Part shown: one piece after another, positions 1 through 64,000 of the stretch
Layout of the letters: every line of letters begins with the position of its first letter
How positions within the stretch are numbered: position 1 is the stretch's first letter
Assembly (NCBI GenBank): GCA_034780895.1
Contig: JAUZTB010000080.1
Span: 10,605,010-10,669,009, forward strand
DNA: 64,000 nucleotides
Direction: 5' to 3'
Source: Rhynchobatus australiae
Lineage: Eukaryota
The notes under the pieces: generated by a model
Told to the model about the DNA's origin: nothing
Database searches by the model: none
What the model saw: the letters and a program-made list of their open reading frames with translations, nothing else
Made by a program: the position numbers and the translations under genes

Positions 1-1128
1 CAGATGCTGTTCTGTTCCCTTTACCCCAGTTTTTTGCTTTGTTGGGGTCTTGTGTCTCAGAGTCCCAGGATCCACCATTATTATCCCATGATTCAGTTCT
101 TGATCTGTTCACCAGTAATTGTTTCATACCAGAGCCATTTTTTGCTGCATCATCGCCACTGCGTCCATTATTGCCATCAGCTCCTGTACCATTTTGTCCA
201 GAAATGGAATCAGTTCCAGAAGACCCCCAAACTGTATTCCAAGTACCCCCAGTTGCCCGTCCCTCCATAGTTCCTCTAATACTGCCTTCAGATGAGGCTT
301 CAGTGCTCACAGATTGATTCAAAACCAAGGGGTTTCCCAAACTCATTCCTAAGGGCATGTTCCAGGTCCCATTCCCTGTTGTTTCAGACACTCCCTTATT
401 TTGCAAAGGGTTCCCAGTGCTCTGTGAGCTTGCATTCAAAGAGTTAGTGTCGCCATTATTTGGTCCATCAGTGTTAAGAGCTTGAGGCTGTTCTCCAACA
501 GAAGCATTCCATGTAACACCCGCATTCTCCGTTTTAGACTGTTTTGCCCAGGCGCTTGTAGAAGTACCATCCTGATCCCTAGGGCTTTGACCTACTGCAC
601 TAAGTTGTGCACTGGAGCTCGAAATGTCCGTCTCCAAAGTCCCTTTTCCAGAAGTGCTCTCCTGGCCCAATACTGGCCAGGCCGATGGGTTGATATTTGG
701 GTTCAAGGTCAACCCAAGGCCAGCTCCATCGGGGCTGCTCAAGTTTTTCCAATTGTTAAGTCCGTCTTTGCTCTCCGAAGAGATGGAAGATGCGTGACTG
801 GGTTTAGGCACAAGGCCCATGTTCCAGGCCCCCAATTTACATTCATTCTTTCCGCTCCCAGCAGCGAACTGATTTGCAGCTCCTTTGCAACTCCTGGCAG
901 CGCCACTTCCAGGTGGCAGGCTCTTCTCAGAGCCAAGGTTTGAGGCACCTTCGTTATCTACGTGTTCCGAAGCCGACTCAGAGTCTCTGCCTGTGATGCA
1001 AGGCCAAGCCTCCATATCAGACCCGTCTACGATTAACTTATCCCAGCCGTGGTTGAGGTCAGTGCTGGATGATCCAGAACCCCAAGGAGAATTTGCATAA
1101 TTTGAACCAGCACCCCCAGGGTTTGTGT
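1..1128 (-). CDS. TNRC6B: TNRC6B large GW/Trp-rich exon (N-terminal Argonaute-binding region), runs off the window start
   Basis: Acceptor tttgtAG at 1129-1130 (minus). Open frame with no stop to position 1: (D)TNPGGAGSNYANSPWGSGSSSTDLNHGWDKLIVDGSDMEAWPCITGRDSESASE...NPNINPSAWPVLGQE...NTDGPNNGDTNSLN...ESWDNNGGSWDS...KNWGKGNR, with 14 Trp in a G/S/N-rich context. Matches recalled TNRC6B motifs (SNYANSxWG, WDKxIVDGSDMExWPCI, NPSAWP). Absent from the ORF track because the stop lies outside the window. Confidence 0.95.
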
Positions 1129-2129
1129 CTACAAAAGAAAATAAAATACGAATAACCACCTCCTGAAATATCTAATGAGAAAGATGTAAATTTATATTTG
1201 AACAGGCTTTTTAAAATTAACATTAAACATAATTGACAGTGACAATATATACTTGCTGGGTAATTAAAAAAGGAGGGAACATAAATAAAATAAACCACCT
1301 ACCAACACACAATCAAAGACACTAGATGAGATTAATCTTTTAGTCTTTGCAAAGAAAAAGCAGAGAAGGAAAAATCCATCTTAAACTTTGTTAACAATGA
1401 GAACTTTTATATCCAAGTTAAATGCCAAAGATTCAAGAAACCCGAAACCATCTTGAAGCATGCTAAACAAAAAAGGAAGTTAATAATCCAGAATAAATCT
1501 TAGTTACCAAGAAATGAACAGCATTAGCTAGAACCATTAAGAGATTGATACCCATTAAATTTCAGCAACTGGCACATGCAGGGCCATGACCAACTGAACT
1601 ATGATCCAACCACAAACATCCAGAATATTGATCCCACGAACAAATCATTGACATGTTGGTGCAACAAACAAGGGGGAAAGATGGGCACAACCACCATAAA
1701 ATTTGATTGACTCCTGCNNNNNNNNNNNNNNNNNNNNNNNNNNNNNNNNNNNNNNNNNNNNNNNNNNNNNNNNNNNNNNNNNNNNNNNNNNNNNNNNNNN
1801 NNNNNNNNNNNNNNNNNGACTCCTGCTATGTCACCCAAGGCCAGGGCATGAACATTTGAACTTGGAGTTATAATCAGTTCATCCAATTGGGCTCTCAAAG
1901 ACTCCAGACTGGATCTGGATGCATTACTTAAATGAGGATAATCTGTGTAAAATGGTGTTTTCCACGTTTCTGTCAAAGTGAATACAGATCTATAAAAACC
2001 CCATTTAACAGAGGTGATAAGTGGGGAGAAAAATACTTAAGTAATTTATTTTTTTTAAATTGCAATTCTCCTAATGGACAAAGTGAAAAAGGACAGTGTC
2101 TTGTTGTGTATTGAACTTAATATACCACA

Positions 2130-2300
2130 TAGTCCCAGGTTGGATCTTTGACTCATGGAAAACTAGCTGATTCCAGCTAAGATTGAGGCAAGACAAAAGG
2201 TGTTACAATAAGCCCCTGTACCTGTGGAATGCAGGAAGAACCAGTAGATACAGTGTTCCAGCAGCCAGACATAACTTGCTGCTCATTTCAATTAGGAGAA
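2130..2300 (+). mobile_element. Ancient tRNA-derived SINE remnant (AmnSINE2/LF-SINE-like)
   Basis: gtcccaggttggatc...tagctgattccagc...ggtgttacaataagcccctg resembles the recalled consensus; highly decayed. Similar pieces at about 45880-46060 and 61140-61380. Confidence 0.35.
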
Positions 2301-3006
2301 GCTGGTTTAGATGGTTCATCCCTTCCCCTTCCTCCAACCCACCTCTTTGATTGCGTCTAACTGGTTACAATCTAATTTCTTTCTCCAGTTTACTATTCAG
2401 TAAATTTTGTTGAAAGGCTGGCACCAAGTTAAATGGCCCAACAATTGTTCATAATAAAGAATTATTTAAAAGAGGAATGGCCATCTGGGGAGATATTAAT
2501 GATTACCTGGTGCTTATGGAACTGAACACTGAGAGCCACCACAGGAGAGGAGAAAACTCACAAAGCAGGTGTGCAGCTAGCTGTAACCACCATCGTGAAG
2601 TGAGCAGTTATAACTTTGGCTTAAATACTTTTCTTCTACAGACAGAAAGTATCAAAGGTTGCCCACATTCATGGTCTGTCCTCCACTGGTAATAAATATC
2701 CTATTTCCATAAATTGATACAAAAGTCAACAATTTTACTAGGTGAGGAAACAGTTCTTGTATATTGTGGATGCGATTGGCACAAAGGGACTATACTCTTC
2801 TTTTACCCCCTTTGTTGCATGACTTGTCTCAGGAATGTATCACTAACAGTCACCTCATGGACATTAGCTAGAATTGAACAGGGTTTTACAGTACTGTTAA
2901 TGCAAAATCAGTTATGGAACAACCTTGAAAAGAAATCCAATATTCACCACTCTCGAGTGCCACTTTTTATAAAACCAAAAGTTGAAAACTAATTGCCCCT
3001 ACTTAC

Positions 3007-3345
3007 CCACTGGTGTACTGCCGTGCTGCAGCGGACCGTTGGGTTGCGTCAATGGTTGTGCAGTGCCAGGGTTTGATCCTGGCAACCCAGGAGGCCCCGC
3101 CCCACCTCCAAGAAGTCCACAGGAAGGTGGAGGGGGCTGACCACGTTTTAGTAACACTTTGTGCTCTTGCTGGCGAAATCGAGGAGGCACCTCACGGGGC
3201 AGATAGCGGGCGGCGTTCTGTGGCTGGCCGTTGGTGGCCACCGCCCTTTTGGCATTGTTACCACCGTTGCCGGCTGGTGTTGGAACACTGCCAACTGAGG
3301 TGGCAGTTGGAGGCTGGCTTAGGCTTGGCTTCGTCGCTTCGGGCA
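3007..3345 (-). CDS. TNRC6B: TNRC6B internal exon (339 nt, phase 1-1)
   Basis: Acceptor ccctAG at 3346-3347 and donor GTAAGT at 3001-3006. Encodes [12 protein letters not shown]...NGGNNAKR...[50 protein letters not shown]..EHKxLLKRGQ is the TNRC6 N-terminal conserved motif; the [15 protein letters not shown] continuation matches TNRC6B. Confidence 0.95.
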
Positions 3346-3624
3346 CTAGGGAAAAAAGATGTTTAGAACAATTAGCCAGTGGAAATTCAGGTATATGAAA
3401 ATACAGAGTGGACATTAAATAATTACTTCAGGATTAGAAAGGAGAAATAAAAATTTAATATTGTGCCAGGTTTAACTAAATATGAAAGGTTGGTCTAACT
3501 AAATGAAGTATTCACTGTTATGAAGGAAATTGACAAGGTGCACCCAATACAAATGCAGACAAAAATTAACTCCGCTGAGTCCACTGGCAATGAAGAAAAC
3601 AAACTTAGATATTATCTTGTCTCA

Positions 3625-3892
3625 AAAAAAGTGTGGGTTCACGTCCCACTCCAGGATTTGAACACACAATCTAGGCTAACGTGTCAACTAAACTTTGAAG
3701 GAGTGACATACAAACAGAAGCACTGGTTTTCAGATACAGTTTTAAAATGAGAATACCCCATGGCACTAATGAAAGAGCAGCACCTCAGTATTACAACAAT
3801 AATTTACACTTCAAAAGTAAATCATTAGCTGTCAAGATTTTGAGGATGTCCTGAGGTCTTTGGAAATACTATATGAATGCGTTTTTCTTTAC
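3625..3892 (+). mobile_element. Deu-domain SINE (SacSINE1/AmnSINE1-like), internally deleted
   Basis: gggttcacgtcccactccagga...aatctaggct...cccatggcacta...ttacaaca...acacttcaaaagta..cattagctgt...gtcctgaggtc...ctatatgaatgc..tttcttt follows the recalled SacSINE1/AmnSINE1 layout. Confidence 0.6.
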
Positions 3893-6121
3893 TGCAACAA
3901 TAATTAGTGAAAACACATCAGATAAATTGACCACTTATTACACTGTGNNNNNNNNNNNNNNNACTGTTTGCAAATTGATGGCTGTATTTACAAAAGTTAC
4001 CAACCTCAAATGAGAGTGTGAAATAAAATGGGATGGTAAATTTTCAAGTTTATCCTCATCAACGATGTGTAATAACTGTCTAAGATAGGCAAGATGTTTG
4101 AGGCTTTGTTGACAGATTAACAAACTTTATTAAACAACTCCAGACCCAAGATGAATTTTTGGTCAGGCACATCACTGCCAATGCACTAATGTTTTTAACA
4201 TCTTTGAGCACTAAATTTATGGCACGTATTAATGCCAGTTAAATTCATTTAGGAAAGGATATAAAATGCTAACAGTAGTTTTTTTTAAAAGCTTAAAGAG
4301 GAAAAGAATTCCAGAAATTGCCAAACAAATGGATAATAACATGAGCCATCTGTACAAAAAATTTATGGATGAGCAGCTAGAAAGATGAAAATGGGATCCA
4401 TCTGAGGACTAAAGGTGTAANNNNNNNNNNAGCAGCACCCACTTAGAGAAAATCTATGACTGATTTTTTCACACCCCTCTACATCCCACAGGATTTCAGA
4501 ATATGCATTTAAATCTGGACTGCTGATATCACCAAAGCATTAAGGCAGAGAAACTATTGAACCTCTCAGTGATAAGGAGCCAATTAACATAAAATAGAAA
4601 AAACTGGAGAAACACAGATCAGTGACGGCCTCTAGAAGCAAAATACCTCCTGCATCTATTTCTGTTGCAGCCTGACATTTCCAAAGATTTCCCGCAATTC
4701 CTTCTGATCTCCAATCTCTTACTTGCAGATTTTAGGTAGAGAATCAGCCACAATCTTACTAAATGGCAAAGCAAGCCCAAAGGATTAAATATCCTACTCC
4801 TGCCACATTCCATTTTCTCCCTCATTACCAAATGTAGCTGATAATCAGCTCCTCAGTCTTTAATTATTACTACCCTTAACCGGCCTCGAGGAGCTCTGCA
4901 ACATCAGCACAAAGATCACTCTTTAGCTAACACCTTTGGCTCTCCCTTTCTGCACAAGTTATTGCTTCTAAACCCGTTGTTCCAGAGGACATCCGAATGG
5001 AGACAGGGACCATTAAATGAGGTTCTGAATGGAAAGAATGGATAGAGAAGGAAAAAATCTAGCATAAAACTGGAAGGGAATTATGAGATTAAAATATTTC
5101 AGTTTGAACCAGAGAAGGGAAAGGTGCAACATGACAATTGCATTAAAAAGGACAGGAAAGAGGAAAGAAACCTTGTACTCCCCTGGTTAACAACACTATA
5201 CATACACATGCCTTGCATAGAGCCACTGGGTTTCAAAATATATAACTCAGATTCACACAGAGAAAAGGTTTACAGAATACAGCTTTAAGGGGAACCACCA
5301 TTTAATAGATACAATTTGCATCAGAGTTGGAATCACAAATAAAAGTCTATCAAAGGTTCCCAACACCCATGAAAGAAAATGCAGAAGTTCTTCAGAAACA
5401 GTGAAGCAAGAGGTTTCCAACTGAAAGGTTTGTAGTATAGACCCCTTCGGATGAAGGATCTTCTGTACATTTCGAGTTATATTTTGGATTTCCAGGAGCC
5501 ACAGCTTTTCATTTCCAAATGGATAATGTACTACATTTACTTACAGGGGATGGGTTACTTCAGTATTGTTGACTACTTGTAAATCACACTGCAAACCACA
5601 CTATAGTTAAGCCCTCTTATCTTGAGCCAGGTAGTTTATCATCCAGAGAGGCAAGCTCCCCTCTGCTGACCATGATGGATTTCAGCTAAGATCGNNNNNN
5701 NNNNNNNNNNNNNNNNNNNNNNNNNNNNNNNNNNNNNNNNNNNNNNNNNNNNNNNNNNNNNNNNNNNNNNNNNNNNNNNNNNNNNNNNNNNNNNNNNNNN
5801 NNNNNNNNNNNNNNNNNNNNNNNNNNNNNNNNNNNNNNNNNNNNNNNNNNNNNNNNNNNNNNNNNNNNNNNNNNNNNNNNNNNNNNNNNNNNNNNNNNNN
5901 NNNNNNNNNNNNNNNNNNNNNNNNNNNNNNNNNNNNNNNNNNNNNNNNNNNNNNNNNNNNNNNNNNNNNNNNNNNNNNNNNNNNNNNNNNNNNNNNNNNN
6001 NNNNNNNAAAGAGAATGAGAAATGCCCACTAAATCCTTTCCAGATAACATGCAACCCTACACACCGAGTACACATAGAGGGCAAAATAAATGTGACTAAC
6101 AGCCACATGGTTTCTGGCTTC

Positions 6122-6480
6122 AAGGCAGCACAGTAGCACAACAGCTAGCTAGTATCACAGCTGCAGGGACCCTGGTTTGATACCAACCTCATGCGCTGTT
6201 TGAGTACGCATGACCTCCTGTGACCAGTGTGGGTTTCTGCTCGGTGCTCCAGTTTCCTTCCACATCCCAAAAATTTTCTGGTAAGTTAACCAGCAACTCT
6301 AAATAACACATTATAGTTAAGTAGCAAAAGAATATTGATGGGCATTTGCGAGGGAGAACAAGTTGCAGGGGGGCAGGGAACTAAAGGGGGATTGGGGCAG
6401 TAGGGGGGCACTATGGATTGCTCTGCTGTGACTCTGCATGGTCTAACAAAGCTGGATACGGGCATTTTATGATGAAGTAG
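6122..6480 (+). mobile_element. V-SINE / HE1-type SINE, old copy
   Basis: tRNA-like head (ggcagcacagtagc...gaccctggtttga) plus V-domain core gtgggtttctgctcggtgctccagtttccttccacatcccaaa. Confidence 0.7.
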
Positions 6481-7990
6481 TATCAAGATATAAAAACATG
6501 TTTCTTCACAAAGCCTTTGCCCACACCACCATGAGACCCAGGAAGTAAAAGGGACACCACTTTCTCCAAAGATTCAAATTTATTACATCAAATACAGAGC
6601 ACAATTCAGGTTTACTGGTCCTTGCAGAGGAACAGAAGTTCTGCGATTTAGTCCATCAGGTCTAATTTGCCATTCTTAGTCATGGCAGCTCTTTTGACCT
6701 ACTTTATCTTTCTTTTCTTATCTTAATACTTTTGCTCTAAGAATTTAATCTTATAATATACATCCTTTAAGTGTGTCAGTATCTACAGCCTTTTCAGACA
6801 GCACACACTACATCAGCATCTCATCTTGCACATTACTTCATCTGGAGTTGTTTTTAACCACATTATCTCAAATGCTATGGTTATATTCCCTTGGACTGGA
6901 CTCCCCCTCCTGAGGGAAAGGAGTGCTTCCTTCCTATCCTGTCAAATTTCATTCAACATCTTTATATTTGTATCATAATAAAATTGTCAGAAAAATGAAA
7001 ATTAGAAATGCAGTTAGAGATTACAAACATTCCCAACTTTTCTTTGAGATGGTGGGCTATCAGCAATGTGTCCAGTTTCCCAGTGCACATTTAAAAAAGC
7101 AGAAAGGGAGTGCCTTCCAAAGTTGAAAAGACTGACACAACCTGTGTATTACTCTCATGGAAATGGCTAAGTGGATAAGGTACTGGAAGCTTTATGTATC
7201 CCAGTTACAGGTGTTTTGGAGAGAATAAGCACTGAGCCATTATAAAGAAAGTTTTTTTTCCCCCCCACAGATCTTAGCAATGTCTTTCACTAGTGGTACA
7301 ATCTTGCCAAACATTACTCACCACTTGGGGGCCCTGAAACTTTCAAGGTATCAAAACCAAAAGGCTTGCCTGCAGGGTCTTGCAGTAATAATAGTGTTGA
7401 AGTAAGATTTTATTTTAAAAAGATACCTCATAGATCCAACCCAGACCAACAGGATACTTAGACTGCAAGTGGACAGCAACCTTTCCAAATGGCTTCACTT
7501 GTGAAGGGTGCAGCCACAGCTTCCACTTATACAGATGCAAGATGATTTGAAACAAGTTTCCCTCATTTTAGCTCAGTGCAGATCTAGTTTTTTTTAAAAA
7601 GTAAAATAATTGTATTTCAGAATGGTTAAAACCAGGTAGCTGGCTGACTCAGACAACAAACAAGTCACAAAAATAAAGCTTTTGAGGTTTAGTGCAGACA
7701 GTTTTCTGACCTTCAGTGAGATTTATATGATTTTAGAATCATACTATTACAGACTATTAATCTACATGAACCAAGGTGGAAAATACAAGGGAAATGGAAA
7801 GGAAAGTCCAAACGACACTAAGTGGGCTTAAATCATGCAGTTAATTCTCAATTTCTTATTCATTCTAATGTGTAGATATTCATGAATGAATTCTTTTTGT
7901 TTGTGTTCATCTGTGTGTGCAGATATACATGGATGTAGATATATTAAGAATAAATCCTTAGAACTCTGCCTTCAAAACAAAGTCTCTCAC

Positions 7991-8012
7991 CTTTGGTTTT
8001 TTGTTCTGTAAC
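7991..8012 (-). CDS. TNRC6B: TNRC6B 22-nt microexon (VTEQKTK/V)
   Basis: Minus strand reads ttttctttttctgtgtttcAG|GTTACAGAACAAAAAACCAAAG|GTgaga, with a CTGAC branch-point-like motif about 30 nt upstream. It bridges the phase-0 end of the 88-nt exon to the phase-1 start of the 339-nt exon, giving ATQKVTEQKTKVPE as in TNRC6B. Confidence 0.92.
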
Positions 8013-8654
8013 CTGAAACACAGAAAAAGAAAAGTGCTGGTCAGTTCAAAGTCATAAATTCACACCATCAGCAAGATCCTGCCTCAAAATCACCAGCAGC
8101 TAACAGGCTCCCAATACTCCTTTTACTATTGAGGCTAAGGTTGTAGGGAACTGACATTTTGCATCCATCTTCGACTAGTCTCTAGGGGATAATGCTGAAC
8201 AGCAAATATAAAAGTCATAAAATACCATATGGTGGCCATCATAATAGTATGCTCCTGAGAGCAGTTACCAGAAATAAAACAGGTTACTAACCCCTGAGTA
8301 ATGACAATTTATTTTCATTGCAGAATTAGAATACATTGTTACCCGTTCAACAGGGCAAAACAATAACTTTAAGTTAGCTGTAGTGGAACAGAACTTTATT
8401 CAATAGAGAGTTCTTTTGACCCTGTTTTAAGGAGTTGACATTCCAACGTTCAGACACAATGTATAATGCCAGACATTGGCAGGGTCAATTCCAATGATGT
8501 CACTGGGTTTGATTAGTGAATTGCTAAACTCGAGGGCCAGTTGCACAACCCTGATTTTTGGCCAGAATGCTCTGACCAGTGCAGAAGAGAAAGGTAGAAG
8601 GGAAAGTGCTACTGCATAAAGCATAAATGTCCACATTAATCCAGTGGAATGTTG

Positions 8655-8755
8655 AATATAGTCTGATGAAAGGTCATCAACCCAAAATGGCTTTTTCAAC
8701 AGATGCTGCCCGATTTGCTGAGGATTTCCAGCATTTTGTTTTTTATTTCCAACAC
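8655..8755 (+). mobile_element. Penelope-derived terminal fragment with decayed hammerhead-like core
   Basis: gtCTGATGAaaggtcatcaacccAAAAt...cagatgctgcccgatttgctgaggatttccagcattttg. Confidence 0.55.
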
Positions 8756-11259
8756 CAAAAGAATTTTGGTTTATGCTGCTGCAGATCTTGATTTCTGTAT
8801 AAATAATTGTGTTTGGAGCTTGATCTGGAACAAAATGGACATTACATTTAATTTCTCCTAAACAGTTCTTTTGCCTCAGGGGTGAAAAAAAGCCATCACC
8901 TTCTCACAACACAGCTCTCTCAATCATTATTAATTCAGCTAAAATGTTCTGTTTAAACACAAAATCACTTGAAGCTGATCACATTAACAAATTATGAAAG
9001 CTTTTGCTTGACTATTCACTTTCCCAAGTGCCCAGATTCTTATGTTCATCAACCCAATAAAACCCACAAGTTTTTGAAAACCTTGCTGTGTTGTGCCCGA
9101 GGCTCTTTCAGCACACTTAATCTTTTAAACTGCATTTATACAAGCAGATCTTGGTTTATAGCTTAACCACATTCAGCTGCTACAACTAAACACCTGTGAA
9201 GAACATTTATGCCTGTTGTCAAAGTCAACCTCAGTAACAAAAACAACTAAAATCAATTGTTCAGCAAAACCAAAACTACACAGGATTAACACTGACATCT
9301 GCAACATTTAACACTGCATGTATTTACACAGCTAGAAGCATCAAGAATGTTTACAAGAGTTAATTTGAAGCTGGTATCACTAAACCCTACTATTTTATGC
9401 ATACCCAAAACAAAAAGGGACATTATCCAAGGAATAGAAAAGATGAAGCATAAATACACAATAATGTCAACAGGGACAAGAGGAAACAATTACGTAGACA
9501 ATTTGGTGGATTTTCAGTAAAGGGATATAGAGTGAGCCTAAAACCAAACATTGCGAATAATGGTCTTTTCAACTGGTTGGTGAGAAGGCACTAACTTAAG
9601 GTAATCATAATAAAAATTAAAAGAATTTACAATGCAGANNNNNNNNNNNNNNNNNNNNNNNNNNNNNNNNNNNNNNNNNNNNNNNNNNNNNNNNNNNNNN
9701 NNNNNNNNNNNNNNNNNNNNNNNNNNNNNNNNNNNNNNNNNNNNNNNNNNNNNNNNNNNNNNNNNNNNNNNNNNNNNNNNNNNNNNNNNNNNNNNNNNNN
9801 NNNNNNNNNNNNNNNNNNNNNNNNNNNNNNNNNNNNNNNNNNNNNNNNNNNNNNNNNNNNNNNNNNNNNNNNNNNNNNNNNNNNNNNNNNNNNNNNNNNN
9901 NNNNNNNNNNNNNNNNNNNNNNNNNGGGGGAAGTTCCAACAGGCTACATGTGGACAAGAATGGTACTCATCAACAAATCCTCAAAGGAAAATAATTTTCT
10001 CTATGTTCATTTGGATGGGAATGGAATGGAAGCCAGAGCTCAAGCTCTTAAACTGTTCAGGAACAGAAAGCCAATATTGTGATATCAAGACCATTTCAGC
10101 ACAACAATGAAATTCCCAAGATAGTTTAAAAAAATACCCAAAGCTCCATAAAAATAAAACATGTTTTGCTTAGCCACTAAGTTTTACATGAATTTCTGCA
10201 TTCATTTTACTGCATGGTCAACCTTTCTGCAGAAGGGGAGGCTTGCTGATGATGCGTGGTGAGCAACTACAACTTACCTTTAGGGCCAAAGAGCTGTAAC
10301 ATAAACTTCAAAACTGCATTCAAATATACAATAATCCAAAGAAAAAAAGTATTTAAGTTTAAGGTTTCTCAAAAGCATCTCAATAAATTATAACTAACCA
10401 AGTTGACAGCTTCTAAATGCTCCATGCTTTGTTCACCTCATTCATCCCATTTAGATCTCTCTTCACATTATAGTCTTTAGTTTCCAAAATGTGTAATTGA
10501 GTGAAATCAATGGGCCATAAATTTAAGTTATAGTCTGTAACAAAATCTGACATAAGATATACAAAATCTCATCAACCAATTCAACATACAGTATACTTGC
10601 TTAAAATTAACATGACAAATCAAATAGGAAAAACACCCAAAAAAATTTAGAAACTCACTGGCGTCAGCCAATAAATGCTGGTTGTAGGAGTTAACTGCTG
10701 GCTTTGAATTATAGGAGACACAGTTTTCTATGGCAGATCATTAAATAGTTAAGACCCAATACCATGTCCCCTGCCCCTTCACATCCAAAAACTTTGGTAG
10801 AGTTCATGATAATGTATAATATTGCATGAATGCCAAAACAGGCTGGTCTTGGTATAGTAGGAAACTTCCATGTTCATCCTAACCCTGATACCTTGTGTTT
10901 GACAACAGTTATCATCAATAGAGTTAGTTTTGTTACGTGAGAGTGGAGAAAGGGAAAAAAGAAAAACTCAAAAACAACAGGGTTTTATTCCACTAAACTT
11001 TCGAAACTAGGGTTTTTCTGACTGGTCAGAGCTATATTTTTTTTTAAAACCAAGGAATATAATGTGAGTATATGTATTGCTAACTGCTGAGGGCTGCTTC
11101 CAAACAGAGGCAAATCCAAATGATTGAAATTTGTATATACTCCCAACTCTCAAGACAATGAAATCTTGGCTTTGTTACAACTTTCCATTCTACCACTAAA
11201 TAGAAAGCCTAATCCCAGCACAGATCACTGCTCTTGTGAAGGCAGAGGAAAAAAAATTA

Positions 11260-11590
11260 CTAGAATGGTCTAGGGATGATTGATTTCAGCTATGCACAGA
11301 CAGAAGCTAGGGTTCTTCCCCTTGGAGCAAAGATCAAAGCAGATTTAGTAGTGCAAGATCATGATGGATTGAGTCAAAAGAGGGAAACTGTTTCCATTAT
11401 CAGGTGGTTGAATGACTACAGGACATGGAATTAAACTGATGGGCAAATGATAGTGGTTTTGATCTGAAATTCAGTGCTTGTAAGGGTGGTGGAAGAGGCA
11501 ATCAGGGCTTTTATAAAGGGAGCTCAATGGGTATTTGTAGGAAAGTAATTTGCAGGTGCACAGGGAAAGAAATGTAGCCACAGGCAAAGG
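11260..11590 (+). mobile_element. CR1 LINE 3' fragment, decayed
   Basis: agggatg..gatttcagctat...agaagctagggttcttccccttggagc...actgtttcca...aggacatggaattaa, a typical CR1 ORF2 C-terminal region. Confidence 0.6.
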
Positions 11591-11849
11591 CTCAATTCTT
11601 TCTGAACTGAAATAATTCAAAGATCTAAATTAGACCAAGCTTAAATGTAAGGTCCCTTTGCCCTCACCCATCCCCATTTTTTCCCCAAATGAAATGCCAA
11701 CACCAAGGTCTGACAGCCGTGTTAAGATGACAGCTATGAAGAAACTGGATGCACTAGCTGCATCTTTCAAAATTCTACGGTTCCCACATACTGGAAAGAG
11801 CAAAAATAACATTTTGTTTAAGAAAGTAGGAGAAAAATAGGCTAGTTAG

Positions 11850-13101
11850 CCCAAATCAGTCAAGGAAATACTAGAATATATTATGATGGAAGTGGACTCT
11901 TGTTAAATAATAACAAGAATGGGCAGAGTCAACATGAATTAATGAAAGGGAAAAATCTGTTGGATTATTTTTTTGAGATTGCAATTAACAGCTGATTAGT
12001 TGATGCAGATGGAGTGTTTGGACTTTCAGAAAACCTTCACCAAGACAAGAGTATATTAAACAAAATTGGAGTTCAAGATTGGGGCAAAATAATGGCACAG
12101 ATCCAGACTGGTTAATGGACAGAATTAAGTTGGAATCAGTGGCAATTTTTAGATCGGGAGACAATGACAGGTGGGATGCTGCATAGATCAGATCTGGGGC
12201 CAGTTGTTCACAATCTACATCAATGATTTGGGGATTAGGGGATCAAACTCGATATACCCCGTTTTGCTGGTCATGAAAAGTTGGGTGGCAGTATAAACTA
12301 TGAGAAGAATGCCAAAGCACATCAGGGAGATACAGCCACATTAAGTGAATGTGACATGGCAAACAGAATATGATATTGGAAAATGCGCAGTCACCTACTT
12401 TGGTAGACAGTCTATTTGTTAAATGATGAGAGGTGGAAAGTGATGTTCAGAGACCTTGGCATCCTTGTACACAAATCACAAAGCTTGGAAGGCAAATAGC
12501 ATGCTAGCCTTTAATGCAAGAGGATACAAGAGCAGTTGTGCTCCAAGTATAGGGGGTGCTGGTGTGACTGCATCCAGAATATTTTGTACAGATCTGGTCT
12601 GCGCATTAGGTATATCCTGATACTTACAATCAAGGAAGTGCAGTCAAGATTTACCAGATTGATTCTAGGAATAGTGGGTTTGTTACACAAGGTGAATTAA
12701 ACAGACCGGGCATTACTCAAGTTTAGAATAGAGAGGTTTAGAATAGAGAGGTGATCTCATTGAACCTCATAGAATTCTTACCAGGATTTCACAGGGTAAA
12801 CACAAAGGTGATGTTTGTCTTGGCTAAGGTGTCTGGAGTCAGGTGTCAGATTCTCAAAGAATCGGTCTTTCAGGATAGATATGAAAAGAAATTCTCCACG
12901 TAGAGACTAATGAAGCTTTGGAATTCTCTATCCAAATGGGCTATGGAAGCTTAGTCACTGAGCAGATACAAGACAAAGGTCAATAAATTTTTAGGTAATA
13001 TGTGATGTGGGAAAAATAGAATGAGTGATTTCTTACTGAATGGCAAATCAGGCTTGAGGGGCTAAATGGCCTGTTCCTGCTTCTATTCCTCAGTTCTTAT
13101 G
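11850..13101 (+). mobile_element. CR1 LINE (RT region to 3' end), decayed
   Basis: Remnants of SQHGFMKG, DFQK.F, G..QGSVLGP.LFTIYINDL, FADDTKLGG and L.Y.VQ.WS motifs, plus a 3' tail ggcttgaggggctaaatggcct..tcctgcttcta. Contains a 15-bp tandem duplication at 12721-12750. Confidence 0.8.
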
Positions 13102-14759
13102 GCCATTGAGCAGATTGAATATAATATTTAAAAAAAGAGGTCATCTACTTCAATGAAAACTATTTATGACTCCTGTTTCTGATCACCACACTCTGATAGT
13201 TGTGGAGCAAAGGCTAACTTCAGCATTGATGTCCATCATTAGAAACCCCACAAACACTCAGTGCCCTGGGTCTCATGTGAATAATGCAGAATTACTGAGC
13301 AAAGCAAAACAGAACAATCAAACAAAAAGGATGCAAATATTTATTCAATGTTGATTGAAGGTAATAGCAACTCAGGATCAGGACAAGAGAAATACAGTAA
13401 GAGCTGAAGAGCCCAAAGATCATAATGTTCTGTGGTGGGCAGAAACTGAAAACTGCAGATTCATTTTCTTTCTGATTGCTATGGTGCAGAAACAAAGAAA
13501 ACATTTCAAGAACAGTCGGACAACTTCAAGTAGTAGAGATGCAAAAATGGATTTGTATGCTGGGGTTCTCCACCATCACCATAAATCAGAAAATGGCCAG
13601 TTCTTACAGAGACAGAGAAAACTAGTTATCCAAGTCTGAACTGGCCACTTCTACTGCAAGTCATCCATCTCTAATACTGGCTCAATTTTTCTCATTCCAT
13701 TAGCACAGCCTGATCATGCAAAGTTGGGTGGCAGTGTAAGCTATGAACAGAATGCAAAAGTATGTCAGGAAGATATAGGCATATTAAGTGAATGTGTCAG
13801 TACTGTATTTGCATCTTTTAACACCCTATATTGTCACTGTCTAACTCCAATTAACCAAATGACTGGATGATCTCTAAAACCTATCCCTATGGCAACCCTG
13901 CTCTCACCCTGTTACAGATATTTCCTTTATTCTATTCATCCCTTCCCCATCCTGTCTGCAGTTTTTCCCCTTTTCCAATTCTGACAAAGGATCTCCAGCC
14001 CAAAATATTAATAGTTTCTCTTTCTGTGAATGTGGTTTTTATTTCAGATTTCCAGCATCTGCATTTTTTTTTCCAAAAACTTTTATGTGCAATTGGAGTT
14101 ATTCTGCTGAATGAACTATGCAAACACCATACTTTTTATGCAGGTGAGTCGCCTGGATAAACATCCCCACTTAACAAGGAAGAGTTCAAGCCAGTTATTA
14201 AATTGTCAAAAAGCTTACTTAGCTTATAATTTTCTCCTTTGATATATTTATTCCCATTCTCATTCTCTATTCTATCACTATGAAACATTTCTATCTGTAC
14301 TTGAGTTTAATATAATTAATTACTGTCAAATTATGGATAGTTTGTTACCATTTTTCATGCCCACAAGTAACAGAGATAACAACTCCTAACTTTCTCTCAC
14401 AAACCAGTCTTATAACCAAACAAATGAGATAAAATCACCTAGCAAAGCCTGGACTGAAGCCTAGATCTAAAAGATGAACCACCAATGATTATTAGATGCT
14501 GCTCCCCATTTGGATTGCCAACAGTGCGTTCTAACTATTAGAAGCAGGTCATGGGCAAGGCTACAGTATACTGCAGTGAATCACAGAAGAACCTTGGAGC
14601 AACATAAGCTTTGTCAGTCAAATTGCATTCTGTAAAAGGAGGACACTGCATGAAATGAAATAAGGGGAAAGAGGGGAAAAAAAAACTGAGCATGAATCTA
14701 AGTTACACATCTGACTACAGTCTAAAGAACGTTCAGAAAAAATACCTAAACTCTAAGTA

Positions 14760-14856
14760 TCACACACAAATGCTGGAGGCACTCAGCAGGTCAAGCAGCA
14801 TCTCTGGGGGGAAATGAACAGTCGACATTTTGGGCCAAGCCCCTTCATCAGAGTGC
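14760..14856 (-). mobile_element. Penelope-derived terminal element with hammerhead-like core
   Basis: Minus strand ctCTGATGAaggggcttggcccAAAAtgtcgactgttcatttc...agatgctgcttgacctgctgagtgcctccagcatttgtgtgtg. Confidence 0.65.
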
Positions 14857-17800
14857 TTTTCAAAAAGTGAGCTATTCACCCTTTAATCTCGGAGAGCAAA
14901 TATTTCTCATTCCCGAGAGAAAGCTGGACACATTTCCTTCCTCTCAATTTTATCTCCATTTTCCTCAGGTTCACAAACATGTGGCAGTCTCTAACAAGAG
15001 CAAATCTGGGAAGGAGTCTGAGGCTGTAACTGGGATGGTAATTCAAAGAATCTTACCACCCATCTTGCCAGCAATAGCTCTTTCAGAAAGTGCTCTTAAA
15101 TTGCAGTTAGCACCAGTGAGTGACCAGGCCAGGTCAGGGCCAATTCCTGCTTTCTGATATTGGCTAAGCTTCCCGAGTTTGTCATCAATTGGGACATCCA
15201 ATTCTTAGCTCAAATCCTCAGCATAGCCTTCCTGATATTTCTTATGGTTACTACAAGGTGCTGGGCTTCAGGGTGAACTGGGTGCTGCTGTTAACACCTG
15301 TTCCTTTCTAAGGATTATGAAACTGATCTATTTTTAAAATTTAAAAAATGGGAAACTATTGTTCCATATTAAAATCCAGTGGTACAGACAACATTTGTTT
15401 CAGATACAGGATGTTCTGTGCAATCAATACTGGAAGTTGGCAACCCAGCCTTGCAAATGTGTCAAAATGATTAAATACAAAAACATTATTTGGAAAGTAG
15501 GTTTTAAAAAGCTACCAATCTTGTTTTTCATCATTCTGCTGGTCAAAGCTCAACACCATGCACAGTTTACTTAACGGCATAAACATTTCTCAAGTGAGCT
15601 TGCAGTCTGAATCATACACACTTTTGTTGATGTATCAATTCTTGTTGTGGTATGAAGGTTTTTCTTTTGCCAGTTCTCTGCTTTGTTGCTTGTGGAATCA
15701 TAGTTACACCTCTGTGGTCCATATTACTTGAAAGGCCAAATTTCACATGCAAGCTGGGATAGTAACTCTAGCAACTTCCAACTTTTGTAGGACACAGCAA
15801 AGAGCTGACATTAACTCCACTCAACATTTGCCCATGCTTTCCAGCACAGATCAACAAAAAGATTTTGGAGATGGAATTCCAAAACCATTGCCTCTTTCTG
15901 GCATGTTTTCATGAGCAAACTCATGACCTGGGATCTTACTGGATAGAAGTCAGAGCATTTTTTTCAGGGACAAATGGACAGAAGATTATGATCAAGCTGA
16001 ACCATCATGCAGAAGCTGCAATAATCACATGCCCTCTTCCCTAACAACTCTACAATAGAATCATTGCCATTGTCTGAATATTAAGTCTTAATGACATGTA
16101 CTAATCTGAAATATTAATAATGATGTAATAATTAACCAGCTATTTTGTTTTGCTGAGGGACAGTTAAATTTGATATAAGCAATACAATGATATATTCTGG
16201 AAAATGTACATATTTAATTCATGTAGAAAATCAAAAGGGTGAAGATAAGAATTTAAGGAAACGAACTACAAGCGACCCCTATAGTACAATGGGTTCCATT
16301 TCTAGAAAATGGTCCATATCACAATTTTCCATAACATGAAGCTGTGTGATTTGTGCATTCATGAAGAAATACATGAAAAAAATTGTATTTATTTACTTTT
16401 TTTCCCACTTTTAAATCTGAGAGAGCGGATTTTATTCCCCATCTCAAATTTTTGATTAGTGATTTGTGAATTCTGTAAGGGCAAATTTCTATTACCCAAA
16501 TGAAACCTACTAAATGTCTGCTGTGAAGCACCAGATCAATGGGAAGGTGTGGAGCAAGAATTTAGGTTATGTAAAAGGAACAGATTCAATTGTTATAGGC
16601 AACTTCAGTTTCAAGTTATTACAGGCAGAGTGAGCCATCCCTGAAGAGGATTCCAATAGTGAAAATATGATAATGGTTATAATATTAAATTAGAAACAAT
16701 TTGTCAAGGGACTCATAGAAACAGGAATACCACTCAGCAATTAGGAGATGATAATAGACAAAGACAGTAGGCAAAAAGCAGAGAAGACTTTGCCCAAAAT
16801 GGCATTGAAATAAAGCCCTGCCTCATAATGGGAAAGCAATTGAGCACAATAAGAACATTCAGTTTTATGATTGCTGATTTGAAAGTGCAAGGGGTGAAGA
16901 GAAGAAACTGGACAATGGTATTGTTGCAGGAGAAAAGAATACAAGAAAAAAAATGTACTTTAGGTGTAGAAATACTAGTATAGAGTAGATACTGACGCCC
17001 ACCATAGGTAAATAGCAGGGGAAAGATCAACATGGAACAGGATAAAACATAAAACTAGAGGCACTTTAACGACCTGAAACAAGGTAGAGGAGGTAAGACA
17101 CTAATAAAACAATGCAAAATAGAAAGAGATTTGCATAGCAGGCTTGTTAAAAGTCATTTCAACCATCTCAGTAGAATAATCACAGTATGCAAAGATATAA
17201 GCAAATGATGGAGCCCACCTACACCAATCTTAGAAAAGGGAAGAGAAAGTTATCAAAATATAGGCTAGTGAGCCCAACATGCTCTGATTAAAATAATCAG
17301 CAGGCATCCTGAATGAGTTACTGAAATATTGGTGCAATGTCACAGAGTTACAGAGAATGGAAACAGGCCCTTCAAGCTTGTGACAACCAAAGCTAAAAGT
17401 TAACATGGTTCTGTGGAAGAAAGATTTTGTTCTGCAGAAGTAATAGATCTTGAGGAAAATTCTGCAAACAAGACACAGATTTCAGCAAAATAAAGCTATG
17501 CCACTTGAATAGAATTTTTTTTTATATAATCACTGAAATTTATGACATAGGTGGTGATATTTCAGCCCATCATGTAGATGCTAGCCAAAAACTGAATTAC
17601 TTAGGAAACTCTCACTTCACAGTTCCCATTCTGTTATGCCGTGGGTACCTGGAAATGGGCCTGAAGGTAGTCAGAAAACGGTTGTTGAAATAGATTGGCT
17701 ATGATCTCAATAAATAGCAGAACAGGCGCAAGAGACTATATAGCCTAATACTACTACTACTTATATTCAGAAACAATTAATTCAAAAGGTTAGAAGACAT

Positions 17801-18317
17801 TGACTTAAGGCAAACATCAGACATAAATAGGACATTGACTAGAAGTAAATTCTAAATGCAGCAAGTGGAATGGCGTTCGGCACATAGTCATTAGCTCAGC
17901 CATTTGGAACAGAGCATACAATTTGGGCACGGTGCCAGAAACAAAATTAATTTGCACTTCACAATGAATTCAGGTGTTGGGTAACAGTTCAAATTATAGG
18001 GAAATTGCAGAGCGAATTTGGAGGAATCTAGATCGTCAGGAATAGCACACTGGATTGCACATAAGCAGAAATGTGGTAATATTTTATTGAGGAAAAACAA
18101 ATAATAGCAAAACAAACTAAATGGAACAGATCTCAGCACAAGATTAGGTAAGGGCACTGGATACTGGCTCAAATGAAACTAATGCTTCCCGTACAGTGGA
18201 AAGTCATTGAGCTTAATATATTGTTTAAGCTAGACTGAAGTTTCATAGAAAATGTTGTTTAATAACAGCAAAAATGTTACCCCAATAATATGTTAATATA
18301 CATTAGAAACAAGTGTT

Positions 18318-18535
18318 GAAAAAAGCTATGATGCTGGAGGAACTCAGTATGCCAGGCAGCATCCATGGAGAAGAGCAGGCAGTCAATGTTTTGGGTCAGG
18401 ACCCTTCTTCAGGACCCCTGACCCTAAACGTTGACTGCCTGCTTTTCTCCACGGGGTGCTGCCTGGCCTGCTGAGTTCGTCCAGCATCATAGTGTTTTTC
18501 ATCTAGATTCTAACACCTGCAGCCCTTTGTTTCTC
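18318..18535. mobile_element. Penelope-derived fold-back (inverted-repeat) element with TSD-like flanks
   Basis: Arms 18326-18400 and 18417-18492 are about 88% complementary, with a 16-nt loop. Flanks are agaaacaagtgtt (18305-18317) and agaaacagtgtt (18536-18547). Confidence 0.75.
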
Positions 18536-18913
18536 AGAAACAGTGTTCACTGGCTCTAGTTTAAGAGTAATGGAGCAGACAGTTGAGATTTCACTACTCC
18601 ATAAAAAGAATTCTAAATGTGAGAACTGAACAGCCCTAATTGTATACAGCTTATTTTCACTCATCTGAACAAGGTGTGCAGGAATTTAGCTGCAATTTAT
18701 ACTAAACCNNNNNNNNNNNNNNNNNNNNNNNNNNNNNNNNNNNNNNNNNNNNNNNNNNNNNNNNNNNNNNNNNNNNNNNNNNNNNNNNNNNNNNNNNNNN
18801 NNNNNNNNCTAAACCATCAAAAATGTTGTAGAAATAGCAATGCAAACCAGCACCAATTTAAAACAAAAACTTTATTTGAATACTCAGTGAAAGGATCAGA
18901 CCTTTTTCCTCAC

Positions 18914-19001
18914 CTTCTGAGTGGCGTCTTTCTTCTTTTTGTCCTCTTTTTTCCTTTTCTTTTCTTCCATTAACTGTTCTTCCTTTTCTTCTTCCTTCTC
19001 T
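18914..19001 (-). CDS. TNRC6B: TNRC6B 88-nt exon (charged N-terminus)
   Basis: ttgtAG|A GAG AAG GAA GAA GAA AAG GAA GAA CAG TTA ATG GAA...GCC ACT CAG AAG|GTgag encodes (R)[29 protein letters not shown], close to the recalled human N-terminus [31 protein letters not shown]. Confidence 0.93.
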
Positions 19002-19639
19002 CTACAACACAATTTAAGAAAAGACTGATTATTTATTTATTAAAAAGTAGAAAACAAAAATTGCAAGTGCTAGAAACAAAAACTAAAGATTAGAAATACA
19101 AAATATTGCCAACACCTCTAGATTCTCAGGAACCAACTGTATTCAGCTAACTTTTCAAGTTACTTTAGAGATTTCCTTCCTGCAGTGAGAAGTAGTTATT
19201 AGTGCTAGTGTGGAAACAGCAAAGCTAGTTTGAATATTTATCTTAATTAAGTCTGTGATAGATTTCTTCACAATTCCTTGTAATACAAAAAAAATCCTGC
19301 AGTGAAAATTCTACTGGTCAAATACAGGGAAAAAAATTCAGGCAAAGATCTTATCAATGCTAGGCCAGTTGTGCAAATGCAGAAGGCCTCAGACTTGCAA
19401 ACCAACTCCAAGCTTGTAGTTCAATTAAAATTTCGAATGTAATGTCACCTACAATATAGCTTAAAGGCCATCTGCAGGAACTTTCCTCTGGTCTCCACCA
19501 TGGTAGATCTGCTGTGCCATGTGTATCCGGTCTTCGATACAAGACACGAACACCTGTGGGACAACTGCAACTGTCAACTATATATATTCGTATTACAGAT
19601 TATGAACACATTTTTGGATATATCCGAAAGTATATATCC

Positions 19640-21745
19640 AAAAAAGTATTAAATTGGTGCAGCACAAATTACAGCATTATTAGGCAGGAGCTCGGGAGAG
19701 TAAATTCGAAGCAGCTGTTATTGGTTAAGTCCATATCTGACATGTGGGAGTCATTTATAGACCAGATGACCAGAGTTTAGGACAGGCATGTTCCAGTAAG
19801 GTGGAAAGTCAAAAGGTGGCAAGGTAAAGGAAACTTGTATGCTGAGAGGTTACAAATTTAGTCAAAAGAAAAAGGAAGCATATGTAAAGGTTTAAGAAGC
19901 TGAAACCAGACAGGGCCTTTGAGGAATATAAAGAAAGCCAGAAAGAACTCAAGCAAGGGATTAGGAGGGCCAAAAGGGGACATGAAATATCCTAGGCAAG
20001 TAGGATTAAAAGAGAATCCCGGTGCAGTTTTACATAATTATAAACAAGAAAACAACTAGAGAGAGGGTAGGACCACTCAAGAATAAAGAGGAGAATTTAT
20101 GCTTGGAGTCAGAGGAAGTCTAAGTACTAAACAATTACTTTTCATCAGTATTCGCTACGGAAAAGGACATGGAGGATATTCTAATATGCTGAGGCATTTT
20201 GAGATCAAGGAGATGTTGTTGGGTCTCTTGAAGAGCATTAAAGTGCATAAATCCCCAGGGCCCAATGGGATCTATCCCAGGTTATTGAGAGGCAAGAGAG
20301 GAGATTGCTGGGGCTTTGATGAAAATATTTGTATTCTTTCTAGCCATAGGCGAGGTCCTGGAGGACTGGAGAATAGCCAATGTTGTTGCTTTGTTTAAGA
20401 GGGGAAAGAGGGATAATCTGTAATATTATAGACCAATGAGCCTCACATTAGTAGTAGGGAGGCTATTGGAGAGGATTCTTAGGGATAGAATTTCCTTGCA
20501 TTTGGAAGAACATAGGATAATTAGGGACAGTCAGTATAGCTTTGTGCAGGGCAGGTCATGTCATGTCTTACAAACTTGACTTGAGTTTTTTTTTTGAGTA
20601 AGTGATCAGTGCTTGATGAGAGGAGGGATGTTGTATACATAGACTATTTAGTAAGGCATTTGATAAGCTCCCTCATGGCAAGTTGATCAGGAAGATTAAG
20701 ATGCATGGGATGCATGGCAAATTGGTAGTTTGAATTCAGAATTGGCTTGCCCAAAGAGAGAGTAGTGGTAGAAGTGTGTTATTTTGGCTGGAGGTCTGTG
20801 ACCAATGCTGGGACAAAGAAGTAGATGGGTTCGTTCGTAAATTTGCAGATGACGAAAAAATTGAAGGAGTTGCAGACAGTGCGGTGATCGTCAGAGGGTA
20901 CAGCAAGATATAGATTAGTCACAGTTATGGGCAGAGAAATGGCAAAATTGAGTTTAATCCAGGCAAGTATCAGGAGTTGCACTTTGGGAGGTCAAATGTA
21001 AGAAGAGAAAGTCCATTTCCCCTGTTAATAGCAGGACCCTTAACAGCATTGATGCGGAGTCAAAATCCATACCTCCCTGAAAGTGGCAGGTTGATGGAGC
21101 TGTAAAGAAGGCATATTGTATGCTTGCCTTCATTACTTGGGGCACTGAGTACAAGAGTCAGGAAGTCATTATGTTACAGTTGTATAACGCTTTGGTTAGG
21201 CCACACCTGGAGTATTGTGTGCAGTTCTGGTCACCCCACAACAGAAAGGATGTGGATGTGGAAGTCTTGCAGAGGGTTCAGAAGAGGTTTACAAAGATGC
21301 TGCCTTGATTAGAAGGTATTAGCTACAAGGAGAGGATGGACAAACTTGGATTGTTTTTTCTGGAGCATTAGAAACAGAGGAAACCTGATAGAAGTTTATA
21401 AAGTTATGAGGGGCATAGCTAAAGAAGACAGCCAGTATCTTTTCCCCAGGATACAAATGTCAAATACCACAGGACATGGCTTTAAGGTGAGAGGGGGAAA
21501 GTTTAAAGGGATTGTGCAGAACAGTTTGTTTTTTTTTAAAAAGAGAACAATGGGTCCCTGGAACACAGTGCCGAGGTGGTAGTGGAAGCAGATACGATAG
21601 TGGCATTCAAAGAGGCTTTTAGATCGGCACATGAATGAGGGATATGCATCATGTGTAGGCAGAAGAGATTAGTTTAATTTGGCTTCATGCTTGGCATAGA
21701 CATCATGGGCTGAAGGGCCTGTTCCTGTGCTTACTGTTCTACGTT
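19640..21745 (+). mobile_element. CR1 LINE, about 2.1 kb 5'-truncated copy, frameshifted
   Basis: ORF-track fragments KSPGPNGIYPRLL, AFITWGTEYKSQEVIMLQLYNALVRPHLEYCVQFWSPH..KDV and RGNLIEVYKVMRG; YRP.SL and KFADD motifs; 3' tail gggctgaagggcctgttcctgtgct. Confidence 0.92.
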
Positions 21746-23479
21746 TGCTGTCTTTAATTATTAGAATTACTGTTGGCTTAAAGAGTAGGATCATTGATTT
21801 TATAAACTGTTCAGTAGGTTCCAAGTCATTGACACACAACCTGTGGCCCAAAGGTCAATTCCAGTCAATAGGTTATTTTGATTTCCCCATCCCCAGAAAT
21901 ACTTTGAACTCCCCTGACAACCAAATGAAAAATAATCAAAAATTATTAAAAATGAATTATTCTATTAAACAATTTAAGTTGTGTTAAGTGAGAATTAAAA
22001 CATGTTTGTTAACCCAATTTTTTCCAAAAGCTCCAAATTACCTTAAACTTGTGCACTTGTATCATAAAAATCAATCATGGCAAAAATGCATCCAAATTAT
22101 TCAACTTACTCCAAGTTTTATCATCTTTCTCCCCAAAACAGCAACTTTATTCATCCCATAATTCCTAAAGGTGTTCTAGTAAACTACCTAAAATACTCAC
22201 TCTTCTTGGATCACCCAAGAGTGAGAAACTTACAAATTGGGGGCAGATGCCAATTCCAACATCAAAAATGTGCTTTATGATAAGCATACTATGTCTGGTG
22301 ATACAGGTCATCAAGACATTGGTCCTCGTTATTGAGACTGCTGAGCATCTCTGAGCTGGTAAATTTCCCTCTTGCAAGGTAAAATCCCTATTCTGCTTCT
22401 ATGCATTGGTTACCTTTTTTAAAAAAAAATCTTGTAGCTCAACTAGCTCATAGAAAACCTGTCCTTCAATTGCATCCAAGATATAGCTTACCACAATCAC
22501 TCTCTTTTTACACACAACAACCCAGAAAGTTTAATCCAATTTTACTGTGACTACTTTGTATTAGTTCTGAAATTATTGTTGGCTTTCAACTGTCAAGAAT
22601 AGTTTAGGATTCTATCAGTGACTATCAAGCAATTTTTTTGAACTTTCTCCATTACGGTGTTCAAGAAGGTCTGCCATTTGGTTGGGTCAAGATTGTTGCT
22701 AGTCTAAGCTGTTAAGCAACACCACAGGGGATACATTCGTATTCTTTTAAAAAGCCTTCATCTCTAATGTAACATCTAAACACTTCTGGAAAACGAAACA
22801 CAAAAATGGACATTCTGTTCACCATGCACCAAAAGTTTCCAGTAACATACAAAGGGTTATTGTTCGTTCATCTCCATACGCCCTGTCCCAATCTAGCTAA
22901 AATTTACAAAAATACAGCATGCTTACTGTTTCTGGTGGATATGAGAACAATTAATTAAAGTTTCAAGGTGATGCAAGGAACTGTGACTCCAAAGCAGATA
23001 TAAGACCTTAATTCAGTACAAATTGGCAATCAAACCCAGAAGCTTCATGAATGCATGGTGCTGAAGATTAAAATGTCACACTAGTGCACCTGGGTGTCCT
23101 CTGAAGTTGTGGATAAAGCAAACTGCTGGAGCAGAGGAGAGATATCTACAATGCATTAAACATAATCAAAGTACCCCAAGAGGAAAAACATTCCTGACCC
23201 TCAGCAGTGATGACCCAGGATGCAAAATTGATCAAAAACTTATTTCTTCAAACCTGCATTGGCCTTTTCATTACGTTTGAGCGTGTGTGAATTATAGACT
23301 TTTATCCTAAACTCACCCATCAGGTAACCTGCAAGAAGATAACACTATATTCCAAATGCAAATATCATTCATGTTAAATGCATCTTACTGAGTAGGCCAG
23401 GATTACATCTTGTTGCAGCATATTTGGTAAATCTGATAGGCACCAATTTGGGAAATATGAATTTTTGTCATTCAAGTGA

Positions 23480-23975
23480 TTCAGCAAGGCTGAGCCCATG
23501 CCCAATTGATCAAGAATGTAGTGGTGAGCTGCCTTCTTGAACTGCTGCAGTCTTTGAGGTGTGGGCATACCCAAAAAGCTGTTAGTGAGGGAGTTCCAGG
23601 ATCTTGACCCAGCAACAGTGAAGAAATGGCGATACAGTTCCAAGTCAGGGTGGTCTGTGGCTTGGAAGGCAACTTCCAGTTGGTGGTGTTCCCATGATTT
23701 TGCTGCTCTTGTCCTTCTAGCTCTTAGGGGTCTTGGGTTAGGAAAGTGCTACCCAAGGAGTCATGGTGAATTGCTTCAGTGAATCCTATAGATGGAACAA
23801 ACTGCTGCTACTGTGCACTGGTGGTAAAGTGAGTGAATGGTTGTGGATGGGGTGCCTATCAAACAGGTTGCTAAGATGTAGAGCTTCTTGAGTGCATTGT
23901 TGAAGCTGCAATCATCCAGGCAAGTGAAGAGTATTCCGTCACACACCTGACTTGAGCCTTGTTGATTTGATTCTA
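23480..23975 (-). mobile_element. Non-LTR retrotransposon 3' fragment (CR1/L2/Jockey-group)
   Basis: Translated fragments CLIGTPSTTIHSLYHQCTVAAVCSIYRIH and FFTVAGSRSWNSL...PTPQRLQQFKKAAHH, typical LINE ORF2 C-termini. A related copy lies at about 61770-62170. Confidence 0.7.
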
Positions 23976-24169
23976 ACCAGTGAATGGACTCCACTCCCCC
24001 CCCCCCACACTCCCCAATTTTGACTGACTCCAGTTTAGCCACTGCTCCCGATGTCATACTCAATGAAATGCTGCCTTCATCCACCATGTAAAAACCTAGC
24101 TTTCTGCCCTATTACTTGAAATATATTTTCATTTGAAATCCTTCACTACTTAAAAGCTCTTCCGAATAT

Positions 24170-25165
24170 GATGTGCCAGGGCAACTTGCGACCTCTACAC
24201 TTGCATCCCACACCAAGATGGCGAGAGGGCCCTTTGCTTCTTAGCTGAACAGAGGTCCAACTAGTTCCCCTGCACAACACTCATTCCTCTGGCTGAGCTC
24301 AATCACACACTGAATAATTTCTCTTTCAACTCCACTCACTTTTTCCAGATCAAAGGTGTAGCTTTGGCAACCCTTGTGGGACTAAGCTACTCCCATCTTT
24401 ATGTGGGATACATAGAACAGTCTTCGTTTCAGTCCTATTCAGACACCTTCTCTCAATCCTTTCTCCCAGTACGTCAATGACTACTGGTGCTGCTTTCTGA
24501 ATTTATAAGGAAATCAAAAACATTATTTTTGCTGTCAATTTCTACCTTGCTCTCACCTCAAGTGTTCTACCTCTGACCTTTCTCTTCCTGGATCCTTCAG
24601 TTTCATCTCAAGGGGATAGGCTACTGTCAAACATTGATTACAAGCTGACAGATTTCCGCAGCTTTCTCAACTATACTTCCTCCCATCCTGCGTCCTATTG
24701 AGACTCCATTCCATTCTCCTACTTCCTCTGCCATATTAGCTGCAACAACAAGGCTTTCATTACTTCTTCCTGCATCATGGCTTTGCATCTACCATAGCTG
24801 AAAGAGTCCTTCACATTTCCTTCAACGAGATTCCAGCAATAGATGCATCTTCCTCTGCCTTTTCAGCACTTAGAAGGACCATTCCATTCACAACTCCCTG
24901 GTCCACTCTTCCATCTCCACCAACAACTACTCTTCTTGCGGTACTCTCCCATGGAACTGTAGGAGATGCAATACCATTATTTTTAACTTCTTTCCTACCC
25001 ACCACTCAGGGACTTGAACAGTCCTTCCAGGAGAAGCATCAACTCACTTACAATTCTTCCAATTTGGTATGTTTCACTTTCCAAATATAATGACTGACCC
25101 ACTGAATATTTCTTGCATTTTTCATTCAGATATCCAGCATCTGCAGTTTTTTTTTGATTTTCATA
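24170..25165 (+). mobile_element. Penelope-like element RT/GIY-YIG ORF remnant
   Basis: Decayed motifs LYT.IPHQDG..AL.F..EQR, LAEL..TLNNFSFNSTHFFQIKGVA.., SY..LYVGYIEQS, YVND (from YIDD), then a Cys linker (..RRCNT) and SSNLV.., followed by a cagatatccagcatctgcagtt tail. Confidence 0.8.
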
Positions 25166-26741
25166 ACTGAGGAGCAAGGTGTTGGGATGAAGAAAATGTA
25201 TTTTAGCTGGAGTCTTTATTGACATGTCCAACATGGAAGACTTAAATCTAGCAATCCCAAAGCTAATACAAGAGGAAAATGGACCTGTGAACTTGCTTTA
25301 GATATGCTATGACACCACCATGAGACATGTGCATCCCAAGATGCACACTTCAATGAGTTGGATTGATGGGTTTTATGCTGGAGCAATCCATTAACACTCA
25401 ACCAAGGCTAAATGATGAAGGATCCATAATTTTAGTTTTAGGGCATTCTAGGAGTACTCCAGGACAAGATCTCTTATGAATGCATCTTGAAATTCTCATC
25501 CAGAGCACAAGCTATATTTTGTTGCTCACTGGATGCATTCTGAAAATCTTTTTAGTGTTTTGATTATATTTAATGTAGCACCATTTCTAACTAATGGGGT
25601 GGAATCTAATAATAATCTCAACACAATCCAATGTTTGAAGCAAATTGCATCCTTTGTTTTAAACATAAAACACAACAGATGGGCAAGTTATGAAATTAAC
25701 AAGAGGAAGGAGAAAACTGGTCTCCTGGTATGAAATGTGTGAGGAAGTGTTATTGATCAAGTCTATATATTCCACATATTGGACAGGGAGACAGGATAAA
25801 TGTCTTTAAACCAAAAAGAAAGCCACATTTCAAAGCTTGTGGTTTCATAAAACTTGGAAAAGGAAATTCAAAACAGCCAGCATCCATACAATTCACTAAC
25901 AGAGAATGAGTGGCAATGTACAGCAGCCACAACTTCCCTTTTGCTTATCAGCTCCTATAGTGTTAAGCAGATGGCTGATTTTCACGGGTGAAATTATGTC
26001 AAGTGGGGAACGATGAAGGCATATCACTAAAGTTTTTTTTGCTATCATTACGTTACTAAGAGCAAAAAGTTAATGCACACAAAATCAAAACTCTCTTTAA
26101 GCATTATACCCCATTTTCTTTTTAATAAATCAGGTTGCACCTTATGTGGTGCCCATCCAGACATGGAAATGAATCTACTAGTTAAATTATACAGACATGC
26201 TTCATGATCCAGTTACCACTCAGTAGCTAAATATTACATATACTTAAAATCCCACACCATGTAATCAAGGCTATAACAGACATTGTAGAACTCGAAATGA
26301 ACCCAGTAAGATAATTAAGCAGAGGGAGGTGGCTAGCAATAGAAATCTTATTGTACTGAGATAGTTGCTGTATACCAGCAACAGCATGGACTTTACTAAG
26401 CAAAGTCTTGATCCAGTGACAGAGTTGTTAGACAAGTGGAAACAAGGCTCTGCTCTGATATTAACCCACATAGGTGGACACTCGCAAAGGCGCCTTGCAG
26501 CAAGCGTACACACACACACAGATATCCTTATCAACTGTCTCCTCCTCATTTTCCATCCCAACTCTTTCTCCCATACCACCCATGACCCTTGCTGTCCCCA
26601 CCTGTCTGCTCCTTCAGTGTCCATTTTGTCCCTTGCAATTAGACTCCAACTTGAATCCTACAAGCTCCTCAGTCTCTACCATACTGTCACTTGCCCCACT
26701 CTGGCCCTTTACTTTCATCCCACTCTCCCAAGTTGTCCTCT

Positions 26742-27030
26742 TGCCTCATGGCTGCAGAAACCCAAGTTTAATCTCAACATCTGGTGATGTCTGTCTCCCT
26801 TTGACTGCATGGGTTTCCCCTAGGTGCTCCCGTTTCCCCCCGCATCCCAAAAAAAAATTCTGATCAGTAGGCCAAATGGTCACTGTAAATTACCCTTAGA
26901 ATAGGTGGGCGCCAGGAGAATCAGGGTGGAGTTATGGGCATATGAGAGAGTATAGGCTACTGTGAAATAAGTAGGGGGATACGATTGCTCTGAGAATTGG
27001 CAGACGATGGGCTGAATGTCATGAGAAATA
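26742..27030 (+). mobile_element. V-SINE / HE1-type SINE
   Basis: gactgcatgggtttcccctaggtgctcccgtttccccccgcatcccaaa core, then ggtcactgtaaattaccc. Confidence 0.7.
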
Positions 27031-27184
27031 TAAAGAAAGAATAAGTCCTCCACACACTTTCTCTAGTGCTGAGAATACAGTCCCCAAGTAGTACACCCTT
27101 AGCAATAATCCAGCCAGGACTCAGTGCAGCTGACACAATGGTCTTGAGTTGGTGGTGACGTAGCAGCACTCCTGCTGCATATTT

Positions 27185-27322
27185 GGAGCAACAAACAGTC
27201 AGCTGGAGTATCTCAGTAGGTCAGTCAGTATCTATAGGACACGATGACATCTATGGGACTGCTGAGTTCCTCCAGCTGATTGTTGCCCCCAGATTCCAGC
27301 ATCTGCAGTCTCTTGTATCACA
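27185..27322. mobile_element. Penelope-derived short fold-back element
   Basis: ggagcaacaaacagtcagctggagtatctcagtagg pairs with ctgctgagttcctccagctgattgttgcccc, followed by agattccagcatctgcagtctcttg. Confidence 0.6.
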
Positions 27323-27987
27323 TGCCGCTTACCTGCCCTTGTTCCCACCTGTGTGGTTGCTGATGTGCAACAGCCACCCCACGTTGAAACCACGTGACTG
27401 TTCTGTGTGGCATTTGACTCTGTTATTGTAGAACATATCCCTGAGTATCCTGATGTTCCAGATCCCAAACTTCATATAGAGTGGAAGTTGCCCATGTGGG
27501 AGTTCAAGCACAACTTTGTAAATTAATATGAGCACCCTTGACCCCATTCACAGTAAACCTGACTATCCAATCTCAAAACCATCACAGACTGACAATAAGG
27601 CCAAATGCAAAGTGGAAAAAAAGACAACATATCCCTGGGAACAGGTATCTCTGCTGAGAACAACTTATGTCATAAATCCACAACCTCACTTAGAAAAGAA
27701 CATTCCATAATCATGACCATCTTCAAGAAAGGAGACAAAAATTCAAGCAGTCTAAAGTGCTGGATTAAGGCTCCAGTCTCTTCGAGAGNNNNNNNNNNNN
27801 NNNNNNNNNNNNNNNNNNNNNNNNNNNNNNNNNNNNNNNNNNNNNNNNNNNNNNNNNNNNNNNNNNNNNNNNNNNNNNNNNNNNNNNNNNNNNNNNNNNN
27901 NNNNNNNNNNNNNNNNNNNNNNNNNNNNNNNNNNNNNNNNNNNNNNNNNNNNNNNNNNNNNNNNNNNNNNNNNNNNNNNNNNNNNNN

Positions 27988-28232
27988 GGCAGGATTGGTA
28001 GTGTAGCGGTTAGTGTAACGCTATTACAGCGCCAGCGACCCAGGTTCAATTCCAGCCACTGTCTGTAAGGAATATACAAATATTTTCCCTGTTTCTGGGT
28101 GGGTTTCCTCCAGTTGTTCTGGTTTTTTCCCACATTCCAAAGACATACAGGTTAGGAAGTTGTGGGTATGCTATGTTGGCTCTGTAAGCATGGCGACAAT
28201 GCAGGCTGCCCCCAGAACACTCTATGCAAAAG
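27988..28232 (+). mobile_element. V-SINE / HE1-type SINE, relatively young
   Basis: Pol III A box (tggtagtgtagcgg) and B box (ggttcaattcc), V core gtgggtttcctccagttg...cccacattccaaagac, and tail atgctatgttggc...ggctgcccccagaacactc. Confidence 0.85.
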
Positions 28233-28454
28233 AGTGGCTCCCTAAATCATAATGGGAATCATGCCCACCTAGAGACAACAATAGTCATGATGTTCATGTG
28301 TTTCACCTCTTCAAAGGAATACAGAGAACAGCATCACCTACCACATCACATCACCTCTGACAGCACAAAAACTTCACAATTCGGAGAACTCACTATACAG
28401 TACTGTCCTCTGATAATAAATGTATGTGTTGTGATTCAGCATCACCTTCAGCAC

Positions 28455-29150
28455 ACCAGCACAGCCTTCTGTGGTCTTAAGAAATGATTGAAGATCAAGG
28501 TCTCAAACAACACAAAGCTCATGGTCTACCAGACAGTGATATGTTTTTTTTTCCATGCTTCTGAGACCTGTAACATCTCAAAGCACTGGAGAAATACTAC
28601 CAATTCATCTCCAAAAAAATTCTTCAAATCCATTGCCTGAATAAGCAAACCAATTGATAGCATTCTCTTCAGTCCAACATCCTCAGCACTAAGGTCCTAA
28701 ATACCATCAGCTGACTCCAATGGACAGGCCACATTTGTTTGCACTAACTACACCACACACCTGAAAGATACTCCATTCTGATTTCATCACAGTAAAAGAT
28801 GCCAAAAAAGATACCAAGTGAACAGAGGAAAAGATTCAATAGTGTTCTCAAAGTCCCCTTGAAAATAAGTAACACCCCACCTGGCTCAGGGGAATCCTGA
28901 GCAACAAACATTCAGAACAGGTAAGGAGCGTGTAGGGTGGGATTTGAGTAGATCAATTTCATCTGCCAGGAGTATACAAAAGCCCAGTGTAAACAGTAGG
29001 AGGAACACATCACCTTCCAAACTACCCCTTCAAGCAGCTCCTGCCCAGTCTGTGACAGGGTCTATAGGCTCCACATTGGCTTCATCAGCCACTTCAGAAC
29101 CCACAGAACGAGGCTGGAAGCACATCTACCTTGATATCTAGTAACAGCCT
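28455..29150 (+). mobile_element. RTE-clade LINE 3' fragment
   Basis: Decayed motifs STAF.GL.K...EDQ.L..NTKLMVY..V, ASET, HLKALEKY.Q, IL QI, .LQWTGHI and QRKRF...LK..LK. An upstream piece of probably the same element (IMTIFKKGDK) lies at about 27640-27740. Confidence 0.75.
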
Positions 29151-29177
29151 AAGAAGGTGATTGTTTTACTGGTTCAC

Positions 29178-29228
29178 ATTTTTGGTTAAAAAAGTGGGAT
29201 TGTATTTTTGGTTAAAAAAGTGGGATTG
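29178..29228. repeat. Tandem duplication, period 26
   Basis: atttttggttaaaaaagtgggattg occurs twice, separated by one t. Confidence 0.9.
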
Positions 29229-31828
29229 CCAAAAGCAAACTTCAATATGCCAGTTATTTTACTACTGAAGATCAGCTAACACAATTCTGCCTTCATTGGC
29301 AAGGTTTTGACAAGTATTCTACAAATATTAAGAAGACCTATTTCAATTAAGCAATCTGTAGATGCTGTACAGTTATAGAGAAATGTTTGTACCACTGAAG
29401 ATGCTACATGGTGAAGTTTCTGTCTTAGTTTGCTATTTTCATTATTCTGGCATTTGACTATATATAGACTAGGTTACCACAGTCATAAAATTGAGGAAAT
29501 GACTTACAAAAAAAAGTGGGAAAAGGGTTAACCAAATACTATATAGCATGATGCAACATTGAAAGTTGAGACCTTCAAGTATTGCCTCATTTCAGCCTAA
29601 ATGAAATGATACTCCCCAACATTGTTTGCTTCTCTTATCTACACATACATGCTGTGAACAGATAGAAAAACACTATTGTAAGTATTCTTAATTTTGGAAA
29701 AAAATGCACATTGCAACTTGGGAGGTAATCAAAGTTAATAGACTGGCAGAAAGGGTGGTTGCCTTGAATCAATCATGCAGTTCAAGACCAGTGTAAGCCA
29801 AATGTGTATTTGACAACAGTTTAACAAATANNNNNNNNNNNNNNNNNNNNNNNNNNNNNNNNNNNNNNNNNNNNNNNNNNNNNNNNNNNNNNNNNNNNNN
29901 NNNNNNNNNNNNNNNNNNNNNNNNNNNNNNNNNNNNNNNNNNNNNNNNNNNNNNNNNNNNNNNNNNNNNNNNNNNNNNNNNNNNNNNNNNNNNNNNNNNN
30001 NNNNNNNNNNNNNNNNNNNNNNNNNNNNNNNNNNNNNNNNNNNNNNNNNNNNNNNNNNNNNNNNNNNNNNNNNNNNNNNNNNNNNNNNTTTAGTCCAACA
30101 ACCATTGCAAACTTTCCTTGTTTTAAGCACTTGCATGGTTTCTTTCTCGTGCTTCAACACTAATCCTGGTGTCTTCAAACACTAGGATTAAATTCCTTAG
30201 AATTCACTTCTAAAATTTTGTGTCTCACTCTTTTCTCAGACTTCTGGTAAGCATTCCTAATCTCTTCCAGTGGTTCAACAAAATTTTCCATACACTGTGT
30301 GGAAAATTTTCTACACATTCCAACTCATGCATGTTTTTATGCTGAGAATAAAAAGACTGCAAATGCACATCAGAATTGTCAAAATCTGAAGCACCAGGTT
30401 AACATGATTTGTCAGAGTAGGTAATGACAGCTCACACACAGTCTGACCAAAATCAAATGGTAGGAATAAATCATAGAGACAAATAACATATGGGGACAGA
30501 TAGAAAACCTAAGAGCCAATGATACCAAACACTATTTCCACTAATCGGTTTAAACATTTAAGCATATAGTAACCCAACAGATGCCAGCAAGAACATAAAC
30601 TTTACAATCCTATCACATGTAGGATTTATATTTTCAGCCTGCCTTTCATTCTTAGTCTGCTATACAAGTGAGCAAACATTCAGCAAACAACTGAGGCAGG
30701 TCTAATGATAAAATAACCAATATTGTCACTGATTTCAGGAAAAGATAATTAAGGGNNNNNNNNNNNNNNNNNNNNNNTCACTTGAACCGTATAAAAGTTT
30801 GACTATCCTCTCTCTCTCTGTTCATCCACTTTGTATGTGGGTGATATGCAAATTGATGCATCTGTGCTGAATTACAGTACTAGTAGAGACACAACTGGCT
30901 GCAACACTGTCATGTCAGGAAATGGAAAAATAGTGCATGGGTTCCCTCTCCTGCCAAGTGATCCCTGTTGAAATTGTACACACATGCACAAACTGGATCA
31001 GATTTAGCTGTGACACTCTGGGCAACTGGACTTGTGAACAAATGGTTACATCAACTGGAGATCAGAATGCAGCCAAGAACTTGATTCCTTCAGGAGAGGT
31101 GGCATGGAAGAGAATTGCTGAACAAAGTAAACAGTATTTTTGTATTATGTTCACAACAATGCCATAATATACATCAATACATTTGCGTGTATCAAGCATT
31201 TCTGGCAGGTCAGCAAAAAGTGGGCAACTGATTGTTAAGCTAAATAAAATGCATGGACATGCAATACTAGCCTCAAGAAATATACCTAAATAGGCATTTC
31301 AGGAGTTGTGCACTTTCAGACATCACAAGGTTGTGAAAGGAATTACATAAATGTAATTCTTTAACTAGCAAAACTTTAAATCTACATTTGGGTGTTTGAG
31401 CATTTAGATAATTCTTTACATTGTGGGTGGACATTTTACTCCACATAAGTGGAGATCTGCAGCTGTAGATGTAAATGTTAATTTATTGCTTCATGCTTGT
31501 TCTTCCACCTCCGCACGTGATATTTCCTTAGGAATTATTTTATGGACAAACACAGGCTTCATTTCATTCCACTACAGTCAACAATTTGATGTTCATGTGG
31601 AAGTACAGAGTCAAGCACACACCACATAAATGGGAAGTAAAGAGTGGGATGGGATTGTGCTGGTATCCTCCTTTGCACATCCAGTGCACTGCTACAGAAT
31701 CTGCTATTTACAAGTTTATCTTCATGGTATGACTGTGTATATTTGGGTACAATTGTTGAGCATTCACATCAGTCACACTTAAATTATACATTGCCTGCAA
31801 TGATCAATGGACTAAGCAGCAATACAAG

Positions 31829-31829
<1 letters not shown>

Positions 31830-31871
<42 letters not shown>
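31830..31871. repeat. (TA)n microsatellite
   Basis: About 20 perfect TA units; produces the YIYIYI stretches in the ORF track. Confidence 0.95.
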
Positions 31872-31876
<5 letters not shown>

Positions 31877-32684
31877 CAGACACTGAAAATCCAGAATAAA
31901 ACCAGAAAATGCTGGAAAAGACTATGCAGGTCAGTTTTGGGTAAAATGGTTTGGAACTTCCAAAAAGAGAGAAAACAAGTTACATTGAGGGTATGGGATG
32001 AATGGATGGGACAAACGTTACATCTCTGAGATGGCAAGACTTCGTCATAGCTGTTGATACAGCCATCTGGTTAATGGGCTAATAATGGCATGAAGAGAGA
32101 GAGAGAGAAAACAAGACAAACATGTAAATGCTGGGAAACGCAGGTCAGAGCTATAGGAAATGCCCAGATCAAGCAAATTTGTGACAAGAGAAAAAAACTG
32201 AAAGTATTAGATAGTTAACCTACAGCAGAAGTGGCAACTTATCCAAAATTGTTGAATTATGGGCACGTTGCAGTCTTCTGTACTCTATATCAAATTCAAC
32301 ATCTTCGGAACCTAAAATGTTAATTCTACTTCTTTCCTTTAGATTCTTCCTGACTTGCTGAGTTTCCAGCATTTTCAGCTTCATAGAATAATTCACAAAA
32401 CAGTGAATTTAAAGCATGTACTGAAATTCAAACCATAATATTGAGGTGGCTACTGGATGCGATTTGTTGAACAAAAAAAAGTGAATGACCCAGCACATTA
32501 GTTCAATGTTCTCTCACAAAGACATGAACCCAATCCAGGCCAGAGAGGATAACCTGTTTGGCAGAAGAATTCTGTGGAATAAAGCAAAGTATCCCAAGCC
32601 TGTTCAAAGCTTAATATACCTCACATTTGAAAACCACACTGCTTCTTGACATTCTGCTAACTTCTCCATACAAACACACAGATG

Positions 32685-33420
32685 AACATACAAATTAGGA
32701 AGAGTAGGTCCCTCAGTGCTTTGTCATTTAGTCATGGTTGATCTAATTGCAACCTCAAATCCACATTCCCATTTCTACATAGTAACCTCTTTCTTCTTGC
32801 TTATCAAGAAGCTATCTCTGCCTTAAACGAATTCAAAGACTCTGCTTTCATTGTCTTTTGAAGAATCCTAAAGACTCACAGCTATCAGAAAAAAATTCAC
32901 CTTATCTCAGTGCTAAATGACCAAATCCACATTCTTGATCAGTGACCCCTATAAATTCTTCACAAGACCATAAGATATAGGAGCAGAATTAGGCCATTTG
33001 GCCCACAGAGCCTGCTCCGCTCTTCAATCATGGCTGATTCCATTTTCCAGTCGTCTCCTCATACCCGCAACCCCCTTACCAATCAAGAATCTAACAATCT
33101 GCCTTAAATACTCCCAATGACTTGGCCTCCAGTCTTCTGTGGCAATGAATTCCACAAATTCACCACCTTCCAGTTGAAGAAATTCCTCCTCAGCTCCCTT
33201 TATTCTGAGGCTATGCCCTCAGATCCTAGATGCTCCTACTAATGGAAACATCTCCCACAAGAGAATGCATCCCCTCTAGAGCCAACCGTCAAGACACCTT
33301 GAGATGAGAGGCATTTCAATCATGTCTGCTACGCTCTTCTAAACTCCACCAGATAAAAATCTAACCTTTTCAATTTTCCTTCCTAAGACAACCTGTCCAT
33401 CAAGCAACCAAGACAAAACA
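32685..33420 (-). mobile_element. Nested CR1 3' fragments
   Basis: An older reverse CR1 tail is interrupted at about 32965-33255 by a second one (accataagatataggagcagaattaggccatt...gaattccacaaattcaccacc). Confidence 0.7.
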
Positions 33421-34395
33421 TCCAATGGAAATGACACCATGCCATTGAAGGCTGTGTCCAAATTTGAAATGAGAGATTGATGGCAAAGTTATCAAATGTT
33501 TCTTTAGACCACCACACGGGAGGTTTCCTCATCTGTTCCAGAATATCCTACTTCATTCACATCGACAGCAGAAGCAAACAAACCCTTACACAAAAAGGAG
33601 AGAGAAACTAAGCCATTTGGCACTTTCAAATCTCTTTTGTTATGAAAGGTAGCCAATTGACCTTGTTCCCCCATTTTCTTTCATCAGAATGACAAAATAT
33701 TTCAGTGCGGTGTCACAAAAAAATCTGCTAACACAATAATTTCAAGACATTTTTCTCTGTGAAACTAAGTTTCACCACCAGTATATTACCCTCAACTAGA
33801 AACTCACGCTCTCAATATATCTCGAGTTACAAGGGGCAGAATCTATAATTAGCCTTTGGGTGATTTTCACAGTTGATGTGATGTAGCATGAATATTACTA
33901 TCAATTTAAATCTTAGTGATAACTCTGACTGTAGAAGTTACTTATTGAAAAAAAATCATTACATATTCTTACTCTTAACAGCCTTCGAAAACTTGTTGAC
34001 CCTGAACTATTTTAAGATCATAGCCTTATTCTCTTATTGAGACTGCAGATCAGATTCACTCTTTTACTCTTTGCATTCTGACTTTACACCAGCACATCTG
34101 TGAATGGTGAAGGAAAAGAGTAAGTAACTTTGTTCTGCGTTAACGTGCTACAACAGAACCACTCTATTCAGTCAATGAATATATGAAGGGAAGAAAACAT
34201 TTTCTTCTGTACTTCAGTGAGTAATATTTTGCATGTTCCAACAGGATCATACTTTCATTCATCTGAGGAGATTCCAACATAACTATCAATGCGATTGCCC
34301 ATCAGTAAAGAACAGAGGTTAAAGAGAATTCTGTTCTTGCCTGCTTTCACAGCTCTACCCAAAATGCAGCACTATGTAATCATCCCTATAGCAAA

Positions 34396-34745
34396 GAGGC
34401 ACACAGCATGCAGCAGTTTTACTCAACTCCAGGGGCCTGGGTGCAATCTTGACCTCAGAGTGTTGTGCAGAGTTTGCACATTCTGTCCATGACCATGTGA
34501 GTTTCCTCTGGATGCTCTTGTTCCTCCCACATCCCAAAGCTAGAAGGTTAATTGGCTACAGTAAACTATTCCTTAGTACAGGCTATTGAAAAAAGAAATC
34601 ATAGGAGAGTTTATATAACATATGAGAAAGAATTAGTTGCAAGAACTGAGAGAAATGAGGGGAAAGAAGAGGACAAATGAGATTGCTCTCCCCCAAAAGC
34701 CAGCATGGATCTTTTGATCTGAATGGCTCTATGTAGTTATAAAAG
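34396..34745 (+). mobile_element. V-SINE / HE1-type SINE, old copy
   Basis: gagtttgcacattctgtccatgaccatgtgagtttcctctggatgctc..ttcctcccacatcccaaag core. Confidence 0.7.
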
Positions 34746-34769
34746 TATAAGAAAGTGGCAATCTGTGCA

Positions 34770-36411
34770 TGAATTGAAGCCAGAGGCAGTGGGTAATGAA
34801 TGAATATTATATTCAATGAGAGGGACCCTGTGGTTGGAGACTTTAGAAAGGGGGACAGTGGAATTCTAGAACAAATTATCATCAAAAAAGAGGAATTATT
34901 AGTCACCTTAGTGGGCTTAAAAGGTGATACATCTCCAGGGCCAGATGAGATGTATTCCAGGTTGCTATGGAAGGGAGGAGACTATTGGGGCTCTACAGAA
35001 ATCTCCAAATCTTCTCTGCCCACAAGAAATGCTAGATGATCGAGGTCAGCAAAGCTGGTACTTTTCTCCAAGAAGGGAAGCAAAGATAAGCCAGGTAATT
35101 ACTATCCCGTGAGTCTCACCTCAGTAATATTGATTTATTGGTTTATTATTGCCACATGTACTGTTGTACAGTGAAAAAACTTTGTTTTGCACGCCATCTA
35201 TACAGATCATTTCATCACATCAGTGCATTGAGGTAGTACAAGGGAAAAATTATAACAGAACGCAGAATAAAGTGCAGGAAAAGATTCTGAGAAATGAGAT
35301 GAGTCTGCACTTGGAGAGACAGAAATTAATCAAAGATAGTTTGCATGGTTTTATTAAGGGGAATATCCTGTTTGATTAATCTGACTGAATATAGAGAAGG
35401 TGACCAAGACCGTCAATGAGTGTGGTACAATTGATATAGTCCATATGAATTTAAAGCCTTTGACAAGGTCCCATGTGAGAGACTGCTCTGAAAGGCTAAG
35501 GGCCCATAGGATCCTCGTCAATTTGGCAAACAGGATCCAAAACTGGTTTGACGATGGGAGACAGAGGATGGTGGTTTAGGGCTGATTTTGCAAATGGAAG
35601 CCTGTGACCAGTGGTATACCGCAGGGATCAGTGCTGGGATCCTTACTCTTTATTATACATATTAACAATCTGGATGTGAATGCAGGAGTATGATTAGTAA
35701 CCTTGCAGATGACACAAATATTGGAGCTGTTAATGATAGACAGTAGTCTTCAGAAACAGAATGATATTGATCAATTAGTAAAATGGGTACAGAAATGGCA
35801 GATGGAATTTAATCCTAAAAAATGTGAAATGATGCATTTTGGGAAGAGCATTACAAATAGGATATACACAGTAACTGATAGGACCCTTGGAAGTACTGAT
35901 GAATAGAGGGAACTTGGTATACATCTCCAGAAGTACCTGAAGATAGCAGCAGAGGTATAAGGTGGTTAAAGCAGCATATTAGATACTTGCCTTCATTGTC
36001 CAGGGCAAAGAATAAGAACAATGAGGTTATGGTACAACTATATAAAACATTAGTTAGGCCAGAACTAGAGAACCATATACAGTTCTGGTCACCAGACTAC
36101 AGGAAGAATGTGATTGCATGGGAGAGTACAGAGACGATTCACCAGGATGTAGCTTGGAATGGAGAATTTCAGCTCCGAGCAGAGACTGGGATAGGCAACG
36201 TTTGATTTCTTTGCAATGGAAAAGGCTGAGGCGTACAAAATTACAAAGGACACAGGTAGATAAGTGAGAAACCTTTCCCTTATTAGAGGTGACCACAGTC
36301 AGAAGATATGGTAATGGGTAGGAGATTTAGAATGGATTTGAGGAATTTTTTCCACCACCCAGAGTGTAGTTGAAATCTGGAACACATTGCCCAAGGGTGC
36401 AGTAGAGACAG
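34770..36411 (+). mobile_element. CR1 LINE RT region, interrupted by a Rex1-type 3' tail (35127-35272, minus)
   Basis: [63 protein letters not shown] and VQLYKTLVRP.LE...QFWSP. Confidence 0.9.
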
Positions 36412-36654
36412 NNNNNNNNNNNNNNNNNNNNNNNNNNNNNNNNNNNNNNNNNNNNNNNNNNNNNNNNNNNNNNNNNNNNNNNNNNNNNNNNNNNNNNNNN
36501 NNNNNNNNNNNNNNNNNNNNNNNNNNNNNNNNNNNNNNNNNNNNNNNNNNNNNNNNNNNNNNNNNNNNNNNNNNNNNNNNNNNNNNNNNNNNNNNNNNNN
36601 NNNNNNNNNNNNNNNNNNNNNNNNNNNNNNNNNNNNNNNNNNNTGCATTTACCA

Positions 36655-36925
36655 ATGATGGTATTATGGACTAAATGCTTAGGCTTAGAACTCCAATTTC
36701 CTATATATCCAATTAATGTGACCTTGCACCTTATTGCAATGCACTTCCTCTGTAGCTGTGACGCCTTAATCTGTACTGTTAGTGTTTTTACTTGTACTAC
36801 CGCAATGTACTCTGTACTAACTCAATGTAGTTGCACTGTGTAATGAATTGACCTGTACAATTGGTATGCAAGACAAGTTTTTCACTGTACCTTGGTACAA
36901 GTAACAATAATTAAACCAATACCCA
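36655..36925 (+). mobile_element. Rex1/Babar-type LINE 3' UTR/tail
   Basis: gtgaccttgcaccttattg...ctctgtagctgtgac...caagtttttcactgtaccttggtacaagtaacaataa..aaaccaatacc; this is the reverse complement of the copy at 56080-56330. Confidence 0.65.
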
Positions 36926-38984
36926 TGTTAAAACAGCAGAGATTTGACAAAATTTGTAAATGGTGCATTAAATGAAATTAAATGATCCACTGTGCCAACC
37001 AGCAAAAACCACCTGATTGAAGAATATCATGCTGTTTTATTTACACTGCATTATCAAAAGATAGCAACTCTCCTGGATCTGAGCATAACAAAGCTGTACT
37101 TCTTCAATTAACACATTTGGAAACCATATAGCAGTAAGTAACAAACAGATGGAAAAGAGAAACCCTGTTCCAAAGGAATTGTACTGGATATTTTTTGTCA
37201 CATAATATGAATTTTTTTTTAAATTACCTGGGTCATCCAGGGGAGGAAAAAAAACTTTGAAACATCAATACGTAAACCTTAATTGACATACAGGATTTTC
37301 TGTCCATTTTAAAGGAGGGACTGTTTAATATCTCAGCTACTGGGGAGAGAATGCCTTTATCAAAGAATAAGTTTGACCATCCAATATTAAAAATATTAAT
37401 TCTTGGCTATTTACACATCAGGAATCTTAACCTCGAATGAATGGTTCTGAAACATTGGCACCTCAGTACTCAGGATGAATTCCCATGAAGAACATCATTA
37501 ATGGAATCAGCATTAAAAGGGGCAATAATAGCAATACATAGAGATGTGTTACTTAGTGCTGCTGTGCCAGGATGCTCATTCAAATACCTGTCTCGTGCTG
37601 CTGCTCCTGTAGCAATGAATCACCCCATGGCTCAGTATGGAAAGGCTCCTTGTGTGGGCTGGTATTGGGCAGGCCAGGGTGAGCAATGCAGGTGCTTGGC
37701 AATGGGAGGTGAGATTCAAGACTGCAACTGGGCTGGCACAGTGAGTGTGGGCCATTGTTGGGGATTGGCAGCACTTGAACCATATCCTTATAGACAACAA
37801 GAATCTTCCAGTTTGCCTCATTACCACCTTTTGGATGCAAAAGAAGTTGCTGTTTGCTATCCCATTTTGTTTGGCTGTACAACTCTCACCAGAAATTTCT
37901 ATACAGTAACAAGCTGTATATGGAGGCACTGTCAGACCTCAATGGCCTACACTTAGAGATACACCCTGGTTGGCATCTAAGCCCTACATCTCAGTGTTTA
38001 ATGGCCATACAGCTCACCACGGCCCAATGAACACCAGCCCTTACAGGCAGCCTCTTCAAACCAAGCCCTGGAGTGAATCAGAATGCTAACAGAGGAAGAA
38101 GGCTCATGCCAGCTTCATGGATAGCAGCTTACAGCAGCAGGGAGTGCTGGGGTTTGCATCAGGTTCCCAACACAGCAGCGAGGACAACAGGTGTTCATAC
38201 CAGGTTTCCAGCCCAGCATGAGCAGATGCCTTTTTATTTGGAAGTACAGTAGAGCATACCTGTGAGTGATGGAATTGAAGCACCAACACCACCAAATCAG
38301 TGCCCTGCACAGTACCAACATATCTAATGGTACCCCAGAAATGTGCTCAACTGGGGGAGACTACAGCTCAGTGCAGGATACTTTCAAGTATTTAAAATAT
38401 CAGGAAAATGATGGCACTCTTACAAATGCTTCAGTGAGAAAAATTTAAATGATGAATCTTCCCTGAAAATATAATGAAATTCAAAGTGGAACATTGCAAT
38501 TCATCGAGTTGGTCTGCTTAGACAAAAAATACAGCAGGTTAGTTGTCACGAGCTCAGAGTGAACGACATCTTCAGCATTTCATGCTGTTCAAACTCATTT
38601 TTATGCTCTTCATCGTGTGTTTCATAAAAAAAGATAAACCGTAACATTCATTATCAAGGAATCCTATTATTATAGAAATGGAAAAAAAGACCAACTAAAG
38701 CCACACCTTCCTGCCAAAATTTAAGGAAAAAGGGAATGGGAACACTGTACATCACATATGCAAACCTACAAACCTGGAAGAAAAAAGAATCCATGAAAGT
38801 GCCAATATATTCCACTTCACATCAGTATCTTATGGGTTATCCTAATGATAACAACGGAGGTTATCAAGAGCTGCCTTACTATCACATCAACTAAGATCAG
38901 CTGCTGAGGCTCAAACCATGAATCAAACCCACGACCTCCTCGGCATGTTGCATTCAATTCACCACAAAGGTCAGTCACACCAGA

Positions 38985-39551
38985 GTCAGTCATAGAGCAT
39001 GGGAACAAACCCTTCGCCCAACGTCCATGTATTGGCCCAGTGTATTGGCCCAATACTCACTGTATTGCCCAGTGAGCTAGTTCCACCTGCCCGTGTTTGG
39101 CCCAGAGCCCTCCAAACCTTTCCTATCCATGTCATATCCATCTAGATGGCTTTTAAATGTTGTTGATGTGCCTGCCTTGACCACTATTTCTGACAGCTCA
39201 TTCCAAATATGCACCACCCTTTGTGTGAAGCTGCCACCCCTGATGTCCCTTTTAAATCTCTTGCCTCTGATCTATGCCCTTCTGTTTTTAGTCTTTTTCC
39301 CAGGAAAGGGGTGCTATGTGCTTCCACCCTATGCCCCTCATAAATTTTATACACCTCTATCAGATCACCCCTCAATCCCCTATATTCCAGGGAGTAAAGT
39401 CCTAGTCTACGCAACCTCTCCTTGTAACTCAGGCCCCCAAGTCCAGGCAACATCCTGGTAAATCTTTTCTGCATTGTTTCTCGCTTAATAACATCTTCCC
39501 TATAACAGGGTGACCAAGACTGTACACAATACTCCACGTGCGGCCTCACAT
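38985..39551 (-). mobile_element. CR1 LINE 3' end
   Basis: VRPHVEYCVQSWSPCYREDVIK.E..QKRFTRMLPGLGGLSYKERLRRLGLYSLEYRGLRGDLIEVYKI. Confidence 0.9.
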
Positions 39552-39797
39552 ATGGAGACATGTGGGGCAAGTGTTTTACGCAGAGGGTGGTGGGTGCCTG
39601 GAATGCGCTGCCAGGAGATGTGCTGGTGGAGGCAGGTGTGATAGAGGTGTTTGACAGGCTCTTAGATAGGCACATAATTATGCAGAGAATGGAGAGGTAT
39701 GAACCGTATGCAGGCAAAAGGGATTAATTTAATTAGGCATCATTAACTTAATTAATTTGGCACAACATCGTGGGCCGAAGGGCCTGTTCCTGTGCTG
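39552..39797 (+). mobile_element. CR1 LINE 3' end (different subfamily), abutting the previous copy in opposite orientation
   Basis: FTQRVVGAWNALPG and tail gggccgaagggcctgttcctgtgctg. Confidence 0.85.
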
Positions 39798-41659
39798 CTT
39801 ATATGATGCTATGTGCCTGTGGTGCTGCGACAAGTAAGGTTTTCATTGCACCTGTGCAAACATGTATTTGTGCGTATGACAATAAACGACTTTGACTCAG
39901 TACACTCATTTTGAAATCAGCTTGAGGTATGATACCTTAGACATTGACTTTGGAAATCAAATCCAAAGTGAACAAAGACCAAAATATGGATATTATTCAC
40001 TGCTCTCATGTCCTTTTAAGGTTTCCAAGACATGTAAATCATCAAAAGGTCATTTTAAAATCAGATCAATCCCACGTTGTGTACAATACTGGGATTACTT
40101 CATAAAAGAAGTCATTGACAAAGAAAGGTTATTATTTATATCAATTTGATACAGGTTTGAGAGAAGGTAACATTGCCAAATGCATCGTGGAGTGCAGATC
40201 ACATGAAATGCTCTCTGATAGAAACTTGGCAGTTCTGGCAATGTACTTAACAATTTTCCACTGCACTAGTGAGTTATGAAGACACAGGAATAAATACAAA
40301 AGCTTATTGCATTAACACTTTAAAAATTGAAGCATTATGTTAGGAAGGAACCTTGAAAAGATTTCCAGTATCTTATTCCTTCAGAGGATATTGTGAATTA
40401 GAACTTGGTTTTACACGTGCCATAAATCAGCATTTTAAGATTAGCATGTCATTGGAAACTTCCACTGATGGTTGTGGTGTGACAGTAAATCAAAGGGCCT
40501 TCAGCACCGATAAAGTTAGTCTGTCTATATCCAGTTAAATAAACACACTAAGGATGGCTGTTACAAATTTGTTTCTGGTATAAAGATCATCTCAGGTTCA
40601 ATGGCATCATTGTTTCCTGTCACTGAGCTGATTATCATTTTTATGGGGGTTGACTTTCACTGCCCTTTATCTGCTTGTATGATAGGGTAGCCTGAGATTA
40701 TGACAATAATTTATGTGGCCTGGATTAGATGGTGATGATTTTCACATGAGCACTTGTTCAAGTTCTCAAAGAGTGGCAAGAGAAGTTTCCTCGCGTGCTT
40801 GAGTGAAAAGCTGGTTCTCAGGAGCTGCGCTGGTGATTCCTTCGATATATTTCAGAAATCCACTCAGAGATCAGCAAGGATCTGGCTGCTCTGTTACTTT
40901 GATGATGACTGAGATGAAGGTAACAGAACGAAGGAGCTGGAGCCCACGGTAGCAGCCTCAGCATTCTCATTATAGATCAGCAGCTTCACAGAGGTTCAGT
41001 CCATCGAAAGAAATACCACCCACACAACACTCGACAAGCAGAGGATAACCTTTCTCATCACATTTGAACGCTAGTGTCTTGGCTGGCTGAGAGTCTTCTA
41101 TTAAGAGGTGGACTACCTTTCCAGTTCAATGCAACCACATCTGCTGCTGTATGAACCAGAAGGTCACACCTTATTAGTGTTTGGAAAAGTCAGTGCCATT
41201 TCACTCTCTTCAGCCTCTTCACTCAGTCTCTGCAGAAGATTTTTGCAGGACCTCACAGATGACTGCACATTAATACATAAAACAGGCGACTGATGTCTCA
41301 CTCGCAGGGCACATCTTCTCCCGTGATGCCAGTCAGGTTTTTTTTTACCTTGGTTGGTTTCTCCATTCTCGACAGTTGCAGGACATGCTACAGTGGGAAT
41401 GCCCAATGATGACAAAGTCTCCCTTTGCATTAGTATGTTGCTGGTGTCCAACCAAAGTAGGCTATTTATGCTGGTATGCACAAGAGTGAGTGATCATGAT
41501 GTTTTTGTTATGTGAGAGCCCACTCTTCCCAATCAACCTGCAGCTCAACACAGAGTTAACAGATGGCTATATGAAGGAATGCCCATTGATGAGGCACATG
41601 AGTGATGGAAGGAAAACCACATGACAACCTGATGTGTCTTGAGCATATCAGCACATGAA

Positions 41660-41783
41660 GATAAGATTTCTTTATTAGTCACATGTACATCAAAACACAC
41701 AGTGAAATGCATCTTTTTTTTCATAGTGTTCTCGGGGGCAGCCTGCAAATGTCGCCACGCTTCCAGCGCCAACATAGCATGCC
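41660..41783 (-). mobile_element. V-SINE/HE1-type SINE 3' tail
   Basis: Reverse complement of the tail at 28165-28232 (gggggcagcctgcaaatgtcgccacgcttccagcgccaacatagcatgcc). Confidence 0.75.
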
Positions 41784-41883
41784 NNNNNNNNNNNNNNNNN
41801 NNNNNNNNNNNNNNNNNNNNNNNNNNNNNNNNNNNNNNNNNNNNNNNNNNNNNNNNNNNNNNNNNNNNNNNNNNNNNNNNNNN

Positions 41884-42182
41884 TTGTAACTCAGGCCCCC
41901 AAGTCCAGGCAACATCCTGGTAAATCTTTTCTGCATTCCTTCTAGTTTAATAACATCTTTCTTATAACAGGGTGACCAAAACTGTACACAATACTCTAAA
42001 TGTGGCCTCACCAATATCTTACATAACTGCAAAATAACTTCCCAACTCCTATACTCAATGCCCTGACTGATGAAGGCCAACATGCCAAATGACTTCTTCA
42101 CCACTCTATCTACCTGTGATTCCGCTTTCAGTGAACTATGCACTTATAATCCCAGATCCCTCTGCTCCTTGACCCTCCCCCT
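41884..42182 (-). mobile_element. CR1 LINE fragment
   Basis: QVDRVVKKSFGMLAFISQGIEYRSWEVILQLCKILVRPHLEYCVQFWSPCYKKDVIKLE..QKRFTRMLPGL. Confidence 0.9.
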
Positions 42183-43954
42183 GGGACATAAAACAAATGT
42201 GGCTAAGATCACTTCATTTCTAATTTGTATAAGTGGAAAATTTATTCTAGAGAAAGTAGATTTTTCCTCAGTCCATTGTGAAATTCAGCTTGCATTCATA
42301 GAAGTAAACCTCCCCAAAATGAAGGTTCTTCCCAAACCCCAATATGAACTGGGACAAGAAGGTCTAATTAAGTGAGCAAATTTTTGGAACACATTTTGTT
42401 CCACCACCGTACTCCCTTGGACTATCAGAACATAAAGTGCACTTCGAAGGAAAGCAAGCTATATATAGCAAGCTGAACCCAGCTGTTCCAGTTAGCAAAA
42501 TCGCTGCAGCAATGCAAATCAGAAGCTTGAGACAAGATGACACAGCACCTTAAGTAATTTCTTAAATTAGATTCCATGAAAAGCCAAAGTACAGAGACTG
42601 CAAATAGCCAAATTAAACCAACCAATTATTCTCTGCAAAAAAATCCAACAACCACTTACTTAAATTATGAGAAAAGCTTAAATAAAATAGAGAAACTTAA
42701 TGCTCAAAATATTTTTCTTCACTCCAAAACAAGAAAATAAAACCCACATCAGAATAGTCTCTAAACAAGATTTGGACTATGAATGAGTGGAACAGTGAAC
42801 CAGAATGACTGAATAAGACAAATAAAAAACAATTAAGGATAGCTGCAATTAACCTCTGCCCGCCAAACAAAATTCATCATTGCTAATACTTCAATATTAA
42901 AGTGAATGTAAGAATTTTATTTTAAAAATAGATCTCGAGTTGCACTAACAACGTCTAGTGCAATAATGTCCTTGAGATATATTTGAACAAATATTATGAA
43001 CTCTATTAAAATAGGCTCAAGTAATAATGGTTGCTGGTCTATTACTGATGATGGTAGGAGCAAGAGTATTAAAGGTGAATTAAGAGGCAAACATATTGCG
43101 TATTATAGACCATGTAATTTTCCCACCAGCACGTCAACAATGAGATCAGCTTCTGCAATTTATATAATCATCGTAGCACCATCTTCAGCAACAGCGCATT
43201 AAGGTCAGTTTTGAAAAAATATTCTTATGGTTATCTTTCATTAAATGACTATGCAGACAAGTGCAATGAGGCAGTTGTCAATATATGGGGATCATTCCAT
43301 CATTAAAGACGTCTACACTAGAAATAATTTAGGTTTATTAAGTAAACAATGACTCCACATGCTACACAACAATCTCAGTTAATACAAAAATATCAATTTC
43401 AGCACAAACCTCTCTATAATCAAAGCTGTTATTTGATTTTACTAGGGCTGTAGCATGAAACCAAACTCATGCAGCAATGGAGTTATGCAAAATATTTTAC
43501 AGCATTGGTCTTCACACATTAGTTGATTGCAAGGCAAAGATTCGCCAATGGCAGATGTGCTGAGTTCTGTGGTTTGAAATTCCTTTCTCCTCCTCAGCCC
43601 AGCCATTCCACCCCTTCCCCTCACTTTCCCCAACTACAAGCCCAGCACAAATAACAAAAAACTCTTTTCAATTTGTCAGAACAGTAAGACATTGCTCAAA
43701 GGGTTTCAGACCTGAAACTTCAACACTGATTTGCCTTCCACAGATGCTGCCCCACCTGAAGGTTTCCAGGATTTTTGTTTTTATTTCAGATTTCCAGCAT
43801 CTGCAGTTTTTTTTTGATTATCAATGTCTTGCTAATTTTTTTTTTAGTAACAATTTACCTGATTAGACATGAGCCTTTCATCAGCTGCAGGGATTGATAG
43901 TCTATAACTAATGTTTATGTGCTGAGGGGTCTTTACAGCATGAATATATAGAAA

Positions 43955-44945
43955 TATTTCCTCTTATAGGAGAATCTAGAGCTAGGAGTTGCTGTTTAAA
44001 AACAAATAGCCATCCATTTAAGACAGATGTGAGGGCAAAATTTTTTCAGTTGGAGTTGTGTGTGTTTGGAACACCCTTAAACTAGATGGTAGAAGTTGAG
44101 TCTTTGAATTTAAGGCGAAGGTAAATAGGTTCTTGCTAAACAAAGGGGTGAAAGGTTACTGTAGATTAGTAATGCAAACTTTAGGTTACCATCAGATTTA
44201 TGGAAAAGGCACAAGGGGCAAAGTGACAATCCTCTTAATTTATATGATAAAAGATATTTATGCATGTATATACATATGCAAGGCACACACATACATAAAA
44301 TTTATGCAAAACAAGAACTGCATAATCATTTTAACTATTGGTCTTTTTAATTTTATTAAAACATTTGTAGAATACAGGGGTAGATGTCATCCTACATCTA
44401 TAAGCAGCTCTAACTAAACCATATTGGATCATCAAGAGTAATTTTGAGCACTGGACCTTAGAAGGAGTGCAGTCTAGGTTGCCAGAACAACACTGAACTC
44501 CAAGGATTCAGTTACAAGAGATTACACAAACTAGTGTGGTATTCCCAAAAAAAAAGTAGAGGAAAATATTCCACTGGTTGAGTCTAGGATTGGAGGACAT
44601 TGTCTAATAATTAGAACCAAACATTTCAAGAGAGTAGTTGGAAAACAATTCTATATGCAAAAGATGTTGGATTTTTAGAACCACCTTCTGTTCATAATGT
44701 TCACAAGAAACAGTTGACCATTCAGCTCTTCATGTCTGTTTTATCATTCAATACGATGGTAGATCTCCAACCACAGCACAATCTTCCTGTACTAATCCCA
44801 TATTTCTCAATTTCATTTGTCTAAAAATTCAAAGATGATGATCTTGAAAATATACAAGTGAGCTTCTGTGACCCTCTCAAGTAGAGAATTCCAAAGATTT
44901 ACCAACCTCACATTGAAATAATTTCTTTTCATCCCTGTTAACAGC
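43955..44945. mobile_element. Cluster of decayed CR1 3' fragments in both orientations
   Basis: Plus-strand ggagaatctagagctaggag...ccatttaagacagatg and ggaccttagaaggagtgcag; minus-strand gtagagaattccaaagatt. Confidence 0.55.
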
Positions 44946-45289
44946 AATTCACACTAAGGCAATTATTAAAGTCTAATTGATAGTTTGTTCTACAAAAGTA
45001 TTTAGGGATTTGCAAAGGCAGGTATGTGTCACAGATCATCCATGTTCCCTGTGAATGACAGAACTGACTCAATGAGCCAAGTCATCTCCTATTAGATAAG
45101 CGGCAGCATTACCTGAATTGAACACTTAAACACACAAGTTCTCCATGACACCTGCACAGTTGCCAAATTAAAGGCAATTATCAAACAGCAGCACTTAACA
45201 TGTATTCCATAAAACGCTTACCATCCTCTTTTCCCTTCCAACATACACTGTCACAAACTTCCAGCCAACCACTAGTCCCTTTTGTTTTC

Positions 45290-46356
45290 TCTGTACTTCC
45301 TTACAACTTGTTTGCATCTCCAATATTTTCTAATTGTGATAAAAAGGTTATAAAGTTTAAACATTAATTGATTCACAGCTGCTGCCCGAACTGCTGAGTA
45401 TATTTTATTTCATATTTTCAAAATTCATTATTTGAATTTTTTCCCAAATTAAATCAACTCAAATTATTTATTCTAATAAACAGATTAGTGGGTGTGAGTA
45501 ATTGAATAATGCATTCGTTTCACTCTAAAGTTTCCCTTGCACTTTATGATGCCAGCTGAACATCACTCCCACTCATCATTGTTCCCTGGGTGAAGTGCAA
45601 TATCTTTTGCTGATTTTTGCAGGTTTTGGTTTAAAAAAATACTCTCCCACCCCCACCACCGTGAAAATNNNNNNNNNNNNNNNNNNNNNNNNNNACCATC
45701 AGTTCACTGTAGCTCAAAGAAATCTGGCAAGGTAAGCTATGCTACTCTAGAGTAAATCAAGCCTTAAATAAACCCTTTATAATTTCAAGTACCTGTTGGA
45801 GGGGCAATGGCCTTCATATTCTGCTGATCTGGGTTAACACTAATTATGAGGCAGCTTACTTGCTAAAGAATTAACATGCAGTTCACACAGAATCTGCTGA
45901 TCTCAGTTAGTAATGCAGTCAGAACCCAACAAATACTCCAGGCTTAGGCAGAACAAAACAAAAAAAAGCTAACACTTCCATCAAATAGACTTGTGGCACC
46001 CTGGTGGAACATGTGTCTGCATGGTTGAAAGGCTTGGGAGTGTTGAATAGCCCAACATTCACCACTTAAGCTCTATCAAATACTGTGCACAGGACCAAGG
46101 AAACAATGCGATTAAAACTAGAGTACCACAGAAAGAAAGAGATGACATTTAAATAGCATGCTTTGCAGCTAATGAAGAATTTTTCCAAGTTTGGTAATTT
46201 AAGGTAAAATAAGAGCCACTATTGACAAGATCACACAAAAAGCAAAGGAAAAAGTCCACATGCACATCAAATACCTGATCTTAATGTTTAAACTTTATAA
46301 CCTTTTATCACAATTAGAAATATTGGAGATGCAAACAAGTTGTAAGGAAGTACAGA
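45290..46356. repeat. Near-perfect 76-78 bp inverted repeat, arms about 0.9 kb apart
   Basis: 45290-45367 is the reverse complement of 46281-46356, differing only by two homopolymer-length changes. Confidence 0.9.
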
Positions 46357-46359
46357 ATC

Positions 46360-47000
46360 CCAGGCATTTCAATATGATCACTTCTCGTTCTTCTAAACTC
46401 CAGTGAATTAGATCCAACCTATTCAATCTTTCTTAATAAGATAATTCCTCATCCTATTTTTCAACAAAGGAAACTATCTCGGAGCTGCCTCCAACGCAAA
46501 GCACATCCAAAGCACAACCCAAAGAGTGATCTCAGCTATGCCTTGACGAACTACAGCAAGACTTCCCTACTTTTATACTCCACTGTGCAATTCATTTCAT
46601 TTTCTTTCCAGATTACTTGCTGCATGCTATCTTTGTGGTTTTTGTGCAAAAACAAACATCCTTCTATACAGCATTATTCTATATTCTTTCTCATTTCAGC
46701 ATCGTTATGCTTTTCTATTTTTCCTATCAAATTTGATTGCATTTCCCCACATTATATTCCACCTGCAAAATTTTGTGTCCACTTGCCTAATCTATTGATT
46801 TTCCAATGCAGACTCTTCATGGCCTTTTCACAACTTGCTTTCCCACCTGTTTTTGTGTCATCAGCAAATCTGGTCATCTTACACTCAGTCTATTAATTCA
46901 TGACATCAATATAAACTGTAAATAGTTGAGGTCCCACGATTGATCTCCATGGCACCCCACTAATTACAGCTTGACAAGCTGAAATTTATCCCGACTTTAG
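46360..47000 (-). mobile_element. CR1 LINE RT fragment, decayed
   Basis: Plus-strand tttgtgtcatcagcaaat (reverse FADDTK), ggcaccccactaattac and ttcttctaaactcca. Confidence 0.7.
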
Positions 47001-47119
47001 CCAAGTAGCAGAAGAAAATCTTTCAGGTGACTGACTATAACTTGCATTTATGAATCAGCCATACAATAAAACTTTAATTTTCCATTAGATGGCATCTGGT
47101 ATGTGCTATCTAATGAGAA

Positions 47120-47568
47120 ATTTCTATAGATGTACAAAGGAGAGCATTCTGACTGGTTGCATCACAGCCTGGTCTGGAGGCGCCAATGCACAGGATCGCA
47201 AGAGGCTGCAGACTCAGCCAGCTCCATCACGGGCACAACCCTCCCCATCATAGAGGTCATCTTCAAGACACGGTGGCTCAAGGCAGCGGCATCCATCACT
47301 AAGGACTCTCGCCATCCAGGACATACACTCTTCTCATTACTACCACTGGGGAGAAGACACAGGAGCCTGAAGACCCACACTCAATGATTCAGGAACAGCT
47401 TCTTCCTCTCTACCATCAGATTTCTGAATTGTCTATGAACCCATGAGCACTACATCATTGTTCCTGCTTTCTTTTGTACTACTTATTTAGTAATTTATAG
47501 TAATTTTATGCCGCAAAACAACATATTTCACAATGTGCAAGTCAGTGATAATAAACCTGATTCTGATA
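47120..47568 (+). mobile_element. Rex1/Babar LINE 3' end
   Basis: FYRCT.ESILTGCITAW.G...DRKRLQ..ASSITG..LP.IE.IF...L..AASI.KD..HPGH.LFSLLP.GRR.RSLKT.T, then tail gataataaacctgattctga. The same tail occurs at about 60830-60915. Confidence 0.85.
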
Positions 47569-49380
47569 TGTGGGACTCACCAAATACATTAATATAGATG
47601 TTTAGCTATCTTATTTCACTGCAACATTCAAAGTGGCACATTTTACAGGGCAAAATGAAGAGATCCATAATTTCTTCTTCCAAAAGTACTGCAGTTGACA
47701 TAGTTCTGTTCAATATTTGCTTCCAAATTGAACAAAGACTGGAAAGTCGAAATTACAGGAATTTATAAGGTCTAATTATGAAAAACAGCAGAAATTCCCC
47801 AGCAACTATTGTCACCAAATCACATTAACATCATCTATCAAGCTGAGATACAAAGGATTTTCTGATGGCAGAGTTGATAGATCTTCAGCAAATAACTTTG
47901 CACTAATTCTTTTCTTATTCATTTCTCAGGATGTGGCAGCTGCCGGCAAGCTCAATTTTATCCATTCCTATTATCCTTGAGAAGGTGCACCAGTGAAAGA
48001 AGGACTGAATGCTCAGAGTGGTCTTGTCTAGAACAAGAGATAGATCTATTTCTGCCACTTCTTTCTATGCCAAAGATATCCATGCTTTTCTGGTTAAAAA
48101 AAACAAGTAAACTTTTCTTCCTTTTACCAAACATCTTGCATCAAAAGCATGACTGGCACCTACCTAATTAGTTGTGTACATTTGTAAATATACTTTAACC
48201 TTCAAAAGTAATTTTAATAAAGGGATTTTAAAACATCTACAAATATTATCGCTAATATAATAATCCTACCCATAAAGCTAGATGTAAGGGTATTTTAGTA
48301 AATCTTCGGCCATAATAACTCTCGACATCCAGAAAGCACATTATGCAGCAGCACACAGACTTCCATGGACTATTGTTTGGACAGGAGTATTTCAGTCTGA
48401 TGACTACATTCCTGCTCTCCTGACATGACAGAAAATCCTTTGTAAGTAGGAAAGAAGTTGCATTTGCTGCTACCTTCCTAGTCCTGTTATGAAATGCATG
48501 GTAATTACCTTCAGGTCTCCACCAATCGTAACTAAATAAACATTTGCCCTATCAAGTCGTCTGCTGTTAAAGAACATTTCTTAATTCCTATCAACAAAGG
48601 ATACTGAAATGAAGTGAATTTCCATTTGTGGTTGTAAATCAAAAGGCATAGCATAGTTCTGTAATGAATGCCCAAGTTAACATATAAACCTTTCCAGTAA
48701 AACAACACAAATCTCATGATATTATCACACTACTAAACAATAGCAAAATGGAAACAAAGCTCAAGTCTACAATTAGAAATTATAATAGTCGATTTAGTGA
48801 AGTACAGGATGCTGGGATTGTATAGTTGGATTCCAAATCCATCCATCGACAGGATAATCATGCTTCAGTACAAGTACCGTTCAGGAGAATGATACACAAA
48901 AACTATTTATGTACAAAAAAGTCCAATATCCTTTTCAAGAACTTCCAGATAGGCAAGGCTACCCATCAAGTCCCAGTTTACTCTTAAATAAAATACTGAA
49001 CCCAGGGGCTGTGGTGATCAGGCTTCAACTACATAGTAAGCTCACCTTAAAATTTAATTCAACAACACACAATGCTAGGATAAAGGCACACATTTTTCTG
49101 GTCATTGCTTACACGCAGGAGCCACATCCTGGAACAGACACCACTAAGCACTTCCTGCTGTTTAACAGCAATGGCAGTGAAGAGGTGAAACCAAAACAGA
49201 GCAGTGAACCTGCTAGTATCCGATAGGAAAGACTTCTGGCTTTCAATGAATACTGAACCAAAACAAACCAAGAACTCTAAGACTGACAGAAAGATCATGN
49301 NNNNNNNNNNNNNNNNNNNNNNNNNNNNNNNNNNNNNNNNNNNNNNNNNNNNNNNNNNNNNNNNNNNNNNNNNNNNNNNN

Positions 49381-49862
49381 AAGGTGCCACCAACACTTTC
49401 TCTGTGAAGTCCTTCAAATCCATGAGCATCTATCCCCCCCAGCCAATGCTGCCAGCATCAAGGCTATAATTAGACTCAGTAATCTCCAAAGGGCCACATC
49501 CTTCAAATACCCAACTTAACATCAGACTCCCAGAACAGGCATTTTACTCAGAGCTCTGTCATGGCAAGAGACACTTCCAGGTGTGCACAATAATCACCTC
49601 AAGTATGTTTTTAAATCCTCCCTGAAAAAAAATGCAACTCACTTCAATTGGAGGCAAAGTGTCCAGAAAAGTAGTGAGCATCTTCGCAAGGAGCACATGG
49701 AAGCTATGCAAAAACATCAGAAGCAGCATAGGACTACCTCCATCAAGCATCTCTTGCTACACCTTTGGGGGAGTCAGTAGGTCCTACATAGACCATGTGT
49801 CCAAAAAACTGGAGTGGAAGCAAATCATCTCTAACCCAAGGGACTGTGGGAGGAAGAGACAA
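49381..49862 (+). mobile_element. RTE-clade LINE 3' fragment
   Basis: Homologous to 28630-29150 (ccttcaaatcca...gggccacatc...agactccc..aacaggcattttactcagagct..gtcatggcaagaga). Confidence 0.65.
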
Positions 49863-52800
49863 AAACTAAACTACCAATACAGAGTCATGAGTTTCAAAAG
49901 CTAATTCTGAAACTGACATTCTGCAGACCATCACAAGAAAGAAAAAGAAAATCAAATTGTTACAGAAATGTCATAAAAACCCAACTATCTTCTTAAAGGA
50001 AAGAGGAGCATCTGCATGTCTTTACTGCTACCAGTGGTGACTTCATTCCCCAAGCTATACAATTTATACTCAATCCCCGCTGGGAAACAAATGTCATAAC
50101 AACTAAAAACAGAAACCTCGTCTCATCTGGTGACCTTGCTACAGCTCACAACAGGTCTTCTGTGTTTGCTCTGAGAAGTGAAACTGAATGTGCCCACTTG
50201 AATCCAGATAAGCATTCACAAATAGTGAGCAAATAGAATCAAAAACATACCCTGTGGGGTTCAACAGTGGCCTCGCCACTACATTTACAATCCTGATGGG
50301 ATTGTGTTCCATTTCATCAGTTTAATTCTAGAAAATCAGCAATAAATCTTGAATTGCAATGTCCAAGTCACTTCAAAATCCCCCAAAAACTAAAGTGCAG
50401 CAGAAACAGGAAATGGTAAACAGCTTCTTCAAACTACAGCCGTTTCTGAATTTTTCCTATAACATCAACTCATTAAACAATGCCAGCAAAAAAGTGTTTA
50501 TTGCAGATCAATCAGCATATCACACATGATAACACAAACATAGTTAATTCATGCATTTAAGAAGAAAGTCATTATGCCCTTTTAATTTTTCATTTTACAA
50601 CTCTTAGCCTTTTAACTTTCCATCTCAGTTTCCATTCAGTGCTCAGAATCAACTCCTATTTAGTCTGTTATGTATCCCAATCAATAGCGGTGCATAAATA
50701 ACCAATTCTCTGCTTTCTGACATGCTCATATTAAAGGTTTTTTTTGCGTGATTTCATTTTAAATAACCTCAATTTTTACAGCTGAACGAAGTAGCGGCAA
50801 TGAAGCAGACTCCAGTTTATTTGGAATGAACCTGTCTGCAACCAGCATCAGAATGATGCCTTCACAACCAAACCAGCCTCCACATCAAATTTATGATCCA
50901 CTTCTATCCATCAGCAGTGCAATCCTCCAAGCCATGTACCTGGACTTCAGCAAACTCCAAACTTCAACCTATTCCTTCAAAATATCATTCTCTTTGCACT
51001 AAACCAGCTCTTCATTTTACCCTTTTAATCATGGATCTGCAAAGTTTTGCAGCACACAATCAAACCTCAGCTCTCTCACACCCACTCAAATGTGCAAATA
51101 AGCAAACTGCCCAGGTTCAGTATATATTGGCAAGAACTAGATACAGACAAACAGGGAGGCAGAAAATGATGCATCAGCTCAAATAGGAGAACATGGTTAG
51201 AAAACACCAAGGCAAGCTACTGCAAAGTGGTGAGTGGCCTTGCCTCCCATTTTTAAACAAATTTCAGGCATGCAAAACCCTAATTATGAGTAGATGAACC
51301 CCAGAATTTCAGCAATACCCATAATTTAGAACATCCAAGACAGAAATATTTCTATTCTGAGCATAAATATTTTCCACATCCAATCATGTACTACAGTTGC
51401 ATAGGCATCAACCACTCTCTTTTACCTTGACTAAGGGTCAAGAGCCATCCTCCTGAACCCAGATGGAGTGGCAACATCAGATTCTGAGCGTTCAATCCTA
51501 TCCTCTCCAGGTAAGCACATGTACAGAGCAGTAACCCAAGTTGATTTCCACCTTCACCCTACCCCGCCTTTTTTTAAAAAGGGAAATAAAAATGAGATTA
51601 GATTGGGTACACTTACCTTCCCAGTGTCCCTTAATGTCTTTCCATTGTCCTTGGAGCACAACCAGTGCTGTTTCTACCTCCCAAGAATGATCAGCAGACA
51701 TATCAATGTTGGTCCATGAAGGAAATTCTACCAGTTTCAGTTGGGTAGACACAGCTAGCTCCTGCCTCTAATTCCTTTAGTTTTAGTTACTCCAAACAAT
51801 TCAACCAATGGGCGGCCAGGACCAAACAATAATTAAATGCAGTTTTTGCTTATGAAACATTGAAGAGAAATAGTAAAGAGAAAAATGAGGCTCTGGCACA
51901 AGCTGAAGAAATGTCATACTGAAGAAAGTATGACCAAACAGAAATGAGAGTGAAATCCAATGCAATTCATCTTGATTTCAATACAAGGAGGCTGAACAAC
52001 TTGAACAGAACATGGGTGAAAAGCTTAGATCACCAGTAAGAGTGTGCAGGGTATTCAAATGTAGCTCAAAGTCTATAACCAGAGAATCTTGCACATCATG
52101 GCAACTAATCAGTGTACCGAGTTGACCTATCCATATGACAACCAACTCAATATCTGCTAACGGTTTATTTTAAATACAATGAATCTTAAGTGAATTGCAA
52201 AGAATAAAACAACTGGAAATTTTACCAGAAACAAAGCATGGATGAAAAGGAAGAGAAGAAGCTGCCTCCGAGTTGATGCAAGAGAAGGGCACATGCAGTG
52301 AAACTGTTGTAATTATTACAGCAAGGGAGCTTCTAATAAATTGAGGGATTAATACATGCATGGAACCAATCAAAGCTATACCACTGTTAAAACTTTCATT
52401 GAGCAACATATTAGAAAGGAATTATAAATAGAGAATCTCATGCTTCGATGTGTTTGTTGGCTGGTAATCAGATCTACCCTAAAAGTTGTTACAGTACAGT
52501 GCATTCACACTATCTGCATCTATTCCTGTTAACTGCTCAAAGAAATTCAGTGAGGTTAGGTTCTTGGACCCCAAATTACAGATCATCATTTTTTTTGTAA
52601 CTAAGTGCTTCTGGGAGAGATTGAATTGAGGCTATTTAGTAATTTTGACTCGTCCTTTCAGACATTTCCTTTGTTCTACACATCCCTCCTCCACTTTTCT
52701 CCTACTGAAAAGGTGCACCTCTCTCTTTCCCAGTTCTAACAAAGGGTTGAACAGCCTGACCTACTGAGTTTTCCAGTATTTTCTGTTTTTGTTTTAAATT

Positions 52801-53764
52801 GAACCAATCAGTAAATGGCAAGATACCACTGTGCCAGAAAAAATATTTCATTTTGCATACTCAACAGAACTTGTGATTCATGCTACAAGGAGCTCTGGTG
52901 TACTGAAGTAAATATACTGTTATTAAGATGGGAAGCACTAGGTTGCAAATTCCAGAAAAAAATTAAAAATAAAGTGGGGGAGAAATAATTATTTTCTTTG
53001 TTTATGCAGAGAGTTATAAGGATCTGCAACACCACCAAAAAGACAATGGAAACTGATTCAGTAATAAAACTTTCAAAGGCAATTTGATAAATATGTTGCA
53101 GCAGAAATATTTACAGTTCTACTGGGGAACGAGGAGGATTGGGGATAATTGAACAGCACTTTCAAAAAGCTACCACAAAGACAATGGGTAGAACAGCCAC
53201 CTTCTTTGTCACATATTTCTAAGAAGCAGAGATGATGATGATCATAGCAGCTGCAATGACTCCATTCACAGCTCAGTTATTAAATGTTGGTGTTCTTTCT
53301 GTTTCCTACTGTAGGTGATAACTGCCTCAATTTCCCATGGCAAGAGGTGGGAAGAGAAATGAACAATTCGAGCTATCGATCACTGATTGTTAATTACATA
53401 TTGCTGGACACTGCAGGATTGCAGGTCTGGACTCAGTTGTGGCCCTTGTACCCTCCATTGTATAATAACCTACGTGAAGAATGCAACATAGAAAGTAAAT
53501 AAAATCTCCACTAAATAAAGATAAAACAAAAATTGGATGGCAAGTGCAAATGTCAACCAAGCTGAGCAACAGATATTGACCGACTAGACATGGACCACTC
53601 AGCCAAATATGTGCAAGCTATAATCTACATGTCTAAAGTCAAGTGAAGCAAGCATTTCCACATGAGGATACATTAGAATTATAAACTTTGTTAATAAAAT
53701 ATTAGTAGAATGCTATTTGGCATGATTTTGCACATAATCCTTTATCAGGTCACTGATGTTTATT

Positions 53765-53921
53765 GGAGACGCAAGAGACTGCAGATGCTGGGATCTGGAG
53801 CAAAAGACAAGCTGCTGGAGGAACTCTGCAGGTCAGGCAGCATTACCCAAAATGTCGACTATCCCTTTGCCTTCACAGATGCTACATTCACCAAGTTCCT
53901 CCAGCAGTTTGTTTTTTTGCA
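53765..53921. mobile_element. Penelope-derived fold-back element
   Basis: gcaaaagacaagctgctggaggaact pairs with agttcctccagcagtttgtttttttgc; head agagactgcagatgctgggatctgg. Confidence 0.65.
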
Positions 53922-55364
53922 CTGATATTTATTGATTGGGGGGAAAAAAATTTACACTGATAAGTGAATGGATGCCTCTATTGTTGCACCTAGGAAAGTT
54001 TTTTTCCCCCCAAAATTGACTCATTCAGGGCAAGTATTTATTTCAGCTTTTGAGCTGAATGGCTTCTTTGGTCATTTCTAAGTAACAAGCTCAAGCACAT
54101 TTTTGTGGATCTGGAGTCACATATAGGCCAGACAGGCAAGAGCAGCAGATCTCTTTCCCTAAAGTACACTCATGAACAAAATGAACTTTTAAAAATCTGG
54201 CAGTTTCATGGTCACTGTTAATGTTGCTAACTTTTTATGCTATGTATGTGAATCTCCCAACAGCCATGGTGAGATTCAAACATGGCTCCAAATCAATGGT
54301 CAAGGCCTTTGGACTGCTAGTCCAGTAACTTATCCATCACATCACCAAATGTTAACCCATTATACACACAGTACAGCTAGCTTTTTGTGTTGTTGATCCT
54401 ACTTCCCAAGCCCCCTCCCCAATTCCATTGTGTTGTATCTATTTTATCGCTGCATAAAACTTCCCACCTATGCAAATTTCACTGGTTTTACCTACACGTC
54501 TACGCTGACAAGAAATTCGATCAAGACTATGTGAACATCATGTGGATCCCTTACAACCAAAGACTTATTACTGCTGTCTGGGCACAATCTAATCACAGAT
54601 CCACAATGCTAATCACACTGCTAATTTGAGATATCCAAACTGCACTTAACACACCATAAATGCACAGAAAAAAAAAACAGCAGCTTGTTATTAATTTCTA
54701 CTACGATCATACAAAACATCCATATTTTCATATCAAAGTACTCTTTCGCTCAAGGCAATCTTGACCTTCAATCCAGGTTCCCAATGCTCAAGTGCATCTC
54801 AAAAGCCAAAAGCCTTAAAGATATGCAGCACTGATCACATTAAAAACTAATCCAGCACTTTCCTAGTCTTTTGTTTCATCTGAAATGCATTCCTACATTA
54901 GATTTTTCTTCTTTGGCTCAAAGGTCTCTGCCTAGGCTATTTTATAATGCAGCCTATATCACAAAGCTAGTCATCACTTACCATCCCTTTTTTAATTTGA
55001 GACGAATGCTCTCATACAAGACTAGACCAAAGGTCTACAATTTAGTCCAGAGTCATAAAGCAGCCTTGGCTTCAGAAATGATTCCAGCAGGCCACCTCTA
55101 CAACTGTGTGGTTTTGCTTTGCCTGCATCTATACAAATTTTTCAACTGAAGGAGCAAAAGCAAGGAGGTTCAGATGATACAGGGCTGGATTCAACTTGGT
55201 AGACATTAACTGGACATATGCTACCCAAGAGCCACATTAAAACTAGCAGCCAGTCCAGAGTATGAAACTACTGCTCATGCTGTGATTTGGGATTAGATTC
55301 CAGGTCCAAATCTTAATACAAGTTCAGGATTAGATTTGGCTCTTTTCCCATGCCCCACAAGTTA

Positions 55365-58355
55365 TTGATTCCTCTACCAACAGGAATAGGTTATATCTAT
55401 ACCCTTCCTAACTTTACTTTAAAAAAAACAGATCCTTTGCAACATCCTTTGTTCCTAGGAAAACAACTAGTGTACTCTTGGAATTCTGGGATCACACTGG
55501 CAAATCTCTTCTGCATCCTCCTCAAGTTCTCATGTATTTCTTAAAGCATGGCATCCAGAATACTCCAGTTGTGGCAAACTAATGTTTTATAAAGGGTTCA
55601 CCATGATTTTCTTACTCTTTCTAACCCTATCTACTTCTATTTAATGCCCATATGCTTTTTGCTTAAAAGCACCATTCTCTCAAACTTCCCTGACACTTTT
55701 CAATGAACTATGCACATACAAGCCCAAGTCTCTGTTCTTGCAACACCCTTAGAATATTGCTCTTTAGTCTTGTCCACTCTCATTCTGGCTACCAAAACTT
55801 AACACTTCACATTCCTCAGCATCAAATTTTGTCCATTTCCTAACTACGCACTTCACTATCCAACTCACAGTTTACTACAAAGCCTGGTTGCACTCTGCAA
55901 ATTTGGAAATTCTGCCCATATATAAAAGGTGGTGGTCCTAGTACAGACCCCCGAGAAACTCCACCATACACTTCCCTCCAGTCCAATAAACAACTTTTCA
56001 CTACTACCCAGTTTCCTCTTATTTAACCATTTTTCTATCAATACTGCTCCAGCCCCTTTTATTCCTTGGCCTTCAATCTTATTGGTATTGGTTTATTATT
56101 GTCACTTGTACTGAGGTACAGTGAAAGACTCGTCTTACAAACTGATCGTAGAGGTCAATTCATAACAGTGCAGTTACATTGAGTTAGTACAGAGTGCATT
56201 GATGTAGTATAGGTAAAAACAATAACAGTGAAGTGTTACAGCTACAGAGAAAGTGCAGTGCAATAAGGTGCAAGGTCACAACAAGGTAAATCATGAGGTC
56301 ACAGTCCATCTCATAGTATAAGGGAACTGGCACCTTGCATTTTCTTCCAGGGAAGTTCAAATGCATTTTGGAACACAATAGGAATAGGCCATTAATTAAG
56401 ATCATGACTGATCATTTATTCAGCAACCCTTTCCTGCCCAACCCCATATCTGTTGATTCCCTTAATATCTAAAAATCAGATCTCAGCAACCTAGCCTCCT
56501 GGCCAGAGAATTCCAAAGAGTCACTACCTTCTGGTGGAAGAAACTTCTTCTGTCCTGAATAGCCAACTTCTTTTGTGGCCCCTGCATGCAAACACTCTCA
56601 CCAAGGGAAACAACATCTCCACACCTCTCACACTCTTGGAGTTAGAAGATGATTTTAATTCAATCTGCTTAATTCTTCCTCATACAACAAAGCTACCAAC
56701 ACAGAAAACTGTGAACCTTTGTTGCATTCCATTTGGAGTACATCCTTCCTTGGGTAGGGAGACCAGATTGGTACACCATGTTCTAGATGCAGTCTCACCA
56801 GTGCTCTATACAACTGCAGCAAGACCTTTTTTTTAAAATATCCTTGTACTTTACCTTCATAATTGTTTGCTCTAACTGCATATTAATTTTCACTGTGTAC
56901 AAGGATACTCAAGGCCCTCTGAACACCATTTTAAAAAAAATTCTCCACCTCTCCAGTTTTTCTATAAAAAATGAACAATTTTCTGCCACATAATATTTTG
57001 TCTACCATTTCCTCACCTATTCACTGCATCCTTCTCACAGCCCACAACTCCATCCAATTCATTAGCAGCAACAAATCTGAGTATGTTACACTTGATTCCC
57101 TCAACCAAATCACAGGTTTAGAACATCTGGAGCTCCATCACTGACCCCTGCAGCTGCCCCTGGCTAAACAGACTACCATTCCCTATTTTCTCTCTCCCTC
57201 CTTATAAGTAAATCAGATTCTGGGGATTTATCATCTTTCAGTCCAATAGCTTCACCAGTTTTTTTTATTATTAATGCTAATTTCTTTGATCTTCAGATTT
57301 ATGCTAGACCTCTCTCTCTCTCTCCCTACTATTTTCAGAGATTTTCTGGCTCCTTCCGTGCAAACAGACAGAAATACATATTTAATTTCACTAGTTTCCT
57401 CCCCCCAATATAATTTCTCCTGTCCAGCTTTAAATGACTCACATTAACTTCATCTAATAATTTCAGTTTCACACATTTACAGTTGATTGTGATAATCTGT
57501 TTTTATTTTATAATCCATCTTTGCTCATGTTCAAAGTAAAAGTTCTGGTCCTCCTTTGCTGAAACCTGAAATATTGCCNNNNNNNNNNNNNNNNNNNNNN
57601 NNNNNNNNNNNNNNNNNNNNNNNNNNNNNNNNNNNNNNNNNNNNNNNNNNNNNNNNNNNNNNNNNNNNNNNNNNNNNNNNNNNNNNNNNNNNNNNNNNNN
57701 NNNNNNNNNNNNNNNNNNNNNNNNNNNNNNNNNNNNNNNNATGTTGATCAACCATATTACCTTTTACTCTACTTTCTCAGTCCACGTTTGTCAATCCCAT
57801 CCTCATCCTATTGTAATTGATTTTAATTAAGTTTAGGACACAAGTTGCAGATGCAAGTTTTTCACTCTTCAACTCAATTTGAAATTCTGCTGAGCTCTGA
57901 TTACTCTTTCCTTGGAAATCCTTTACAGGAAGAACATGACTACTACTTGTCTCATGACACAATACTAGATCTAAAATAGCCTGCTCCCTTTTAGATTCCT
58001 CAACTTACTAATCTAGAAAACCATATTTTATTCATCCTCCATACTAAAACTACCACTTTGTCTTGCCCAGTCAAGCTGCAGATTAAAATCCCTCATGATT
58101 ATTTCATTATCCTTGGTACATGCACCTCTATCTTCTGAGTTATATTTACATTACCTCAACTGTTTGGAAGCCTATGAAGATCATCAATATTTTCTGCCCC
58201 TTGTTGGTTATCCCATATGTTAATATCAGGTGCCTCTTTTTCTATATTGCTGTTTTCTTTTAAAAGTTAATGTATCACATCAACATCCTTTTCCTCATCA
58301 ACTTTCTGTTATTCATCGTTAGATCAAATTTGACTTTAATAAATCCATGCTGGTT
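55365..58355 (-). mobile_element. Tract of decayed CR1 fragments with a Rex1-type tail inserted at 56080-56330
   Basis: Reverse CR1 motifs (caaatctcttctgca, ccagagaattccaaagag, ctagatctaaaatagcctgctccc, aaatccatgctgg) and tail ttggtattggtttattattgtcacttgtactgaggtacagtgaaa. Confidence 0.65.
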
Positions 58356-59787
58356 TTCCTTATCCACACAACCTTAGCATAGTATTAATCCTATTAGTTC
58401 ATTCCCAATATCCTGAATAAACAGTAGCACTGCAAAACTATTCTCACATTTGCCACAAAGAATACATCAAAAATACACATTTTGCAGAAAACTTGAAGAC
58501 ATGATAATGAACTTTACTTCAAATGCCAAGTTCCACTCCAATCATACTTACAAAGCAGAGGCACTCTTCACTCCTCCATTCCATTACCATCACCAGTCCT
58601 TCTCTGCTCCCAATTCCCAACCCTATTTCACTCTCTTTCCCAAAACAATAATACAACAATCTCTCCCAACTACGGGCAAGAGAGTAGGAAGATTGAAGTG
58701 CCTCACAGATCCAAGTCTGAACACACAATCTTCTTGTTATGCTTTCACCCATAAGACCACTAACAGTATAACCACCATTCACCTCCCTCTGCCCATCATC
58801 CTCTAAGCAGAACAGAACATACAGCAAATAAAACAATGCATCACATAGTACTCCAGGATCCCAAAAAAACTTACTGAACACATAAACATCAATCCAAACT
58901 TATGAAAGAAAAGCTCACACTGGAGTTTAATTTGAATATGGAACTGACTATGATCACAACCACGGCTTTCACCGTTAATAACTGGGTAACAATGAAGCGA
59001 GCAAGCAGTTTTCTGGACCTAACCAATTTAAAAACTGCAGCAGACTGTTTTATCTTTTTAAAAAATAAAAAGAGAAGATGTAAAATAAATGTTAAACTAT
59101 AAATATTCTAGCTAATAACTGCTTTGCAATGCCGATTTACAAAAATCTTCAAAATTATAATTAGCTAGACTACCCCGCAGTGTTGTAAGTAAGTTCAACC
59201 AGCTACTTGGCAGTTTACAGATCAAATCTAATTGGTTAGAAAGCACCCTTTGCCAAAGGGAGAAAAACCTCTTTCTATAATCAAAACGACTGGTGCAAGA
59301 ACAATTCTCCCTGTGCCAACTAGCCATTTATTTTGAAGATTGGTAAAACTGCATGAGAGCAAAATGATTTTGGTAAAAAAAACTTAGCATTCACTGCTCT
59401 GCCACACAATACATATTCGCAATGAAAATTTATCAGCAGCTGCTAATTTACAGCACGGCGGTATTTTGCAGAATCTTCAACCTTTCTGACTTTGAAAAGG
59501 AATAGCATCTTTAAAATTTAAAGCCACCATTTCCCCTCCCACCTACCCGTTTTCATAAAATGGCTGTGGCCTTTTTAAACCAGGCCCAGGTTCCNNNNNN
59601 NNNNNNNNNNNNNNNNNNNNNNNNNNNNNNNNNNNNNNNNNNNNNNNNNNNNNNNNNNNNNNNNNNNNNNNNNNNNNNNNNNNNNNNNNNNNNNACCCTG
59701 TAGCTGTTTGCTGCCAGACAGACTAAACAGTGTTCTTGAATTTTTTAAAAAAAGCCCAGCCCACAGGCATAGGCATCAGCCACAAAC

Positions 59788-59792
59788 CTCAT
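59788..59792 (-). CDS. TNRC6B: TNRC6B first coding exon end (ATGAG: Met plus 2 nt of Arg)
   Basis: Minus strand ...ctgcactttATGAG|GTttgt. The phase-2 end fits the next exon (ATG AG|A GAG = M R E). It lies just downstream of promoter-like motifs and implies a 40.8-kb first intron (19002-59787). The donor GTTTGT is non-optimal and the link is inferred. Confidence 0.7.
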
Positions 59793-59924
59793 AAAGTGCA
59801 GCAGTGCAAGGATCCAGCAAGTTGAGGCATTCAAGGCAAGAGCAAAAGAAGAATATTAAATCAAAAAAAAACTGATCTCTTCTCTTTTTTTAAAAAAACA
59901 AACGCTCAAAAGCCAGCAGAGACT

Positions 59925-60105
59925 GTGGCGGCCATTTTGGCAGGAACTTAAGAGCCAGCTTCTGTGGGAAGCTTTTATTTGTGACCTTCAGAGAGAGGCT
60001 GTCATGTGATCTATTGTCCCATCAATCAAATGGGGGGTGGGGTAAAGAAGAGAGAGAGGCTGAGCCCCACCTTCACTGGAAGCACAAGCGCTCTGATTGG
60101 TAGTT
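59925..60105 (-). promoter_or_regulatory. Putative TNRC6B core promoter
   Basis: Motif cluster upstream of the ATGAG exon: YY1-type CAAAATGGCCGCC (59927-59939, minus), AT-rich AAATAAAA (59973-59980, minus), E/M-box GTCATGTGA (60001-60009), GT/GC-box GGGGGGTGGGG (about 60032-60042), CCAAT on minus (60096-60100). No CpG island. The TSS cannot be determined from sequence. Confidence 0.55.
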
Positions 60106-60503
60106 TACATGTTCTAACATGCAGCAGAACCCTGTAAGGTTAATCCCTCTGCGTACAGCACCAGAGCAATCTGCAACTTAGCAACAAAGTTAACTCTTCC
60201 ACTGCCTTCCTGCAAGCTATCTGTTCCACCAGACACCCAGATAAGAGCACTGGTCTCTCTTTCAGCCTGTGGTGCTCATAAACAGAGTGTTGAACTTTCT
60301 ATATTGTGTGGTCAATGCATGGTGCAAATTGCCTACATCAGCAATTTTATTGCATCAATCACACTGTCCATCCAGGAGTTTCCTGGGAGCTCCAGTGTTG
60401 CAGTCCTTTCCTCCAGCACACTAACAAATGTTCTCCATTTACTTCATTTCTAAATCTCTCTCAGCAGATTGGCCCAGCATTTCGTCTGTGAGCAGAATCT
60501 CAA

Positions 60504-60690
60504 CATTCCACCATAACCTACCCCCATCTTGCCATTGTCACATTNNNNNNNNNNNNNNNNNNNNNNNNNNNNNNNNNNNNNNNNNNNNNNNNNNNNNNNN
60601 NNNNNNNNNNNNNNNNNNNNNNNNNNNNNNNNNNNNNNNNNNNNCCTACCCCCATCTTGCCATTGTCACATTCCACCCAAATAACCTTAC
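60504..60690. repeat. About 37-bp minisatellite spanning a 100-N gap
   Basis: Unit cattccaccataacctacccccatcttgccattgtca, with copies on both sides of gap 60545-60644. Confidence 0.6.
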
Positions 60691-62227
60691 AGCTAGCTAA
60701 AGCACACGTAACTTTAATTATTAACATTTACAGTTAATTTCAATCAGCAACAAATGCCTCGATTGTGTCACTAATTTCAGACAGCCTGGATTTGATAAAC
60801 AAGATAAATCTATTATTTAGACTTAAATGTATCTTTATGTGTTGCACTGTACTGCTGCCACAAAACAACAAATTTCACGACACGTATCAGTGACAATAAA
60901 CCTGATTCTGATTCAAGGAACGAAAGAGTCAAGCTGTTTGACGTTGTTAAGACCTATGTGACTATTACTTGGTTCTTGTGCACCTGGCTGGAAATGAGCA
61001 ATAAACTCAGAAATAGATTTGCCAAGGTAGATCCTGTGCTCATTCAAACACAACATTTAAAATTATATGTATGCTTTTATGGGTTGAGGCTAAAAAGACA
61101 AATTGTATAGAATCAGATGACCCATTTTTAGCTCCTGTTATGGCCCAAGCTGGTGAATGCAATGGATAGCATTATGCTGACCACAGATTTTCAATTTCTG
61201 CTATGTGCAAAGATAACCAATTTCTGTACAGGTTCTGTAATTTACTTCCATGCCTCCAAGGTGAGCACGTCTAACAAAAGAACACATTCAAACCCAGTTG
61301 TCACTGCTGAGTAGCTCCTGTTAGAAAGTGCAGGCATATGGATGCCAGAGAATTAGGCTGTATTGTCACTCATAGTGACAATATCTTGCTGATGTCATGT
61401 TGCACCCAAGTAACCTTTGCAATTTCAGTAGAATGCAAACAAATACAAAATAGGTATAAAATAGCACATCCACTTGGGGGCAGGCAAACTGAAGCACTGC
61501 AGTTTAGGTTGGGGAGTTCTCAGATTTTTAATCAATGGCAATGAAGAAAAGACAATATGGTTCCAAGATATGATAATGCCTATTCTGGAAAAATTGGATG
61601 CACTGGTATTCCCAGGTACTTTAAATGTCTGGAAAACCCTAGATCACTGTGAGGGGGAAAGGCACAAATAAGAAAGAAATAAAGAGAGAAAACAAATCCT
61701 TTTATAAAATAAACTTGCTCATAATCCAGTGTCGTTTAGCTATAACCCTCAAGCCATTTATATTCATTCATTCATATGGCATCTTTAGCAAGGCTAGTAT
61801 TTAATACCCATCCCCAATTATCCTTGATATGTTAATAATAAACCTCCTCCTTGAACTGCTACAGTCTAGTATTGCTTGGTTCAGGTTCACATTCTATGGC
61901 AATGAAAAAGTGCCAATATATTCCCAAGATTTGATAACACCTGACTTGGGGGGAACTTGGTTGTCCAATATACTTGCTGTTCATCTCATTCTGGATGATA
62001 AAAAGCGTAGGGCTGTGCTGTTAAGGGTAGTTTGGCAGGCTGATATAATGCTACCACTGTATATATAGTACAGTCTACACCCATACCATACCAGTGGTGA
62101 AGGGAATGAATATATAATGTGGTGGGTGAGCTGCCAATCAAGCAGGCTGCTTTGTCCTGGATGTGTTTAGAAAAGTCAGAGGGACTTTATTACATACTAG
62201 ATCCTGAGGAATTGTTCAGAAAATGTT

Positions 62228-62525
62228 TACTCCTGTGGGAGAATCTAGAACTGGGCAACTAGCATTTACTGCTCACCCATTTAAAAGAAATAAGACAAAA
62301 CATTTTCTCTCAGAGAGATGTGAATCTTTGGAACTCACTTTGTCAATGAATAATGAAACCAGTATTTCTGAATATTTTTAAATTCTTGATAAGCAAGCTA
62401 GTGAAAGGTTATCACAGGTAGACGGTAACATGGAGTTGAGGTTACAATCAGTTCAGCTTTGATCTCATTATATAGCAGAGCAGGCTTGGGGGCAGCCTAA
62501 TCCTGTTCCTATTTCATCTGTTCGT
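62228..62525 (+). mobile_element. CR1 LINE 3' end
   Basis: gggagaatctagaactggg...ttttctctcagagag.tgtgaatctttggaactc...gcagagcaggcttg..gg..gcctaatcctgttccta. Confidence 0.7.
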
Positions 62526-64000
62526 ATGGTATCCAACTTTCTCAATATTGAAGCTACATCCATCCACGCAAGTGGAAAATATTCCAACACACTGCTGACT
62601 GAAATCTGTTAAGTTATGAAAAGACATCTGCAGTCATTTGATGGGTCACTTGTCGCTTCTGACATACTCTTAAACCCACAGCATGCGTGTATGTGTCTGG
62701 TCTTGATAAGGTTCTGGCCAACGATAGAAAACAAAACAAAATGTTGGAAACACCTGCTGAGTGTTTCCAGCATTTTCCAATCATATTTCAGATTTTTAGC
62801 ATCTGCAGCTTTTTTTTTGGATTTTCAGTTCTAGTCAATGGTGAGATGTTGACAATGGGAGAATTCAACAAAGATACTGCATATCATAGGCAGTTGTTAG
62901 AATCTATTTTACTGAAGATGATCAACGTCTGGCATTTACACAGCTGATTATTACCCTACTTAGTCTGGGCTTGAATGTTTACCAGGGCTTGCACATATAG
63001 GCACAGATTACTTCCTTATCTTAGGAATTGTATTAGCATTAGCCAAACAGAGGAAAAATACAAATATATAGGGGAAAAAAAACTGTCCACAGGAAGTGAA
63101 ATGAAAGAAATTGCCTTCTTCGTTCAGTGTGGCACAATGTACAAAGCTGGACATTTACTCAATATAATCATGTACAGTTGAACAAAAAAGAATCAGCAAC
63201 TCTAATGCATTAATTACCTTTGAGTACTCAATTGGTTAATTTTTAAATGCTGTTTTCCTTGGCGAAACTAAAGTAGAAAAGGCCCTGCAGTTTTTTTCTG
63301 CCTCTTCCGCTAAACAGAAGAAACTGGCAAGAAAACAATATGTCCAGTGTTACACATTTCAGGGTAGAGAGAATTATAAGATATTACATTGGTACACAGA
63401 GTGTTCTGTTTGTTGTCTTTGAACCTTACAGTTTAAGAATATTTTGATTTTTAGGAACAGGAACTGACCATTTGGGTTAAACGAAACAGTTTTTTTTAAA
63501 AACCGGAAAAACTCCAACCATCCACCTTCTAACCATATCCCTTAATTCTCTCTGCCAAGAAGCATTTATCCCTTGAAGCCATATTTCACTGGCTTCCCTT
63601 AGATTAATGGGCTAACCAGTTTCAGCTAACTTCCTTCCTCAATGTTAGCTCCTCAGTAATTTTAATTTTTTTTTGTTATTTGGGATTTGACCCCCATTCC
63701 CATGAGGAAACAATGCGCATGATCAACTTGTCAATTACTGGAACAACACATCACTCAGATTATTTGGAGGTCTGAATGACAGGCAATGCCAAACATACTA
63801 CATCTACCATGGAATACTTATTTCACTCAATTTCCAACTACAGGCAGAAAATGGATTCCTGAATTTAAAATACTGTAGTCCAAGTACGTATCGTATCTAA
63901 CATGTAGGCACCTTGTGCATCGGTAACTCTGCAATTTTTAAAGGACTAATCCAGCATCATATTAGCCTGTTATACCCCAAAATCCTGGGCTCCTGAGATA

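What the first reader, a model, noticed from the sequence alone, without database searches (positions are those of the whole stretch)
59789..59830. uORF whose stop codon overlaps the TNRC6B start codon (ATGA overlap)
Seen: the minus strand reads ATG CCT CAA CTT GCT GGA TCC TTG CAC TGC TGC ACT TTA TGA (MPQLAGSLHCCTL*). Its TGA shares bases with the inferred main ATG (tttATGAg). Both ATGs are in weak Kozak context (T at -3; C or A at +4). Established: out-of-frame uORFs overlapping a main start repress it, and AUGA stop/start overlaps allow termination-reinitiation in some viral RNAs. Inference: translation of the core miRNA effector may be throttled here, favouring downstream starts.
Basis: partly seen in the sequence, partly recalled or inferred. 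Interest (0 to 1): 0.7.

Follow-up and report, generated by a model that had tools for sequence, protein, structure and literature searches.

The report
Ancient two-uORF leader of TNRC6B
The short reading frame overlapping the start of this cartilaginous-fish TNRC6B gene (a core microRNA-silencing protein) is real and kept in a distant vertebrate, and it is likely the weaker of two ancient upstream reading frames that together would hold down production of the protein.

Summary
The 13-codon ORF (minus 59830-59789) exists and ends on the TNRC6B ATG of a proximal, alternative first exon. Alone it is near chance: 18-21% of shuffled leaders or intronic ATGA sites have one, and the TGA follows automatically from ATG plus the AG|GT donor. 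But an unnamed, distant vertebrate record (L002) keeps its ATG, frame and length (37 of 42 nt; 19 of 24 outside my search pattern). Its human homologue (MADRVSAGF) is listed as translated in three Ribo-seq tables, is identical in mouse, and is translated over 3-fold more efficiently than the CDS. The overlapping ORF is in none of those tables. There is no TURBS motif, so viral-type stop/start coupling is unsupported. Best reading: a conserved two-uORF brake of ATF4-like layout, with the reported ORF as a likely secondary trap. The block abutting the ATG is also an 8mer plus 3'-supplementary match to this genome's own miR-17-family microRNAs, an untested feedback lead. No RNA evidence was obtained for this species.

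The parts
59789..59830 (-). uORF2 (the finding): 13 codons, weak context, +1 frame, stop overlaps the main ATG
   Evidence: same ATG position (-38), frame and length in L002, 37 of 42 nt; no differences in runs X15 and X17
59906..59935 (-). uORF1: 9 codons (MAATVSAGF*), A at -3 and G at +4, ends 113 nt before the main ATG and 75 nt before uATG2
   Evidence: 26 of 30 nt in L002 with start, stop and length kept; human homologue MADRVSAGF at -146 called translated (rows of the same length and place)
59788..59792 (-). main TNRC6B ATG and the 5 coding nt of the proximal first exon; GT donor at 59787
   Evidence: P0012 junction, and 4 of 58 homologues start M-R-E-K-E
59792..59808 (-). miR-17-family-like site: 8mer GCACTTTA (59799-59792; last A is the A of the main ATG) plus a 7-nt 3'-supplementary match (59808-59802)
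   Evidence: seeds taken from mir-17 loci of this genome; best of 26 seed matches examined; function untested
59927..59941 (-). motif around uATG1 resembling the YY1 site (name recalled), so possibly also a DNA element
   Evidence: CCAAAATGGC at 59940-59931 in the window and in L002
59982..60028 (-). conserved promoter-like motifs: TGATTGA (60028-60022), TCACATGAC (60009-60001), TGAAGGTCA (59990-59982)
   Evidence: all three in the same order in L002; promoter role inferred
18914..19001 (-). exon 2 (88 nt) with the next in-frame ATG, Met13, at 18970 (T at -3, G at +4), 32 nt after the uORF2 stop in the spliced RNA; intron 1 = 40,786 nt
   Evidence: the motif EEQLME holding Met13 is in 45 of 58 homologues and 5 of 58 are annotated to start there

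Best explanation
The ORF is the second of two upstream AUG reading frames in the leader of TNRC6B's proximal first exon, both kept between this cartilaginous fish and a distant vertebrate, and together they likely act as a brake on TNRC6B translation. Shown: the anatomy, the conservation in L002, and Ribo-seq calls for the human homologue of uORF1 with over 3-fold higher efficiency than the CDS. Inferred: most scanning ribosomes start at strong uATG1 and stop after 9 codons; the minority that leak or resume scanning meet weak uATG2 75 nt later; those that start there end on top of the main AUG and would not use it, being lost or restarting at Met13 32 nt on; the rest start at the weak main AUG or leak to Met13. 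The ATGA overlap is a by-product of ATG followed by the donor's AG, not a coupling signal.
For: uATG2, frame and length kept in L002; 19 of 24 nt identical outside the search pattern, against 44 of 79 columns in the spacer (shuffled spacer 0.45 +/- 0.04) and 25 of 60 in the intron. uORF1 start, stop and length kept, with 2 synonymous and 2 non-synonymous changes. Human uORF1: peptide and -146 position; 30-nt uORF with Ka = Ks = 0 to mouse and in the list of uORFs over 3-fold above their CDS; also. The main frame is closed by TAA in the L002 leader, so the block is not a conserved N-terminal extension. Review passage: translation of an overlapping uORF and of the main ORF is mutually exclusive. 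TNRC6B is dosage-sensitive and TNRC6 proteins are described as translationally controlled.
Against: uORF2 is in none of the human tables searched: no TNRC6B row among 1,209 overlapping uORFs, none among 4 TNRC6B rows of a cut file, no KHCCTL string in the files; I never saw the human sequence of uORF2. With 19 of 24 nt kept, a 3-nt ATG survives about half the time without selection on it. Conservation is at nucleotide level (10 of 13 sense codons identical), more than a mere brake needs. Only one distant record, found with a pattern covering the last 15 nt of the ORF. The two close relatives are about 98% alike throughout, so they do not discriminate. The statement in the review concerns uORFs that overlap substantially; here the overlap is 4 nt.
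Confidence: 0.52

Rival explanations
1. uORF2 is a passenger. The exon end is conserved as a splicing or promoter-proximal element in front of a non-consensus donor and a 40.8-kb intron, and only uORF1 controls translation.
For: About 1 in 5 random ATGA sites has such an ORF; weak context; not called in the human tables; conservation runs on into intron +1..+8 (7 of 8); promoter-like motifs nearby are conserved too.
Against: The gap-free conserved block starts about 7 nt above uATG2, and the 38-nt distance is exact in L002 while the spacer above it has changed length (75 vs 80 nt). Weakly used 13-codon ORFs under a dominant uORF are easily missed by periodicity-based callers (own knowledge).
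Confidence: 0.3
2. The block is kept as a miR-17-family site lying on the start codon: with ribosome traffic thinned by uORF1, AGO-TNRC6 complexes would bind there and damp TNRC6B's own synthesis; ribosomes on uORF2 would sweep them off.
For: 8 of 9 mir-17 loci of this genome have the seed AAAGTGC. The site is an 8mer with a 7-nt supplementary run and has the lowest duplex energy of 26 seed matches in the window, L005 and L006; shuffles of the upstream 21 nt reach the run in 9 and the energy in 50 of 2000. TNRC6B ranks 27th of 13,035 mRNAs for predicted 3'-UTR sites.
Against: Noticed after the fact. L002 was selected on this block and is weaker (68 and 264 of 2000). These microRNAs hold AGTGC twice, so any tandem GCACT repeat scores as seed plus supplement. 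5'-leader sites are generally ineffective (own knowledge). The 5p arms were cut from hairpins by the seed position, not from small-RNA data.
Confidence: 0.13
3. ATF4-type stress switch: after uORF1, slow re-acquisition of initiator tRNA under eIF2-alpha phosphorylation lets ribosomes pass uATG2 and start at the main ATG or Met13, raising TNRC6B under stress.
For: Same layout: short strong uORF, spacer, out-of-frame overlapping uORF; ATF4/GCN4 as the model of reinitiation after uORFs.
Against: uATG2 is weak and only 38 nt above the main ATG, a narrow window; no stress data for TNRC6B were found (listing only).
Confidence: 0.12
4. Termination-reinitiation: ribosomes ending uORF2 restart on the overlapping AUG as in AUGA viral junctions.
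For: The AUGA overlap exists and is kept in L002; some viral cases work without an identified TURBS.
Against: No TGGGA between uATG1 and the stop in the window or L002 (motif); the upstream ORF is 13 codons, not a long ORF; the overlap is automatic from ATG plus AG|GT; no shared fold in the two leaders (by eye).
Confidence: 0.06

Closest known systems
Human/mouse TNRC6B 30-nt uORF (NM_001162501:65-94 in Ji 2015, PMC4739776; ENST00000335727_49, MADRVSAGF, in PMC11788427)
   Same: Homologue of window uORF1: 9 codons, 7 of 9 residues identical, -146 vs -143 from the main ATG.
   Different: Catalogue rows only; my searches found no paper on its function, its presence in cartilaginous fish, or the second, overlapping uORF.
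Out-of-frame overlapping uORFs (uoORF/oORF) of vertebrate mRNAs
   Same: AUG upstream, out of frame, stop within the CDS; 1,209 human cases in one table.
   Different: Overlap is minimal (4 nt); translation of this one is not shown.
ATF4 / GCN4 delayed-reinitiation leaders
   Same: Short permissive uORF followed by an overlapping out-of-frame uORF.
   Different: Second uATG weak and only 38 nt from a main ATG that is itself weak; stress induction untested.
TURBS termination-reinitiation of caliciviruses and influenza B; AUGA junctions of victoriviruses
   Same: AUGA stop/start overlap.
   Different: No UGGGA motif, no long upstream ORF.
microRNA sites at uAUGs in 5' leaders (Ajay 2010, PMC2842251; abstract only)
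   Same: Idea that microRNAs bind 5' leaders at upstream AUGs.
   Different: That model pairs microRNA 3' ends with uAUGs; here a canonical seed 8mer ends on the main AUG inside a uORF.

Membership tests
overlapping uORF (uoORF) | AUG upstream of and out of frame with the main start | tested here: met
   -38, +1 frame, in window and L002
overlapping uORF (uoORF) | stop codon at or beyond the main AUG | tested here: met
   TGA at +1..+3 of the CDS, before the donor
overlapping uORF (uoORF) | lies in the mature mRNA | tested here: inconclusive
   no RNA contig covered it; human transcript ENST00000335727 starts 194 nt above the ATG in the same exon; gene model P0012
overlapping uORF (uoORF) | translated and repressive | tested here: inconclusive
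   not listed in the human tables searched; the largest catalogues were unreadable; repression needs a reporter
TURBS termination-reinitiation | stop and start overlapping or within about 20 nt | tested here: met
   AUGA (rule)
TURBS termination-reinitiation | motif 1 (UGGGA) 40-90 nt above the stop | tested here: not met
   absent from the 147-152 nt above the stop in window and L002 (definition)
TURBS termination-reinitiation | reinitiation after a long ORF | tested here: not met
   13 codons
ATF4/GCN4-type leader | short, efficiently used first uORF | tested here: met
   9 codons, strong context; high efficiency in human
ATF4/GCN4-type leader | downstream inhibitory uORF that captures reinitiating ribosomes | tested here: inconclusive
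   present but weak context; no initiation data
ATF4/GCN4-type leader | main ORF induced by eIF2-alpha phosphorylation | not tested
   no stress data set examined; one search gave a listing only
miR-17-family target site | 8mer seed match | tested here: met
   GCACTTTA at 59799-59792 against seeds from own-genome loci
miR-17-family target site | position in a 3' UTR, out of the ribosome's path | tested here: not met
   lies in the 5' leader, inside uORF2
miR-17-family target site | AGO binding and repression | not testable with these tools
   no CLIP/CLASH data seen

The most novel reading that the evidence does not exclude
The mRNA of the microRNA effector TNRC6B carries, since the origin of jawed vertebrates, a self-limiting switch at its start codon: a strong uORF clears ribosomes from the lower leader, so that a miR-17-family/AGO/TNRC6 complex can sit on an 8mer-plus-supplementary site covering the AUG, while the weak overlapping uORF sets how often that complex is swept off and how often Met13 is used instead.
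Probability: 0.1. Interest if true: 0.82.

Novelty: new member of a known kind. Interest (0 to 1): 0.42.

Why it matters
TNRC6B is haploinsufficient in people, and TNRC6 levels are reported to be set at translation downstream of mTOR and to gate microRNA activity in quiescent cells. My searches found no cis-element named for that control. A leader of about 150 nt with two uORFs kept from cartilaginous fish to other vertebrates gives exact bases to mutate, points to 5'-leader variants worth checking in patients, and suggests a way to raise TNRC6B by blocking uATG1. If the miR-17 site works, it would be a rare seed site at a start codon and a direct feedback loop on the silencing machinery.

Tried and rejected
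RNA evidence: no RNA holder listed. Of 5 guessed-RNA runs laid, X2 and X3 laid nothing, X1 and X4 gave short pieces above 59936, X12 a 37-nt stray match; none covered 59788-59830; DNA run X18 laid nothing. A filter can drop contigs, so this is no evidence either way. Protein search with the leader part of P0012 among shorter proteins: 0 of 6 candidates scored. Pattern scans for uORF1 in viral and prokaryote contigs: 0. L003, the second of 2 metagenome hits, matches 21 nt only and was dropped as chance. The record of L002 is not held, so its downstream exons were not seen. Conserved non-AUG N-terminal extension: rejected, the main frame is closed 15 nt above the ATG in L002. The TGA directly before uATG2 is not in L002. 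ATG depletion in the spacer: not significant (P of none 0.20 and 0.34). Shared leader structure: single-sequence folds differ. Supplements without a TNRC6B row: PMC10032668 (6 files, one cut; its main catalogue has a 16-codon floor, recalled), PMC4890304 (1 file), PMC11685710 (8 files, one not searched). Unreadable: PMC7530721, PMC13010147, Supplementary files 6, 7 and 10 of PMC10908861; not held: two initiation-site/uORF papers asked for by recalled ids. Any of these may list uORF2. Earlier scan findings: none relevant.

Full report
Observation. On the minus strand 59830-59789 reads MPQLAGSLHCCTL*, and its TGA shares bases with the ATG at 59792, which is followed by AG and a GT at 59787. Both ATGs have T at -3. 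The stretch is single-copy in the genome.

Gene. The large exon at 1132 and below is TNRC6B: 58 homologues, the 14 best from sharks and a ray at 93-96%. Exon 2 begins at 19001, 40,786 nt downstream, in the phase that turns the 5 coding nt of the first exon into M-R-E-K-E. Of the 58 proteins 4 start so, 5 start at Met13, and P0012 (bamboo shark) reads this very leader in frame into that junction. Most shark models use another N-terminus; two of its exons lie beyond the window in this genome (C80:10686653-10686742 and L006:4118-4192). The reported exon is thus an alternative, proximal first exon. I obtained no RNA covering it in this species, so its start site is inferred.

Chance. An ATG-ORF ending on an ATGA occurs in 882-989 of 5000 leader shuffles and at 69 of 323 intronic ATGA sites. 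The stop is automatic: ATG followed by the donor's AG always spells TGA in the +1 frame. The overlap alone is therefore not evidence of design.

Conservation. Two related genomes (runs X15, X17) show no change in either uORF, but they differ at only 10 of 606 and 3 of 400 positions overall. A 19-nt pattern scan of metagenome contigs gave 2 loci; L003 is a 21-nt chance match, L002 aligns over the whole leader and has a CpG-rich upstream region, so it is likely a distant, amniote-like vertebrate (taxon inferred). In L002 uATG2 is again at -38, in the same frame, with 13 codons (MPQLAGFKHCCTL; 37 of 42 nt). Outside the pattern 19 of 24 nt are identical, against 44 of 79 columns in the spacer and 25 of 60 in the intron. 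The block is conserved, but at that identity an ATG would survive about half the time unselected, and this is one record.

At 59935 an ATG with A at -3 and G at +4 opens a 9-codon ORF ending at 59906. L002 keeps start, stop and length (MADRVSAGF; 26 of 30 nt). A supplementary row of PMC11788427 (PRICE calls) lists this peptide for human TNRC6B at -146. Ji 2015 (PMC4739776; supplement rows, sheet list and passages) lists a 30-nt TNRC6B uORF, identical in mouse and in the set translated over 3-fold more efficiently than the CDS. Yang 2024 (PMC10908861; rows of one cut file and passages) lists a 30-nt ATG uORF at the matching place. That the Ji and Yang rows are the same ORF is inferred from length and position. 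None of these lists the overlapping ORF: no TNRC6B row among 1,209 overlapping uORFs, none among 4 TNRC6B rows, no KHCCTL string. Larger catalogues could not be read, and the human sequence of uORF2 was not seen.

Mechanism. Shown: layout, conservation in L002, catalogue calls for human uORF1. Inferred: uORF1 takes most ribosomes; those that leak or resume scanning meet weak uATG2 75 nt later; starting there excludes the main AUG (review passage, PMC10275272, said of uORFs that overlap substantially) and leaves loss or restart at Met13, 32 nt past the stop (motif in 45 of 58 homologues). The result would be low, adjustable TNRC6B output with a Met1/Met13 mixture (0.52). The passenger reading of uORF2 remains open (0.3). 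The layout resembles ATF4 (passages) but stress induction was not examined (0.12). Viral coupling fails two of three defining tests: no UGGGA motif and no long ORF (PMC3542737 passages) (0.06).

A further lead. The 8 nt ending on the A of the main ATG are GCACTTTA, the 8mer match to the seed shared by 8 of 9 mir-17 loci of this genome. A 7-nt supplementary match lies at 59808-59802. The site has the lowest duplex energy of 26 seed matches in the window and its neighbouring 17.7 kb, both strands; shuffled flanks reach its run in 9 and its energy in 50 of 2000. L002 is weaker (68 and 264 of 2000) and was selected on this block. TNRC6B mRNA is already among the most heavily predicted 3'-UTR targets (PMC7229836 passages), and microRNA binding at uAUGs has been proposed computationally (PMC2842251 abstract). 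I give it 0.13 as a working site.

Promoter. TGATTGA, TCACATGAC, TGAAGGTCA and CCAAAATGGC occur in the same order in L002. The last resembles the YY1 site (recalled), so uATG1 may be held partly as DNA; the conserved stop and synonymous changes, and the ribosome data, argue that the ORF counts as well.

Novelty. Full-text searches for TNRC6B with uORF (9 papers), with upstream open reading and conserved (6), with promoter, isoform and first exon (9), and with miR-17 and feedback (108, 25 listed) showed no title or abstract start on this leader (listings only, plus one preprint checked). uORF1 is catalogued in human and mouse; its depth of conservation and the second uORF appear undescribed in what I could search. 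The class is well known. Context for importance: haploinsufficiency (PMC13115724 passages) and mTOR-dependent translation of Tnrc6 (10.1101/2022.07.17.500356 passages).

Verdict. Observation confirmed; interpretation partly supported; new member of a known kind; interest 0.42, with a 0.1 chance of a feedback switch worth 0.82.

Noticed in passing
window 59906-59935 (-): Strong-context 9-codon uORF inside a YY1-like motif (name recalled; also loosely like the TISU short-leader element, recalled); the best-supported regulatory element of this leader.
   Followed up: yes
window 59792-59808 (-): miR-17-family 8mer plus supplementary match ending on the main ATG.
   Followed up: partly
window 59982-60028 (-): Three promoter-like motifs conserved in order in L002; they resemble homeodomain, E-box and nuclear-receptor half sites (names recalled).
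   Followed up: partly
L004:1504-1572 (-) and L006:4118-4192 (-): Coding exons of the distal TNRC6B isoform, about 18-22 kb above the proximal exon; models P0003 and P0011 read the L006 exon in another frame and add about 15 residues that I did not locate.
   Followed up: partly
window 3347-18913 (-): Homologues have about 7 residues between exon 2 and the exon at 3346 (P0009 shows VTEQKTK), implying a micro-exon that I did not locate.
   Followed up: no
window 60517-60672: The same roughly 28 nt stand on both sides of the N gap 60545-60644, which looks like an assembly overlap; another gap lies at 59595-59694 just inside intron 1.
   Followed up: no
window 41724-42143 (-) and 39187-39723 (-): Intronic frames with peptide resembling CR1/LINE reverse-transcriptase fragments (recalled motif).
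   Followed up: no
L007-L015: Nine mir-17-family hairpins in three clusters (C83, C107, C127); L015 is below the Rfam cut-off and has an unusual 3' half.
   Followed up: no
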